Source of the DNA: Nitrosopumilus sp.
Lineage (GTDB): Archaea; Thermoproteota; Nitrososphaeria; Nitrososphaerales; Nitrosopumilaceae
Direction: 5' to 3'
NCBI GenBank assembly: GCA_965207445.1
Contig: CBDBLX010000002.1
Span: forward strand, 2,199,849 to 2,263,848
Length of the DNA stretch: 64,000 nucleotides
Shown piece after piece: positions 1-64,000 of this stretch. Position 1 is the first letter of the stretch. Each line of letters starts with the position of its first letter. Under the pieces are notes generated by a model. That model had not been told where the DNA came from. It searched no databases and worked only from the letters and a program-made list of their open reading frames with translations. The position numbers and the translations under genes are program-made.

Positions 1-2232
1 TTATACATCATTGATGAAAATTACGCATACGCGCAAAAACAACACAACATCACTGCATCAAGTATAATGGTAGGTGAGTCCATCATACTTTCAATAACAA
101 ACGTCGGCAACGATGACGACACAGATGATACAACAAACATACAAAGCATAAAAGTGTGGTTAGATGAACAGGACAATCACATAACATTCAAGTCATTTAA
201 AACTGAGAGTGGTTGGGTAGGTCAAAAGGTACAACAAGTAATTACATTTACAGCAACAGTACCTCTCAAAGTTGGCGATTCTGTTAAATTTGGAATAAAG
301 ACAGACACACCGATATCAAGAATAAACTGGATGGCAATTGACCAAAGTGGAAACCAGGTAGCAATAGCACAATCCTTGCCAGATGACAATAACACACAAC
401 CAGAGTCTGATCCAGAGCCAGATCCTACGCCAATAACAACACCAGATCCAGATCCAGATCCTACGCCAATAACAACACCAGATCCAACACCAAAGGGGAT
501 CACATCAGAGTCTGACTTTAGAATAATACCTGCCAGAATAAACGTTGGAGATACGATCAGAGTAATAGGTGAAAAATTCGGATCATCTACAAGTTATGAA
601 TTCTACTTAGATGACATAAGACTTGGTACATTTACAACTGACAGTGATGGGAATTTCATAACCACACAGAACTTACCATCAGAAATGCAAGCAGATAGAG
701 TTGACTTTATAATAAAAGACTCAAACGGTGACACAGTTACAAGAAGTCTAAGGGTAAATCAAGCAGAAGTTAGAAGTGAGGTTCCAAATACAAGTGATAC
801 GCAACAACAACCATCAACAACAGGCTTTGCACCAATAACCATATCAGGTATTCCAAATACAGCAAAGGTTGGAGACAGGTTATCAATTCATGGAACAGCC
901 ACTGCAAACAAAACAATAGTCGTATACGTGAATGGTCCGGACAATACAATGCTAAGTTCGCACATAATACAAACAGACGAATCAGGCATATGGTTAATAC
1001 CAAAATCGTATCTGATAGGCGCCAACATGAAGATTGGAGACTATATTGTTTTTGCTACAGATGGCATACAAAATACACAAAAGACATTAACAGTCATATT
1101 TGAGGAGGATATTATAATAAGATCAGATAAAATAAGGTACGATCGTAGTGACACCATGACATTTAACATTACAACTAGTAATGAGGGTGGAGAATCAGTA
1201 AAGGTAGAACTAGAAAATCCAAACAATGTCATCGTATACTCAAATATACTAAATCTAAATAACACAAACTCAGTAGTGTTCAACTATAACATAGAGCATA
1301 CGGACTTTGAAGGCACATATACACTGCTTGTACAACATGGAAACAATAAAGAATTTCATTTTGTTGGAATAGATCAGATACCGACAATAAAGAACAGATT
1401 TGAGCTTGACAAGGTCAATTATGGTGCCACCGACACGGCTACAATAAACATAATAGCAAAACCACTTGAGACTGTCAAGCTCAACATACTAGATCAATCA
1501 GATACTCTCGTATATACAGAACAGATTGATGTACAGTCAGATGGTAAGAGTACCATAACACTCGATTTGAAAGAATTTGAGAATGGAATATACACAGCAG
1601 AGATTGAAAAGGGGACAGAAAAGACATCCAATGCATTTACGATAGGGCAATCAGGTGCAACCACAATTAACATTACACCTGTAAAACCACGATATTATCT
1701 AGGAGAGCAGATACTAGTCTCAATAGATACAGGTGACAGGATTGCCCCACTAACTATAGATTTGATAGATGTCAATGGTAATGTTGTAAATACAAAAGAA
1801 TCATTCTCAAACTTTATCAGAGAAAAAGATATGGACAGAAGTAAAGCATTAGAAACGCTACAAATCCCATCAAGTGGAAGTCTTGGGGAATGGACTATCA
1901 AAGTGACGAGTGGTGGAAATTCTGAATCTATTATCATTACGATAATACCAAGGGGCATCTCAATACACGTCTCAGAACCAGAAGGAGATAATTTGTCAGG
2001 TGTGAATTATATTGATGTGACTGTAATAGGTGCAAAACAGACAGTTAAAGTACACATAGAGACATTAGAGGGCCAGATAATTGGAGAAGAACAAAAGATC
2101 ACCATAACAGATGAGAATATCGCAATTGCTAAGATACTAATTCCAGATGATATTGTGCCAGGTACATATGTACTAAAGGCAATAGATACACATGGTCACA
2201 CTGCACAGACTGAAGTGGAAATAAACGGCTAA
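1..2232 (+). CDS. Large secreted/surface protein with Ig-like beta domains and a P/D/T-rich linker (5' end lies outside the window)
   Basis: The frame is open from base 1 (LYIIDENYAYAQKQ..., an AYA|Q signal-peptide-like site) into the 721-aa ORF. Repeated PDPTPITT linker, beta-rich composition. Confidence 0.7.
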   Translation, partial: LYIIDENYAYAQKQHNITASSIMVGESIILSITNVGNDDDTDDTTNIQSIKVWLDEQDNHITFKSFKTESGWVGQKVQQVITFTATVPLKVGDSVKFGIKTDTPISRINWMAIDQSGNQVAIAQSLPDDNNTQPESDPEPDPTPITTPDPDPDPTPITTPDPTPKGITSESDFRIIPARINVGDTIRVIGEKFGSSTSYEFYLDDIRLGTFTTDSDGNFITTQNLPSEMQADRVDFIIKDSNGDTVTRSLRVNQAEVRSEVPNTSDTQQQPSTTGFAPITISGIPNTAKVGDRLSIHGTATANKTIVVYVNGPDNTMLSSHIIQTDESGIWLIPKSYLIGANMKIGDYIVFATDGIQNTQKTLTVIFEEDIIIRSDKIRYDRSDTMTFNITTSNEGGESVKVELENPNNVIVYSNILNLNNTNSVVFNYNIEHTDFEGTYTLLVQHGNNKEFHFVGIDQIPTIKNRFELDKVNYGATDTATINIIAKPLETVKLNILDQSDTLVYTEQIDVQSDGKSTITLDLKEFENGIYTAEIEKGTEKTSNAFTIGQSGATTINITPVKPRYYLGEQILVSIDTGDRIAPLTIDLIDVNGNVVNTKESFSNFIREKDMDRSKALETLQIPSSGSLGEWTIKVTSGGNSESIIITIIPRGISIHVSEPEGDNLSGVNYIDVTVIGAKQTVKVHIETLEGQIIGEEQKITITDENIAIAKILIPDDIVPGTYVLKAIDTHGHTAQTEVEING

Positions 2233-2572
2233 TGTTTAGCATCATTAATCATCGACAATTCTTTGAGATAGTAGGTTGTTTTCAAAATTAATTTTAAAGT
2301 ATGCAAACAGATAATATCGCATAGTTAAAGTTCAACAAATGTATAGACAATATTATGTACACTTTAGGAAACAGTAATGTGTTGTTTGTGAAAATTATTA
2401 ATTAGCCATATTTACATACAAAGTATAATGAGATATTTGTATGATATAGTAAATATCATAACTTGTTGCCAATTATTAACGATGCATATCAAAATTGATA
2501 CTAAACTTGACTAGAGATAAATTTGTAAAATAGATCAAGACATTTATTATTAATAGTATTCAGATTAAAAAT

Positions 2573-3088
2573 ATGGATCTAAAAAGCATGGTAACAGACT
2601 ATGTAGGGTTTCCAAAAAAAGGAATAATATTTAGAGACTTTGGGCCAATACTACGAGAGCCAAAAGCACTCATGTTCATGACATCTGAGTTTGGAAAGCA
2701 TTTTGATAATATGAAACAGATAGACGTAATGGCAGGAATAGAGTCACGTGGGTTTATCACATCTACACTACTAGGTGCCACATTCAACAAAGGTGTCATA
2801 ATGATACGAAAGCCAGGTAAACTACCAGGCAATACAATAAAGAGATCATACGAATTGGAATATGGTCAAAGTGAGTTAGAGTTGCAGACAAACATAATAT
2901 CAAATGGGCAAAGAGTCCTAATATGCGATGACTTGCTTGCGACCGGAGGGACAGCAGAGGCAGCAGGGAAACTAGTAGAGAGTGCAGGTGGAATAGTGGC
3001 AGGTTATGCATTTATTATTGAACTCACAGGTTTGAGTGGTGCCAAAGTCATCTCAGAGTACAAATACAAGTCATTGATACAATATTAG
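2573..3088 (+). CDS. apt: Adenine phosphoribosyltransferase
   Basis: FPKKGIIFRD, GIESRGF, RKPGKLP, YELEYG and the PRPP-binding motif VLICDDLLATGGT. Confidence 0.95.
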   Translation: MDLKSMVTDYVGFPKKGIIFRDFGPILREPKALMFMTSEFGKHFDNMKQIDVMAGIESRGFITSTLLGATFNKGVIMIRKPGKLPGNTIKRSYELEYGQSELELQTNIISNGQRVLICDDLLATGGTAEAAGKLVESAGGIVAGYAFIIELTGLSGAKVISEYKYKSLIQY

Positions 3089-3289
3089 AGGGGTAGGTGA
3101 TCAGGCCATGCCTAATATGATTACGTATATTTTTTAGTAAAATGAGTTGGCATGATGCGTGTTTTTTAATGCAGGTGTGGTACGCCGACTTTAAACATAC
3201 CGTAAAGTCTCACGATAAAATAGTGGTAATGTTTGGCCACATTAATTACATAATTTAAAAGGTATATAATTATATGTATTTAATGCACA

Positions 3290-3475
3290 GATACAAAATA
3301 TAAAGTGCAAGTCAAAAAAATGAAATAAAATTTAGAGATCAATTCTCAATATATCCTTACCAAAAATGTGTCACATGTACATACACTGAGAAAAACAGCA
3401 GGCAAACACAGGAGATTTTTTTATGGGTGCAATGCAAACACTACATTACAAGTGATTCATTAACAAATCACACGA
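3290..3475 (+). pseudogene. Decayed 3' end of an IS200/IS605 tnpB (Zn-ribbon region)
   Basis: Translates as ...QKCVTCTYTEKNSRQTQEIFLWVQCKH, resembling the TnpB TSQxCxxC...FxCxxC motif. A paralogous copy lies at 4510-4650. Confidence 0.55.
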
Positions 3476-3499
3476 TAATCTAGTAAGTCTTTACATTAA

Positions 3500-3648
3500 A
3501 TGTGAACTAGACCCAACTGGGAGATTTTTGAAAGATTTTCTAAGTGAATCATCACTGTTCCAAATAAGAGAGCAATGCCCAATGCAGAGTTGAATACGAT
3601 TGTTTTGATGAAAAGCGTCACAAAGCTAAAGGTAAAAATATGTCTTCG
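3500..3648 (+). repeat. ~150-bp dispersed repeat, probably an IS630-family 3' remnant (copy 1)
   Basis: Near-identical to 6200-6345. Reads CELDPTGRFLK / CELDPTERFLK, similar to the IS630 'ELNPIERFWK' motif. Confidence 0.5.
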
Positions 3649-3685
3649 TTAGGAATAGAGTGACTACATACAGAGGAATAAGATT

Positions 3686-4486
3686 ATGAGTAATACGGTT
3701 ACAGCAGAGATTGGAATATTTGGTGGAACGGGCATATATGACTCTGGATTGTTAGATGGTGCACAAGAAATAAAGATAGATACAAAATATGGTGCAACAT
3801 CAGATGTAATAACAGTTGGAGTATTTCAAAACAGAAAAGTTGCGTTTCTTCCAAGACACGGACGTAAGCACACCATACCACCACATATGATAAACTTTAG
3901 AGCAAATATAGAAGCATTCAAGAGGATCGGAGTCACACATATAATAGCACCATCGGCAGTAGGAAGCCTCAGAGAAGATCTAAAACCAGGAGACTTTGTG
4001 TTACCATCGCAATATATTGACTATACAAAATCAAGAGAGTACTCGTTTTCAGAAACAGGAAGGGTCATACACATATCAATGGCAGAGCCATTTTGCCCAC
4101 AATTACAAGATGTGGTTGTATCTGTGGCATCAAAATTAGATATCTCACTTGCAGTAAACAAAACATACGTATGTATCGAAGGGCCGAGATTTTCAACAAA
4201 AGCAGAATCCAAGATGTACAGGCAGTTTGGGGCAGATATAATCGGGATGACATTGGTTCCGGAATGTCAGTTGGCAAGAGAGGCTCAGATATGCTATACA
4301 TCAATTGCAACAGTCACAGATTATGATGCATGGGCCGAAAAACCGGTGACTGCAAAAGAGGTCATAGAAACACTCTCAAAGAATGTAGAGCGGATAAAAA
4401 AGCTGTTGACAGAGTTGATACCAAATATACCCAATACGCATCGTACGTGTGCATGTGCAAGAGCACTAGAGGAAGCAGAGTTCTAG
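3686..4486 (+). CDS. mtnP: S-methyl-5'-thioadenosine phosphorylase (MTAP)
   Basis: [47 protein letters not shown]. Confidence 0.95.
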
Positions 4487-4509
4487 TATTAATTGGGACA
4501 GATGATAAC

Positions 4510-4650
4510 TGCCAGAAATGCGCAGCATGTGTATACACTGAGAAAAACAATAGACAAACACTGGAGGTTTTTTTGTAGAGGTAATGCAAACACACAGACA
4601 ATACAATGCAGACAATACATTACAAATGATTTGTTAACAAATCACGCTGT
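4510..4650 (+). pseudogene. Decayed 3' end of an IS200/IS605 tnpB (copy 2)
   Basis: CQKCAACVYTEKNNRQTLEVFL*R*CKHTDN..., with in-frame stops. Homologous to 3374-3472. Confidence 0.55.
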
Positions 4651-4699
4651 AAGCAAGTAGTGCAGTAACGATCACAAGTCCATGTACGCCAATTTTACA

Positions 4700-4955
4700 C
4701 AATTTTATGCCTGAAAAGATCATAATTTGTGCTTGACAAGGAACCATGATACACTTCTAAAAAGACACATGATTTCTTTAGAACACATGGCAACATCATC
4801 TTGTGGTCCTACTGGACATCTGTATCTAAATCCGATAGAAGAGGTATGGAGTATACTCAAGTGAACAGTTGATAACGCAATTAGATGTGTGGATAAAACC
4901 ACCCATCTAAACGCCGTGTACAAGTTTATTGATAATCATATATTTGAGTAAATTT
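4700..4955 (+). pseudogene. IS630-family transposase C-terminal remnant
   Basis: Reads HLYLNPIEEVWSILK*, matching the IS630 'LNPIE..W..LK' motif. Interrupted by stops. Confidence 0.45.
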
Positions 4956-5410
4956 AAAAAGTTTTGAAAGCGCCGGCCACTAAAAAGTCTCATATGTCCA
5001 TTTGTAAAGGCAAATCCCAGCACTGCTGATTCCAAAATAGGCGAATTTTGTGGACTAAAAGTACCCGTCTACCATCTCCATATTTACATGTCCCGTCGCA
5101 TGTTAGTGTATGTGTGCATTATGGAGTCCCATCACCATATTTTTTGATACTTTATCTTTTAAAAAATATTGCAAATCTGAATTACTGAGTATTTCTATGC
5201 AAAGATATATGTTAAAAATTACCTAGCATGATTTTTTCGTTGTGCCAGAATTTATGAACATCTCTACACCCAGAAGATTAGTGGACAGCGCCGGGGTCCG
5301 GCCCACTCATGTCACTGTTGCCGCCTCCTGTGCCTCTAAGCACTTGATTTTGATCGGTCTACGTTAGATGTGTCCACCCATTAGTAATCACACACAAACT
5401 TAACTGCTCC

Positions 5411-5821
5411 TTAAGAAGGACGTATGGGTTTATACCAATGTGGTGTGATTGTATTTACATCTAGATCTTTGTATATTAGATAGAATAAAACTTCGTAAAT
5501 CTTGAGATTCGTTGTCGAAAATATTCGAAAAATAATTTTATTGTCTTGATTCTTTAACAGGATCTCGTTTGTATTATCCTTGAACATAAAATCATCATAA
5601 TTCACATACAGTATGACATATTTATTATGATAAAAATCGAGTATTATCTGCTTTAGTTCTTCTATACTTTTATTTCCTTTAATTAGCAACTTTTCCTGAC
5701 ATTTTGATTGGAGTGTGGTGACTTTCTCACTAATTGTTTCTGTGTTTTTTGCCAATAATGACTCGCGCAAGTTTGGTGGGTATGAAAAGGAAAAAAGGTA
5801 GAAAGAAAGTGTTTTTTTCAT
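5411..5821 (-). CDS. Hypothetical protein (start uncertain; the ORF extends to 6019)
   Basis: AT-rich ORF starting MKKTLSFYLF. No recognisable motif. Confidence 0.35.
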   Translation of the reverse strand: MKKTLSFYLFSFSYPPNLRESLLAKNTETISEKVTTLQSKCQEKLLIKGNKSIEELKQIILDFYHNKYVILYVNYDDFMFKDNTNEILLKNQDNKIIFRIFSTTNLKIYEVLFYLIYKDLDVNTITPHWYKPIRPS

Positions 5822-6031
5822 GGTGTTGGATCGTAACCGTCTTCGAGGCTTTGAATATGTATGTTTGAATCGATCTGTCCCAAAAAAAGCCCCTGGTAAT
5901 TCAAGTACCATGTAGTTTTCATTGGTATTCCAGTTGGTGCATGTCATAGTAATATCACCGCTGCTACCATCGTCTTGACTACGCGTGTACGGAGAACATC
6001 TACTGCCGACAATGATCAACGTGCATGCATG

Positions 6032-6137
6032 ATAGTTTCATTAAAGATCCGATAGTTTTCTAATATTTTGTATTCATAATATGTGCTCAACTTCGAGATG
6101 AATATCAATTAAAATATCGGATCTTTAATCATATCAG
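6032..6137. mobile_element. MITE family 1 (106 bp, IS630-derived)
   Basis: Ends atagtttcattaaagatccgat / atcggatctttaatcatatcag match the ends of the IS630 element at 23591-25256. TA on the right side. Confidence 0.85.
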
Positions 6138-6139
6138 TA

Positions 6140-6198
6140 TGCACCAGATGTTAGGTGGCGAGTCTGTGCCTAAATTTGGGAAGAGGTTGAACGGTTAC
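6140..6198. mobile_element. Partial MITE family 3
   Basis: Ends in gttgaacggttac; the internal gcctaaatttgggaa matches the other family 3 copies. Confidence 0.7.
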
Positions 6199-6199
6199 A

Positions 6200-6345
6200 G
6201 ATGTGAACTAGATCCAACTGAAAGGTTTTTGAAAGATTTTCTAAAGTAAATCATCACTGTTCCAAATAAGAGAGTAAGACCCAATGCAAAGTTGAATACG
6301 ATTGTTTTGACAAAAAGCGTCACAAAGCTAAAGGTAAAAGTAAGA
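6200..6345 (+). repeat. ~150-bp dispersed repeat, probably an IS630 remnant (copy 2)
   Basis: Near-identical to 3500-3648. Confidence 0.5.
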
Positions 6346-6659
6346 CTTTATTGTGAATGGTATGATCATGTATATTGACACAACCATCAATATGATGTTT
6401 CAAATAAAGAATCGAAAATTCCATCGACAAACATCTATGAATCAAAAATAATAAATGGACATAAAAGACCAAAAACTTTCGGATCGTTGTTTTAATTACT
6501 AAGCATTATTGTCATCATCATCAGTATCATCATCAGTATCACAATAATAACAATCAGCACCAACACTAAGATTGCATGAAATATTATTTACACAGCAACT
6601 AGTAACAAAACACACTACAACAGCAACTAGTCCAAAAATCAAAACGTAACTACAATGTA

Positions 6660-6968
6660 TCACGTGTTATTATCATGCAAGTTATCATCTGCAAACATTT
6701 CACGTGACAGTCCTTTTGGGAGAGTCAAGTCACCTTGTAATAGATTCTTTTGAAGCTGCATTATCACATCATCAAGATCATAACCTGCAGCCTTTATCTC
6801 AGATTCTACTGATTCGGACAACTTTGCTCCAATGTTTTGACCACCTATTCGTCCAAACGCAATTGCTTCAAAAGGATACACACTAGCATCATCTAGGGCA
6901 AATGTACCATCGATTTTAGCCGCCATCTGAGTTCCATCTATTGCATTGATATTTACACGAATATCCAT
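6660..6968 (-). CDS. Conserved thaumarchaeal hypothetical protein
   Basis: MDIRVNINAIDG...FEAIAFGRIGGQNIG. Tightly linked to its two neighbours. Confidence 0.7.
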   Translation of the reverse strand: MDIRVNINAIDGTQMAAKIDGTFALDDASVYPFEAIAFGRIGGQNIGAKLSESVESEIKAAGYDLDDVIMQLQKNLLQGDLTLPKGLSREMFADDNLHDNNT

Positions 6969-6972
6969 GCAA

Positions 6973-7386
6973 TCAGATCTCCACTGCTTTATTGACATGA
7001 TCTTCTATTAGAAAACTCCAATGCTGATCATCTACTAGTGCAAAGTTCGATACAGGGATCTTGATTATACGCTCATCTAATGATTCATGGACCAACGTAC
7101 CATGCTCTTTGAGTTTTACAAGTTTCCATTTGTCTTTACCTTGCTGTAATTTGGAGACACATACGGCCCATTTTTCATCAGAGTTTATGCGCGGCATTCC
7201 AACTAGGTCAGTAAGTTCTTCGATACCAAGCTGTTTTTCCTCACAAAATATCTTTTTGCACAACGGACAACGCCATACATCAACAGAGCCAATTGTGCGC
7301 TCACTGATGTTAATATTCACCACACCAAAGTAGACAGGTTGACATTTGCAAGTGTCAGGGTCAATTGTAGTAGACACAATGCACAC
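6973..7386 (-). CDS. Conserved hypothetical protein with Cys motifs (CxC, CxxC)
   Basis: 137-aa ORF in an apparent operon. Confidence 0.7.
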   Translation of the reverse strand: MCIVSTTIDPDTCKCQPVYFGVVNINISERTIGSVDVWRCPLCKKIFCEEKQLGIEELTDLVGMPRINSDEKWAVCVSKLQQGKDKWKLVKLKEHGTLVHESLDERIIKIPVSNFALVDDQHWSFLIEDHVNKAVEI

Positions 7387-7398
7387 GCCAATCTTCCT

Positions 7399-7755
7399 TT
7401 ATTTAGTCCTTGCAGAATCATATGGTTGTTCTAATGCAGCACCTATAGCATCAATCACACGATTGCGCCCAAATTTCTTGTTTTGGCGCTCGCATATACG
7501 CCGAAACATGTTAACAGCAGTAAAGCGAGGATGCATAGCCTCAAAAGTGGTCTCGGTCATTTTAATAAAGGCACCTAGTTCGACAAGAGACTCTGCAGCA
7601 GCACTAGCATCAAATTCAGATACATCGAGGTGTTTTGCAATCATTTGAGGCGACATTTGTCCATTACACGTAACAAGCAAGTAAATTTGTGCTTGTATAA
7701 CACTGATTCCAAGCTCAGAGATCAGGTCATTTTGTATATTAGACGGTAACGACAT
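7399..7755 (-). CDS. TrmB-like winged-helix transcriptional regulator
   Basis: ELGIS..QAQIYLLV...MSPQMIAKHL...LVELG...FEAMHP. Confidence 0.75.
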   Translation of the reverse strand: MSLPSNIQNDLISELGISVIQAQIYLLVTCNGQMSPQMIAKHLDVSEFDASAAAESLVELGAFIKMTETTFEAMHPRFTAVNMFRRICERQNKKFGRNRVIDAIGAALEQPYDSARTK

Positions 7756-7798
7756 ATTTTACCACACATAATATACAAAATAAAGGTGTCAATCTGTT

Positions 7799-7868
7799 GT
7801 GTGAACCAAGCTCCGTGCCTAGAAAATCCGCCAAACACCATTTTCCACGCACAGAGCTTGGTTCACAC
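7799..7868. mobile_element. Short (70 bp) MITE family 2 variant with 8-bp TSD
   Basis: IR gtgtgaaccaagctc / gagcttggttcacac, flanked by aatctgtt on both sides. Confidence 0.9.
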
Positions 7869-7890
7869 AATCTGTTTAATTGTCCAATCC

Positions 7891-8039
7891 GTGTGAACCA
7901 ACCTCCATGACTGATATGATCATTCAAAAATAACTTCTAGCCAAATGTATCGCATGTATGGTACTCAATATGCAGGTAGGGATGTGACCAAATACAAGTA
8001 TATGGTTTCATTATTATGTCCAAAGATCTTGGTTCACAC
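7891..8039. mobile_element. MITE family 2 (~149 bp)
   Basis: gtgtgaacc...ggttcacac ends; interior homologous to the copies at 10431, 36561, 42477, 53663, 55205 and 57332. Confidence 0.85.
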
Positions 8040-8084
8040 TCATGGAGGGATACTTGCTCTGTTGTGCTTATCTTGGCGTGCTTA

Positions 8085-8190
8085 ATAGTTTCATTAAAGA
8101 TCCGATAGTTTTCTAATATTTTGTATTCATAATATGTACTCAACTTCGAGATGAATATCAATCAAAATATCGGATCTTTAATCATATCAG
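8085..8190. mobile_element. MITE family 1 (106 bp), TA-flanked
   Basis: Near-identical to 6032-6137; TA on both sides. Confidence 0.9.
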
Positions 8191-8191
8191 T

Positions 8192-8687
8192 ATGCTTTAG
8201 CACGGACTTGAGCACCCTCTTAAAGTCCCGCAGTTCCTTGTCGTCCCGTACGGAAAACGACACGCCCATCATCCCATAGTCTTGAAGGTTATCGTCAAAA
8301 AACGAGTGTCCAGTGCATGCACCCAACCGCGTGTCCCACCAGCAGGGGGACGTCATAAAAGTAGCTGTCATAATAGTCATAGCCGTCATTGCGCCTCTCA
8401 AGGAACCGCACCACTACGACCTTTTCCGGGGCCCGCCTTACCACCAGCATCCTTTTTCTCGCAGTCTTGGCTGCCGGATCTAAACCTTCCAGTATGTCCC
8501 CGTGGTGTAACGCGACGCCGCGCCTGAGCCGGATCTCTGCCCGTCCGCTCGCCTTTGTCCGGACAGCCTGCCTGCCCTTTGCCATGGAGTCCCTGGAGAT
8601 AGTGACGGTGTCATCGGCGCCCGCGCCGCCTCTCTTGTTCCCGCCAGCAAAGACATTGACTATCCTCCTGGTGTATGTGGCGGCCAT
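8192..8687 (-). pseudogene. ureE: UreE-like urease accessory protein, frameshifted and 3'-truncated
   Basis: RTKASGRAEIRLRRGVALHHGDIL...PEKVVVVR...LLVGHAVG.MHW. A +1 frameshift in a T6 run near 8300 continues as FDDNLQDY...; the 3' end abuts a MITE. Confidence 0.6.
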
Positions 8688-9215
8688 GGCTTGCGTCACT
8701 ACCGGGCGCCAATATACATTCCTCCGCACTGCGAGGCAAAAGTAAACCTTGCAATGGGCGAATGCAATGCAGGGTGAGCTGGAGTGGAGGGCTGACCCCG
8801 TCAATTGAGAGCGCTTTTTGGCATGAAAAAGGAAACACCGTCGGTCATTTGTTTGGTTGGGGCCGCGAGGGAGCGGGTGTAAAGTGTGTCAACCCGTGCG
8901 CGAATGGAAGGCGGGCGCGCAGGGCGGGGCGGCAAGGCCACCGCGCCGACCAAGATGTCTTCATACACGCCGCAGGATCTGTATTCACGTTACTCGGCGA
9001 CGTGTCTCGCACCGCGAGAACCACACAAAAGACGGCTCAACCCATTGCCCCATATTCACAACATAAGACGGCTAGAGGAGTACAATCCTGTTCAGGGAAC
9101 GTGTGTCAGACCCAACCGCGTGACGCATCAGCCTTGCCAAAATCCCTCAAGCCTACAAAAGGCACTCCAGATCCAGATATACCTCCTTATATAACGCAAG
9201 GTGTAATGGTGTGCA

Positions 9216-9944
9216 ATGACCACAAAAAATGCACAATACGCCATCTTGGGGGTGGTTGCGATCGCGGCGTTGCTCGTAATGCCCACGGCGCTCAACCAGT
9301 CCGAGGCGCAATCCAGCCCAACGTATGATCCCGAGATGGTCGAATACATACGCACCGTCATCAGCCAGACAGGTACCGCCACGATTACCGAGGCCGACGA
9401 CACACGAAGAGTCACCACCACGAACACGGTCGTGCAGGACGGCTCCACGTACGCCGTGCACACGGTCACCACTGCAGACGGCACCACCATCAACGACGAA
9501 ACCGTGGCCATCACGCAGAACAACGACGGAACGTACAGGTTGGTGAACACGGACAGGAGCATAGACGTGGTATTTACAGACGACGAGAGCGACTACCTGC
9601 AGGGACGTGCATCACAAAGTCTGACGCGGACGATCATCACACTGAGTGATCGCGCTTACGCAGACGAGGGCGAGCTGATTGTCCTAAGTGACGACTACAG
9701 GGGATGCTTGGGCAACTATGCCACATTCACAGCAGCCGTAGACACCACCGACGACACATACATGACATGGAGAGCGCAACCCCAGTTCTTCTCGTACTGC
9801 TTCCTGTATCAAGGGTTCGACCAAGTCAAGATCACGCACGAAGGACACACAGTCTACGATTCGTCAAGGCAGTCCAGCATCGACATGTGGAACGCCAACG
9901 GAGAAGGCTGGTACTCGGCAACGGTCAATGTATACTACAACTAG
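9216..9944 (+). CDS. Secreted hypothetical protein (GC-rich island)
   Basis: N-terminal hydrophobic signal (YAILGVVAIAALLVMPTA), upstream TATA-like ttatata, GC-rich third codon positions. Confidence 0.75.
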   Translation: MTTKNAQYAILGVVAIAALLVMPTALNQSEAQSSPTYDPEMVEYIRTVISQTGTATITEADDTRRVTTTNTVVQDGSTYAVHTVTTADGTTINDETVAITQNNDGTYRLVNTDRSIDVVFTDDESDYLQGRASQSLTRTIITLSDRAYADEGELIVLSDDYRGCLGNYATFTAAVDTTDDTYMTWRAQPQFFSYCFLYQGFDQVKITHEGHTVYDSSRQSSIDMWNANGEGWYSATVNVYYN

Positions 9945-9959
9945 AGGCACCGAGGCATC

Positions 9960-10268
9960 ATGACCAAACCCATCTTCTTTTTTTGGATGATAACGAGCGT
10001 CTGCGCAATGTGCGTCAGTGGGTTTATCGCCGCGCAGAACCTGACGGCGCAGGTAGATGGCATGATGGGTGGGTGGACCTTGTCCTTTTGGGACAGGGTG
10101 TGGACGGACTGGGGCATTCACCTTAGCTTCACGTTTGTAGCCGTTTTTGGCGCGATATTTAGTGCGACATCCTATGCGGCTGTGCAACACGGCATACTGA
10201 CCAGAAATCATGTTATCATAATTCTGATTGGAATCGTATTGTTTACAATCGGCTTGGAATATGCCTAA
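9960..10268 (+). CDS. Small membrane protein (about 3 TM segments)
   Basis: Hydrophobic segments; starts 15 bp after the previous gene. Confidence 0.6.
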   Translation: MTKPIFFFWMITSVCAMCVSGFIAAQNLTAQVDGMMGGWTLSFWDRVWTDWGIHLSFTFVAVFGAIFSATSYAAVQHGILTRNHVIIILIGIVLFTIGLEYA

Positions 10269-10430
10269 ACCGAATCTGCGCACCACCCGAAGGGCCGCTA
10301 TCCGTTCCTCAAACTTGGCCTTGTGCTTGCGCACCACCTTGGACACATTCTCGTTCTCGGCGGCCACCCCGACCAGATCATCGCGCAATATAGCCGTCTC
10401 CGACTTATGCGGGTTGATAGCCACAGTGAT

Positions 10431-10578
10431 GCGTGAACCAAGATCCATGATAAAATGATCATTCAAAAATAGCGCCTAGCCAAATGCAACGCATGCACGA
10501 TACTCAATATACAGGCAAGGGTGTGACCAAATACAAGTATATGATTTCATTATTACGTCCAAAGAGCTTGGTTCACAC
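10431..10578. mobile_element. MITE family 2
   Basis: gcgtgaaccaag...cttggttcacac; same orientation as 7891-8039. Confidence 0.85.
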
Positions 10579-10582
10579 GTTT

Positions 10583-10843
10583 TTATTTGTCATTTTGCCC
10601 ATCAGATGAGTCTCGTCCCACGAGTAGACGTCTAGATATTTTAAGTGAAAAACCCATAGCAATAAAGTGAGCTATAACGCCTGCAATTGCGCCGATCATC
10701 AAATCATCTAGTACAACCCACGCCAAAAAAAAGACCAAAAGGGAGGGTGCAGTAACTATAACACCAATAAGTGATCCTTTTTTGACGATATCTTTGGTCG
10801 TGAGTTTTGTAGGTTTGCGTGAGATATCATCAAAAGGCGACAA
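10583..10843 (-). CDS. Small two-TM membrane protein
   Basis: Two hydrophobic helices. Confidence 0.65.
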   Translation of the reverse strand: MSPFDDISRKPTKLTTKDIVKKGSLIGVIVTAPSLLVFFLAWVVLDDLMIGAIAGVIAHFIAMGFSLKISRRLLVGRDSSDGQNDK

Positions 10844-11160
10844 TCTGATAATGACAAACTTTTGAGAGTTATAAAAATTAGTGTATGGGGCAGTAATATA
10901 CTAATTTAGATTTTAAAATATGATTTTAAAATATGATTTTATATATCAAGTCAAATAGGCACCAACTAAATATAAAATGACGCAAATCCAAAGAACTTAC
11001 ACAATAATGAAGATATGCCCAAATTATAAAATCTGATCGTTTTTAAGATCGCATGTAATCCCAATTATAATTAAATATTAGGACATATTTATGTATAGTA
11101 AAATATTAATTTTTACACTCAACAACGTCTTTATATTTGTCAGACTAAAATTCAATATAC

Positions 11161-11619
11161 TTGTCAAGCTACAAAGGAACATACACAAACGAGCAATCAT
11201 ACGGAATTGCATTACCCATAATTGCAATGCTGTTTATAGGGGCAGTTTACTTTTTGTCACAAAGATCAGATGCAGGATTTGCAAGCTTTATTTTAGTTGG
11301 AGCAGCTGCCATTACGATGATTTATTGGGTTCGTATGTTACAAAAGATTGCAAAAGATCACAAACCAGCATACACAAAGGCCAGAGAGCAAGAAAGTAAA
11401 AATTGGATGTACGACTTGATGAAAGGCGAGAATGAGTCAATATTTGTAGCAGAGGTACCAGGTCCAGAAGACAAGATAGCAGTCAGACTTATTGACGGAG
11501 TGCTGTATATACGTGGTTCAGGGGGATTTGGAAAAGAAGTTCCAATACAAGGCGCAGAGCAGATGCAGATAGTTGATTTCAAGTATAGGAATGGAGTGCT
11601 AACATTAAGAATCAGATAA
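11161..11619 (+). CDS. Membrane-anchored Hsp20/alpha-crystallin-like protein
   Basis: Two N-terminal TMs, then FVAEVPG...YRNGVLTLRI. Confidence 0.75.
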   Translation: MSSYKGTYTNEQSYGIALPIIAMLFIGAVYFLSQRSDAGFASFILVGAAAITMIYWVRMLQKIAKDHKPAYTKAREQESKNWMYDLMKGENESIFVAEVPGPEDKIAVRLIDGVLYIRGSGGFGKEVPIQGAEQMQIVDFKYRNGVLTLRIR

Positions 11620-11645
11620 AATCTTCTACCAATCAACAAAAAATT

Positions 11646-12794
11646 TTACAGACTCTTTGCAAGTTCTAATTTTTGGGGCAGATACTTGTCTGTAATGTTA
11701 GTCAACCCATACTTTGAGAATGCTTCTAATTCTGCTTTACGTTTTAAACGCAAAAAGACATCAAGTTCTTTGCGCCATATACCATAGGCATAACGTGGAT
11801 CATTTTTCAAATCATGACATCGTTTGATATCAGATTCAGTCATCGGTATTGTGGGAAGTTTGTATTTTTCTATATCAGTTGCCCATACACCCACCCATTT
11901 TGCATCTGGAACTGTTAATTCACGCAAGTGCGCAGCATTTGCAGAACCAGACTTTATAACCATGGCAATATGCTCACCATACACATCACCGTCTGTCAGA
12001 ATAATGATTGGTAGTCCCATCTCATCGTGTAGTCGTTTGAGCAAAGTTCGAGTTGAACGCGGAGCCTGTCCTCCAGTATTTATGATAATGGATTTGAACT
12101 TTTTATCAATCTGCTCTTCTACAAACCTTGTAAAAAGACCACCTTTTTCTATTGCAATGACAATCTCTGCACTTGTATCTACTAGTTCAGCAGTCGTAAG
12201 ACTAGGCCCAATAGAGTAACCGTCAGGGTGATTTGATAGGTTCATAGGTTTGCCTTCATAGCCAGGTATAGTGTACTCTATGTTAAGATCGCCAAATATT
12301 GTACTACGCTCTTCAGGGAATATGTGAAAGTCCTCGCGAGGCCTAGAAGTGACTGCTTCCAAATCTACAATAATATTATCAGATTCTGATTGATTATCAA
12401 ACTCTATTGCAAACGCTTGGGAAGAATAGTATACATCTCGAAGTGTAGATGACTTTTTCTCTTTTGTAAGTCTGTTTGCAAAGAATGCAAGCCACATTAG
12501 TTGGGTAAATGAGCGGAGTTGTGACGAGTTACGAGAACTTCTAGTAGAGGTGACATTTCCCAAAATGTATTGGCGCGTAGCATCATCAAATACAATATTA
12601 CTAACAGATCTACTCGGTATCGAGAATGTAGGAAACTTTCCTTTGTTTAGATCATTATAAATTCTGGCGCCATGTATTTTAAGATCTTCTAGTGTATGTT
12701 TTTGTTTTTCTTTTGCCTTTGTTGCGGCATTGATCTTTGATTTTTTTGATCGGGTTCGTGTATTAGATGATGATGATGATGTACGACGTGCCAT
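11646..12794 (-). CDS. top6A: DNA topoisomerase VI subunit A
   Basis: TLRDVYY, IEKGG, GGQAPR, Toprim DGDVYG, AELEAF. Confidence 0.95.
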   Translation of the reverse strand: MARRTSSSSSNTRTRSKKSKINAATKAKEKQKHTLEDLKIHGARIYNDLNKGKFPTFSIPSRSVSNIVFDDATRQYILGNVTSTRSSRNSSQLRSFTQLMWLAFFANRLTKEKKSSTLRDVYYSSQAFAIEFDNQSESDNIIVDLEAVTSRPREDFHIFPEERSTIFGDLNIEYTIPGYEGKPMNLSNHPDGYSIGPSLTTAELVDTSAEIVIAIEKGGLFTRFVEEQIDKKFKSIIINTGGQAPRSTRTLLKRLHDEMGLPIIILTDGDVYGEHIAMVIKSGSANAAHLRELTVPDAKWVGVWATDIEKYKLPTIPMTESDIKRCHDLKNDPRYAYGIWRKELDVFLRLKRKAELEAFSKYGLTNITDKYLPQKLELAKSL

Positions 12795-15064
12795 TATTGT
12801 AAGACCTTTCCTTTTGTTGTATTTGAGTGAGTGGATTTTTTAGTATTGATAACTTTCTTTTTGCTCTTGCGATTACCACTACTACGACTAGTAGTCACTC
12901 CACTAGTAGTCCGCTTTCCAAGACTCATTTTTGATGATCTAATGGTTGCAGTATTTGATGTATTCGATTTGCTTGTAGTGTTAGATGTATCATCGAATGC
13001 TTTCATCTCAGAGACATCACTAGGTTGTGGTGTAGTCGAATCGTCATCTTGTATATTGTTATCAGATGGGTTCGGGATAGTTGTGTTATTGTTGTTGTTT
13101 AAAGTAGAATTGTCACCATCATTGTCATTATCATTGTTGTCATTATTATTATCATTATTATTGTCATTACTATTGTCACCACCATTATGATCATCCTGAT
13201 CTTTTTTGGTCTCTGATATGTGCAATGCACTTGAAAGTTCTTGTAACATCTGCTGATACGCAGGTTCTTTCTTTTTCCCTGCAAGTTCGGTACAAAATTG
13301 TGATATCATAGGTACATATTTTGCATACAAGTTGGCACGTTTTCTTGCAGCCTCTGCCTGACCTCGCTTTGACATGTATCCGGCAAGTTTTCGTGACAAA
13401 TACTGTAAGGCGAGTCTTAATTCGCGCTCGATCTCTGGACGATCCGCTACATTCTCCTTACCGGCTGTCTTGTATGGAATACGTGTAGAGCATATATGAG
13501 ATACGATAACAAATGGCGGATCACCTTTTATCTTGTATCGTCCCCAATCAATGTCATTTATCACCTTGAGGACAACATCACTACCCTCATCATACAATAA
13601 TGGTATACGGTTTGCAAATCTATACACATGCGGTCCACCTCTAGGTATCTGCTCGCCTCCATATGCTATACCCATCTCAACTATAAATGGAAAACCAGAG
13701 TACGCAGATGCAGGACGTTGCACAACTGCAGAAAAGTCAGGATTAAAGAACTTTTTTATCCCCTTTTCAAGTGGCATGGCACCAAGAGGAGCAAGACAAC
13801 TAGAGTCAGGTGCCATAAACTCTTCAAATTTTTGTAGTGAGTCACTCAAACTCACCAGCTCCTGGTTTGTCATAGAACCCATCCGTTTTTCAGGCTTGAA
13901 TCCTGCAAACTCTGCAAATTTGTTTGCAGTGCCAGATCCTACTCGTTGAAAACGCTTTATCAAAAATGTTGCTAGTGGCTCACCTTGTACAGTGTTTGCA
14001 AGTTGCCGATAGTATGGACTCTTACTATCCAAAGATGCAGTCTTTGTATCAGAAGTTGCAAAGTCCCAATACGATATGACGTTGTTTGCAGTATCAATAT
14101 CTTCTATGCGAATACGACTAATAGTGTCAAAATCAGCTTCTAAAAACGACATTATAGCAAGAATTATTCGAACGTGTTTTGTAAGGCCTTTCCATTTTTT
14201 GGCAGTACGAATCATTATTCGCTTAAAGTTGGCATCTTTTTTGACGATCAATTCTTTGCATATTTTTGATATCATCTCATCATTTACAACAGGAATGTCA
14301 AATTGTGACTCTACTATCATACGTCGTATACGCTCAACATCAACACCATGTGGATGGGGACGAATTATTGTTGGTGGTGGCGGTATATCAGTTACAAACC
14401 TAGAATGTGAAAAGCTCTGTTCTTTGGGATCATTAAATGTTAAAGTGGCATAAGGTGTAATCAGTGACGTCTCATACACATAATCACGTATCTTCGTTCC
14501 AGCCTTTGAATAGTCACCTTCTAAACATATACTCACCGAGAGCCCCATTTTTGCAGCTTTGCGAGTCTCATGTTTTACTATAACAGGCTTGTTTTTTTGA
14601 ATGTCAAGTAGTATCTCAAATCTATCCTGTGTCTTTCCATCCACAGAGCTAACTACCGTGACGGGCATGTTGGTAGTTATTTGTCCATACAAAATTGCCA
14701 TCGTAGCACCCAATCCAAACATACCTCGGGCTTGCTTTAGACCAAATTTTGATCCATACAAAACAGTACCAAATGCAAGTGGAATATGATCGGCATCAAC
14801 TCCAGGACCGTTATCCTTTACTGTTAGGATATAGTGACGTGGATCTGTTTTTGTCGAGTCAACTGCTTTGATCGACAAATGTACGTTTGGTAGTATTCCT
14901 TTTTGATCACATGCATCAAGTGAGTTTTCTACCAACTCCCTAACAGCAGTGTATAATGAACGGGTAGGATTACTGAATCCTGCCAAGTCTCTATTGCTAT
15001 AAAAGAACTCACTTGGTGAGATCTGATTAAACCTCTCTTTAATCTGAACCATATCTATCATCAT
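12794..15064 (-). CDS. top6B: DNA topoisomerase VI subunit B with a long low-complexity C-terminal tail
   Basis: GHKL motifs ELVENSLDA, DNGPG, GSKF...RG.FGLG; RFANRIPLLY. Confidence 0.95.
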   Translation of the reverse strand: MMIDMVQIKERFNQISPSEFFYSNRDLAGFSNPTRSLYTAVRELVENSLDACDQKGILPNVHLSIKAVDSTKTDPRHYILTVKDNGPGVDADHIPLAFGTVLYGSKFGLKQARGMFGLGATMAILYGQITTNMPVTVVSSVDGKTQDRFEILLDIQKNKPVIVKHETRKAAKMGLSVSICLEGDYSKAGTKIRDYVYETSLITPYATLTFNDPKEQSFSHSRFVTDIPPPPTIIRPHPHGVDVERIRRMIVESQFDIPVVNDEMISKICKELIVKKDANFKRIMIRTAKKWKGLTKHVRIILAIMSFLEADFDTISRIRIEDIDTANNVISYWDFATSDTKTASLDSKSPYYRQLANTVQGEPLATFLIKRFQRVGSGTANKFAEFAGFKPEKRMGSMTNQELVSLSDSLQKFEEFMAPDSSCLAPLGAMPLEKGIKKFFNPDFSAVVQRPASAYSGFPFIVEMGIAYGGEQIPRGGPHVYRFANRIPLLYDEGSDVVLKVINDIDWGRYKIKGDPPFVIVSHICSTRIPYKTAGKENVADRPEIERELRLALQYLSRKLAGYMSKRGQAEAARKRANLYAKYVPMISQFCTELAGKKKEPAYQQMLQELSSALHISETKKDQDDHNGGDNSNDNNNDNNNDNNDNDNDGDNSTLNNNNNTTIPNPSDNNIQDDDSTTPQPSDVSEMKAFDDTSNTTSKSNTSNTATIRSSKMSLGKRTTSGVTTSRSSGNRKSKKKVINTKKSTHSNTTKGKVLQ

Positions 15065-15758
15065 CTTCCCATAGAATCATTCTTTGCTGTTTTTGGTGCC
15101 TGTTTGCAACCTCGAGCTTGTTGTATACTGCACCGTGTGTACTTCCACAAGATATTGCGCGTACAGCATCCACTGCGCGCATCAATCCTCCACCTGCACC
15201 AATTATTGACACGGTTTTTCCGTATACAGAGATGTGCGTTTTACTTAGTTGTTCCATATTCTTTCTTGCCCTGCCACGTTCTCCAATAACCCTACCTTTT
15301 ATCCTTTCAATGCTAGAACGTGATTTGCCTGCAAACTCAGTCAAATTTATCACAAATAATGAGTTCTCATTTTTAAGTAGAGTTAATGCCACATCGGGCG
15401 TAAAACCTCTACCTATTGCCATTACAATCTCGACTGCTTTGAATGGTAAGAACAGATCGTCTTTGTGGCCATCATTGTAATCATTATTAGTATCAGGTGT
15501 ATTATCAAGCGTAGTATCAGGTGTATTATCAAGCGTAGTATCAGGTGTATTATCAAGCATATTACCAAGATGCACATTAGTATCATGCATATGGGCATCT
15601 GGCGTCTCTACATGTACGATTAAAATTTCACCAGTTGTACTATTAATATCAAGTTGGACGTTACATTTGCGCTCTATTTGTGATTTAATTGTACCACGTT
15701 TGCCTATCAAGATAGCTACTCGCTCATGGGGTATGCGTACCAATTTCTCAAATATCAT
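15039..15758 (-). CDS. KH-domain pre-rRNA processing protein (Pno1/Dim2)
   Basis: LIGKRG and IKGRVIGERG KH motifs, AIGRGF, HGAVY. Confidence 0.9.
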   Translation of the reverse strand: MIFEKLVRIPHERVAILIGKRGTIKSQIERKCNVQLDINSTTGEILIVHVETPDAHMHDTNVHLGNMLDNTPDTTLDNTPDTTLDNTPDTNNDYNDGHKDDLFLPFKAVEIVMAIGRGFTPDVALTLLKNENSLFVINLTEFAGKSRSSIERIKGRVIGERGRARKNMEQLSKTHISVYGKTVSIIGAGGGLMRAVDAVRAISCGSTHGAVYNKLEVANRHQKQQRMILWEDDDRYGSD

Positions 15759-16828
15759 GTTAAAAGCCTCTCCATGATACGATCAACATCATTATCATCT
15801 ATTTCAACGTCCCGCTTTTTGAAAAATCGAATAATGTTATTAATGTCTCTTTGAAGAAAAACTGTAGAGTTCGGATGATTTTTGTGTACAGCAGACCCCA
15901 GATCAAAGACCACCAACCCCCGCCCATCAACTTTGAATATGTTGTATTCAGAATAATCACCATGCACAAGACTAGCTTTTTCATACATGTCAACTATTAT
16001 TGATATTGCCTGTAGATAATCATCATAGTTTACCTTAGAGTGCAAGAGTTGAGTTGCAGGAGTAGACATTGCATATGTATCATTAGAATGATGTGACGAG
16101 CCAATAAACTCCATGGCAAGGACGTTGTTTGCCACATGTATTGGTCTTGGTGCAGGTATTCCTGCGGCTTGACACTGTTTTAAATTACGAAATTCTTTTT
16201 TGGCCCATAAATACACCATATTTTTCGTACCCTTTTTGACAGAAGTAAACCGTGGGTCTCCTAACACATATTCTTGACGACGCTTAAAGTTCGATGTGCT
16301 AACCAAATAGATCTTCAAAGCAACACTCATACCAGTAGAGTTTAGTCCCCAAAACACAAGGGACTCTTTGCCAGCACTAATAGAGCCGTTTACACCGGAC
16401 AGTATACCACCAGTTATCATCTTGTACAATGTCATTATAGTTGACTTGTCGAGTACTTCATTTACCACCTTGTTTTTTTTAAAACCATCTGCAAGATCTC
16501 TTTTGCGACGTGTGTGTATACGGTTATCAAGTTTCTGCTCTATTTTAGATACAATGTGTTCATTGTTGTTAATATCATCATCAATATCATCATCAGTATT
16601 ATCATCAATATTATCATCAGTATTATCATCAATATTATCATCAGCATATTTCCCATCTAAATAAACATCATCACATACATCATCACATACATCATCAGAG
16701 TTAGTATTAAGAGTTGTAGTAAAAGTGCGATGTAGATTATCATCAGTACAAGTATCATTACTATCATACGTGTCTTCAACTGTGTGGTTTAGGTTAATTT
16801 TTTCTGCCATAGTAGATGGTACAACCAC
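15755..16828 (-). CDS. rio1: RIO1-family serine kinase
   Basis: ISAGKES, ALKIY, WAKKEFRNL, LVHGDYSEYNI, FDLGSAV. Confidence 0.9.
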   Translation of the reverse strand: MVVPSTMAEKINLNHTVEDTYDSNDTCTDDNLHRTFTTTLNTNSDDVCDDVCDDVYLDGKYADDNIDDNTDDNIDDNTDDDIDDDINNNEHIVSKIEQKLDNRIHTRRKRDLADGFKKNKVVNEVLDKSTIMTLYKMITGGILSGVNGSISAGKESLVFWGLNSTGMSVALKIYLVSTSNFKRRQEYVLGDPRFTSVKKGTKNMVYLWAKKEFRNLKQCQAAGIPAPRPIHVANNVLAMEFIGSSHHSNDTYAMSTPATQLLHSKVNYDDYLQAISIIVDMYEKASLVHGDYSEYNIFKVDGRGLVVFDLGSAVHKNHPNSTVFLQRDINNIIRFFKKRDVEIDDNDVDRIMERLLT

Positions 16829-16921
16829 AGTCTAAAATTAATTTCGATGGCCAATATTGAGATTGTATAATACAAGCAAATAATTTAACAACGGTAATTC
16901 ACAGCAACACTATAATAAAAA

Positions 16922-17233
16922 CTACATTTTAAATATCAACATGAATGGAACATTAGATATTACTCGTGTACCATCTTTTGTACCCACACCCAGATCTATT
17001 GCCAATGATACTATTTTTGGACCTACCAAGTTGATAATAGATGAATTTTGTAATAGTTCAGTTGCCTGGTCTGTAGATACAATCTTGCCCCCATAATACC
17101 CCTCACTAATATGCATCTCATGTTCACCATCACCAATCTTGTTTCCAAGCAGATTATAGTCACATATATTCAACATTGTACTTCCCTGATACTCTGAAAC
17201 ACGAGCAGAAAAGGACATTGTTAAATCACGCAT
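16922..17233 (-). CDS. DUF424-family protein
   Basis: NICD..LLG, SEGYYGG, SIINLVG...V. Confidence 0.8.
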   Translation of the reverse strand: MRDLTMSFSARVSEYQGSTMLNICDYNLLGNKIGDGEHEMHISEGYYGGKIVSTDQATELLQNSSIINLVGPKIVSLAIDLGVGTKDGTRVISNVPFMLIFKM

Positions 17234-17684
17234 ATTTGCCCTTTAGTGTAGATTTGGCTCCACATGCCTCACATATTAAAAATGATATTCGATTCTCTCG
17301 AACCGTCTTTGTATCTGGACTCTTGCATGTAGGACACTCTAGGTAATCCTTGACATAAATCTGAAAGAGTCTTGTAAAGTCATCAGGGTCACGTCTGCCA
17401 ATGAACATTGCCTTGTCACCAATCCGCTCTGCAGGCACAGCAAACTCTTTTGACAAGTACTGTAACACTTTATCAGGGTCCCTCCTCAGCACCTTTGGAA
17501 AATCAGCAAAGTTTCTCAAAAATGTTTTTTGACCCTCCCACATTACATCAACTACGGGAAGCTCAAATCGCGTAGAGTTACTATTAGCATCACCGTCGCG
17601 ATTCACACTACACCCAAGATTACCCTCTATTCTTTTGAGCAGTGACTTGTATTGTTCTACCATAACATAACGAACATAGCACAC
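17226..17684 (-). CDS. Translation initiation factor aIF-2 beta subunit
   Basis: RFELP, LRNF...LRRDP, Zn ribbon CPTCKSPDT...CEACGA. Confidence 0.93.
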   Translation of the reverse strand: MCYVRYVMVEQYKSLLKRIEGNLGCSVNRDGDANSNSTRFELPVVDVMWEGQKTFLRNFADFPKVLRRDPDKVLQYLSKEFAVPAERIGDKAMFIGRRDPDDFTRLFQIYVKDYLECPTCKSPDTKTVRENRISFLICEACGAKSTLKGKYA

Positions 17685-17722
17685 GCTATATGAGTTTTGA
17701 AAAAAGGGAGTAAGTACTCCGT

Positions 17723-17869
17723 TTATTGTGGTTTACCTATTCTGAATACACCAATACCACATTTAGGGCATGTGCCTTTAACGGCAGGTCGACCATTCTT
17801 GAGAGTTACTTCTTGTGGATCTTTGATCTCCACCTTCTCTCTGCATTTCACACAGTATGCTTGTGCCAT
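17723..17869 (-). CDS. Small Zn-binding protein (DUF5679-like), below the ORF-track cutoff
   Basis: Translated by hand: MAQAYCVKCREKVEIKDPQEVTLKNGRPAVKGTCPKCGIGVFRIGKPQ*. Confidence 0.8.
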   Translation of the reverse strand: MAQAYCVKCREKVEIKDPQEVTLKNGRPAVKGTCPKCGIGVFRIGKPQ

Positions 17870-18105
17870 TTCAAAATTACATTTGTGTGCGTATATATAG
17901 TAAGAGTAGGTAAAGAATATTTGATAATTAAGGTGACTTTTGTAGATTACTTTTTGACAATGTACGATAGATAATAAATCAAAAAATGGTTAATTTTACA
18001 GCTTTTATATTGAAATATGATAATTATATATATAATTTTAATATTTTATGAATTTTTTAATCAAAATGGTAAAATTACACATCACCGATAGATTATAAGG
18101 CACAT

Positions 18106-18642
18106 GTGCAAAGTAACCGCATATTGAGGCCAAAAAGGGGAATTATCATAACTATTGCAATATTAGCAGGCATAACTGCTGCAAGTTTTTTGGCATGGAT
18201 TCCACTAGGAGGCCAATCATCAAACAATGCCACATTCATAATAACAGATCATAAAGCATACCTTGATGATGTGAAGAGCATACATGAAGTATTGATAAAA
18301 TCAACTGCAATTGAGTTTGAGATGCTAGTGACATATGAGATTACACCAGAACAATACATGACAAGATCAGATGCCACATCATTACAAGTCACAATGCAGA
18401 TAAAAGAGTTCATTACATCAAAGCCACCAGAAATGTGGCAGGAAAGTTATATACTGTATGGAGAAGCATTGCGGTCGTTTAACTCATATCTAGCAGAAAC
18501 ACAAGTAGTTGCCAATATGATACAAAATAGAGACGATATAACAGATGAGCAGATGCAAGAGGCAATAGACAGAGCAGAAGGATTTAGTAAAGAGTCAAAT
18601 GAGTATATCATGCGCTCAGATGCAGCACGCCCTCTTCAATGA
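18106..18642 (+). CDS. Membrane-anchored hypothetical protein
   Basis: N-terminal TM followed by a helical domain. Confidence 0.7.
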   Translation: MQSNRILRPKRGIIITIAILAGITAASFLAWIPLGGQSSNNATFIITDHKAYLDDVKSIHEVLIKSTAIEFEMLVTYEITPEQYMTRSDATSLQVTMQIKEFITSKPPEMWQESYILYGEALRSFNSYLAETQVVANMIQNRDDITDEQMQEAIDRAEGFSKESNEYIMRSDAARPLQ

Positions 18643-18677
18643 CCATAGTCTTTATGTGAGTATACAAATTCACAAAT

Positions 18678-19613
18678 GTGAATAATATAACATCAAAAAA
18701 AGATACGCACAAAACACGTGCAAATTCTATGGTCATAACTGAGCGCGGAGTAATGGCACTAGACAAAAAGTTTAGTAAATTAGAAATGTCAGATGCAAGA
18801 GGCATAACACGAGCAAGGCTCTTGTCGAGGTTTGTAAATGAGATTTCAACAAAAAAATTTGGAGCAGTTGTGTTTGGATATGAAACAGTACTGCATGACG
18901 ATACAACAGAACACACAATGCCACTCAAAGAGATTAGTGTTGAGTTAGAAAGATTATTGTCAAATAGGATTACAATTGGAATTGCATCTAGACAGAGCCA
19001 TCAAGAAATAAGAACACATTTACAACACACAATTGCACCAGAGTATTGGGAGAACACATACACGTCATATTGTAATGGAGCAAACACAAGTACACTAAAC
19101 TATGATGATCAAAATCACAATAATGAGAATAAAGACCTAGAGTCATTTTTAGAATTTGCAATCAGAAATGGCATAATAGTAAAAGATGATACAATCAAAT
19201 ATGACAACCAAATATCAATTAAAAATTACAGTGGCATGTATAGCGCACAAAAAATATTATCACATATGAGGGACGCAAAATATCCACTACTAGAAAAGAT
19301 AAAAGTATTAGAGTCAAAAAAGTTTATTGATATTATTCCATATCATACATCAAAGTATCATATAGTTAATGCAATCAAAAATGTAATTCCAAAGGATCGA
19401 TACATATTGTGCATAGGACATGACGGCCAATGGCCAGGAAGTGACTGTGAATTATTGACACATAGATATTCATTGAGTACAAATACTGTATCAACAACAG
19501 CGGCATCATGTTGGAATTTATTGCCAGATGGCATATATGGTGAACAAGGCACAATATCATATCTCAAGGGCATGCATGTAAAAAATAACGCGTGGTTTAA
19601 TATTACAATATAG
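18678..19613 (+). CDS. HAD-superfamily-like protein with degenerate catalytic motifs
   Basis: AVVFGYETVL (motif I position), IGIASR (II), IDIIP..TSK (III), LCIGHDGQWPGSD..LL (IV). Confidence 0.55.
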   Translation: MNNITSKKDTHKTRANSMVITERGVMALDKKFSKLEMSDARGITRARLLSRFVNEISTKKFGAVVFGYETVLHDDTTEHTMPLKEISVELERLLSNRITIGIASRQSHQEIRTHLQHTIAPEYWENTYTSYCNGANTSTLNYDDQNHNNENKDLESFLEFAIRNGIIVKDDTIKYDNQISIKNYSGMYSAQKILSHMRDAKYPLLEKIKVLESKKFIDIIPYHTSKYHIVNAIKNVIPKDRYILCIGHDGQWPGSDCELLTHRYSLSTNTVSTTAASCWNLLPDGIYGEQGTISYLKGMHVKNNAWFNITI

Positions 19614-19721
19614 CAAATATAGATGCTCAATTCCGATCAACACAAAAGAGTAGACATGTATTACATCATAATTAGGCAAACAACTGGAAATTGTTAAAAA
19701 GAAACAAAGCTACAATACGAC

Positions 19722-20858
19722 ATGTCTCAACAACATCACACAAAAAAAGAAAGAAAAGATACAAGTGACACTTCAAACAAGTTGCTTGTCATATGTGTTG
19801 ATAGAGATGATGATGTAGGTGAGAAAACAGGTATCAAAACACCTGTTATTGGAAGAAATGCATGCATAGAAGCAGCGCAAAGACTAGCCTTGGAGGACCC
19901 AGAAGATGCAGACTCTAATGCAATATTTGCAGCGATAAAGACGTATGAGGACTTGGTAAGTAAAGGGTACACAGTAGAGGTCATTACAGTTGCAGGAGTA
20001 AAAGAGAGAGGGGTTAGGGCAGATGAAAAGATACTAGCTGAGATTAAAGATGTGCAAAATAAATTTGCAGCAACAGGTGCTGTGATAGTGTCTGATGGAG
20101 AGGATGATGAAAGTGTCATACCGGTTATACAGAATGCACTACCAGTAGTATCTGTTCAACGTGTTGTAATGAAGGTAAGTCGTAGTGTAGAGTACTCGTA
20201 TGCAGTATTTGGAAAATATCTCAAGACAATAGCGTATGATTCACGATACTCAAAATTCTTTTTGGGTGTTCCAGGTATACTGATGCTGATTGCCGGAATA
20301 GCTACTGTCTTTAACTTTACAGAGATAATATTTGCAGCAATGATAAGTATACTAGGAGGTGCATTTTTAATCAGGGCTTTTGATATAGACAAAGCATGGA
20401 GTAACTGGTCAAAACCTACACCGATGGGATTCATACGGATGTTTACAATGGTGACGGGTGTGATCTTGATACTCTCATCAGTTCCTGCAGGAATAAGTGC
20501 AATAGAGGTAGACTTGTTTAATACAGATGCAGATGTTATGACAATAATATCAGACAAGACAATAATTGGTCAATTTATTGCAGGTGCGCTTCCCATATTA
20601 TGGATAGGAATGGGGGTCATATTAGGAGGTACATTTTTAAGCAATTTAATAGGTGGCACACCAAAACATACAGTAGACATACTTAGACTCGTAGTCTTGG
20701 TAGCTGTATATCCAACAGTTTATCAATTTACAAACGTCATAATATATGATGAGAGTTCATTTACATTGGTTCTGCCGCTATTAGGAGGACTAGTAGCAAC
20801 ATTAGGTATTGCATATGTGCTATTTAGAAAGTATAGAAAACGAAAAATAGAAGAATGA
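19722..20858 (+). CDS. DUF373-family membrane protein
   Basis: LVICVDRDDDVG, DPEDADSN, VSDGEDDE, C-terminal TMs. Confidence 0.9.
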   Translation: MSQQHHTKKERKDTSDTSNKLLVICVDRDDDVGEKTGIKTPVIGRNACIEAAQRLALEDPEDADSNAIFAAIKTYEDLVSKGYTVEVITVAGVKERGVRADEKILAEIKDVQNKFAATGAVIVSDGEDDESVIPVIQNALPVVSVQRVVMKVSRSVEYSYAVFGKYLKTIAYDSRYSKFFLGVPGILMLIAGIATVFNFTEIIFAAMISILGGAFLIRAFDIDKAWSNWSKPTPMGFIRMFTMVTGVILILSSVPAGISAIEVDLFNTDADVMTIISDKTIIGQFIAGALPILWIGMGVILGGTFLSNLIGGTPKHTVDILRLVVLVAVYPTVYQFTNVIIYDESSFTLVLPLLGGLVATLGIAYVLFRKYRKRKIEE

Positions 20859-21383
20859 CCAAATACAAATCAACTGGCGACTATTATATATATTAATTAT
20901 AACAATATGTTAAGATAAATTATAAAATATCTATACAAAATAAATTATAAACAATCACTAATTGGAATTTAGTGTGAACCAACCTCCCTGATTGATGTAT
21001 TCATTTAAAATTTGAATATGAATAAATAAAATAATTTAGATTTTTAGGTTTTACTATAATATTTTTTCTCATATTTAAATTAATCTATCTAAATCATTGG
21101 AAATAATAAATACACTTATATGATCAAAGGTTTTTACCAACACTATGAGTCAAAAAAGACCAAACAAACGTAACTATTTTGCTTTTTGAAGTGGACACTT
21201 AAATTCTTATGATTATATACTATAATAATTTTGGTTTAAAAAATTTGATCAAAGAGTCGAAATAATTTAACGATAGGGTGTTAAATCAAAACGCTTCCAT
21301 CTATCATTAAGTGCAAATAAAATGATAGACAGGAACGATATTAGATCATCGCAAAAATGTGATTTAAGCGATCAGTGTGACTT

Positions 21384-23476
21384 GGGTCTTCTGCGTTAAT
21401 CGTTGGTAACTTGCACGTTGCTACCATTGTCGCTTGTGCGACATTGATGCGTCCCGTAATATCACCGTCGTTGCATGACTGGCTCAAGACCCTTGGATTC
21501 ACATGGCAAGGTTGTACAGACTCAGGCCACTGCTCCTCCCATGGCTGCCACGCCAGCATTGCCGATGAGTGTAATCCATTTGTTATTGCCGTGTATTGTT
21601 ATTCCTGCTGCTTCTGCGGGTGTACCTCCTAATGATCCATGTGGACGTACATAGTTGTACCACACACTAAAGCCCATGGCTATGGCAGATTTTGTGCTTT
21701 TGATTCCGCGTCGAGGATTGTAACAGATTCGCTGTATATTGTTAAAACTTTCAATGACATTGTTGTTTCCCTTGTCATGAGTTTTGCTTATTCCTGCTTT
21801 GTCTTTGTGTATACATTGTGTCTTTTTTTGTCGTTGCAATTGTGTAATTTTATCAGGATCTGAAATGTGCTCACAGTGATCATCAAGTGGGCTAAGTTGT
21901 GCGTATACTACTCTAAATGCAACTTTGTATGAGTCAAGATCGTCGCTGATAATCTCTACGGGTATCTTATTTGCACGTATTGCGGCATTTGTAAACAGGC
22001 TCGTTGCATTAAATTCATCCTTTTTACCTCCCAGTTCAATTGCAAGCAATACCCGCGTCTTGTAGTCAATTATAGTAAACAGATAATGCGTTTTATTATC
22101 TATCTTTACATATACTTCATCTACATGAAATCTATCGCCAAGATTTGGTAATGGGAGTTTCATTGTGTATGTATTGATCATTTTGGTGTATTTTGCAATT
22201 GTTCTGAGGATGCTGGTGTGATGTCTTTCTAGTCCTTGGGATTTTAGTGTGTCAGAAATTGCGGGTGATGAGTGTCCTTTGAAATAATCATTTAACATAT
22301 CTGCTACGTCTTTTTTGCTACAACGCATACGTTCCATGCCTGCTCTGTATACAAATACTGCACCACAACCGTCTTTTTTACTACACTGCCATCTTTGTTC
22401 TTTCTTTTTTTGGCCTGTTTCTTTTACAGTCCATTCCTGTGTCCCATATTTGATTATGTGCGTATTATTGCAGTGTTTACACTTTGGAGGGTGTTTTTCA
22501 TCTATTGGGTAGATGTGCGTAGGCTCAACAGAATCTGTAAATTTATCACCACCATTATCACCACCATTATCATCATATAATTCAGATTTTGTTTGTGTGT
22601 CTGTATCTTTTTCTTGCTTTGATTCTGTGTGTGGTAATTGATCACCACCATTATCATCATATAATTCAGATTTTGTTTGTGTGTCTGTATCTTTTTCTTG
22701 CTTTGATTCTGTGTGTGGTAATTGATCACCGCCATCGTATTTTTTGGTACAATATTCTGTAATGGTAGTGCAACGATTTGTAACGTTTGTCTCTTTACTG
22801 TCTATCTCTGATACGTTTTTCATAATTTTTTCTGCTTCATTGTCCACTACATGTGCTGTCACCGCCAAAATGTGTTTACATTTAGCTTTTCTGTATTCGT
22901 AATCAAAGCAGTTACACTCATATCTTCCGGTGGATTTCCGGATAACGTCATACCACAGACCTGGTTGGGACTGCGATTTGACTGCATAATGACCAGATTT
23001 AATGCACGTTATATTCTCTGGTTTTTCCAGTATACGCATGGCTTTTTGGCCTCGTTTTTCTGCGCCCTTGCTCCATGAGACACGTTTTTGCATCCATGTT
23101 GCTAGTCTTACTGTCCTGTCATGTTTTAGTGTAAACCATCCTCTAAATCGTTTAAGACGATCTAGCTTTGGGCGTTTTTGTCCCAAATCATTTGAATCTT
23201 GAACACCATCAGGGTTAAATTCATAATCAGTAATCTTTTGTTGTACACTCTTTGGTCTCATTTTTTCTATCTCAATGAGATCTCACGACGTGTATATTTA
23301 ACGTTCATGTGCAAAAACGATGTCAACACACCCATATTTTGAGAAAATATTCACTAGAATTATACATTATGTGAGATTTTAAATTGTGAATTTTTAAAAA
23401 GTTTATTCAACCACGCCATGAGTATACCTACGGAACTTGCCAGATTTCAGTTACCAACGATTAACGCAGAAGACCC
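21384..23476 (-). mobile_element. IS6-family-like insertion sequence, complete copy 1 (2093 bp)
   Basis: 28-bp IR gggtcttctgcgttaatcgttggtaact; 9-bp TSD gtgtgactt on both sides. Confidence 0.92.
21522..23261 (-). CDS. IS6-like DDE transposase with N-terminal SWIM Zn finger and Zn ribbon
   Basis: SWIM CNC...CKH; CKHC...C; DDE triad FHVDEVYVK / IISDDLDSY / NNVIESFN. Confidence 0.88.
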   Translation of the reverse strand: MRPKSVQQKITDYEFNPDGVQDSNDLGQKRPKLDRLKRFRGWFTLKHDRTVRLATWMQKRVSWSKGAEKRGQKAMRILEKPENITCIKSGHYAVKSQSQPGLWYDVIRKSTGRYECNCFDYEYRKAKCKHILAVTAHVVDNEAEKIMKNVSEIDSKETNVTNRCTTITEYCTKKYDGGDQLPHTESKQEKDTDTQTKSELYDDNGGDQLPHTESKQEKDTDTQTKSELYDDNGGDNGGDKFTDSVEPTHIYPIDEKHPPKCKHCNNTHIIKYGTQEWTVKETGQKKKEQRWQCSKKDGCGAVFVYRAGMERMRCSKKDVADMLNDYFKGHSSPAISDTLKSQGLERHHTSILRTIAKYTKMINTYTMKLPLPNLGDRFHVDEVYVKIDNKTHYLFTIIDYKTRVLLAIELGGKKDEFNATSLFTNAAIRANKIPVEIISDDLDSYKVAFRVVYAQLSPLDDHCEHISDPDKITQLQRQKKTQCIHKDKAGISKTHDKGNNNVIESFNNIQRICYNPRRGIKSTKSAIAMGFSVWYNYVRPHGSLGGTPAEAAGITIHGNNKWITLIGNAGVAAMGGAVA

Positions 23477-23821
23477 GTGTGACTTAGCGTGTTGCATAAC
23501 TCATAAATTTATACTCCTCTGGGGTCGTGGCCATGTGGTCTGAGCCGCGCAACCTAATCGTTACACGATTCGAAGCCACTCAAATGCTTAGTGATTTCAT
23601 TAAAGTTCCGATAGTTTTTAGACATTATTATAATCATATATTGGGAAATCAGGCAGGCCCCATGTTGTAATCCATACATGCTCCATGGTTTTTCCGTGCC
23701 ATGTCCATGCCAGCCGTGTATTCAGGCGTGGCAAAGGGTATGTGCGCAGCCGTCCTGTTCATAGTACGATCTGTGCGTCGCACAGCCTCACCCGGACCTC
23801 CTAGTTCGCGTAATATGCAGT

Positions 23822-24424
23822 TCATGCAGCCCGGAGTTCTGGTATTGGCGCGTTGTTCTTTGCGTCTTGTATGGCATTGCGCATGTACTCTAGTAGCCTG
23901 ACTGTACCCACCTCGCCGTTTTCCATCATGTGTAGTATGGACTTTTGAATCTCTGGAAAACCGCCCTTGTAGTATCTGCCTGCTAGTGCGCGCTTTATCT
24001 CGCGCCATTGGATCTCTATGGGATTGTGCTGAGGAGTGTATGGCGGCAAGTACCATAGTGCGACTTGACCCCTTGTCTGTTCCAGATACTGTTTGATGTC
24101 TTTGGACTTGTGCGCAGACGCATTGTCACATATGACAAATACCTTGCCGTACTTTTCTCGGAGCACCTCCAATAACTTTATGACGTTTACAGTATTCGCA
24201 CTGTCGCAAAAGTGCAGGTGGCACGTGTCGGCCCCGAGTGCACCCAGCATTTTCATGCTTGTTTTTGAAAAGTTGACCTTTACAGTCTCAGAGCCTCCCC
24301 GGGTATATAGTCCGCGCGCGACATACGGCGAGTTTGTGATTGTAGAAGCGTCCATACAGAACACCTCATAGCCGGCGCGGGCGTGCGCCATGATGGCGCG
24401 TATTGTGTTGTGTACATAATACAT
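23822..24424 (-). CDS. IS630 transposase, catalytic ORF B
   Basis: FCMDAS, VICDNASAH, YLPPYTPQHNPIE.QW. Confidence 0.85.
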   Translation of the reverse strand: MYYVHNTIRAIMAHARAGYEVFCMDASTITNSPYVARGLYTRGGSETVKVNFSKTSMKMLGALGADTCHLHFCDSANTVNVIKLLEVLREKYGKVFVICDNASAHKSKDIKQYLEQTRGQVALWYLPPYTPQHNPIEIQWREIKRALAGRYYKGGFPEIQKSILHMMENGEVGTVRLLEYMRNAIQDAKNNAPIPELRAA

Positions 24425-24884
24425 TTCTTCTAATGGACTGGCTGACTTGTGGTGAATTGTCCTTGGGCATTCTTATTGAAAAGCCCATCCTGTGAGCTAG
24501 CGCCAGGGCTCCGGTCCACGTGTACTGGACGTCAAAAATGTTTACCAGATGCAATGCAAACAAGGCGGCAGTCCATGTCCCACGCTCAAAGCCGCACTGC
24601 ATCGGCTCTCTACTCAGATCGGCCTTTGCCTGTTCTTGTTGTTCCTTTGTGAGTCTGCACGGCCTGCCAGGGCTCTTGCGGTCGTACCTGCCCTCCAAGC
24701 CCTCTGACTGCAGTCTATTGAGCCACTCAGATATGACACCCTGACTACGTCCGAGCTGGGCGGCTATTACAGACTCACTCTTGCCCTTTTTTCGTCCAAC
24801 TGCCGCCTGCAGTCTGTCCCGGGACTTGCCCGGAGGCTCTTTACGGTAGGCGGCTTTTAGATCTTCCAGGGACACGTCGGGCAT
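24366..24884 (-). CDS. IS630 transposase, HTH ORF A
   Basis: IAAQLGRS...ISEWLNR...EGL...PGRP..LT, WT, GFS. Overlaps ORF B in a different frame. Confidence 0.8.
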   Translation of the reverse strand: MPDVSLEDLKAAYRKEPPGKSRDRLQAAVGRKKGKSESVIAAQLGRSQGVISEWLNRLQSEGLEGRYDRKSPGRPCRLTKEQQEQAKADLSREPMQCGFERGTWTAALFALHLVNIFDVQYTWTGALALAHRMGFSIRMPKDNSPQVSQSIRRNVLCTQHNTRHHGARPRRL

Positions 24885-25260
24885 GAACCCGTCCCCTTTT
24901 CCTACATAGGCCGTCTTCAAAAAATACGCACCTCGTCGATGCCGCAAGACGATCTGCCTGCAGAGTCGTTAAATATGGCATCAACGAATACTACTCGATG
25001 TACCATTTTTTCGTTTGCCAACAAACACTAATGGCCACATCACCTTTTGACACTCGAGGTCAAATTAGTTAAACCAAATGATCAAAAGTTACTCTAAATA
25101 CCTGCCACTGACATACACACCCAATTTCTCACCTCTCTTCTGGCCACCACACGGTATCTGCTACACATAGTGCCAATTACGTCTATTTTTCCACTCCGTA
25201 CCCGCCTGCCTAGCCGAAATCGCCTGCAAAAACCATCGGATCTTTAATGAAACTACTACC

Positions 25261-25440
25261 AGATCATGTCCTTGATACCATGGTATGTTGTTGAGATATG
25301 ACATGTACTTGAGATGATACTGGCATGGTATGCCATGGCAGTGCATACAGTTCTAGATATTATTGAGATGATACTGGCATGTACTTGAGATGATACTGGC
25401 ATGTATACCATGGCAGATCATGCCATGAGATACCATGGCC
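25261..25440. repeat. CATG-rich imperfect tandem repeat (ttgagatgatactggcatg units)
   Basis: Three ttgagatgatactggcatg copies; 11 CATG counted in 180 bp. Confidence 0.7.
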
Positions 25441-25470
25441 TTAGTATAAAATAAAAAAGAAAACACGCAG

Positions 25471-26022
25471 TTATCTACACGCGGCCTTCGTACTAGTTGG
25501 TTGTGTTGGTTGTGTTGGTTGTGTTGGTTGTGTTGGTTGTGTTGGTTGTGTTGGTTGTGTTGGTTGTGTTGGTTGTGTTGGTTGTGTTGGTTGTGTTGGT
25601 TGTGTTGGTTGTGTTGGTTGTGTTTGTACTGTGATTGTAAAAGTTTTTGTATCTTCAGAAACACCATTTAACACTTTAACTGTAATTTGATGTGTGCCAA
25701 TTTGTTGATTATTTGGTGTCCATGTGAATATGCCTCCTTCCGCTGTGATCGATGCGCCGTCTGGGAATGTTCCAGTCAGACTATAGTTCAATGTGTCAGG
25801 TAGTGGATTTGTGGCAGTAACAGTAAAACTCACTATTGTGCCTACATTGACAGTCTGATTTGGTATTGGGTCTAGTGTTGGGCCAAATTTCGATTGTAAT
25901 TCATCTAGTGTGTCTTGTGCGTCTTGTTGTCCTTGTGTTTCGGTTGCGGTCCAAAAGAGTGTACCAATTATGACAGTCATTGCCAAAAAACTGACTTTGT
26001 GTATAGTCTCTTTTTTGTTCAT
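25471..26022 (-). CDS. Secreted protein: signal peptide, cadherin/He_PIG-like Ig domain, (QPT)n tail
   Basis: Start [20 protein letters not shown]...FTVTATNP...PDGASI...FTWTP...ITVKV. Confidence 0.8.
25496..25622. repeat. 9-bp VNTR (ttggttgtg) x~14 encoding QPT
   Basis: Perfect tandem array visible in the sequence. Confidence 0.95.
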
Positions 26023-26065
26023 GTGTGTGTATACTTTTGCTTGTTTATATATGTGCGTTTTATAG

Positions 26066-27558
26066 GGGTCTTCTGCGTTAATCGTTGGTAACTTGCACGT
26101 TGCTACCATTGTCGCTTGTGCGACATTGATGCGTCCCGTAATATCACCGTCGTTGCATGACTGGCTCAAGACCCTTGGATTCACATGACAAGGTTGTACA
26201 GACTCAGGCCACTGCTCCTCCCATGGCTGCCACGCCAGCATTGCCGATGAGTGTAATCCATTTGTTATTGCCGTGTATTGTTATTCCTGCTGCTTCTGCG
26301 GGTGTACCTCCTAATGATCCATGTGGACGTACATAGTTGTACCACACACTAAAGCCCATGGCTATGGCAGATTTTGTGCTTTTGATTCCGCGTCGAGGAT
26401 TGTAACAGATTCGCTGTATATTGTTAAAACTTTCAATGACATTGTTGTTTCCCTTGTCATGAGTTTTGCTTATTCCTGCTTTGTCTTTGTGTATACATTG
26501 TGTCTTTTTTTGTCGTTGCAATTGTGTAATTTTATCAGGATCTGAAATGTGCTCACAGTGATCATCAAGTGGGCTAAGTTGTGCGTATACTACTCTAAAT
26601 GCAACTTTGTATGAGTCAAGATCGTCGCTGATAATCTCTACGGGTATCTTATTTGCACGTATTGCGGCATTTGTAAACAGGCTCGTTGCATTAAATTCAT
26701 CCTTTTTACCTCCCAGTTCAATTGCAAGCAATACCCGCGTCTTGTAGTCAATTATAGTAAACAGATAATGCGTTTTATTATTTATCTTTACATATACTTC
26801 ATCTACATGAAATCTATCGCCAAGATTTGGTAATGGGAGTTTCATTGTGTATGTATTGATCATTTTGGTGTATTTTGCAATTGTTCTGAGGATGCTGGTG
26901 TGATGTCTTTCTAGTCCTTGGGATTTTAGTGTGTCACAAATTGCAGGTGATGAGTGTCCTTTGAAATAGTCATTTAACATATCTGCTACATCTTTTTTGC
27001 TACAACGCATACGTTCCATGCCTGCTCTGTATACAAATACTGCACCACAACCGTCTTTTTTACTACACTGCCATCTTTGTTCTTTCTTTTTTTGGCCTGT
27101 TTCTTTTACAGTCCATTCTTGTGTCCCATATTTGATTATGTGTGTATTATTGCAGTGTTTACACTTTGGAGGGCGTTTTTCATCTATGGGGTAGATGTGT
27201 GTAGGCTCAACAGAATCTGTAAATTTATCACCACCATTATCACCACCATTATCACCACCATTATCACCACCATTATCATCATATAATTCAGATTTTGTTT
27301 GTGTGTCTGTATCTTTTTCTTGCTTTGATTCTGTGTGTGGTAATTGATCACCACCATTATCATCATATAATTCAGATTTTGTTTGTGTGTCTGTATCTTT
27401 TTCTTGCTTTGATTCTGTGTGTGGTAATTGATCACCACCATCATATTTTTTGGTACAATATTCTGTAATGGTAGTGCAACGATTTGTAACGTTTGTCTCT
27501 TTACTGTCTGTCTCCGATACGTTTTTCATAATTTTTTCTGCTTCATTGTCCACTACAT
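26066..27558 (-). mobile_element. IS6-like copy 2, 5'-truncated at the ISH3 element
   Basis: IR at 26066. Transposase lacks the SWIM N-terminus; scattered SNPs and two extra 12-bp GGDN units relative to copy 1. Confidence 0.9.
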
Positions 27559-28949
27559 CAGTAGTTCGCAATGTGTTTTATATGATTTTATTTAAATAAT
27601 CTGCAATGTCGTTGAACGTTGATGATCATATTTGATCAGATCAAATAGAAAGTATAATATGTGGGGACATTTTAGTACCTCTGATAATATATGAAAAATG
27701 AGGTACTAGAACATCAATATGAATTAGGACAAGTAAATTATAAAGTTTTACGAAAACGATTCGACGATCTCGGACTAGACATATCAACCAGATATAACCA
27801 CACGTATGAGGTGGATGATTATCTTGGTACACTTGTCACCATGTCACTCAACAACATGTGCGTAAATGCAGCAACACACAAAAGAAAACGCAATGAGGCT
27901 AACTATTTTAAAAAAGGCGAGCGCATAAACATACCATCTGAAAATACTGTGCTCAAATGCCTAAAGAGTGCAGATCTAGAGAAAGTAAAACAATGGGGTG
28001 ACGAGAATGTCAAAGCAATGCTCAAGAATGCCAAAAAACACAACATGCTCAAAAAAGGCGGTACTATTGCAATTGATATGACCGGATGGGAATATTATGG
28101 CAAGGCACTCAAACCTGAGATGCTAAAAACAAAGCCCAAAAATGGTACTGCGAGATTTCATTCATTTATGACGGCACAAATGGTAAATCAAGCAGGTAAC
28201 ATACCTTTGTTTGCACATCGTGTGACCAGTAAGGATAAAATGGTCACAGTCATGCGTAAAATCATTGAAAAATTAATTCGAGAGGATGCACGTCCGGAAC
28301 TTGGCCTCTTTGATCGGGGTTTTTACAATGTTGCATGCATAGATGAACTTTTGCGCTTGCGCCTGTCTTTCATAATGCCGGCAATTAAAAATAAGCGCAT
28401 ACAAAAATATATTTTAGAAGTTCACAACAAAAAGAGAAAAACTGCATCAGTCATTGAGATGCGTGATAAAAACAAAAAAGCAGTAAAGTTCACATTACTT
28501 ATCGTCAAAAAAAATAATGCCAAAGAAACTGATAAAACGGTCGATCAGTATGTGGCATTTGCCACAAATATGAAAATCACTAGCAAAAGCAAACTCATCA
28601 AAACCATCCCAGAGACTTATCGCAAGCGCTGGATAATAGAGACGGGATACAGAGTGATAAAAAACACGACTCCAAAGACAACTAGCAACGCCTTGCAGCT
28701 TCGATTACTGTTGATATTTTTTGGAATGTTATTATATGGTTTATGGGTAATGGCAAGGTACGAAAATTACGGTGGACTTGTAGATGAAAAATTATTTACA
28801 ATGGATGCGTTTGTAGATTCAATTGCCGGTTCAATCAGAAGACTGCTTCGGTGGGAATTGGAGCACGGTGGTTCCTTACCATTGTAAATCTGTCGCACTG
28901 CATAATTAGAAATAAGATCATTAAAAATTGAGCACATTGCGAACTACTG
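27559..28949 (+). mobile_element. ISH3-family (IS4 superfamily) element
   Basis: Perfect 17-bp IR cagtagttcgcaatgtg / cacattgcgaactactg; acat on both sides. Confidence 0.88.
27691..28887 (+). CDS. ISH3-family transposase
   Basis: IAIDMT, LFDRGFY, YRKRWIIETGYR (YREK motif). Confidence 0.9.
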   Translation: MKNEVLEHQYELGQVNYKVLRKRFDDLGLDISTRYNHTYEVDDYLGTLVTMSLNNMCVNAATHKRKRNEANYFKKGERINIPSENTVLKCLKSADLEKVKQWGDENVKAMLKNAKKHNMLKKGGTIAIDMTGWEYYGKALKPEMLKTKPKNGTARFHSFMTAQMVNQAGNIPLFAHRVTSKDKMVTVMRKIIEKLIREDARPELGLFDRGFYNVACIDELLRLRLSFIMPAIKNKRIQKYILEVHNKKRKTASVIEMRDKNKKAVKFTLLIVKKNNAKETDKTVDQYVAFATNMKITSKSKLIKTIPETYRKRWIIETGYRVIKNTTPKTTSNALQLRLLLIFFGMLLYGLWVMARYENYGGLVDEKLFTMDAFVDSIAGSIRRLLRWELEHGGSLPL

Positions 28950-28999
28950 ACATAGAGTCTGCAGATATGTGTTTGTGTGCCTGTGCAGCCTGACTCCTC

Positions 29000-29330
29000 A
29001 TTACAGACGTGAATTGTCGCTGACAGGCTGCTTGCAGTGTGACATGATCGGTGGCGGTATTGCGCGGCTAAAGATGTCAAAGTGTGGGTTCATGGACATT
29101 TCAATGACTGCATCATTAACAGATATTCCGTTTTTTTACAAGTAGCAGTAAATGTCTTGTTTGTAGAAAAGTTATGGGCTGCCTTCCAGTTTGGAAATGG
29201 TTCCTTACACTTGCGATAGCATGTAATGAAACAATCACGTAGTGTACCCTCAACACCGTTTGTATGAAGCGGCGCTCCCGGATAGCGTATTGATGTGTAC
29301 ATATGTTCTGCTGCATTATTGTTGTCAATT
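29000..29330 (-). pseudogene. IS66-like transposase C-terminal remnant
   Basis: RYPGAPLHTNGVEGTLR...TFTATCKK resembles the IS66 'P..NN..ER.LR' region. Confidence 0.5.
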
Positions 29331-29431
29331 GATTATATGTGAATATACGATGCCAAGATCATCATGATCAGAGAAATGCGCATGATCATTTACTTTATAT
29401 ATATGCACTTTAAAAAGCAAAATAGTTACCT

Positions 29432-29466
29432 AGATTTCAGTTACCAACGATTAACGCAGAAGATCC
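29432..29466 (-). mobile_element. Isolated IS6-like terminal repeat (5'-end type, GGATC variant)
   Basis: agatttcagttaccaacgattaacgcagaagatcc. Confidence 0.85.
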
Positions 29467-29474
29467 TTATAGTG

Positions 29475-30815
29475 TCAACTGTATAACGTGATTATAAGAT
29501 TCACAATTCTGTTAATCTCTGTTATTGTGGCGTTTAGTGTGTCGTATGCCTTCTGGAGTGCATCATACTTCTCTTGGAGTGTGTTCAGGGTCATGTTATA
29601 TTCTGCTTGCAGAATGATTCGTTGTTGTTTTAAAGCGTTGTCTACGTATGCTTGATCAAATGGTGTTGGGTCTGTTTTCATGTTTACTGGCGGTGTTTCT
29701 AAATCTGATTGTGGTGGTGGTGTGGGTGGTGGCGTATTGATGACTATTGTTCTTGTTTCTGTTTCTGTGTTTCCTGCGTTGTCTGTGCATGTGTATGCTA
29801 TAGTTTGCATGCCTGTATTTGTTGTGTTGATATTGGTTGCGTTGGATGTGATTGTTGTGATAATTCCATCATTTTTATCAAAACATATTGCTCCTTCATC
29901 TTTGTATGTAACACCTTGAGTTATGTCAGTGTTGTTAAATCCAATTAGTACAATTATTGGTGGCGTTGTGTCGGGCGTTGGTGGCGTTGGTGGCGTTGGT
30001 GGCGGTTCACTTTGTGGTTTGAAAAATGTTTCAAAAGGTACATGATCTGCTAGAATATACTCCCAGTATCTTGTTATTTGGTAATATTGTTCGGGGCATG
30101 AACGTGATTTTTCTAAGGTTAAACTGCCATCAAATAGTAAGTAGTTGTTGTAAACAGGATCTGAACCGTATGACCAACACGCAATGTTAGAAAACCGTTT
30201 CAAGTCTGTGTCATGTGTGCTTGTATAATCAGCTCCGCTATCAAGGTACAAGAAAAAATATTGTGTGTTGTATAGCATGTCATGTCCTAAATTAGGATGT
30301 AGATCTGTTTGTATAACTGCTGTTAACATAGTTGCAAATTGATCAGCAACAGTCTCCTCATTTCCTGAAAATGGCAAGTCGTAAATATCTAAAATTGCGT
30401 GTGCAATTTCATGGTAAAGTATGAAGTATGTAACGTCTTGTGTAAAAAACATGTCTAGATTATATGTATATTGTATTCTGTCTAGGTCGTCTATTAGTTC
30501 ATAACATATGACTATTTTTTTTTCTAATGGATAATAGTATGCATTTTCTGCACCACATTCCTGTGCATAGATTATAACATCATATGGTAAGTTGAAATTT
30601 TCGTTAAGCCATTTTACTTCATCATCTATTAAGTGTGTATTTTGTAACCATTCTGCGTTTGTTATTGTATATGGTGAATTAGGGTTGGGACCATAAATTA
30701 TTTTGAAGTCACCATTATCAACAGTGACTGTTTGAGCTTGTGTACTTGTAATGTTTATGGTCATTAGTATTACTATTACAAATAATCCAAATATTGCATA
30801 TGGTGTGTATTTCAA
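29475..30815 (-). CDS. Secreted putative Zn-metallopeptidase (DUF4344-like) + DUF5011-like Ig domain + shared C-terminal coiled-coil module
   Basis: Signal peptide; NAYYYP...ICYEL, HEIAH (HExxH), EETVADQFA; DTTPPII...TDNAGN; tail PFDQAYVDNALKQQ...IITLYS. Confidence 0.85.
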   Translation of the reverse strand: MKYTPYAIFGLFVIVILMTINITSTQAQTVTVDNGDFKIIYGPNPNSPYTITNAEWLQNTHLIDDEVKWLNENFNLPYDVIIYAQECGAENAYYYPLEKKIVICYELIDDLDRIQYTYNLDMFFTQDVTYFILYHEIAHAILDIYDLPFSGNEETVADQFATMLTAVIQTDLHPNLGHDMLYNTQYFFLYLDSGADYTSTHDTDLKRFSNIACWSYGSDPVYNNYLLFDGSLTLEKSRSCPEQYYQITRYWEYILADHVPFETFFKPQSEPPPTPPTPPTPDTTPPIIVLIGFNNTDITQGVTYKDEGAICFDKNDGIITTITSNATNINTTNTGMQTIAYTCTDNAGNTETETRTIVINTPPPTPPPQSDLETPPVNMKTDPTPFDQAYVDNALKQQRIILQAEYNMTLNTLQEKYDALQKAYDTLNATITEINRIVNLIITLYS

Positions 30816-30947
30816 TTATGTTGTGTTTTTTTGGTACTGTTTAAATATTTATTTAAGCATGATGGTGTTTTGGACTATGCGGGTTGTGTCAAAAGATGTG
30901 ATCTGTGAGTTATATCGTAAAAATGGCTTTTTGATCATTAACAAGTG

Positions 30948-32480
30948 TCAACTGTATAACGTGATTATAAGATTCACGATTCTGTTAATCTCTGCTATTG
31001 TAGCGTTTAGTGTGTCGTATGCCTTCTGGAGTACATCATACTTATCTTGTAGTCTATCATACTTATCTTGTAGTATGTTCAATGTTGTGTTATGCGCTGC
31101 TTGCAGCATGGTTCGTTGTTGTTTTAAAGCGTTGTCTACGTATGCTTGATCAAATGGTGTTGGGTCTTGTGTGTTTGTATTATTGGTTGGCGGTGTGGTT
31201 ACCGAGAAGTGACTTACAATACCAGATATTGCACCTGGTGAACTATAGTCAATCTCAAAGCTACGGTTTCTATCAGCGTCATCTCTTACCACTAGGTTGG
31301 ACCTTTGGTCTTCTGCCCAGTTGAGAAATACATCATTGTTAGAGCCATCCTCTACAAATCCGATTACAAAGTTATCTGCTGTAAATATTTCACTTGCAGC
31401 AGCATTGGTGATGTTGTCAGTTGGTACACAAGCACCATTACTGTCATCATTACTCACCAAGTAATCCATATTTGCATTACTCGCATCTTGTATTCCAAAG
31501 TCTTTTGTGACTTGGCAGTCAATCAAAGGATCACCGCCTTGTCCGTTACGAACTATGGATATCTGTTCACCAATTCCAGCAGAACCTGCATAGTCAACAA
31601 TTGTCAAATCTCTGATATTATCAGGTGTGCCGTCCTCATCAAACAAGTTGTAATAAGCAGCTCCGTTTTGAGTATCAAATGCCCACATATCCTCATCAGT
31701 AGGATCTATGTTTAGTGCATAGTCATTTATCGTGACAAGTACGTGTGCGCTTTGTGGATATCGCTCACTGTTTAGTGAGTGTGATTCTGATGGGTCATCT
31801 AATGTTAGTGTGACTGTCTGTTGACCACCTTTCTCATACACAATTCTGACATCGCTTTGTGAAGCAAAGTCAAAGACCTGTATGAATGGCCACAAGTTAT
31901 CATTTGCAAGTCCGAGCTGACCGATTGTATCCCCATTGGGGTTCCAATCAGTTAGAGTTCTAGTCTCCCTTATCAGAGGGTGACTAGTATCACCGGGAAG
32001 TGCTGCACAATTCTCATTAACTGAACCTGGAGGAAAGTAGACACCGTTTGTGTCACTTAGCTGCAGAGTTGAAACAGTGCTTGCATCACTTGCAGAACAA
32101 AACACACCATAGTCTAGTTGTCCGTTCATTGTATCGATATCTGCAAGAGCATCGGCTTGTGCAAAGTATGCACGCCAGTTACCGTCGCCGGTTTGCAACA
32201 TTCGCAAATCAGCACCATTTACGGTTACGGTAGGCTCAGCCTCACTCTCACCAGTATCTCCGATTGTACTATCTAAAATTATAATTTCTATAATGTTTCC
32301 TTCGGCAAATTGATTGTCAGCGTCTTGACCTTCTGCAGATACATACAGGTTTGCATTAGTTTGGTCCACAGCAGCGTATGCTACGGGTGCAGTACCTGGT
32401 ATTGCAAAGGTAAGCCCACCGGCAACCATAATTGCCATTAATGTTAGGCTAGTATATTTTCTGTAATTTTCGTTTTGCAT
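30948..32480 (-). CDS. Chimeric protein: N-terminal ~430 aa of a thaumarchaeal S-layer protein (SlaA-like) + shared C-terminal coiled-coil module
   Basis: RKYTSLTLMAIMVAGGLTFAIPG...NANLYVSAE...EPTVTVNG..LRM.Q..DGNW.AYFA...WPFIQ...LNIDPTDED.W is the Nitrosopumilus-type S-layer N-terminus as I recall it. Confidence 0.85.
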   Translation of the reverse strand: MQNENYRKYTSLTLMAIMVAGGLTFAIPGTAPVAYAAVDQTNANLYVSAEGQDADNQFAEGNIIEIIILDSTIGDTGESEAEPTVTVNGADLRMLQTGDGNWRAYFAQADALADIDTMNGQLDYGVFCSASDASTVSTLQLSDTNGVYFPPGSVNENCAALPGDTSHPLIRETRTLTDWNPNGDTIGQLGLANDNLWPFIQVFDFASQSDVRIVYEKGGQQTVTLTLDDPSESHSLNSERYPQSAHVLVTINDYALNIDPTDEDMWAFDTQNGAAYYNLFDEDGTPDNIRDLTIVDYAGSAGIGEQISIVRNGQGGDPLIDCQVTKDFGIQDASNANMDYLVSNDDSNGACVPTDNITNAAASEIFTADNFVIGFVEDGSNNDVFLNWAEDQRSNLVVRDDADRNRSFEIDYSSPGAISGIVSHFSVTTPPTNNTNTQDPTPFDQAYVDNALKQQRTMLQAAHNTTLNILQDKYDRLQDKYDVLQKAYDTLNATIAEINRIVNLIITLYS

Positions 32481-32560
32481 GTTATTATTGATTTTTCACG
32501 GAAATTTCCTTATAAGCGTGATGAACAATTGAGGATCTTCTGCGTTAATCGTTGGTAACT

Positions 32561-34717
32561 GTAACGTGTCACCTCCCCCCACCGCATCGTGCCTAAATAA
32601 GTTCATACTAACACGAATATCATCTTAGTGAGCATATGTATTATCTGCGGAAAAACACATCTCACAGGAAATGTACCCGTCTACAACACTGTACGCGCAT
32701 TATGATGTAACGTAATTTGAGATATTACTAGTACTCTAAGCAAGTGACAAAAGTAAAGTTAACGTGGTTGGGCATTTACGTTTTCATTGTGGTGCATATA
32801 CAGGGGGCATTTTTCTGGACATGTGGATAAAGCCAACCTTGTGAGGTTTACATCTTGGTGCAATGACAACAAGTATAGTAGAAACTACAACATGCGAATA
32901 AAACCAACCCTGTTAGGTTTACATGTATCATAGATTCATGCTGAAAAGAGTCGCAACAATTCTATATTTGGATCTTTGTCTTGAGCTTTCCATGTCATCA
33001 GAACGCTTGCAATGACACAGTATCTTTTGGCCCCCTCCATCCCCCAAAACCAAAAACTCGAATTCCGTTTGAGTACAAATGGACGTATTCCTCGCTCTGC
33101 TATGTTATTTGTAAGTGACATCTCAGGGTATTGTACTGCAGTAAACAAGTGATCGGAGCAGTTGAATAAATATCTGCCAGATTTAGCTCCACGGTCTAGT
33201 AATTGTTCACCGATAGTTTTCACAAGTTTGATGAGTCCGTTTATTTTAGTTGTGGGTGTGTCTGGTGGCAGTGTTTTTGTGTAGTGATATATGGCCATAA
33301 CTATTCCATACAGGTATGTTGCAGTCGGATCCTTTATCTTTACAGTGTTGTTTTTAATCTTGGTCTTTACATGCGCCCAGCATAATTGATACGTATCAAA
33401 GCAATTGTATGAGGGTGCTGCATCACGTGTCACTTTCAAGTGGGGATACGGATTGGCTTGTTTTACATCATCCATTGAGCGGGATGATAGGGCCTGATAT
33501 TGAATCCATATTTTGTCACCGATTGTAATTCCTAGCCTGCCACTCTTTTTGCCAATCTTTACTGGTGTGTCATCAATATTTCCTGCTGTACTATTTCCGA
33601 TCTCTTTGCCTATACGCTCGTACTCAGAAGCTTTGCAGCTGCTGCCTTTAGTCCTTTTCGTAAAGTATCATGAGCAAATCTTTTGTGATAGTGTATCTCG
33701 ACATCATCAGCAAGTTGGTTCATTGTGTGGACATTAAGTGATGCGCGCGTGAGTTTAACAAGAAAGTGTTGTCCAAATGAAGTATCTGGTATTATAGAAT
33801 CATGCATGCAGTTTATGCTACCACAATTCTCACACCAATATACACGCATGTGACACCATATCTCCTCTAGTTCATTATGGTCGTCGAGTTCATGTAATGT
33901 CTTGTATTCCTCATAAGCTTGCTCTATTTCACAATCACATTCAGGGCATGTGTCTAGTTCAATATCAAATGTTTTGTCTGGATTAAATCGTCTAAATGAT
34001 GGATCGTGTTTTAAAGGTGGTCCCAGTTTGGCAGGTGGTTTGTCTTGCGCTGCTTTTTCTGCACGGTCTTGTTTCTCTTTTTGTATCTGTTTTTGTGTCA
34101 CTGTTTTGTGAGATGTAGGCGTGGCGCCATCGTCATTTGCAGCATCTCTGCGCTCTAAATCTGCAACGCGTCGCTTGGATTCTTCTAGTTGTGCTAATAG
34201 TTCTTGATTTTTGTCTGTAATAATTTTGCATTCATTTCTCATCACGTCTCCATACTGTGCAGTAGATTTTGCCAAATCTTCAAGTATCAGCTCACGTGAT
34301 GTATACCTACCAGTCTGCGCCATAAATGCCAATTTCTGATTTACTAGTATGATGTCAAGTTCTCTTCCACCTAATCTATCAAGTAACTTCCTATTCTCTT
34401 CTTTCAATATATTGGTCTCTTTTTCTTTCTCTTTGAAGTTCTTTTTCAAACTAGCATTTTCATTCAAAACTTGGGACATTGCCTCGTCATAGCTGATCGA
34501 ATCTACATCGACTTTGTTAAATAATTCATCTGTAACTACCTTTTGTTGCTGCATACATTTACTCATTTTTTCTCTATATGAGTAAATGGCAGTATACGTA
34601 TTTAACTACCCGCATACTTTTTTTGCGCCATCTCACAATTTTAGGGATTTATGACGATATCTGTGTGTGTCCATGCCTAGTCCACGTGGTATAAAGAGGG
34701 GGGAGGTGACACGTTAC
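32561..34717 (-). mobile_element. IS66-family element
   Basis: Perfect 20-bp IR gtaacgtgtcacctcccccc; no TSD. Confidence 0.88.
32936..34566 (-). pseudogene. IS66 transposase with one frameshift near 33620
   Basis: Coiled coil, CPEC...CENC finger, then in the other frame NIDDT, TRDAAPSY, QLCWAHV, TNNIAERGIRP. Confidence 0.8.
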
Positions 34718-34802
34718 AAAAAGTTTATTCAACCACGCCATGAGTATACCTACGAAACTTGCCAGATTTCAGTTACCAACGATTAACGCAGAAGACCCAA
34801 TG

Positions 34803-36341
34803 TTAACTGTATAGTGCGATTATGAGATTCACAACTCTATTGATCTCTTCTATGGTGGCATATAGTGTGTCATATGTCTCTTGGAGTGTATTATAATTCT
34901 CTTGGAGTGTATTATACTTCTCTTGGAGTGTATTATACTTCTCTTGGAGTGTATTTAGTGTTGTATTATACTCTGCTTGTAGTATGTCTTGTTGTTGTTT
35001 TAAAGCGGTGTCTACATATGCTTGATCAAATGGCGTTGTGTCTTGTGTGTTTGTATTATTGGTGGGTGGTGTGACTACTGGTGGTGTCGGTGTCTCTGCT
35101 GGTGTTGTGCGGGTTATCTCAACACTGCATGTATCCCATGTGCCTGAATATCTTATGAAATCTTCTTCATAGTATGATAATTGTGGTTGTAAATTAGTCG
35201 TAAGTGAGTTTTTTGATGTGAGTTTGACTCCATTTTGATCATGTAAGAATAATGTGTAGTAGACGGCTCTGTATTCCTGTGAATCTCGGTTTATGAACGT
35301 GGTATTAATGTCAATAGAATCGCCGAATCCTTCTGAACATTTTGTAATAGTTGTGTCTATATTGCCTATTGGTGGTGTCGGTGTCTCTGCTGGTGTTGTG
35401 CGGGTTATCTCAACACTGCATGTATCCCATGTGCCTGAATATCTTATGAAATCTTCTTCATAGTATGATAATTGTGGTTGTAAATTAGTCGTAAGTGAGT
35501 TTTTTGATGTGAGTTTGACTCCATTTTGATCATGTAAGAATAATGTGTAGTAGACGGCTCTGTATTCCTGTGAATCTCGGTTTATGAACGTGGTATTAAT
35601 GTCAATAGAATCGCCGAATCCTTCTGAACATTTTGTAATAGTTGTGTCTATATTGCCTATTGGTGGTGTCGGTGTCTCTGCTGGTGTTGTGCGGGTTATC
35701 TCAACACTGCATGTATCCCATGTGCCTGAATATCTTATGAAATCTTCTTCATAGTATGATAATTGTGGTTGTAAATTAGTCGTAAGTGAGTTTTTTGATG
35801 TGAGTTTGACTCCATTTTGATCATGTAAGAATAATGTGTAGTAGACGGCTCTGTATTCCTGTGAATCTCGGTTTATGAACGTGGTATTAATGTCAATAGA
35901 ATCGCCGAATCCTTCTGAACATTTTGTAATAGTTGTGTCTATATTGCCTATTGGTGGTGTCGGTGTCTCTGCTGGTGTTGTGCGGGTTATCTCAACACTG
36001 CATGTATCCCATGTGCCTGAATATCTTATGAAATCTTCTTCATAGTATGATAATTGTGGTTGTAAATTAGTCGTAAGTGAGTTTTTTGATGTGAGTTTGA
36101 CTCCATTTTGATCATGTAAGAATAATGTGTAGTAGACGGCTCTGTATTCCTGTGAATCTCGGTTTATGAACGTGGTATTAATGTCAATAGAATCGCCGAA
36201 TCCTTCTGAACATTTTGTAATAGTTGTGTCTATATTGCCTATTGGTGGTGTCTGCGCTTGTGCTTGTACCGCGCCTGTGGTCATTAGAGCCACTACAGCA
36301 ATGAGTCCCATTATGGTGGTCATGTACCGTCTTGTGTTCAT
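34803..36341 (-). CDS. Secreted protein with 4 identical 97-aa Ig-like (FxLYD-like) repeats + shared C-terminal coiled-coil module
   Basis: Signal peptide ending AQA; repeats contain YTLFLHDQNG and a Cys pair; tail PFDQAYVDTALKQQ...IIALYS. Confidence 0.85.
   Translation of the reverse strand: MNTRRYMTTIMGLIAVVALMTTGAVQAQAQTPPIGNIDTTITKCSEGFGDSIDINTTFINRDSQEYRAVYYTLFLHDQNGVKLTSKNSLTTNLQPQLSYYEEDFIRYSGTWDTCSVEITRTTPAETPTPPIGNIDTTITKCSEGFGDSIDINTTFINRDSQEYRAVYYTLFLHDQNGVKLTSKNSLTTNLQPQLSYYEEDFIRYSGTWDTCSVEITRTTPAETPTPPIGNIDTTITKCSEGFGDSIDINTTFINRDSQEYRAVYYTLFLHDQNGVKLTSKNSLTTNLQPQLSYYEEDFIRYSGTWDTCSVEITRTTPAETPTPPIGNIDTTITKCSEGFGDSIDINTTFINRDSQEYRAVYYTLFLHDQNGVKLTSKNSLTTNLQPQLSYYEEDFIRYSGTWDTCSVEITRTTPAETPTPPVVTPPTNNTNTQDTTPFDQAYVDTALKQQQDILQAEYNTTLNTLQEKYNTLQEKYNTLQENYNTLQETYDTLYATIEEINRVVNLIIALYS
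35080..36252. repeat. 291-bp tandem repeat x4, apparently identical
   Basis: ggtggtgtc recurs at 35080, 35371, 35662, 35953 and 36244. Confidence 0.95.
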
Positions 36342-36560
36342 TGTGTTTAACTTTGTGGGCACATGTATAAGGTTTACTTGAAATGGTTCGTAACAGTTCA
36401 ACCCCTATTTTGTAAGTATGCATACAGATACAGCAACAGCGATCACCGATCATTGTTGTGATCGAATTTACGTAAATCTAAATGATAAACACAATATGTG
36501 AGAAAGTGCCTAAAATGTTGAAAACACGTTTGATTATTTTTTGCACCTAGGCAAAAAATC

Positions 36561-36707
36561 GTGTGAACCAAGCTCATTGGACACAACAATGAAATACATA
36601 CGTGTATTTGGTTATATTCCTGTCTGTATATCGAGCATCATGCATGCGATACATTGACTAGGAGTTATTTTTGAATGATTATATTAGTCATGGAGATTGG
36701 TTCACAC
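36561..36707. mobile_element. MITE family 2
   Basis: gtgtgaaccaagctc...ggttcacac. Confidence 0.85.
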
Positions 36708-36764
36708 GGAATTTATGTCAATTGTTAACACAATATACATACATACATTATAAAAACATCATAC

Positions 36765-37559
36765 ATGGCAACTAACATCAGAAAAATATTGTTTGGTTTT
36801 TTTGGACTTTATGAGATGTACAGTAAAAGACTTGAACGTGAGATCAAATCAGGTGACATACCAAACCACATGGCATTAATTCTTGATGGAAATCGTAGAT
36901 GGGCAAAACGACATCTTGCAATGACAAGTGTAGGACACGGAAAAGGCGCAGATGCAGTAGAGAACCTACTTGATTGGTGCGAAGAGTTAGATATCAAGAT
37001 AATTACACTCTATGCGCTATCAGCAGAAAATCTTTCAAGAAACGATCAAGAGTTACAAGACTTGTTTGATCTTATAAGAATGAGACTAGAAAAATTACTT
37101 GCAGACCCACGCATACATAAAAGTCACATGAGAGTAAAGGCAATAGGAAGAATTGAGATGCTGCCACATCCAATACAAAAGGTACTCGAAAATCTTGAGA
37201 GTGCAACCAAAGATTACAATGAGCGTTTTTTGAATATTGCACTAGCATACGGGGGCCATTATGAGATAGTCGATGCAATAAAAAAGATCGGTCAAAAGAT
37301 CAAAGATGGTAGACTAAACGTAGAGGATATAGACAGAAATGTTATTGAATCAAACTTGTACACATCACATTTGCCACAGGCAGCACCAGACATGATATTA
37401 CGAACATCAGGTGAGAAGCGATTGAGTGGGTTTTTAATGTGGCAGAGTGCGTATAGTGAGCTTGTATTTATGGACATATTCTGGCCAGAGTTCAGGAAGA
37501 TCGATTTAATGAGGGCAATTCGTACATTTCAAAGTAGAAAGAGGAGGCTTGGCAAGTGA
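36765..37559 (+). CDS. uppS: cis-Prenyltransferase (polyprenyl diphosphate synthase)
   Basis: HMALILDGNRRWA, LSAENL.R, AYGG, RTSGEKRLSGF.WQ. Confidence 0.95.
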   Translation: MATNIRKILFGFFGLYEMYSKRLEREIKSGDIPNHMALILDGNRRWAKRHLAMTSVGHGKGADAVENLLDWCEELDIKIITLYALSAENLSRNDQELQDLFDLIRMRLEKLLADPRIHKSHMRVKAIGRIEMLPHPIQKVLENLESATKDYNERFLNIALAYGGHYEIVDAIKKIGQKIKDGRLNVEDIDRNVIESNLYTSHLPQAAPDMILRTSGEKRLSGFLMWQSAYSELVFMDIFWPEFRKIDLMRAIRTFQSRKRRLGK

Positions 37560-37999
37560 TGACTGGAGATGTAATAGAGGAGCGTTCGGCAGGAGTAATA
37601 CTATACAGAACAAACGATAATAGTGGTAAAAATCTATATCTGATACTCAAGTATGCAGGAGGGCATTGGGACTTTGCAAAGGGTAAAAAAGAGAAAGGTG
37701 AGACTGACATCACAACGGCACTCAGAGAAGTCAGAGAAGAAACAGGCATAAAGGATGTTGTCATTCACGAGGGGTTTAAGAGAGAGATGGAGTATGAGTT
37801 TATGGAAGATAAAGGTAAGATGATACACAAGACTGTAATATTTTTTCTTGGATGCACTCAAACAAAAGAGATAACACTATCAGATGAGCATCAAGAGTAT
37901 GCATGGTGCGAATATGATGATGCATCTTTTCGCGTCACGTATCCGTCTGCAAGAGATGTGCTTGCAAGTGCAAATATGATTTTGAATGAAAATGACTAA
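37556..37999 (+). CDS. NUDIX hydrolase (Ap4A hydrolase-like)
   Basis: HWDFAKG...GETDITTALREVREETG, LSDEH. Confidence 0.9.
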   Translation: MMTGDVIEERSAGVILYRTNDNSGKNLYLILKYAGGHWDFAKGKKEKGETDITTALREVREETGIKDVVIHEGFKREMEYEFMEDKGKMIHKTVIFFLGCTQTKEITLSDEHQEYAWCEYDDASFRVTYPSARDVLASANMILNEND

Positions 38000-38095
38000 T
38001 AAATCATAATATGTATAGTTAAATTGCAAGATTGCATTGTAATTAAAAGAGATCTCAAGTGCACAACGATATTACTAGTGTCATTGTGATTAGAA

Positions 38096-38905
38096 TTAGG
38101 ATAATGAGGATAAACTACGTGAAATATCCTCATGTAATGACAATGTAGCATGGGTAGGATTCTCAGAGTGTATGATTGATCGTCCTGCAATAATATAATC
38201 AGAGCCAGATTGCATAGTGGCAGTAGCATCAGCACCCTGAGCCCCTACACCCGGAGATAAGATATATGGTGCGCAGGACAGACCAGAGTCTTGTATGTGT
38301 GTAGCGCAATCTCGAATTACATCAGGAAAAGTTGCGCCAACTATAATTCCATCTACATTAGAATCAATGGCCCACTGAAGAAACAATTTGTGCATTTTGT
38401 CAGATGTTTGCGACTGACCACAGACACTCAGTTCATATGATGTTGTGGATTCTGGCGCGCTCATATGGCACAACGTGATTACACCTTTTTCTTTTTCATG
38501 TGCAGAATTTACGAGTGTTTTGAGATTATCAAGTCCCATTATAGGATTTATAATAACAGCATCAAATCCCATATCCCATAAAATATTAGTTGTGATATGG
38601 TTTGTATTTCCGATATCATTGAGTTTTATATCAGCAATACACTGTAAGCCAAATTGATGTGCAACTTTTAGTATATGTGATGTCTGTTTCATGCCAAATG
38701 GCAACAACAGATGAAAGTTCAACTTTATTGCACACAAGTAGTGGGAAGTATTTTTGATATCAGATATTATATGATCAGTGGTAGATATTGTGAATTTTGT
38801 ATTGTCGTCTCCAACAGGTACAGTACTTTGAGTGATGTTATAATCGCATGCAAGTATTATACGCTTATCTTGCTTGCTAGACAATCTTTTATGAAAGGAT
38901 ACCAT
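38096..38905 (-). CDS. pyrF: Orotidine-5'-phosphate decarboxylase
   Basis: ILACD, ADIKLNDIGNT, LSPGVGAQG, IAGRSI. Confidence 0.93.
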   Translation of the reverse strand: MVSFHKRLSSKQDKRIILACDYNITQSTVPVGDDNTKFTISTTDHIISDIKNTSHYLCAIKLNFHLLLPFGMKQTSHILKVAHQFGLQCIADIKLNDIGNTNHITTNILWDMGFDAVIINPIMGLDNLKTLVNSAHEKEKGVITLCHMSAPESTTSYELSVCGQSQTSDKMHKLFLQWAIDSNVDGIIVGATFPDVIRDCATHIQDSGLSCAPYILSPGVGAQGADATATMQSGSDYIIAGRSIIHSENPTHATLSLHEDISRSLSSLS

Positions 38906-38974
38906 CTATAAACAAACAAACATTTACCAACTTTATAATATTTTGTGAGGGTAATTAAATCATATTTGTTTAAT

Positions 38975-41067
38975 GGGTCTTCTGCGTTAATCGTTGGTAA
39001 CTGAAATCTGGCAAGTTCCGTAGGTATACTCATGGCGTGGTTGAATAAACTTTTTAAAAATTCACAATTTAAAATCTCACATAATGTATAATTCTAGTGA
39101 ATATTTTCTCAAAATATGGGTGTGTTGACATCGTTTTTGCACATGAACGTTAAATATACACGTCGTGAGATCTCATTGAGATAGAAAAAATGAGACCAAA
39201 GAGTGTACAACAAAAGATTACTGATTATGAATTTAACCCTGATGGTGTTCAAGATTCAAATGATTTGGGACAAAAACGCCCAAAGCTAGATCGTCTTAAA
39301 CGATTTAGAGGATGGTTTACACTAAAACATGACAGGACAGTAAGACTAGCAACATGGATGCAAAAACGTGTCTCATGGAGCAAGGGCGCAGAAAAACGAG
39401 GCCAAAAAGCCATGCGTATACTGGAAAAACCAGAGAATATAACGTGCATTAAATCTGGTCATTATGCAGTCAAATCGCAGTCCCAACCAGGTCTGTGGTA
39501 TGACGTTATCCGGAAATCCACCGGAAGATATGAGTGTAACTGCTTTGATTACGAATACAGAAAAGCTAAATGTAAACACATTTTGGCGGTGACAGCACAT
39601 GTAGTGGACAATGAAGCAGAAAAAATTATGAAAAACGTATCAGAGATAGACAGTAAAGAGACAAACGTTACAAATCGTTGCACTACCATTACAGAATATT
39701 GTACCAAAAAATACGATGGCGGTGATCAATTACCACACACAGAATCAAAGCAAGAAAAAGATACAGACACACAAACAAAATCTGAATTATATGATGATAA
39801 TGGTGGTGATCAATTACCACACACAGAATCAAAGCAAGAAAAAGATACAGACACACAAACAAAATCTGAATTATATGATGATAATGGTGGTGATAATGGT
39901 GGTGATAAATTTACAGATTCTGTTGAGCCTACGCACATCTACCCAATAGATGAAAAACACCCTCCAAAGTGTAAACACTGCAATAATACGCACATAATCA
40001 AATATGGGACACAGGAATGGACTGTAAAAGAAACAGGCCAAAAAAAGAAAGAACAAAGATGGCAGTGTAGTAAAAAAGACGGTTGTGGTGCAGTATTTGT
40101 ATACAGAGCAGGCATGGAACGTATGCGTTGTAGCAAAAAAGACGTAGCAGATATGTTAAATGATTATTTCAAAGGACACTCATCACCCGCAATTTCTGAC
40201 ACACTAAAATCCCAAGGACTAGAAAGACATCACACCAGCATCCTCAGAACAATTGCAAAATACACCAAAATGATCAATACATACACAATGAAACTCCCAT
40301 TACCAAATCTTGGCGATAGATTTCATGTAGATGAAGTATATGTAAAGATAGATAATAAAACGCATTATCTGTTTACTATAATTGACTACAAGACGCGGGT
40401 ATTGCTTGCAATTGAACTGGGAGGTAAAAAGGATGAATTTAATGCAACGAGCCTGTTTACAAATGCCGCAATACGTGCAAATAAGATACCCGTAGAGATT
40501 ATCAGCGACGATCTTGACTCATACAAAGTTGCATTTAGAGTAGTATACGCACAACTTAGCCCACTTGATGATCACTGTGAGCACATTTCAGATCCTGATA
40601 AAATTACACAATTGCAACGACAAAAAAAGACACAATGTATACACAAAGACAAAGCAGGAATAAGCAAAACTCATGACAAGGGAAACAACAATGTCATTGA
40701 AAGTTTTAACAATATACAGCGAATCTGTTACAATCCTCGACGCGGAATCAAAAGCACAAAATCTGCCATAGCCATGGGCTTTAGTGTGTGGTACAACTAT
40801 GTACGTCCACATGGATCATTAGGAGGTACACCCGCAGAAGCAGCAGGAATAACAATACACGGCAATAACAAATGGATTACACTCATCGGCAATGCTGGCG
40901 TGGCAGCCATGGGAGGAGCAGTGGCCTGAGTCTGTACAACCTTGCCATGTGAATCCAAGGGTCTTGAGCCAGTCATGCAACGACGGTGATATTACGGGAC
41001 GCATCAATGTCGCACAAGCGACAATGGTAGCAACGTGCAAGTTACCAACGATTAACGCAGAAGACCC
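38975..41067 (+). mobile_element. IS6-like insertion sequence, second complete copy (2093 bp)
   Basis: Same IRs as copy 1; 9-bp TSD ttgtttaat; inverted relative to copy 1. Confidence 0.92.
39190..40929 (+). CDS. IS6-like SWIM-DDE transposase
   Basis: Protein identical to 21522-23261. Confidence 0.88.
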   Translation: MRPKSVQQKITDYEFNPDGVQDSNDLGQKRPKLDRLKRFRGWFTLKHDRTVRLATWMQKRVSWSKGAEKRGQKAMRILEKPENITCIKSGHYAVKSQSQPGLWYDVIRKSTGRYECNCFDYEYRKAKCKHILAVTAHVVDNEAEKIMKNVSEIDSKETNVTNRCTTITEYCTKKYDGGDQLPHTESKQEKDTDTQTKSELYDDNGGDQLPHTESKQEKDTDTQTKSELYDDNGGDNGGDKFTDSVEPTHIYPIDEKHPPKCKHCNNTHIIKYGTQEWTVKETGQKKKEQRWQCSKKDGCGAVFVYRAGMERMRCSKKDVADMLNDYFKGHSSPAISDTLKSQGLERHHTSILRTIAKYTKMINTYTMKLPLPNLGDRFHVDEVYVKIDNKTHYLFTIIDYKTRVLLAIELGGKKDEFNATSLFTNAAIRANKIPVEIISDDLDSYKVAFRVVYAQLSPLDDHCEHISDPDKITQLQRQKKTQCIHKDKAGISKTHDKGNNNVIESFNNIQRICYNPRRGIKSTKSAIAMGFSVWYNYVRPHGSLGGTPAEAAGITIHGNNKWITLIGNAGVAAMGGAVA

Positions 41068-41360
41068 TTGTTTAATTATATTATCAACAATACATATTGA
41101 GAATAGAAAGAAAGAAAAAGTGTACGAGAATCAGTGCAACTGTAGTGTGTGCATGTCAAAACAGACAATTGCACTACAACGAAGATTCACAGATGTAATA
41201 AAACACACTAAATCCGCAAAAACGTCTGCAGTTATTCTAAAATTAAAAACATAGTCATTGCACCGCTAAAACTAGGAATTTACTCACGATAGTAATAATG
41301 GGCGTAAATAATGGGCGTAAATAATGAGTGCAAATAAGATATATAAATAAATAAAGTTGC

Positions 41361-42362
41361 CTATGAACGTCGATCTATAATATCATCTACATTAGGTCCA
41401 GTTCCGATAATACTTGCAGGTATTCCTAATGCTTCTTCTATATCTTGTATAAATTTTTTAGCATCATCAGGCAGATCATCAAACGATTGTTTGCCAGCAC
41501 ATTTTGGATATCGAACATCAAGTTTTGTCAGTGCAAATTGAGTCGCTCCATTAAGCATTGCAGCACGCGCCGCTAAACTCAGATCAAAGTCTGCAGCGCG
41601 ACGTGGCCTACCTGTGACTGTACCATACTCAGACCAACCACGTTTTTTAGTCTCTTGCTCAGATAGTGTATTTTCAAGTGGGCCTGTGCCGACTCGTGTA
41701 ACAAAAGCCTTGAACACTACCATAACCTCATCTACTTTTGTAGGTCCCAAACCAATGTCTGCACATATTCCAGAGGCGGTCACATCTTTTGATGTCACGT
41801 ATGGATATGTTCCATGCCACAACGACAAAAATGTACCCTGTGTTCCCTCTACAAGCACATTATACCCTGCTGCAAGTGCAGAGTTTATTTGATGAGGTAC
41901 ATCTGTAATCATACCAGACAATGACGGTACATCACGTGCTAGTTTGAGTGTGCGCAATGCTCGATCAGAGTTTGCAGGACCAGTACCAGAACCAGTGCTG
42001 CCAATCTTTTCTTTTAGACGGCCACCAGAGTCACGTTCACGATGACTATTCTCAATTATTCCACAATTTGCATCGATAAACGTCTGTTTTTTTGCATCAA
42101 ATTCCTTGATCTCACGTAAGAGTACATCAGGATCAATCACAACACCAGGTCCGATCATTACCTTTGCATCACGATTTAAAAATCCGCTAGGTAGCATACG
42201 AACTTTGTATGTATTTTTGCCATCTTTGATGGTATGTCCAGCGTTTGGTCCTGCTCCACCACGTACAATGATATTAGGCGAGTCCTTTTTTGCCAGATAA
42301 GATATTACCTTACCTTTACCCTCATCTCCAAAAAATCCACCTACAACTATTGTTAATACCAC
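41361..42362 (-). CDS. purA: Adenylosuccinate synthetase (short archaeal type)
   Basis: GGFFGDEGKGK, GPNAGHT, EGTQG, YPYVTS, GTVTGRPRR, TKLD. GTG start inferred. Confidence 0.95.
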   Translation of the reverse strand: MVLTIVVGGFFGDEGKGKVISYLAKKDSPNIIVRGGAGPNAGHTIKDGKNTYKVRMLPSGFLNRDAKVMIGPGVVIDPDVLLREIKEFDAKKQTFIDANCGIIENSHRERDSGGRLKEKIGSTGSGTGPANSDRALRTLKLARDVPSLSGMITDVPHQINSALAAGYNVLVEGTQGTFLSLWHGTYPYVTSKDVTASGICADIGLGPTKVDEVMVVFKAFVTRVGTGPLENTLSEQETKKRGWSEYGTVTGRPRRAADFDLSLAARAAMLNGATQFALTKLDVRYPKCAGKQSFDDLPDDAKKFIQDIEEALGIPASIIGTGPNVDDIIDRRS

Positions 42363-42476
42363 GAGATAGCAATCATATGACATCTTAATTAATGTAATAA
42401 AATTACAAATAGTACCCAACTGATCAAAAACTCAAATACAAGTGTCAAATATTGAATATGTTTTAGTATATGAGAC

Positions 42477-42628
42477 GTGTGAGTCAATCTCTTTGGACGC
42501 AATAATAAAATCACATACTCGTGTGAGATCACATTCCTGTCTGCATATCAAATATCGTGCATGCGATGCATTTGACTAGTAGCAGTTATTTTCAAATGAG
42601 TGTATCAGTCATGGAACTTGGATCACAC
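42477..42628. mobile_element. MITE family 2 (degenerate)
   Basis: Degenerate ends; flanks tatgagac / tatgaaat look like an eroded TSD. Confidence 0.75.
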
Positions 42629-42668
42629 TATGAAATCTATAATGAATAGCGCATTGTACACACACATA

Positions 42669-42749
42669 GTAACCGTTCAACCCTTTCCCAAATTTAGGCA
42701 CAAATTCACCGCCTAATGTCTGGTGCAGGTACTGAGGTTGAAAGGTTAC
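42669..42749. mobile_element. MITE family 3 (~81 bp)
   Basis: IR gtaaccgttcaacc / ggttgaaaggttac. Confidence 0.85.
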
Positions 42750-42785
42750 ATATGAGTTTATTATACTCAAGAACTCTGTTTAAAT

Positions 42786-43247
42786 ATGACGGGTGAGAAT
42801 TTTGCAGGAAATATAATATCTAATCTAGCAGGTCTACCAGATTTTTTAAGAAAACCTATACTTGCCAAAAGAATGAAGGAATTTTTTGCATTGCCAGAAT
42901 CAGAAAAACAAGAGATTATTGAAAATGCACTCAACGCAGGACCTACAGTAGACTTTGGCAGATTTGAAAAACTTTTCAAGACATGGCTTGAGATACTCGC
43001 CACATTACAATCAGAGCAACGAGCAGAACTGATAAGCGCATATGTGACCAAAGTAGTAAAAGATCCAGAAAAATTGATTAAATTCAATACAGATGCCATA
43101 TTTGGAATATTTCTAACATTGCAACCAGAACAACACAAATTAATCGCCGCATCACTGAGGGATGCAGTGTCAAGATTAGATGAGAGAGAGTCAAAGATAA
43201 TCAAGTTAATAGTACCAGATGTAGCACAACAGTATTTAAGAATATAA
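42786..43247 (+). CDS. Conserved thaumarchaeal helical hypothetical protein
   Basis: LAGLPDFLRKPIL..RM.EFF; 153-aa ORF. Confidence 0.75.
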   Translation: MTGENFAGNIISNLAGLPDFLRKPILAKRMKEFFALPESEKQEIIENALNAGPTVDFGRFEKLFKTWLEILATLQSEQRAELISAYVTKVVKDPEKLIKFNTDAIFGIFLTLQPEQHKLIAASLRDAVSRLDERESKIIKLIVPDVAQQYLRI

Positions 43248-43395
43248 AAATAAATGAGTGTCATAAATCGAGATATATCAAAAACTCAAAATTAAAAATA
43301 ATTGAAAAAAAATAGTATGAGGGAAACAATAAAGACAACGACGCAAAGAACATTCAATTGAAAATCATAATAGTGACAATTGACAAATACAATTA

Positions 43396-43608
43396 TTGAA
43401 GATCAAATGTGCAAAGTGTAAAAAAGACGCAATTCTCGCATCAGATTTTTCATCTGTAAAATGCAATACATGTGAATTTGATATGAGTTATGGCAAATAT
43501 GTAAAATATGTAGCACATAACAATCCAATTTACTCAGACATATTGAGTGACTATGCGGGTGCTGCAAGTAAAGGGCTATCATCAGGAAGTCTTGATGAGT
43601 GGGACTAG
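43396..43608 (+). CDS. Small Zn-ribbon protein
   Basis: CAKC...CNTC. Confidence 0.65.
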   Translation: MKIKCAKCKKDAILASDFSSVKCNTCEFDMSYGKYVKYVAHNNPIYSDILSDYAGAASKGLSSGSLDEWD

Positions 43609-43650
43609 CAAACCAATACCTTATCATACTAGATGCACATATTACATATA

Positions 43651-43938
43651 ATGAAAGAGTACAGAACACACGTACAGATAATAGGTGAGATCCTCTCAAC
43701 TGCAAGAGATGATGTAGAAGATGAATACGGCTCTACAGTCACATATTTAATGAAAAAGACCAATGTGCCACATGACAGACTTACAAAGATGCTAAACATG
43801 TTAACAAAACGTGGTTTGATAGATAAAGATCAGTCAAGACCAACAAACAGATACAAGATAAATGATAATGGGAGAGAGTTTTTGCAAGCATATGTGTCAT
43901 TTACAGAATTAGCAAAAGATTATGGATTAAGTATGTAA
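43651..43938 (+). CDS. Winged-helix regulator
   Basis: YRTHVQII.EIL...TYLMKKTN...YKINDNGREFL; paralog of 50006-50284. Confidence 0.8.
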   Translation: MKEYRTHVQIIGEILSTARDDVEDEYGSTVTYLMKKTNVPHDRLTKMLNMLTKRGLIDKDQSRPTNRYKINDNGREFLQAYVSFTELAKDYGLSM

Positions 43939-44128
43939 TCGTATATTGCAAACTCAAAAGATCCTAAAATCTGTACATGGTATTAATGATCGATTTTAAA
44001 AAAAGGTTCGCGATTACCTTTGGCCAATTTTAAATACAGTACAGTAAATTCAGACGAATCATCAAATACAAAACATCCATACCACAAAGATACACAGAAT
44101 ATAATAGAGCAAACACATATGATACACA

Positions 44129-44734
44129 ATGAATAAAATTGTGTGCAATTATAATGGAATTCAAATAGCATCGCGTATGCTCAAAGACGGCAAAGTCATC
44201 ATATTCCCAACAGATACAGTATACGGAATAGGGTGCGATCCATACAATACAAAAGCAATCAAAAAGATTTATGAGATAAAATCACGAGACATATCAAAAC
44301 CACTTCCAATACTAGTAAATTCTATTGACACGGCACAATCAATATCTGATATGAATGACATATCGACAAGTATAGCAAAAAAATTTTGGCCAGGTCCACT
44401 TACAATAATTGCGAGTATGACAGATTCAAAATTGGCAAAATCAATGAACATACAGATGCAAGGAGGTGTTGCGCTCCGAGTTCCCAATCACAAGTGTATA
44501 CTAGAGTTGTTAAATGTATGTAAGATGATTACAGGTACAAGCGCCAATATCTCAAATATTCAATCAACTGGCAATCCAGATGAATGTGCAAGATCAATGA
44601 CGATGTATGATATGATTTTAGATGGAGGGATCATAGTAAATCCTACAGAATCTACAATTGTTGATACTCGAGATGGAAATATTACCATAGTAAGAAAAGG
44701 CAAAATAACGATGCAAGATTTGCAAAAGGTGTGA
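44129..44734 (+). CDS. Threonylcarbamoyl-AMP synthase (Sua5/YrdC/TsaC)
   Basis: FPTDTVYG, K.R...KPL, WPGPLT, LRVP, TSANIS. Confidence 0.93.
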   Translation: MNKIVCNYNGIQIASRMLKDGKVIIFPTDTVYGIGCDPYNTKAIKKIYEIKSRDISKPLPILVNSIDTAQSISDMNDISTSIAKKFWPGPLTIIASMTDSKLAKSMNIQMQGGVALRVPNHKCILELLNVCKMITGTSANISNIQSTGNPDECARSMTMYDMILDGGIIVNPTESTIVDTRDGNITIVRKGKITMQDLQKV

Positions 44735-45264
44735 TTATGAATTTAATTGTAACTTCTCAAAGACATATGGAGCAAGAGGCAGCAGATGAAATTCAAAGAA
44801 TTTTGAGTGTGATGGGTGATGATACACCAAACATTACAATTACAGACATGTCAGGAATATTAACAGTCGATACGACACTTGACCCGATACTAGTATCAAA
44901 AGAGATAAAAAATATTCTCATAGACGAGCCATGGGCTGTTCGATATTGTATGAGAATCATACCCATACAAGCTACAGTTAGTGCAAATACAGATGCAATT
45001 GCACAAACAGCAGTTAAAATGGCACTACACATGATACCAAAAAATGCAACATATAGAATCACTATTGAAAAGCGCAACTCAAGTCTTACAAGTAGTGATA
45101 TCATAACTGCCATAGCTGACCATATAAAAAACAAGGTATCACTTGATCATGCAAATATGACAATATTAGTAGAGATAATTGGTAATGAAATAGCAGGTGT
45201 ATCAGTATTACATGATACGGACATATTTAGTGCAGAAAAGACTCGTCGGGATATGAATCAATGA
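44731..45264 (+). CDS. THUMP-domain RNA-binding protein
   Basis: RIIPIQ, TYRITIEKR, KVSL...ILVEIIG. Confidence 0.85.
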   Translation: MIMNLIVTSQRHMEQEAADEIQRILSVMGDDTPNITITDMSGILTVDTTLDPILVSKEIKNILIDEPWAVRYCMRIIPIQATVSANTDAIAQTAVKMALHMIPKNATYRITIEKRNSSLTSSDIITAIADHIKNKVSLDHANMTILVEIIGNEIAGVSVLHDTDIFSAEKTRRDMNQ

Positions 45265-46123
45265 TTATGCAACATCAGAGCTTAGAACAGCAGCCCGTTC
45301 TGCTAAAATGTCCTCAAGGGGAGTGTTAGATATAGTCGAGTTTATTGCCCTTTGCGTGATCTTGAATCGTTTTTTTAAAAACATAGTATAGTCTGATGTA
45401 AACAGTACAGATAAAACAGAATTATCAAGTGAATTGTACAAAGAGTCAAGATATCGAGGGGCGCCAGTTGATACGAGTACAAAAGAGTGACGTGACGACT
45501 GTGATATACCAGCATCTTTAATTGCAATGGATATTTGGGTTGTAATGGCAAAGCGCATTAAAATGTCAGTCTCGATCTTTTTTGCAAGCATTATGTTACG
45601 TTTTTGAGACTCAGATGACAAGAAAAGTATCTTTCTTGCGTGTGTTTCATTTAACACATACTTTGCAGATATGATTTGAATTGTTGTCTTTGGATGAGAT
45701 GTCCTCAGTTTGTCAAGAAATAGTACACTGGTATTGCCGCGTATTCCGATAATATCAAAGCGTCGTGTTTTTAATTTTATAGTGATTCTTGTTGAAGAGG
45801 TCAGGGTTGTGGTTGGTGACGAACTGATATTATTATTACTACTACTATTATTACTATTATTACTACCACTACCACCATGCACTATAGGTATTATACTAAC
45901 AACATCATTATCACGTACCATAGACGATGTGCCACCAATAGCAGAAGTATCTGCACCATTGATTGCAACAAGTGTGTTTCTCAAGTCAAGTTTAGGAGAG
46001 TTTTCAACTTGCATGTTTTGTAGAATACGAACCAATTCATCAAGTGATACATCTGATCGATTAATGTTAATCACACTCTGCGCAAAGAGTTTCTTTGCAC
46101 CACCAACAAGTTCTACGCGGATC
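45265..46123 (-). CDS. Ubiquitin-like (MoaD/ThiS/SAMP) - Cgi121 (KEOPS) fusion
   Basis: MIRVELVGGAKK...LVAING...IIPIVHGG, a linker, then ETDILMRFA.TTQI..AI...LAERAA. Confidence 0.85.
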
Positions 46124-46160
46124 ATATTTGTGACTTTTGTTATTCTGCTATATAACGTAC

Positions 46161-46688
46161 TCAAAAAGAGGCAGGTTTGTCATCAGTATTGTCGTTATTA
46201 TGATTAGTTGTGTTTTGGGCATGAGAGTCTAATGGTTGTTTGCCACCATCATTATCATTATTGTCTAGTTTATCACCAACAGACTTTTGAGTATTTTCAT
46301 CACCAACAGTATCAAGTGCAACAGAGCTGTCATTTACAGCAAGACCAGTATCTTTGTTATATTCACCATCACGAGTCACAACAACATCTGAATTCTCATC
46401 GTAGTTGTTTACAACAGAATTCTCAGATCTAGCCATTCTATGTGCATTTGCTTGTCGCTCTTTCTCTTCTTCTCTAGCTTGTGCTTGTTCTTGTTCTTCT
46501 TGTGCCTTGAGTGAGCGTATCTCATTTTTGACCATTTTTGTAATATAGCCTGCAATCTTATTTTTTAGTCCCTTTGAGCGTATAATTGAAAGATCATTGA
46601 GTATTTGTTTGTTACCTGCAAAATCCTCGCCAAACTCTGACTTGTGTTTTTCAAGTATCTCAAATGACAGTTTTCTGACTCTGTCCAT
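46161..46688 (-). CDS. rps17e: Ribosomal protein S17e with an acidic C-terminal extension
   Basis: FGEDF..NK...SKGLKNKIAGYIT. Confidence 0.9.
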   Translation of the reverse strand: MDRVRKLSFEILEKHKSEFGEDFAGNKQILNDLSIIRSKGLKNKIAGYITKMVKNEIRSLKAQEEQEQAQAREEEKERQANAHRMARSENSVVNNYDENSDVVVTRDGEYNKDTGLAVNDSSVALDTVGDENTQKSVGDKLDNNDNDGGKQPLDSHAQNTTNHNNDNTDDKPASF

Positions 46689-46817
46689 AAGGCATACAAA
46701 AAGGATGGGTATATTATACCTAGTCACGCTCAAATCAAGACAAAAATTTCACTAGTATAATCACAAGTGAAGAATTACATTTTATGTACAATAGTTCAAT
46801 TAACGTACTTTACAATA

Positions 46818-47020
46818 GTAACCGTTCAACCCCCGTGTACCTGCGCCAGACACTAGGCGGTGAATTTGTGCCTAAATTTTGGAAGGGGTTGAACGGTTAC
46901 ATAATAAAAGACCATTTTATTTTTTAGTCTGTTGTATGGATAATCGTTCAATCCTTTCTCAAGTTTAAGCACAGATTCATCGCCTAACTTTTTGTGTATG
47001 TGCCAAAGTTGAACGGTTAC
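46818..47020. mobile_element. Two MITE family 3 copies (46818-46900 and 46940-47020), opposite orientations
   Basis: gtaaccgttcaac...gttgaacggttac ends. Confidence 0.8.
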
Positions 47021-47071
47021 GATTTATCCAGTTGTGTAGTTATTATATTCACAAAAGGTTAATTTATATAA

Positions 47072-47872
47072 TCATTTGCATATGGTGTTAAATGATTCCA
47101 GTCCAAGGTATTTTACAGAATTTTTTACAATCTGATCTGCCATACGATCATACTCCATATGATGTAAATTAGACATGACATAAAGCACACTTGCAACAAA
47201 ACAAGATTGTCCTGACTTTTGCTCAAAGCATCTAGAAAACTTTACAGGACCATCAGTCTCAACTAAAATCTGATTCACATCAGAAATAGAGATCAATTGC
47301 TGTTTGTCATTTGCATAAACAGAGACAGGTCCATATGATATGTAAAATCCCATATCATGTGCACGTGCAAGTTGACGTTTGTTACCATCAAACCAATGCA
47401 AAGATGCACATGATGCATCAAAAGATGTCATGACATCAAATACATCATCAAGACTCTTTCGAGAATGAATCGATACAGGTTTTTTCAATTTGGATGCTAG
47501 TTCTAGCATACTCACAAATGCATGCATCTGTTGAGACGATATCACACCATCAGATAAAGTCGGGTCTAGTCCGATCTCACCAATACCCATTATTTGTGAT
47601 GTGTTTTGTTCTGCTAACAATGTTAAATTATACAGCATATCATCAACACCAATTGCACAAACACATTCAGGATGCAAGCCCACAAAAGCAAACACAGAAT
47701 CACTCATGTTTGCAATGTGTAATGTACGTACTGAATCATTATAGTTCATAGATACTGCACATGCTGCAATATGTAGACGCTCAAGATGACATAACACGTA
47801 ATTCAGATCATCAGCATATGCCACATCTGACAAATGTATGTGAGTATCAACATATTTTGGCACCATTCTCAT
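47072..47872 (-). CDS. tatD: TatD-family hydrolase
   Basis: DTHIHL, GLHP, GEIGLD, IHSR, ETDGP. Confidence 0.9.
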   Translation of the reverse strand: MRMVPKYVDTHIHLSDVAYADDLNYVLCHLERLHIAACAVSMNYNDSVRTLHIANMSDSVFAFVGLHPECVCAIGVDDMLYNLTLLAEQNTSQIMGIGEIGLDPTLSDGVISSQQMHAFVSMLELASKLKKPVSIHSRKSLDDVFDVMTSFDASCASLHWFDGNKRQLARAHDMGFYISYGPVSVYANDKQQLISISDVNQILVETDGPVKFSRCFEQKSGQSCFVASVLYVMSNLHHMEYDRMADQIVKNSVKYLGLESFNTICK

Positions 47873-47965
47873 AGAAATTACGCATAATTGGTTTGTATAA
47901 ATCGATTTAATGGCCTAATTTTTTTGATCTATATCCTTTTGTTCATAATTTACGAAATACAAATA

Positions 47966-48184
47966 ATGGTAAAAACAGAATTTGGTACAACAGCCATGTA
48001 CAGAATACTCAAAAATGCAGGGGCAACAAGAATCAGCGATGAATCAGTAGAAGAGTTCAGGAGAACAATGCAAGAGATAGCAGATGCGCTAGCCAAAGAT
48101 GCAGTTGAGATGGCAAATCATGCAAAGCGTCGTACTATCCAAGGTCAAGACATCAAGATGGCTATGCGGCACTATCGGATATAG
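47966..48184 (+). CDS. Archaeal histone
   Basis: RILKNAGATRIS...A.HAKRRTI...DI.MA histone fold. Confidence 0.9.
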   Translation: MVKTEFGTTAMYRILKNAGATRISDESVEEFRRTMQEIADALAKDAVEMANHAKRRTIQGQDIKMAMRHYRI

Positions 48185-48221
48185 TAACAAGGATTAATTG
48201 TCTGTAGCATGAACACAGGCC

Positions 48222-48293
48222 GGTAAGATGGCAGAACGGTTATGCGTGGGCCTGCAAAGCCTATACAAGGGGGTTCGACTCCCTCTCTTACCT
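48222..48293 (+). tRNA. tRNA-Cys(GCA)
   Basis: Acceptor stem GGTAAGA/TCTTACC, anticodon arm TGGGC-CTGCAAA-GCCTA, T loop TTCGACT, U discriminator. Confidence 0.93.
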
Positions 48294-48842
48294 CTCATAA
48301 ACTGATATTGTACCTTCCATCCATGGATGTAGTGTGCAATAGTATTGATATGTGCCAGGTACAATAAATAATAGAGTGTACGAGTCATACGGATCCATAA
48401 ATCCACTATCAAACATATCCATAGGTGCATCAAAAGTGCCAGATGTGACACTGTGAAATGCAGAGTCGTTGTTTGTCCATGTTATTGGCTCGCCTACAGA
48501 TACATCATATGTGGAGGGTAGATAACAAGAGTCAGTGACTTCACATCCAGGCCGTGACACCTTTGTTGGCATTACAATGTCAGTCTTACGGTTCAGAGGA
48601 TCAAGTACGCGAACCAAATCATTAGAAAAGTGATCAGGGTTTGATTTGCCAATAGTGTTATTTTCAGATGTGATAAATGAGGTGTTAGAGTCAGGCGTCA
48701 TCTCATCAGTTGCAATCATGGCCACTACTACAACTACACCAACTGTTAAAATGGATGCTATAATGGTCACTATAACTAGTAATAATTTTTTGTCGTCTTT
48801 GTGTGATGTGGCATTATCAGAGCTATGATCCACATCGACCAT
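48288..48842 (-). CDS. Membrane-anchored blue-copper (cupredoxin/plastocyanin) protein
   Basis: TM, WTNND...HSVTSG, YYCTLHPWM type-1 Cu ligands. Confidence 0.9.
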   Translation of the reverse strand: MVDVDHSSDNATSHKDDKKLLLVIVTIIASILTVGVVVVVAMIATDEMTPDSNTSFITSENNTIGKSNPDHFSNDLVRVLDPLNRKTDIVMPTKVSRPGCEVTDSCYLPSTYDVSVGEPITWTNNDSAFHSVTSGTFDAPMDMFDSGFMDPYDSYTLLFIVPGTYQYYCTLHPWMEGTISVYER

Positions 48843-48925
48843 ACATATGCATAACTTTGGGGTGCTAAATAGTTGAGTCTTTTTCTTTAAGATCGTTTTT
48901 ATACAGATGTAAGAGATTTTGGTCA

Positions 48926-49099
48926 TTGGCAAAAAGCAAAAAATGCACAATGTGTTATGAAACAACAACACGAGAATTTTATCCAATGAAAGAGTGGAAT
49001 GTAAAAGGTCCACTATGTGGCAAGTGTTACTCTAAGATGTTACACGAGCATTACCCAGGCGAGCACATCAGAGTCAATAAAAGCACCACAACAGACTAA
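48926..49099 (+). CDS. Small Cys-rich protein, below the ORF-track cutoff
   Basis: Translated by hand (TTG start): MAKSKKCTMC...PMKEWNVKGPLCGKCYSK...YPGEHIRVNK. Confidence 0.65.
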   Translation: MAKSKKCTMCYETTTREFYPMKEWNVKGPLCGKCYSKMLHEHYPGEHIRVNKSTTTD

Positions 49100-49713
49100 A
49101 AAGGTGATTGTTTAGAATACTTGTGTGTATAAAGGCAGTTCCACACAAGTGGGTCGTTGCGTATTGCCTTTTCATCAGACTCGGATATGAACTTGATATC
49201 AGTTATGGTCTTTTTTCTGCGAGACATTGTAACTTGAAACGAGACAAATGATTCACAGTCACACACATGATAAAGGCAAGAGTCATTGTCATTCTCATCA
49301 TGATCCCTTGCTTCATGGCCACATCTGCTACACAATGCACTCTTTTTTACATCCTCAAGGGTTGTCTTTTCATAGACACCCAATCTCAGATATGCCTCAC
49401 CATCATGACCATTCTTAAAGCGTGCATAGTTATCAGAGATTGCAATATTTTTGTAAAATGACAAGTTCTGTGAAGGTTTCTTAGTCTGTGCGCCCATGAT
49501 AAACCAATAGGTATCATCACTAGATTCGACAAATCTAATCTTTATTGTATAATCAAGCCACCAATATATGACATCACGCCACAATTCTGCAGATTCTTTT
49601 TGATCATGGACCAAGGGTACAATAGTCATACGTAGATCATAATATCTATATGCAATACCAGATATGCCATCAAACCAGGGTATTGGAGATAATGGTCCTC
49701 GAGACTCTGACAT
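49096..49713 (-). CDS. Conserved hypothetical protein with a CxxCxH...C..CxC motif
   Basis: 205-aa ORF. Confidence 0.7.
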   Translation of the reverse strand: MSESRGPLSPIPWFDGISGIAYRYYDLRMTIVPLVHDQKESAELWRDVIYWWLDYTIKIRFVESSDDTYWFIMGAQTKKPSQNLSFYKNIAISDNYARFKNGHDGEAYLRLGVYEKTTLEDVKKSALCSRCGHEARDHDENDNDSCLYHVCDCESFVSFQVTMSRRKKTITDIKFISESDEKAIRNDPLVWNCLYTHKYSKQSPF

Positions 49714-49880
49714 TGTATGAGATCGCTCTGTGGCGTATTTATCTGATCGCGATCACTCAAATTTGTCAAGCACAAAAGGATTTCAGTTCATGGATTGTAC
49801 GGTGGTGTATTTATCTGATTATAATCATAGTAATCAACACGACGACGATGATAACAGCAGCAACAACAACAGCAAAAAAG

Positions 49881-49961
49881 GTAACCATTCAACCCCTTCC
49901 CAAATTTAGACACATATTCACCGTCTAACTTCTGGCGCAGGTACAAGAGTTGAACGGTTAC
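49881..49961. mobile_element. MITE family 3
   Basis: gtaaccattcaac...gttgaacggttac. Confidence 0.85.
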
Positions 49962-50005
49962 GTCTAATGCCTTAAGCTTATATTTTAGTAATAAAACTAC
50001 ATAAC

Positions 50006-50284
50006 ATGGTATATAGAACAAGCATGCAGATTGTAGCGGATCTATTGACTGCAACACAAGATTCAGGACAAGAAGGTATCAAGACTACATCTCTACTAAC
50101 AAAGGCGAATCTTTCGCACTCGCGCTTATCAAAATTCATGAAAAACCTTACAGGTGCCGGACTAATAAACCGCATAGACTATGACGGCAAGAACACGTTT
50201 GTAATCACCCCAAAAGGTAGACAATATTTAGAGTCATACGCAAAATTCTCTAGCATAGCAGAGTCATTTGGACTAGACCTCTGA
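50006..50284 (+). CDS. Winged-helix regulator
   Basis: YRTSMQIVADLL...KANLS...FVITPKGRQYL. Confidence 0.85.
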   Translation: MVYRTSMQIVADLLTATQDSGQEGIKTTSLLTKANLSHSRLSKFMKNLTGAGLINRIDYDGKNTFVITPKGRQYLESYAKFSSIAESFGLDL

Positions 50285-50387
50285 TCATAGAGGCTTTCCT
50301 CTCTCTTTCTTTTTGAATTACAACATATACATAGCAAATGACAGATAAATTCATACAGCGTACTAGAACAATATAATTATACAAGAG

Positions 50388-50609
50388 TTATCGTTTTTTA
50401 TTTCGTTTGCGTTTATCGTATGTGTTCTGTCGTTGTTTTCTTGTCTTATAAGCATCATACAAAAATATAGCAACTACACCCCCAATCGATACCCAAAACA
50501 ACACATAAAATGGAGGGTTTCGTATCTCACCAGTACTCGGACTTACAAATGCAATTGGTATTCCTACAAACATGAATATTAAAATAATTGTAAGATACTT
50601 GTCCATACC
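50388..50609 (-). CDS. Small two-TM membrane protein
   Basis: MDKYLTIILIFMFVGIPIAF...; basic tail. Confidence 0.65.
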   Translation of the reverse strand, partial: GMDKYLTIILIFMFVGIPIAFVSPSTGEIRNPPFYVLFWVSIGGVVAIFLYDAYKTRKQRQNTYDKRKRNKKR

Positions 50610-50657
50610 ATGCTTTAACTGCAAAACCATATATCTTTTTGAGTTATCCATAGTATA

Positions 50658-50855
50658 ATGAAAAAAGGACTCGAGTTGATAGGATTTGTCTTAATTGGAA
50701 TAATGGTACTTGCATTTGTAGGTGCGCTTCGCCCTGCAATAGAGGCAGGAACTTCAATGGTATTTTGGGGATGTGCCGCAGGCGCGCTTGGAATAATAAT
50801 ATACAGAAAAATGATCAAAAAAAGAGAGGTAGAGGACACAGACAACCTACAATAA
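50658..50855 (+). CDS. Small two-TM membrane protein
   Basis: Two hydrophobic helices. Confidence 0.6.
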   Translation: MKKGLELIGFVLIGIMVLAFVGALRPAIEAGTSMVFWGCAAGALGIIIYRKMIKKREVEDTDNLQ

Positions 50856-50860
50856 CACGT

Positions 50861-51539
50861 CAATAGTCTGCAACCTGTTTTATATGATTTTATTTGAATA
50901 ACTTACAATGTCGTTGAACATCGATGATCATATTTTATCAGATCAAATACAAAGTATTATATGGAAATATTGTAGTACCTCAGAACACATATGAAAATCA
51001 GGTACTAGAACATTGATATGAATTAGGGCGGGTAAATTGTAAGGTTTTACGAAAACGATTCGTCGATCTTGGATCAAAGATATCAACCAGACATAGCAAG
51101 GTGTAGATGATTATCTTGGTTTACTTACCTTGTAGTCTGTATGTGGTGTAGTCCAGTTTTGATCAAGTAATGGTGTAGATGATTATCTTGGTTTACTTAC
51201 TACCATGTCACTCAACAACATGTGTGTAAATGCAACAACACACAAAAGAAAACACAATGAATCTAACTATTTTAGAAAAAACGAGCGTATACGCATATAC
51301 CATCTAAAAGTACTGTGCTCAGATGTCTAAAGAGCGCAGAACTAGAGCACATGAAAGTCGAGGTGACAAGAACGTCAGACGTTCCACAATGCCAAAAAAC
51401 ACAACATGCTCAAAAAAGATAAGCACCATTGCAATTGATGAGCAGGTGGGAATTAAAACATGGCAGTTATTGCCAGTAAATGTACTGCACTGTACAATTA
51501 AAATAAGATCATTAAAATTAGGCACATTGCGGATTACTA
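50861..51539 (+). mobile_element. Internally deleted, degenerate ISH3 copy
   Basis: Colinear with 27559-28080 and with the 3' end (cacattgcggattact); no intact ORF. Confidence 0.8.
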
Positions 51540-51622
51540 ATGTGTGTAATCAAAGAATATAATAAAATATGATATAATTAAACAAAATAAAATAGTACTA
51601 TATTTATTTTTCAGTGTCAAAA

Positions 51623-52371
51623 CTATTTCAAGTTAGGGTTTGGTTTTGGATATCTTGATGGGTTTAAAATTTGATTTGTCTTATAACGTATACGATATAT
51701 TAAACTAGGTCTAGGCTCAGGCTCAGAACGTGCTAGCTGTGATTCCATTTCATTATATTTATTATGATACTTTATAGAATACATAGTATGTTTCTCTGGA
51801 CGTTGAGAATCATCATGTATTATCGTGATGTGGGGTATGACAAACATAGGCCATAATACTTTTCCATTATTTGTGATATACAATCCATGATATTTTTTAT
51901 GAACAGAAGTATTAAATGGATTGAGTAATCTATATAAGTAATTATATTCATTGTTGTATGATTTATTTCTTTGCCATATCTTGTAATAATGTTTCAACCC
52001 CACTACACCATTCCAAGGGGATCTTTTCTTACACTCTTCTTTAAATTTTAAAGTATCTCCAATTACATAACAATCCGAGTCCATGTACCAACTAACATCA
52101 ACTGAATTCTTGAATTGTTTAAAACCAAAGCTAACCTTGTCGTTGACATTTGTATGTGGACGATCCAATAAAATTACATTGTCATAAGATTTGCAAATCT
52201 CACGTGAGTCATCATTTGAAAGACCATTTGTTTTTTTTTTGCTTCATGTTCGTCACCATATCCCACAAATTTCCCATCAATTGCATATACGCGATCACAC
52301 CATTTCAGACTGTCTAAACAACGGGGCAGTGTTTCAGATTCGTTATAAAATAAAACCACTGGACAAATCAT
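51623..52371 (-). pseudogene. GT2-family glycosyltransferase, frameshifted in an A10 tract
   Basis: VLFYNESETLPRCLDSL...AIDG, frameshift at 52231-52240, then GLSNDDSREIC...YMDSD (DxD). Confidence 0.7.
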
Positions 52372-52451
52372 TAAATTGCCGTAGAATTTCACATATAAAA
52401 TCGTAAAAAATCAGAGTAAATGACTAAACATAACCTAATGTCTACACGCAT

Positions 52452-52557
52452 CTGATATGATTAAAGATCCGATATTTTGATTGATATTCATCTCGAAGTT
52501 GAACACATATTATAAATACAAAATATTAGAAAACTATCGGATCTTTAATGAAACTAT
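52452..52557. mobile_element. MITE family 1 (reverse orientation)
   Basis: Reverse complement of 8085-8190. Confidence 0.88.
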
Positions 52558-52601
52558 TACGCATACAGTAACACAAAAAGATGTATGTAAAACTGCTGAA
52601 A

Positions 52602-53516
52602 TCATTCAATAGAGCCATGAATGAGTTTTGACAATCCATCCTCCAGATTTATAGAGTGTTGCCAAGGTATATCGCGCGCAGCAATTTGAGTGTCGGCCAT
52701 ACTATGAGGTACATCACCTTGCAACGGTTCAGAATACTCTGCGGATACATCTAGTTCATAAACACGTGTCATGATATCGGCTAGCTTGTTTATTGTCACG
52801 CTATTTCCTGTTCCAATGTTAAAAAAACCGTCATGTCGAGTGCTTGTCATGGCCCCGAGGTTAGCCTCTGCCACATCCATCACATTTACAAAATCACGTG
52901 TCTGTAACCCATCACCATTAATTATTGGTCCAAGTCCTGACTTTAGCCGTCTCATAAACTGTGTTATAACCCCTGCATATGCTCCTGTCTGTCCTCTGCC
53001 ATAAACATTAAAGTAACGCAGTCCCATAACTCCTGCGCCATCGTCACCCATGTGTGTTTGAGATATAACTTCACAGTCGGATTTTGTTTTACCATATGGA
53101 TTTTCTGGTGCGTGTGGGGCATCCTCACGTATGGGTACAGATTGAGGAGTGCCATACACGCTAGAGCTACTTGCATAAACCACCCGTATACCATACTCTC
53201 GGGCTATCTCAAGTATGTTTTTTGTACCTGTGACGTTTACATCATGATATTCTTGTTGCATTAAATATGATTCTTGAACCGCTACAAGAGCTGCCTGATG
53301 AAACACACCATCACATGCACGCATGGCGATCTTAAGATCATCTCGATTTTTGATATCCCCCATGATAAATTCTATACTATCCATAGTGTCTTTCAATCTA
53401 TCCATGCTTCCTGTGCTAAGGTTGTCAAGCACACATACAGAATGGCCACGCTCAAGTAAGTATTTTGACAAGTGACTGCCAATAAACCCGGCTCCCCCTG
53501 TCACCAAATATTTCAT
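52602..53516 (-). CDS. NAD-dependent nucleotide-sugar epimerase/dehydratase
   Basis: TGGAGFIG, HQAA, ASSSSVYG, YGKTK, LRYFNVYG, RDFV. Confidence 0.93.
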   Translation of the reverse strand: MKYLVTGGAGFIGSHLSKYLLERGHSVCVLDNLSTGSMDRLKDTMDSIEFIMGDIKNRDDLKIAMRACDGVFHQAALVAVQESYLMQQEYHDVNVTGTKNILEIAREYGIRVVYASSSSVYGTPQSVPIREDAPHAPENPYGKTKSDCEVISQTHMGDDGAGVMGLRYFNVYGRGQTGAYAGVITQFMRRLKSGLGPIINGDGLQTRDFVNVMDVAEANLGAMTSTRHDGFFNIGTGNSVTINKLADIMTRVYELDVSAEYSEPLQGDVPHSMADTQIAARDIPWQHSINLEDGLSKLIHGSIE

Positions 53517-53662
53517 GTGTTTGTGTTTGTTGTAATAGATTTTAGCGTTTCTGAATAAATGTGACTGTACATATTTTGACCATATGTCGTCTGTTCAATT
53601 TTGTATGTTATTATATTATATAAAAAATATAATTGGGTACACATTGACAGTTTACAAAATTT

Positions 53663-53811
53663 CTCCGAGTCAAGATCCATGACTTGTATAATCATTCAAA
53701 AATAACTATTGCCCAAATGCATCGCATGCACGATACGCGATATACTAAAATGGATATGACCAAATACAAGTATGTAATTTTATTATTATATCCAAAGAGA
53801 TCAGTTCACAC
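53663..53811. mobile_element. MITE family 2 with 8-bp TSD
   Basis: Flanked by caaaattt on both sides. Confidence 0.8.
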
Positions 53812-55204
53812 CAAAATTTTACTAGTTAAGACATTGGACTGCTGCGCAGACATAATCCAACTTGCAGATCATCCACGCAAACGCCAAGATCGTGGGTATA
53901 TTCTCAAGTCAACTGGTGTCTGGCGTCGTGGCACCTGAAAGCCGCTGCCGATAAAATCAATTACAATAATGTCACCGCCACCGCAGAGGCCGTATATGCT
54001 ATCGCCGCAGAATGCATCACGACATCATCTGAACTTCATACAGGCACATCATCTCACCTGCACACCAAGGTTCAAAATGTCAAGATCGCTACCGCATAGT
54101 GATTTCATTAAAGATCCGATGGTTTTTACAGGCGATTTCAGCTAGGCAGTTGTGTACGGAGTGGAAAAATAGACGTAATTGGCACTATGTGTAGCAGATA
54201 CCGTGTGGTGGCCAGAAGAGCGACGAGGAATTGGGTGTGTATGTCAGTGGCAGGTATTGGGTAATTTTTGATCATTTGGTTGAATTAATTTGACCTCGAG
54301 TGTCAAAAGGTGATGTGGCCATTAGTGTTTGTTGAAAGACAAAAAATGGTACATCGACTAGTATTCGCCGATGCCATATTTAATGACTCTGCAGGCAGAT
54401 CGTCTTGCGGCACCGACGAGGCGCATATTTTTTGAAGACAGCCTATGTGGGAAGAGGGGGCGGGTTCATGCCCGACGTGTCCCTGGAAGATCTAAAAGCC
54501 GCCTACCGCAAAGAGCCTCCGGGCAAGTCCCGGGACAGACTGCAGACAGCAGTTGGGCGAAAAAAAGGGCAAGAGTGAGTCTGCAATAGCCGCCCAACTC
54601 GGACGCAGCCAGAGCGTCATATCTGAGTGGCTCAACAGGCTACAGTCAAAGGGATTGGGGGGCAGATATGACCGCAAGAGCCCCCGGCAGGCCGTACAGA
54701 CTCACAAAAAACAACAAGAACAGGCAAAGGCCAATTTGAGTAGTGAACCGATGCAGAGCGGCTTTGAGCGTGGGACATGGACTGCCGCCTTGTTTGCATT
54801 GCATCTGGCAAACATTTTTGACGTCCAGTACACGTGGACCGGGGCCCTGGCGCTAGCTCACAAGATGGGCTTTTCAATAAGAATACCCACAGGACAATTC
54901 ACCACAAGTCTGCCAGTCCATTAGAAGAACTGCATTATGTACACGACACAATACACGCCATCATGGCGCACGCCCGCGCCGGCTATGAGGTGTTCTGTAT
55001 GGACGCCTCTGCAATCACAAACTCGCCGTATGTCGCGCGCGGACTACATCTCCGAGGAGGCTCTGAGACTGTAAATGTCAACTTTTCAAAAACAAGTATA
55101 AAGATGCTGGGTGCATAATAGTTTCATTAAAGATCCGATAGTTTTCTAATATTTTGTATTCATAATATGTGCTCAACTTCGAGATGAATATCAATCAAAA
55201 TATC

Positions 55205-57480
55205 GTATGAACCAAGCTCTTTGGACACAATAATAAAATCACATATCTGTATTTAGTCACATCCCTGCTTGTATAATCCTGCATCTGCGTGACGCTTGAC
55301 TTGGTGCTATTTTTAATGACCCTATCAGTCATAGAGCTTGGTTCACACAGATAACTCTGCATTATTACATATAAAGAACCATTCAGTAGATGTGATCAAC
55401 TACATATAAAGAACCATTCAGTATTAGTGAACACTCACATATAAAAAACATCACAGCAATATTAAAACAATATATAATATAATTGTCAATAGAACCTATG
55501 ATTCATGAAAGCATACTACGAGAATCAAATCCATGGTGGGAGAATCCAGCTAACATTCAAAATGATCAAAAACTACAAGAGTGGGAACAATCTGAGATCA
55601 GATATATTCCACGTATTATGCATGAGATCAAATATAACTTTGAGCCATCAAACACTGTAGTATACTCTCTTCGTGGACCACGGCAGGTGGGCAAGACAAC
55701 ACTAGTCAAGATGCAGATAAAGGAGTTTCTAAACAATGGTATTTCAGCATGGAATATTCTGTACTATTCTGCTGATCTGCTAGACACACCACAAGATGTA
55801 GTAGATATCACAAGGACATATCTGAACATTAGCTCCCTGTGGCGCAAAGGAGACCGTTATTACATATTTCTCGATGAGATCTCATCTGTACCACAATGGC
55901 AAAAAGGTATAAAGTGGCTGGTGGACATGAATATATTAAAAAACGCTACTGTCATGGTTACGGGCTCTCATTCTATAGATATAATGAGATCTTCTGAGCG
56001 GCTTCCTGGTCGTAGGGGTGTTGTAAATGGCAGTCATGACAAAATGCTACTTTCTATGAGGTTTTCAGAATATGTAACGGTTACAAACAACACCATAAGG
56101 AAAATAATGGTAAAAAATGATATGTTTTCTATCAGTACTAGAAGAGGCATATTTGCAAAGCTATTAAACAATGAGATAGATGAGAGGCTATACTTGTTTG
56201 AGCAGTATCAAGACGAGTTGGACTATATTTTGCAAAGTTATCTGATAACAGGCGGTATTCCAAAAATAGTTGATGAAAAGATAAAGACCGGAAACATAAG
56301 TGAATCCACAAAAAATGCATATTTTGAGAGTTTAATGGGGCAGTGGGGTAGTTTTCAAAAAAACAAAACATTTCTGAAACAATTTTGTATGGCAATAATC
56401 AAAGGCATGGGTACACACATGTCGTGGAATGGACTCTTCAAAGAGGCTGATCTTGGTAGCCCAAACACCGCATCAGATTATGCACATACCCTAAAGGAAA
56501 TGTTTGTACTTTTAATAATTCACATGTACGGAACAGACAAAAAGATCCCATTGATCAAAAAAACAGAAAGTTCTACTTTCAGGATCCCTTTTTCCTGCAC
56601 ATGCTCAATACAGTGGCAGGTCTTGACACCACCTTTAACACTAAGATAATAAACTACACTGCCCAAGAAGAGAATCAAGGTAAGATTCTTGAGGGAGTTG
56701 TTGCAGACCACCTCATAAGATGGGCATTTGATCTGAGTGGCCAAAGACAATCTTTTGACTATTTTGATCATGTGTTTTATTGGAAAGATGAAAAAGGACG
56801 AGAGGTAGACTTTATTTTACGTGCAGGTGGATTTGCAGAAGTTCCGATCGAGTTAAAATACAGAAATAAAATAAAGTTCAGAGAACTTTCTGGACTGTGT
56901 AGTTTTCTTGGCAAGACGGGCACAGAGAGTGGCATTGTAATCTCAAAGTCAGATATGCAGTCCAGATCAGAGTATGCAGTGGTGCCAGCATGTATCTTTT
57001 TGTTGTTATTGTAATGTCTATAATGGTGGTGGTGAGGATTTGTATACGTGCCCAAAGTTTCTATTTGTGCTTTGGTGGTACCGAGACACAGTAAAAATTA
57101 ATATATTTTTTATGTTGTGTATTGGTGCGAGCCTAGTTAACAATCCCTTGATTGAAGATCATTTTTACACAGCCAGTGGGTGGGCATGTAATGCAAAAAT
57201 TACTAGTCAGTAAATCCACCAACACACAGGTTATTCATATATACCTGTCATAGTGCCAGTCACAATACCAGTCACAATACCAGTCACAATGCCAGTCATA
57301 TGTACTTGCAAAGATACAAATCAAACATTCCATGTGACCTGAGATTTTTGGATGCAATAATAAAATTAGATACTTGTGTTTGATCACATTTTTGTCGGTA
57401 TATTGAATATTGTGCATGCAATGCATTTGGCTAGGAGTTATTTTCAAATGAGTGCATCTGTCATGGAGCTTGGTTCACAC
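55205..57480. mobile_element. Composite transposon bounded by two family 2 MITEs (55205-55348, 57332-57480)
   Basis: 8-bp TSD aaaatatc at 55197-55204 and 57481-57488; it splits a family 1 MITE (55118...57507). Confidence 0.85.
55483..57014 (+). pseudogene. AAA+ ATPase with C-terminal DUF4143/PD-(D/E)XK-like domain, frameshifted in an A7 run
   Basis: NPWW, GPRQVGKT, IFLDEI, TGS, GGIP; after the frameshift at ~56560: KFYFQDPF, EVDFI...IELK. Confidence 0.8.
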
Positions 57481-57544
57481 AAAATATCAGATCTTTAATC
57501 ATATCAGTAAGCATTAATGACTATCCATAACCCTGTTTTTTATC

Positions 57545-58126
57545 ATGTTTAAAAAATCATCTGTGCTACTGTTCTCAGGGACATTCCTGCTGTGCCTGTT
57601 TTCATTTTTTTCTGCATTCCCACAAAACCCCGGAGAGGTAAACTCGGTCTTTTTGTTCACGTACCACTGTATGTTAGATACCGGAGAATACGGGCCATAC
57701 ACAAGCATGAGGGAGTCGTCAGATAACTGCTACTATAACCTGTGGCTGTCGCTACTGGTGGCAGGATACGGGGGTGCAGGGATGTTCCTGACAGTGCATT
57801 CACTGAAATCAATAAGGAAAAAATCACCTGAAATGTTCAAAAAAATGGCTGTACAGCTGTTCTCAGGGATATTCCTGCTGTGCCTGTTTTCGGTCTTTTC
57901 TTCGATTCCGCAACTCCAGGGGGACGTAAACACGGTCCACTTGGTCACGTACCACTGCATGCTGGAGACCGTGGGGAATTCACAGTCGTTGGCAGATAGC
58001 GTCGTGGAGGCAGCAGAAGAATGCTACTTTGACCCGAGGCTGTCGCTGCTAGTCATTGGATATGGAGCAACAGGGATTTTTTTAATTGTATATTCGGTAC
58101 GAAGAATAAAAAAATCGATCAAGTAG
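57545..58126 (+). CDS. Membrane protein made of two tandem ~96-aa repeats
   Basis: MFKK...LFSG.FLLCLFS.FS..PQ...TYHCML...CY...LSLLV.GYG occurs twice. Confidence 0.75.
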   Translation: MFKKSSVLLFSGTFLLCLFSFFSAFPQNPGEVNSVFLFTYHCMLDTGEYGPYTSMRESSDNCYYNLWLSLLVAGYGGAGMFLTVHSLKSIRKKSPEMFKKMAVQLFSGIFLLCLFSVFSSIPQLQGDVNTVHLVTYHCMLETVGNSQSLADSVVEAAEECYFDPRLSLLVIGYGATGIFLIVYSVRRIKKSIK

Positions 58127-58971
58127 CCTCCCATCAAAATACTGTGCGGGCATCATGTGTATAGATCCAATGGCGCGAGATAAAGCGCGCACTGGCAGGC
58201 AGATACTACAAGGGCAGTTTTCCAGAGATTCAAAAGTCCATACTACACATGATGGAAAAAGGCGAGGTGGGAACAGTCAGGCTGCTAGAGTACATGCGCA
58301 ATGCCATACAAGACGCAAAGAACAACGCGCTCATATCCGAACTCCGGGCTGCATGAACTGCATATTACGCAAACTAGGTGGGGTCCGGGTGAGGCTGTGC
58401 GACGCACAGATCGCACTATAATCAGGACGGCTGCGCACATACTTTTTGCCACGCCCAAATACACGGCTGGTATGGACATGTCCATGGAAAAATCATGGAT
58501 CCGGTGTGGATTACCTCACAGGTCCTGCCTGATTTCCCAATATATGATTACAAGAATGTCTAAAAACTATCGGATCTTTAATGAAACCACTACACATGAC
58601 TTTTTAATATAGTCATATTACTAAAAAACTCACCACACGTTATACTATTTTTACACCATACACATCCACTCCACCATGTTGTACTATTCGCCCATCTGAC
58701 ACAATACACAAACTACTCTTAATATCATGAGTCAATCAGATGATTTTACCTCTCACACAGTGACGTGACGTGACATAGTATGCCACATGCATACATACAC
58801 ATACATACATACACATACACACACCGGTGACTCTGCCACATGCCATAACGGCTGTTTGATGCACACCTAAGCGGCAGAATGAGCGTGGATAGCAGTTGGT
58901 ATGTGGAAATGAACGCTTGTATTATCATATTTTCAATTAATATATATCTGCCGCGCTTTGTGCGCTAGTAT

Positions 58972-60411
58972 ATGAATATGAGTGTGCCTGATGAACCAGA
59001 TTGCCCACTTCTTTATGCTACTGATCCAAAAACTCGAATTAATGCAGGACATGTCAAAGTATGTGTTATTGGAATAGGAAGGATAGGACATGTTATTGGA
59101 ATAGGAAGGATAGGACTTCCAACTGCGCTCTCTTTTGCACATGCAGGTTTTACGGTAACTGGATTGGACATAAACGAATCTCTTGTCTCAAAGATACGCT
59201 CAGGGGTGTTTCCACTAGATGACGAACCTGGGTACGAGGAGATATTTCAAACTGTAATAAATACAGGTAAATTTTCTGCCACCACTAATGCGACAAATGC
59301 AATACCAAATTCTGATATAATAATAATTTCACTACCAACCCCGATGGACGCTTCAGGCATTCCATACTATACGGCTCTAGAATCCATGGCAACACAGCTA
59401 AATTGTTTACTGACGCTTGGTTCCATTGTAGTTGTGGAGAGTACAGTAGAGCCCAACTTTGTAGAATCAATAATGTCTCCGTTGATAGAAGGTGACCGTA
59501 TGCGCTTAAAAACTTCTGAGAACTTTGGACTTGGAGTATGTCCGGAGACTGCCAATCCAGGTGAGATCCTCAAAAACTTTCAGAGTTTGCCACGTCTTGT
59601 GGGTGCCATGGATACACGTACTGCAGATATAATATCAAAGGTATATGGACATGTGTTTAATGTTGAACTAGTCATGATGCCTGACTGTCGCACAGCCAAT
59701 GCAGTAAAACTTACAACAAATGTATTTCGGGATATTAACATTGCATTTGTAAACGAGCTTGCAATACTCTTTGAAAGACTCGGTATCAACACGCACACCG
59801 TATTAGAGGCGGCAAAGAAAAAGTACAATTTTGAGCCTCATTACCCGGGAGCAGGAGTCGGTGGACCGTGTCTACCTGTCAACTCGTATCAGCTACTTAA
59901 CACCGCATCACATCTACCGGGAGGTGATTCGATGCTCAGAATCATTCGCACAGGACGACGTGTCAACGAATCTATGCCATCACATGTAGTAGATATGATA
60001 TATGACGGACTTGCCGAGATAAACGTGACTCCAGACTCTTCAACTGTTGCAATACTTGGCCTCTCCTACAAACCAAATGTTCGAGACGTACAGCTTGCAC
60101 CATCAGAGCAGATTATAGATATGCTAAGAACTCGAGGAAGTAGTGTTCGTGCATATGACCCCCACTATACAGATGAGAACATATTTGAGGTACATGTCGA
60201 AAAATCTGTTACGGACGCACTCCGAGGCGCAAATGCGGCAGTGTTGGTCACTGATCATGACGAGTTGTGTGCGTTGGATGCATCTACAATTAGAGATGCA
60301 GGGTGCAGAGTGTTTGTAGATTGTAAAGGTGTAACAAATCCAGATGCAGTAGAATCAGTAGGTCTGGTGTATCGGAGTGTGGGTCAACGCGGCACACGTA
60401 AAGCATGCTAA
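58972..60411 (+). CDS. Nucleotide-sugar dehydrogenase (UDP-HexNAc dehydrogenase, WecC/WbpA-like)
   Basis: GIGRIG, LPTP, VEST, KLTTNVFRDINIAFVNEL, GVGGPCLP, GLSYKPNV.D. Confidence 0.9.
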   Translation: MNMSVPDEPDCPLLYATDPKTRINAGHVKVCVIGIGRIGHVIGIGRIGLPTALSFAHAGFTVTGLDINESLVSKIRSGVFPLDDEPGYEEIFQTVINTGKFSATTNATNAIPNSDIIIISLPTPMDASGIPYYTALESMATQLNCLLTLGSIVVVESTVEPNFVESIMSPLIEGDRMRLKTSENFGLGVCPETANPGEILKNFQSLPRLVGAMDTRTADIISKVYGHVFNVELVMMPDCRTANAVKLTTNVFRDINIAFVNELAILFERLGINTHTVLEAAKKKYNFEPHYPGAGVGGPCLPVNSYQLLNTASHLPGGDSMLRIIRTGRRVNESMPSHVVDMIYDGLAEINVTPDSSTVAILGLSYKPNVRDVQLAPSEQIIDMLRTRGSSVRAYDPHYTDENIFEVHVEKSVTDALRGANAAVLVTDHDELCALDASTIRDAGCRVFVDCKGVTNPDAVESVGLVYRSVGQRGTRKAC

Positions 60412-60423
60412 TAGTGATGCTAG

Positions 60424-61674
60424 TTGAACCACAAACTCCCAAATACTGCAGCCTATGATCCATCCTCGACTCTATATTATTTGACATTACGTTACAACCC
60501 ATTACTAGCACCCACACTACCGCGCATACACTCATCAGATATGCGGCCACTACATACTACACCACCGTCATTGAGCGTATTGCAAGACATGATTGTCAAA
60601 TCTATGAGATTGTCACTTTGTGGTGTTAATTCAGATGTGAAAGTTGCACTGGCTCTAAGTGGTGGTGTCGACTCTACACTAATGCTGGCACTCTTACGAA
60701 GATACTTTCCAAACCTAGACGTACTTGCCATAACTATAAGATTTGATGGTGCATATGATGAATCTGCACATGCAGCACGTACCGCAGAGGCGCTTGGCGC
60801 CGATCATATTATAGTAGATGTTGATAACCCCTTGCAGGATCTTCCAGCTGCAATACATACAGTATCATTACCAATGTGGGATCTACACGTGTACAATGTT
60901 GTCAAAGAGGCATCTGCACAATCTGCAGATATACTTGTGTCTGGTGATGGCGGTGATGAATTGTTTGGAGGATACACATTCAGGTATAAAAATTTTTTAA
61001 ATGTAATTACTAGTTATGATGTAGATACAATTACGCCTGATCAGAAAATACACGCATACTTGAACAATCATATACGTGATTTTGTAGATGAACAAAACGA
61101 TCTGTTTGATTCACGAATGAACTTTTCTTGGAAGAACATATATGATATCCTCTATCCATATTTTGACAATAAGTTGGAGTCACTTGAACAGGTCTTTTTG
61201 GCAGACTATAATGGTAAGATGTTATACAACTTTTCTCAGATTGTGAAACCTCTGTCGTCTCACTTTGGGGTCAAGATTGTGGCGCCGCTCTTATCTCCAC
61301 AGATAATTAAATACGCCATGAAAATCAAACCAGAACAAAAATATGACAATGTAAATGAGATAGGAAAGTTACCACTTCGAAGTATACTTGGCATACTTGA
61401 TGCAGAGCATCTAACCTCAGATGAAAAGGCGGGATTTTCACCCAATACAGTGTCATATTGGCACAAGTATGGATATGACATCTGCTCCACATATCTTAGT
61501 ACTGCTAAAATCATACGCGATGGCTGGATTAGTAAGAGATGGGTTGAATCCCATCTACGTCGCGACCTAACAGACGTCAGGTACATAAACAAATTTTTGG
61601 GGTTGTTGGCATTTGAAATATGGTATAAAATATTCATAACAAAAGAGATAGAGCCAAATATACAGCTTACCTAA
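60424..61674 (+). CDS. Asparagine-synthase-like amidotransferase (synthase domain only)
   Basis: LSGGVDS, SGDGGDELFGGY, K.GF; no glutaminase domain. Confidence 0.85.
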   Translation: MNHKLPNTAAYDPSSTLYYLTLRYNPLLAPTLPRIHSSDMRPLHTTPPSLSVLQDMIVKSMRLSLCGVNSDVKVALALSGGVDSTLMLALLRRYFPNLDVLAITIRFDGAYDESAHAARTAEALGADHIIVDVDNPLQDLPAAIHTVSLPMWDLHVYNVVKEASAQSADILVSGDGGDELFGGYTFRYKNFLNVITSYDVDTITPDQKIHAYLNNHIRDFVDEQNDLFDSRMNFSWKNIYDILYPYFDNKLESLEQVFLADYNGKMLYNFSQIVKPLSSHFGVKIVAPLLSPQIIKYAMKIKPEQKYDNVNEIGKLPLRSILGILDAEHLTSDEKAGFSPNTVSYWHKYGYDICSTYLSTAKIIRDGWISKRWVESHLRRDLTDVRYINKFLGLLAFEIWYKIFITKEIEPNIQLT

Positions 61675-62762
61675 TTCATCACAGACTTTGAAATATCTAA
61701 AAAGTCAACTGCGATCTTGTTCCAGTTAAAGTTTTTAGATACAAATTTGCGACCAGCTTTGCCCATCTCCTTTGCGCTTTTTTCATCATTTATAAGTGTA
61801 CATATACCTTTAACTATTTTATCAGGGTTTTGAGCATCAACTAGGATTCCAGATGTACCATCTTGCATGATCTCTGGTATGCCCCCTACCCTTGTCGCCA
61901 AGACTGGTTTTTCCATAAGTTGAGCTTCTTGTAATGTCAGAGGTGACATATCTATTCCACTGATCAGTGCATATATGTCAATCTCTGCAAGATATTGCTT
62001 TACTTGGTGTGGGTACTCTAATGCACCAAGCCATTTAAAATTATCATATTTAGAAAGTGTCGAAAGTATTTCGTTTCTGTATGGTCCATCACCTGCCCAA
62101 TAAAACATAATTTCAGGCAGTTCTTTGATCACCTTTGACAATATGAGCATCTCACGTGCCTTGCCCCATATGTTAGCACTTTGTAACAATCCAACACATG
62201 GATGAGATATATTCATCTCGCATAATTTGTGTTCGGTGTTAGAAGTGTTACCAGGATCCCATTTATCGGGATTTATTCCTTGGTATAAAGTAAACGACTT
62301 TTTTTTAGGATAACGTTTTTTCACGATATTATCAAGATAATTACATATAGGTAAAATGGCAGAGGTATCTTGAAATAATTTTTCTTCCATTCGAGATTTG
62401 ATATACCGTCCTATCCTTTTGATTGGGGTACGGCCCAGAGTCTCTTTATACCACTGCATTTCTGACCAATAGTCACCGCGCAGGTGTGTTAACAAAGGCA
62501 ATCTAGCATCAACCACTGCCTTTGCAAAATGTCCATGTCGGTCAACAAAGACTAGATCAGGATTAAACTCTTTAAAAAGTCTGTTTGCATGTTTTGCAGT
62601 TTGAAACCATGAAGATATTTTACGGTTTGGGAATGTATCATAAATATCAGAGTCTATAACTACTTTGCACTCTATTTTGTTTTTTGATAAAATGTTTGCA
62701 AATTCATTTACATGTGAAAGTTTTGAAGTATCAACTCCAAAAAGAATTCTCAATTGTGTCAT
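61671..62762 (-). CDS. Glycosyltransferase family 4
   Basis: AGDGPY, LTLQEAQLMEKPVLATRVGGIPE, FNW. Confidence 0.9.
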   Translation of the reverse strand: MTQLRILFGVDTSKLSHVNEFANILSKNKIECKVVIDSDIYDTFPNRKISSWFQTAKHANRLFKEFNPDLVFVDRHGHFAKAVVDARLPLLTHLRGDYWSEMQWYKETLGRTPIKRIGRYIKSRMEEKLFQDTSAILPICNYLDNIVKKRYPKKKSFTLYQGINPDKWDPGNTSNTEHKLCEMNISHPCVGLLQSANIWGKAREMLILSKVIKELPEIMFYWAGDGPYRNEILSTLSKYDNFKWLGALEYPHQVKQYLAEIDIYALISGIDMSPLTLQEAQLMEKPVLATRVGGIPEIMQDGTSGILVDAQNPDKIVKGICTLINDEKSAKEMGKAGRKFVSKNFNWNKIAVDFLDISKSVMN

Positions 62763-62950
62763 AATATAATCACTCTCTCCACGTATCAATTATATCTTAT
62801 AAAGTTTTGATTTCCTTGACTAGTCCCAAAAGTAGGTCATATCTATCGGAGTAGTTTGTGAGTATGAGATGCGTTATTATCACCACGCTGTATTAAGATA
62901 CTATATATGAATTTTTATGCACACATACAAGTTGAATCATAATTTTCCAT

Positions 62951-63029
62951 GTAACCGTTCAACTCCTTTCCAAATTTAGACACAGATTCATCGCCTAACG
63001 TTTGGCACAGGTATGAGTTGAACGCTTAC
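62951..63029. mobile_element. MITE family 3
   Basis: gtaaccgttcaactc...gagttgaacgcttac. Confidence 0.85.
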
Positions 63030-63079
63030 TCGTCGCAATTGGGATCAAGTTTTAAGTGAGGTGTAGGGATGGATTGCAA

Positions 63080-64000
63080 ATGGTACGCGTCGTACAGATA
63101 GGCATGGGCGGGTGGGGCAGGAACCACGCACGTGTACTCTCACATCTCGGGGCCCTTTGCGCCGTGTGTGACATAAATGCAGAGCGCTGCAAGCAGTTCT
63201 CACAACAGTATTCGGTACCGGGTTATGATTCGGTAGATAATCTGCTGGACGGAGAGGAGTTTGATGCGGCGCTCGTCTGTACACCCACAAAGACGCACAC
63301 AGACATAGCCATAAAACTACTGAACCACAAAAAACACACATTTGTCGAAAAACCGATGACATACAACTCTAGGGATGGTGAGAGCCTGCGTGAACTGGCC
63401 GATAGAAACGGTGTCATACTAACGTGCGGGTACATAGAGCGGTTCAATCCCGCTGTGGATATAGTAAAAGATTTTGTAAGCTCAAAAAAGTACGGCGATC
63501 TTATGATGTTGGAGTTTCACAGGGAGAACCAAATGCCCCTCCACATAAAGGATGTGGGAATCATCTATGATACCGCAGTACACGACATTGACACAGCCAT
63601 GTGGTTGTTTAACAGCACGCCCAACGTGGTGTTCGCAAGCGCAGGCCAGATAAGGCACAAGCATGAGGATTTTTCCTCTATAATGCTGGGATTTGACGAC
63701 AACAAGGTTGCAATGATACTCTCCAACTGGCTGACACCTGTAAGAGTGCGTAGGTTTGATGCCATCTGCACCGAGGCAGTAATCTCCTCAAACTTTATTA
63801 CGCAAGAGATCAAGGTGGAAAAAGATGATGGCATGCAGATAGTGGAGAACGAAAAGCAAGAGCCACTACTGCTGGAAATACAGAACTTTATAGGTGCAGT
63901 AAATGGACATGCGGAACTTCGGGTAAAGCCACGACACGCAATCAACGTGACAAAGATAGCAGAATCTGCACTCTTGTCTGCCAAGAGAGGAGTCCCAGTC
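63080..64000 (+). CDS. Gfo/Idh/MocA oxidoreductase (3' end outside the window)
   Basis: Translated by hand: MVRVVQIGMGGWGRNHARV...CTPT..H...FVEKP...GYIERFNP...DTAVHDID. Confidence 0.88.
   Translation, partial: MVRVVQIGMGGWGRNHARVLSHLGALCAVCDINAERCKQFSQQYSVPGYDSVDNLLDGEEFDAALVCTPTKTHTDIAIKLLNHKKHTFVEKPMTYNSRDGESLRELADRNGVILTCGYIERFNPAVDIVKDFVSSKKYGDLMMLEFHRENQMPLHIKDVGIIYDTAVHDIDTAMWLFNSTPNVVFASAGQIRHKHEDFSSIMLGFDDNKVAMILSNWLTPVRVRRFDAICTEAVISSNFITQEIKVEKDDGMQIVENEKQEPLLLEIQNFIGAVNGHAELRVKPRHAINVTKIAESALLSAKRGVPV

Follow-up and report, generated by a model that had tools for sequence, protein, structure and literature searches.

Three neighbouring genes for putative exported proteins in Nitrosopumilus share a linker and a predicted coiled-coil tail found in one species

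We identified three intact open reading frames on the minus strand of the window (the whole 64,000-nucleotide stretch of Nitrosopumilus sp. DNA analysed here) that are best explained as a small family of tandem genes for exported proteins, with a species-private linker-plus-tail module: g1 (29475..30815), g2 (30948..32480), and g3 (34803..36341). An earlier note on this DNA had described these co-oriented neighbours as different heads joined through a Pro/Thr linker to one common C-terminal tail, and the genes, their orientation, and the shared linker and tail are all present. What appears to be new is the module itself on three heads, including a fusion to the hub unit of the S-layer protein SlaA; shared tails on many heads are already known. 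The locus bears on two questions about ammonia-oxidising archaea, namely by what means the S-layer is anchored and how enzymes or adhesins are displayed on it; PMC11153153 leaves S-layer anchoring in these organisms unresolved.

The shared linker and tail

Counted from its PFDQ motif, the tail is 62 aa long in g1 (29478..29663), 69 aa in g2 (30951..31157), and 76 aa in g3 (34806..35033), all on the minus strand, and the lengths differ by 0, 1, or 2 extra 7-residue units. The g1 tail is the shortest heptad stalk (∼9 nm if one helix), g2 has one extra heptad, and g3 has two, with near-perfect 21-nt tandem units. Linkers precede the tails at 29664-29735 (g1), 31158-31205 (g2), and 35034-35081 (g3), again on the minus strand. 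Aligned with one another, the tails are 78–84% identical, and their local alignment scores of 225–249 compare with a maximum of 89–113 in 2000 heptad-preserving shuffles per pair. The similarity previously seen at the DNA level holds up and extends to 4 nt beyond the stop codon, but part of it comes from a 35-nt repeat located just downstream of the g1 and g3 stop codons, an IS6-like terminal inverted repeat outside the module.

The C-terminal half of the tail follows a heptad register with L, Y, Y, (Y, Y), I, V, and Y at the a positions and L, L, L, (L, L), I, and I at the d positions; the register is not kept in the N-terminal third. A single-sequence model of g1 (mean pLDDT 43, with the tail as its sole usable part) places one continuous helix at residues 388-445, with pLDDT 73–83 over the last 40 residues. 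The tail combines the hydrophobic a/d heptads and the continuous modelled helix that define a parallel coiled-coil domain, and the proteins are predicted to oligomerise through it as a bundle. Tyr, Ile, or Val at a together with Leu or Ile at d is read as a trimer under coiled-coil rules, and our guess would be a trimer. All coiled-coil matches in Pfam and NCBIfam are below cut-off (best 19.5 bits), in agreement with the earlier view that the tail is not a named domain.

Judged by dN/dS, the tail is under purifying selection at a ratio of about 0.2 (g1-g3 0.20, g2-g3 0.22; Fisher p below 0.0001), the g1-g2 value of 0.51 being not significant (p 0.23). None of the nine tail substitutions between this and a second assembly falls at an a or d position, which is marginal (p about 0.05 by our own arithmetic, if 2/7 of sites form the core). 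An N-glycosylation sequon occupies one common tail position in g1, g2, and g3, matching the expectation for an extracellular location. The two ends of the tail, including its hydrophobic tip, are better conserved than the middle, and a soluble oligomer alone would leave this pattern unexplained.

Three heads, a copy of slaA, and the surrounding insertion sequences

The g1 product (446 aa, TTG start) consists of a signal peptide (30735-30815), a DUF4344 HExxH metallopeptidase domain (about 30051-30662), a Bact_surface_Ig-like domain (about 29742-29948), the Pro/Thr linker, and the tail. Profile matches above cut-off bear out the metallopeptidase and Ig domain first read from the sequence (DUF4344, PF14247: 151 bits, cut-off 29.6; Bact_surface_Ig-like: 37.8 bits, cut-off 27). 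On the basis of its profile score and an HExxH motif with a downstream Glu pair (H135, E136, H139, and 153-154), intact in both assemblies, g1 is a predicted DUF4344 metallopeptidase.

The g3 product (512 aa from ATG) has a signal peptide (36255-36341), then an array of 97-aa Ig-like beta-sandwich units in four copies (about 35072-36233), and finally linker and tail, so that the four Ig repeats of the earlier description are recovered. The repeats are 291 nt each (n = 4), differ by 0–2 nt, and have a short-read unitig depth of about 4–5.6 times single copy. The unit is modelled with six strands in a beta-sandwich fold (pLDDT 93), has TM scores of 0.63–0.66 to DUF1425 and IrmA, and aligns with a GH2 Ig domain (Z 9.6, rmsd 2.0, 83 aligned); it matches no named family in Pfam or NCBIfam, and unnamed clusters in the ESM Atlas (0.90). 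The bodies of the three proteins are indeed unrelated (blastp E 1.4 or worse), but this does not extend to the leaders of g1 and g3, whose signal peptides match at 42% over 33 aa and are reciprocal best matches among 405 hydrophobic N-termini, so that g1 and g3 look like paralogues with replaced middles.

Residues 1–425 of the g2 product (510 aa) are the signal peptide and the N-terminal hub unit of SlaA, joined in frame to linker and tail; homology identifies the S-layer fragment noticed earlier as a SlaA fragment. The copied segment (31205..32532, minus strand; 1328 nt) is 96.9% identical to the 5′ end of the genome's own slaA (G000:C2:339179-340506), and the 52 nt upstream of g2 are identical to the slaA upstream stretch. 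By sequence, the g2 head is demonstrably grafted, its DNA reproducing the promoter of the resident slaA gene together with codons 1–425. A promoter scan gave 36 sites vs. 27.6 expected, under a bacterial model that is not informative for an archaeon. The genome also has an intact full-length slaA (2562 aa) at a separate location, and short-read unitigs of the copied segment start at 31205, end at 32532, and have 1.6–1.9 times single-copy depth. Relative to slaA, the g2 head has a dS of 0.065 and a dN/dS of 0.37 (p 0.002).

The head matches the N-terminal domains of NmSLP, the S-layer protein of Nitrosopumilus maritimus, with E 2e-51 (native slaA: E 8e-63), and the break after F425 aligns with NmSLP S455, where the pore-forming hub unit of that protein ends; NmSLP has 1734 residues in all, and the full lattice-building Ig array is absent from g2. 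Residues 1–425 of g2 are homologous to residues 1–455 of NmSLP (Nmar_1547; PDB 8C8K), the part around the central pore, where the structural account describes a separate C2 refinement of the 35–455 unit; g2 differs in having a coiled-coil tail instead of the remaining Ig domains, which make lattice contacts (PMC11153153). Of the short SlaA-like frames in relatives, five of the six checked run off contig ends and the sixth is an 870-aa protein with a different ending.

Remnants of insertion sequences lie close to all three genes. An IS6-like terminal inverted repeat remnant (29432..29466) begins 8 nt past the g1 stop, an IS6-like inverted repeat remnant (32533..32560) borders the slaA copy on its 5′ side, with 52 nt between it and the start of g2, and an IS6-like end remnant (34718..34798) lies 4 nt past the g3 stop. 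Between g3 and g2 is a frame-broken IS66-family element (32561..34717, minus strand) with no target duplication seen, and in the flanking mobile DNA (26066..28950) a DDE_Tnp_1 element (27558-28950), with 21 genome copies of at least 60% length, interrupts a truncated IS6-like element (26066-27558). The IS6-like transposase scores 54.8 bits against DDE_Tnp_IS240 (cut-off 27) and 83 bits against NCBIfam IS6, under the cut-off of 125, and the 2.1-kb element exceeds in size the typical IS6 members described in PMC7986276. The 35-nt terminal inverted repeat occurs 22 times in the genome, with one target-duplication pair among the 22 ends, which fits the intramolecular deletions and inversions described there for IS6-type elements (PMC7986276). 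We rejected this repeat as an attC- or shufflon-type site, since it is an IS end instead, and likewise a preference of IS ends for stop codons: apart from g1 and g3, 2/20 other ends touch an ORF 3′ end, making such placement uncommon, not unique.

Distribution of the tail and related arrangements

The tail appears to be private to one species, being found only in these three genes and their second-assembly counterparts, a confinement that the earlier note had regarded, when coupled with a lack of expression, as telling against its reading. It was present in 0/150 congeneric genomes, and HMMER yielded no true match among 1.84 billion proteins: two of 24 matches are the window's own, and the 18 inspected of the other 22 are similar via generic LQxxYxxL heptads only, the PFDQAY and INR..NL ends being absent. 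Candidates from other searches were discarded as well, namely pattern matches (158 from metagenome, 83 from genome, and 64 from viral contigs; none confirmed), a crab repeat protein (31%) that was the one additional match of a longer-protein search, and a match in the congener G082 (E 0.004) on the opposite strand of another gene with an internal stop. The ESM Atlas returned nothing pursuable (best score 0.75), and a literature search, in which subscription papers were thinly covered, found no description of the tail or of a hub-only SlaA fusion.

Four of the 150 congeners (G100, G112, G152, and G156) pair the same head types (DUF4344, Bact_surface_Ig-like, and the g3-type Ig unit) with another short coiled coil, which likewise follows a Pro/Thr linker; the fusions of G152 and G156 lie directly upstream of slaA. 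This coiled coil precedes the head, whereas the g1-g3 tail is C-terminal, and the two are not homologous (hhalign 0.9%). It is absent from the genome studied here and resembles the SlaB stalk (hhalign 61%, E 8e-5). On this comparison, DUF4344 and g3-type heads recruited a coiled coil twice, in line with the stalk reading set out below.

One test recovered three shared-tail families in this genome, and the IPxWV-type tail is found on 10 proteins with 9 head types and the GGCLIATA-type tail on 7 with 6. Unrelated heads on shared C-terminal modules are thus normal in this genome, supporting the linker-tail reading. Tails that we take to belong to the PEFG-CTERM, CFI-box-CTERM, and IPxWV-type families of Nitrosopumilaceae surface proteins likewise combine one tail, many heads, and a Pro/Thr-rich linker, but these occur widely, at dispersed sites in the genome, and two of them have membrane helices, whereas the g1-g3 tail is a putative coiled coil at one tandem locus in one species.

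Origin and possible functions

Our preferred reading, which we hold with moderate confidence, is that the tail is a parallel coiled-coil stalk of ∼9–11 nm bundling the heads, and that rare events of ordinary recombination in this IS-rich region exchanged the heads, which selection then kept. An ancestral gene encoding signal peptide, body, linker, and tail would have been duplicated, with g3 splitting first (tail dS about 0.62) and g1 and g2 separating later (tail dS about 0.17). Bodies would have been replaced in the tandem copies, and in g2 the whole 5′ part by slaA (dS 0.065), with its 5′ edge set by an IS6-like element and its far end joined illegitimately, and in frame, at the hub boundary, where we find about 1 nt of microhomology. 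Three sequences underlie this order of events, and gene conversion may have blurred it. The stalk would give avidity to the g1 protease, to the adhesin-like Ig-repeat protein g3, and to g2 as a soluble or lattice-associated hub fragment. Of the interpretation first offered for these genes, the helical heptad tail under selection and the grafting of SlaA 1–425 at the linker survive, but an active head-swapping system does not; ordinary shuffling of genes is the likely source of the mix, with no dedicated swapping system. The locus is a dated, two-strain case of a new surface module being born, with an S-layer hub grafted at a structural boundary. Should only the preferred reading be true, it would amount to a neat if local instance of domains being shuffled in a genome rich in IS elements.

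An unlikely alternative is that g2 is a docking adaptor, joining the S-layer via its SlaA hub and recruiting g1 and g3 through mixed coiled coils. The break after F425 coincides with the end of the NmSLP unit refined at the pore (PMC11153153), but a break at a domain boundary would also survive if only foldability were selected, and the dN/dS of 0.37, which suggests constraint on the g2 head, can arise from selection on slaA alone. The unchanged slaA upstream DNA and the near-identical tail ends of the paralogues, which would permit mixing, are consistent with docking. At residue sites 115 and 227, g2 groups with this genome's SlaA and its counterpart P0038 with another SlaA variant, hinting at conversion that keeps the copy in step; three sites, however, are g2-specific, one conflicts, and P0039 is not tied to a strain. 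Tetrabrachion-STABLE of Staphylothermus marinus offers an archaeal precedent for a surface protease held on the S-layer via a coiled-coil stalk, but there a subtilisin sits on the side of a 70-nm tetrameric stalk, whereas here each head carries its own short coiled coil as a fusion (PMC5744192). The g1 and g3 tails are also far older than the slaA capture (dS 0.62 vs. 0.065), which means that docking was not what the tail evolved for; a hub-only subunit would probably leave lattice holes; and there is no D1-D2-only fusion among the SlaA matches listed from 105 other genomes (49 further matches are outside this listing). The fuller proposal, in which g2 with its slaA promoter copy is an S-layer display adaptor that clips on the metalloprotease and the Ig-repeat adhesin, and relatives reinvented the arrangement with a SlaB-derived coiled coil, seems improbable. 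Docking, if true, would provide a ready S-layer display design and a direct test of hub unit self-assembly.

It is similarly unlikely that the tail serves for tethering or sorting, with the stalk lifting the head while the hydrophobic tip enters the membrane or binds the envelope, as a stand-in for a SlaB-like pillar. The tail is strictly C-terminal and ends at the stop, its conserved tip reaches an 11-residue hydropathy of 1.6–1.8, other shared C-terminal modules in the genome include membrane anchors, and g1, g2, and g3 have no other visible anchor. Yet the best 19-residue hydropathy of the tails is 0.98–1.11 vs. 1.86–3.16 in 14 PEFG-/GGCLIATA-type tails of the same genome, and the anchor suggested in the earlier note fails as a membrane helix. 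The tip carries on the heptad pattern, with neither a PEFG-CTERM/CFI-box-CTERM signature motif nor a cluster of basic residues after it, the sequence ending LYS-stop. SlaB of Sulfolobales and Nitrososphaerota is alike in being exported and in placing a coiled coil C-terminal to its beta-sandwich heads, but it ends in a membrane helix that the g1-g3 tail lacks (PMC5744192, PMC11153153). The tail is not alignable (hhalign 0.5%) with the slaA-adjacent gene of G158, probably SlaB-like by position and architecture, and the SlaB-like orthologue of this genome is intact, with its helix and RRR end, which also led us to reject g2 as a replacement for a lost SlaB.

We consider it very unlikely that the locus is mostly neutral debris, with IS activity and tandem duplication producing unexpressed or useless chimeras, or a wrong assembly. 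The privacy of the tail, the embedding among at least five IS pieces, and the absence of a unitig bridging the g2 junction among the unitigs listed would fit debris. Against it, the second assembly contains all three genes with the same head-tail pairs and junctions, and with frames intact and equal in length despite 19 (P0041, g1), 23 (P0038, g2), and 6 (P0040, g3) aa differences, indicating neither misassembly, which the earlier note had raised as a concern, nor fast swapping. Tail dN/dS is about 0.2, short-read unitigs span the g1 (29644-30883) and g3 (34926-35108) junctions with no mismatch, and the IS ends spare the genes.

Shufflons and S-layer cassette switching, as in R64 pilV and Campylobacter fetus sap, combine a constant part with alternative variable parts, and the arrangement of three heads on one tail, all joined at the linker, recalls such programmed diversification within a population. 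Head swapping of this kind is largely refuted and hardly credible: the junctions have no common recombination site (the only inverted repeats are IS ends), serine recombinases (PF00239) have 0 matches in the genome (96% complete), the one tyrosine recombinase match (PF00589) is sub-cut-off at C2:471284, 1.76 Mb away, with none near the locus, no silent heads or cassettes or spare tails are present in the genome, no joints mixing the three genes occur in the contigs of four runs (contigs drop rare variants), and no switching is seen between the two assemblies. The P0041 tail carries residues typical of the g2 and g3 tails, a hint of conversion among tails.

A shared C-terminal module in three secreted proteins

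The three open reading frames g1 (29475-30815, minus strand), g2 (30948-32480, minus strand), and g3 (34803-36341, minus strand) match the description in the earlier note, ending in a common Pro/Thr linker and a C-terminal heptad module, the tail; we regard this module as real, new in sequence, under selection, and confined to one locus in one species. The bodies between signal peptide and linker (heads) are unrelated, as had been claimed and as pairwise comparison confirms: g1 has DUF4344 and Bact_surface_Ig-like domains, g2 a fragment of the S-layer protein SlaA, and g3 four almost identical 97-aa units with a predicted Ig-like sandwich fold. The three joins are independently supported by another assembly, in which a 153,776-bp contig encodes all three proteins with the same lengths and joins and with 19, 23, and 6 residue differences in g1, g2, and g3, respectively; residue 426 of g2 is there a Pro, as in the g3 linker, and so marks the start of the module. 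Short-read unitigs span the g1 and g3 joins with zero mismatches; those of the slaA-like segment of g2 (1.6-1.9x single-copy depth) begin exactly at its join (31205) in three runs from a single sample, possibly the source sample of the genome, and none of the unitigs listed crosses the g2 join itself.

The tails (62, 69, and 76 aa) differ by whole heptads, and each pair is more similar than all 2000 heptad-preserving shuffles. The genome under study (G000; two contigs, 2.6 Mb, 96% complete), in which the window occupies G000:C2:2199849-2263848 and which is called Nitrosopumilus-type because its S-layer gene is homologous to that of Nitrosopumilus maritimus, holds three copies; none was found in 60 relatives, and 150 congeners gave no true match and one spurious one. 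Searches of 5.8 billion proteins (29 and 2808 candidates) returned only self matches and one crab repeat protein, and those of 1.84 billion representative proteins only generic heptad repeats (18 of 22 matches inspected). No Pfam or NCBIfam family scored above cut-off, in line with the view that this is not a named domain, and on present data the module appears private to one species.

In its C-terminal half, the tail has Tyr/Ile/Val at a and Leu/Ile at d, and the predicted structure of g1 shows it as a single helix (g1 residues 388-445; pLDDT 73-83 over the last 40 residues). It contains no membrane helix, with a 19-residue hydropathy of 0.98-1.11, whereas 14 anchor-type tails from G000 give 1.86-3.16. 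Low dN/dS against g3 (0.20 and 0.22, dS about 0.62), together with the placing of none of nine between-assembly substitutions on a or d, argues that the tail is conserved by selection; the g1-g2 value (0.51) is not significant, and the middle is less conserved than both ends. Membership tests separate the tail from membrane-helix sorting signals, SlaB, and shufflons, and it would work like a short fused stalk or oligomerization tag, oligomerization being predicted.

An S-layer graft in g2

Positions 31205-32532 are a 96.9% copy of the 5' end of native slaA, including 52 identical upstream bases, bounded 5' by an IS6-like inverted repeat and 3' by the in-frame join with about 1 base of microhomology. 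The copy ends at residue F425, the counterpart in the alignment of S455 of the N. maritimus S-layer protein, for which the published account describes separate refinement of residues 35-455 in C2 and an N terminus forming a two-fold central pore (PMC11153153); we infer that this unit comprises domains 1-2. Copy and native gene differ at 41 of 1275 bases (dN/dS 0.37), and comparison with two further variants (three g2-specific sites, two in common with G000 SlaA, one conflicting) gives a weak hint of gene conversion between them. We found no comparable hub-only fusion among the SlaA matches listed in 105 other genomes (49 matches lie outside those listed), where five of the six short frames checked are contig ends.

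Native SlaA (G000:C2:339231-346919, L011; 2562 aa) carries inserted Bact_surface_Ig-like repeats, and urease genes flank slaA in G000. In another variant (P0039, 2808 aa; 74% overall), both ends are near-identical to it and the middle is highly divergent, which we read from these sequences as a hypervariable S-layer insert. A 470-aa secreted protein (G000:C2:136754-138166) mirrors g2 in consisting of the C-terminal part of SlaA only (52% to residues 2188-2562).

Joining of heads to the tail

Our best explanation, held with guarded confidence, is that ordinary shuffling would have joined the heads onto a predicted oligomerizing stalk. One tail on many heads is common in this genome, where the same test finds other tails shared by 10 proteins in one family and 7 in another. 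Of 405 hydrophobic N-termini, the signal peptides of g1 and g3 match each other best. The 5' DNA of the two genes aligns with a score of 89 against 83 for the best of 500 shuffles, a narrow margin; g1 and g3 therefore look like paralogues with a retained leader, a retained tail, and a changed middle part. Within g1, 7 of the 19 between-assembly differences fall in residues 161-185 (30261-30335), just past the HExxH and Glu motifs; this cluster may be a hypervariable patch on the substrate side or a tract that has recombined.

A different 40-aa coiled coil, resembling the SlaB stalk and not homologous to the tail, occurs in 4 of 150 congeners after a Pro/Thr linker and before DUF4344 or a g3-type Ig unit (L013, L019, L022, L023, L030-L033; G152:C1:569000-575000, G156:C1:12900-20000 and C2:47600-54800, G100:C1:17500, G112:C14:1650). 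The same head types have thus gained a coiled coil twice, which favors an oligomerizing role. In these relatives, the coiled coil is shuffled among Fn3, DUF4344, and Ig-like domains next to slaA; G152 and G156, which have the SlaA most like that of G000 (63-66%), carry the coiled-coil genes immediately upstream of it.

It is possible, if unlikely, that g2 docks in the S-layer through the SlaA hub unit and recruits g1 and g3 through their tails, and the boldest form of this proposal is slightly more doubtful still. The closest precedent for a protease-coiled coil-S-layer link is tetrabrachion-STABLE, described as a protease tied to the S-layer by a coiled coil (PMC5744192). The SlaB-like gene of G000 is intact (G000:C2:2167333-2168241); it lies away from slaA, unlike in G158, another relative, and N. 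maritimus.

A programmed form of the head swapping proposed in the earlier note is unlikely, because we found no recombinase near the locus, no common site at the head-tail joins, and no spare heads or tails in G000, and the partners are identical in the two assemblies.

Insertion sequences around the locus

Insertion sequences are abundant in the genome, and the repeat after g1 and g3 and before g2 is an IS end present in 22 copies. Only one pair among these ends has a target duplication, a scarcity expected after IS6-type intramolecular transposition, which is described as deleting or inverting neighboring DNA (PMC7986276). The ends halt just outside the three genes, suggesting that deletions into them are not tolerated. 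Available portions of two accounts of sponge Nitrosopumilaceae report expanded S-layer paralogues, Ig-like DUF5011 domains, and transposase enrichment, and mention no such tail (PMC6790972, PMC7848895).

The 2.1-kb IS6-like elements (21384-23476 and 38975-41067), far longer than typical IS6 members, encode a 579-aa transposase that is extended at its N terminus and contains Asp/Gly repeats. Adjoining an IS6-like end, a secreted protein (25471-26020) has a He_PIG Ig domain and 14 PTQ repeats before an abrupt stop, and may have lost a C-terminal module. A G+C-rich island (8295-10466; 53%, genome 39%) carries a further secreted-protein gene.
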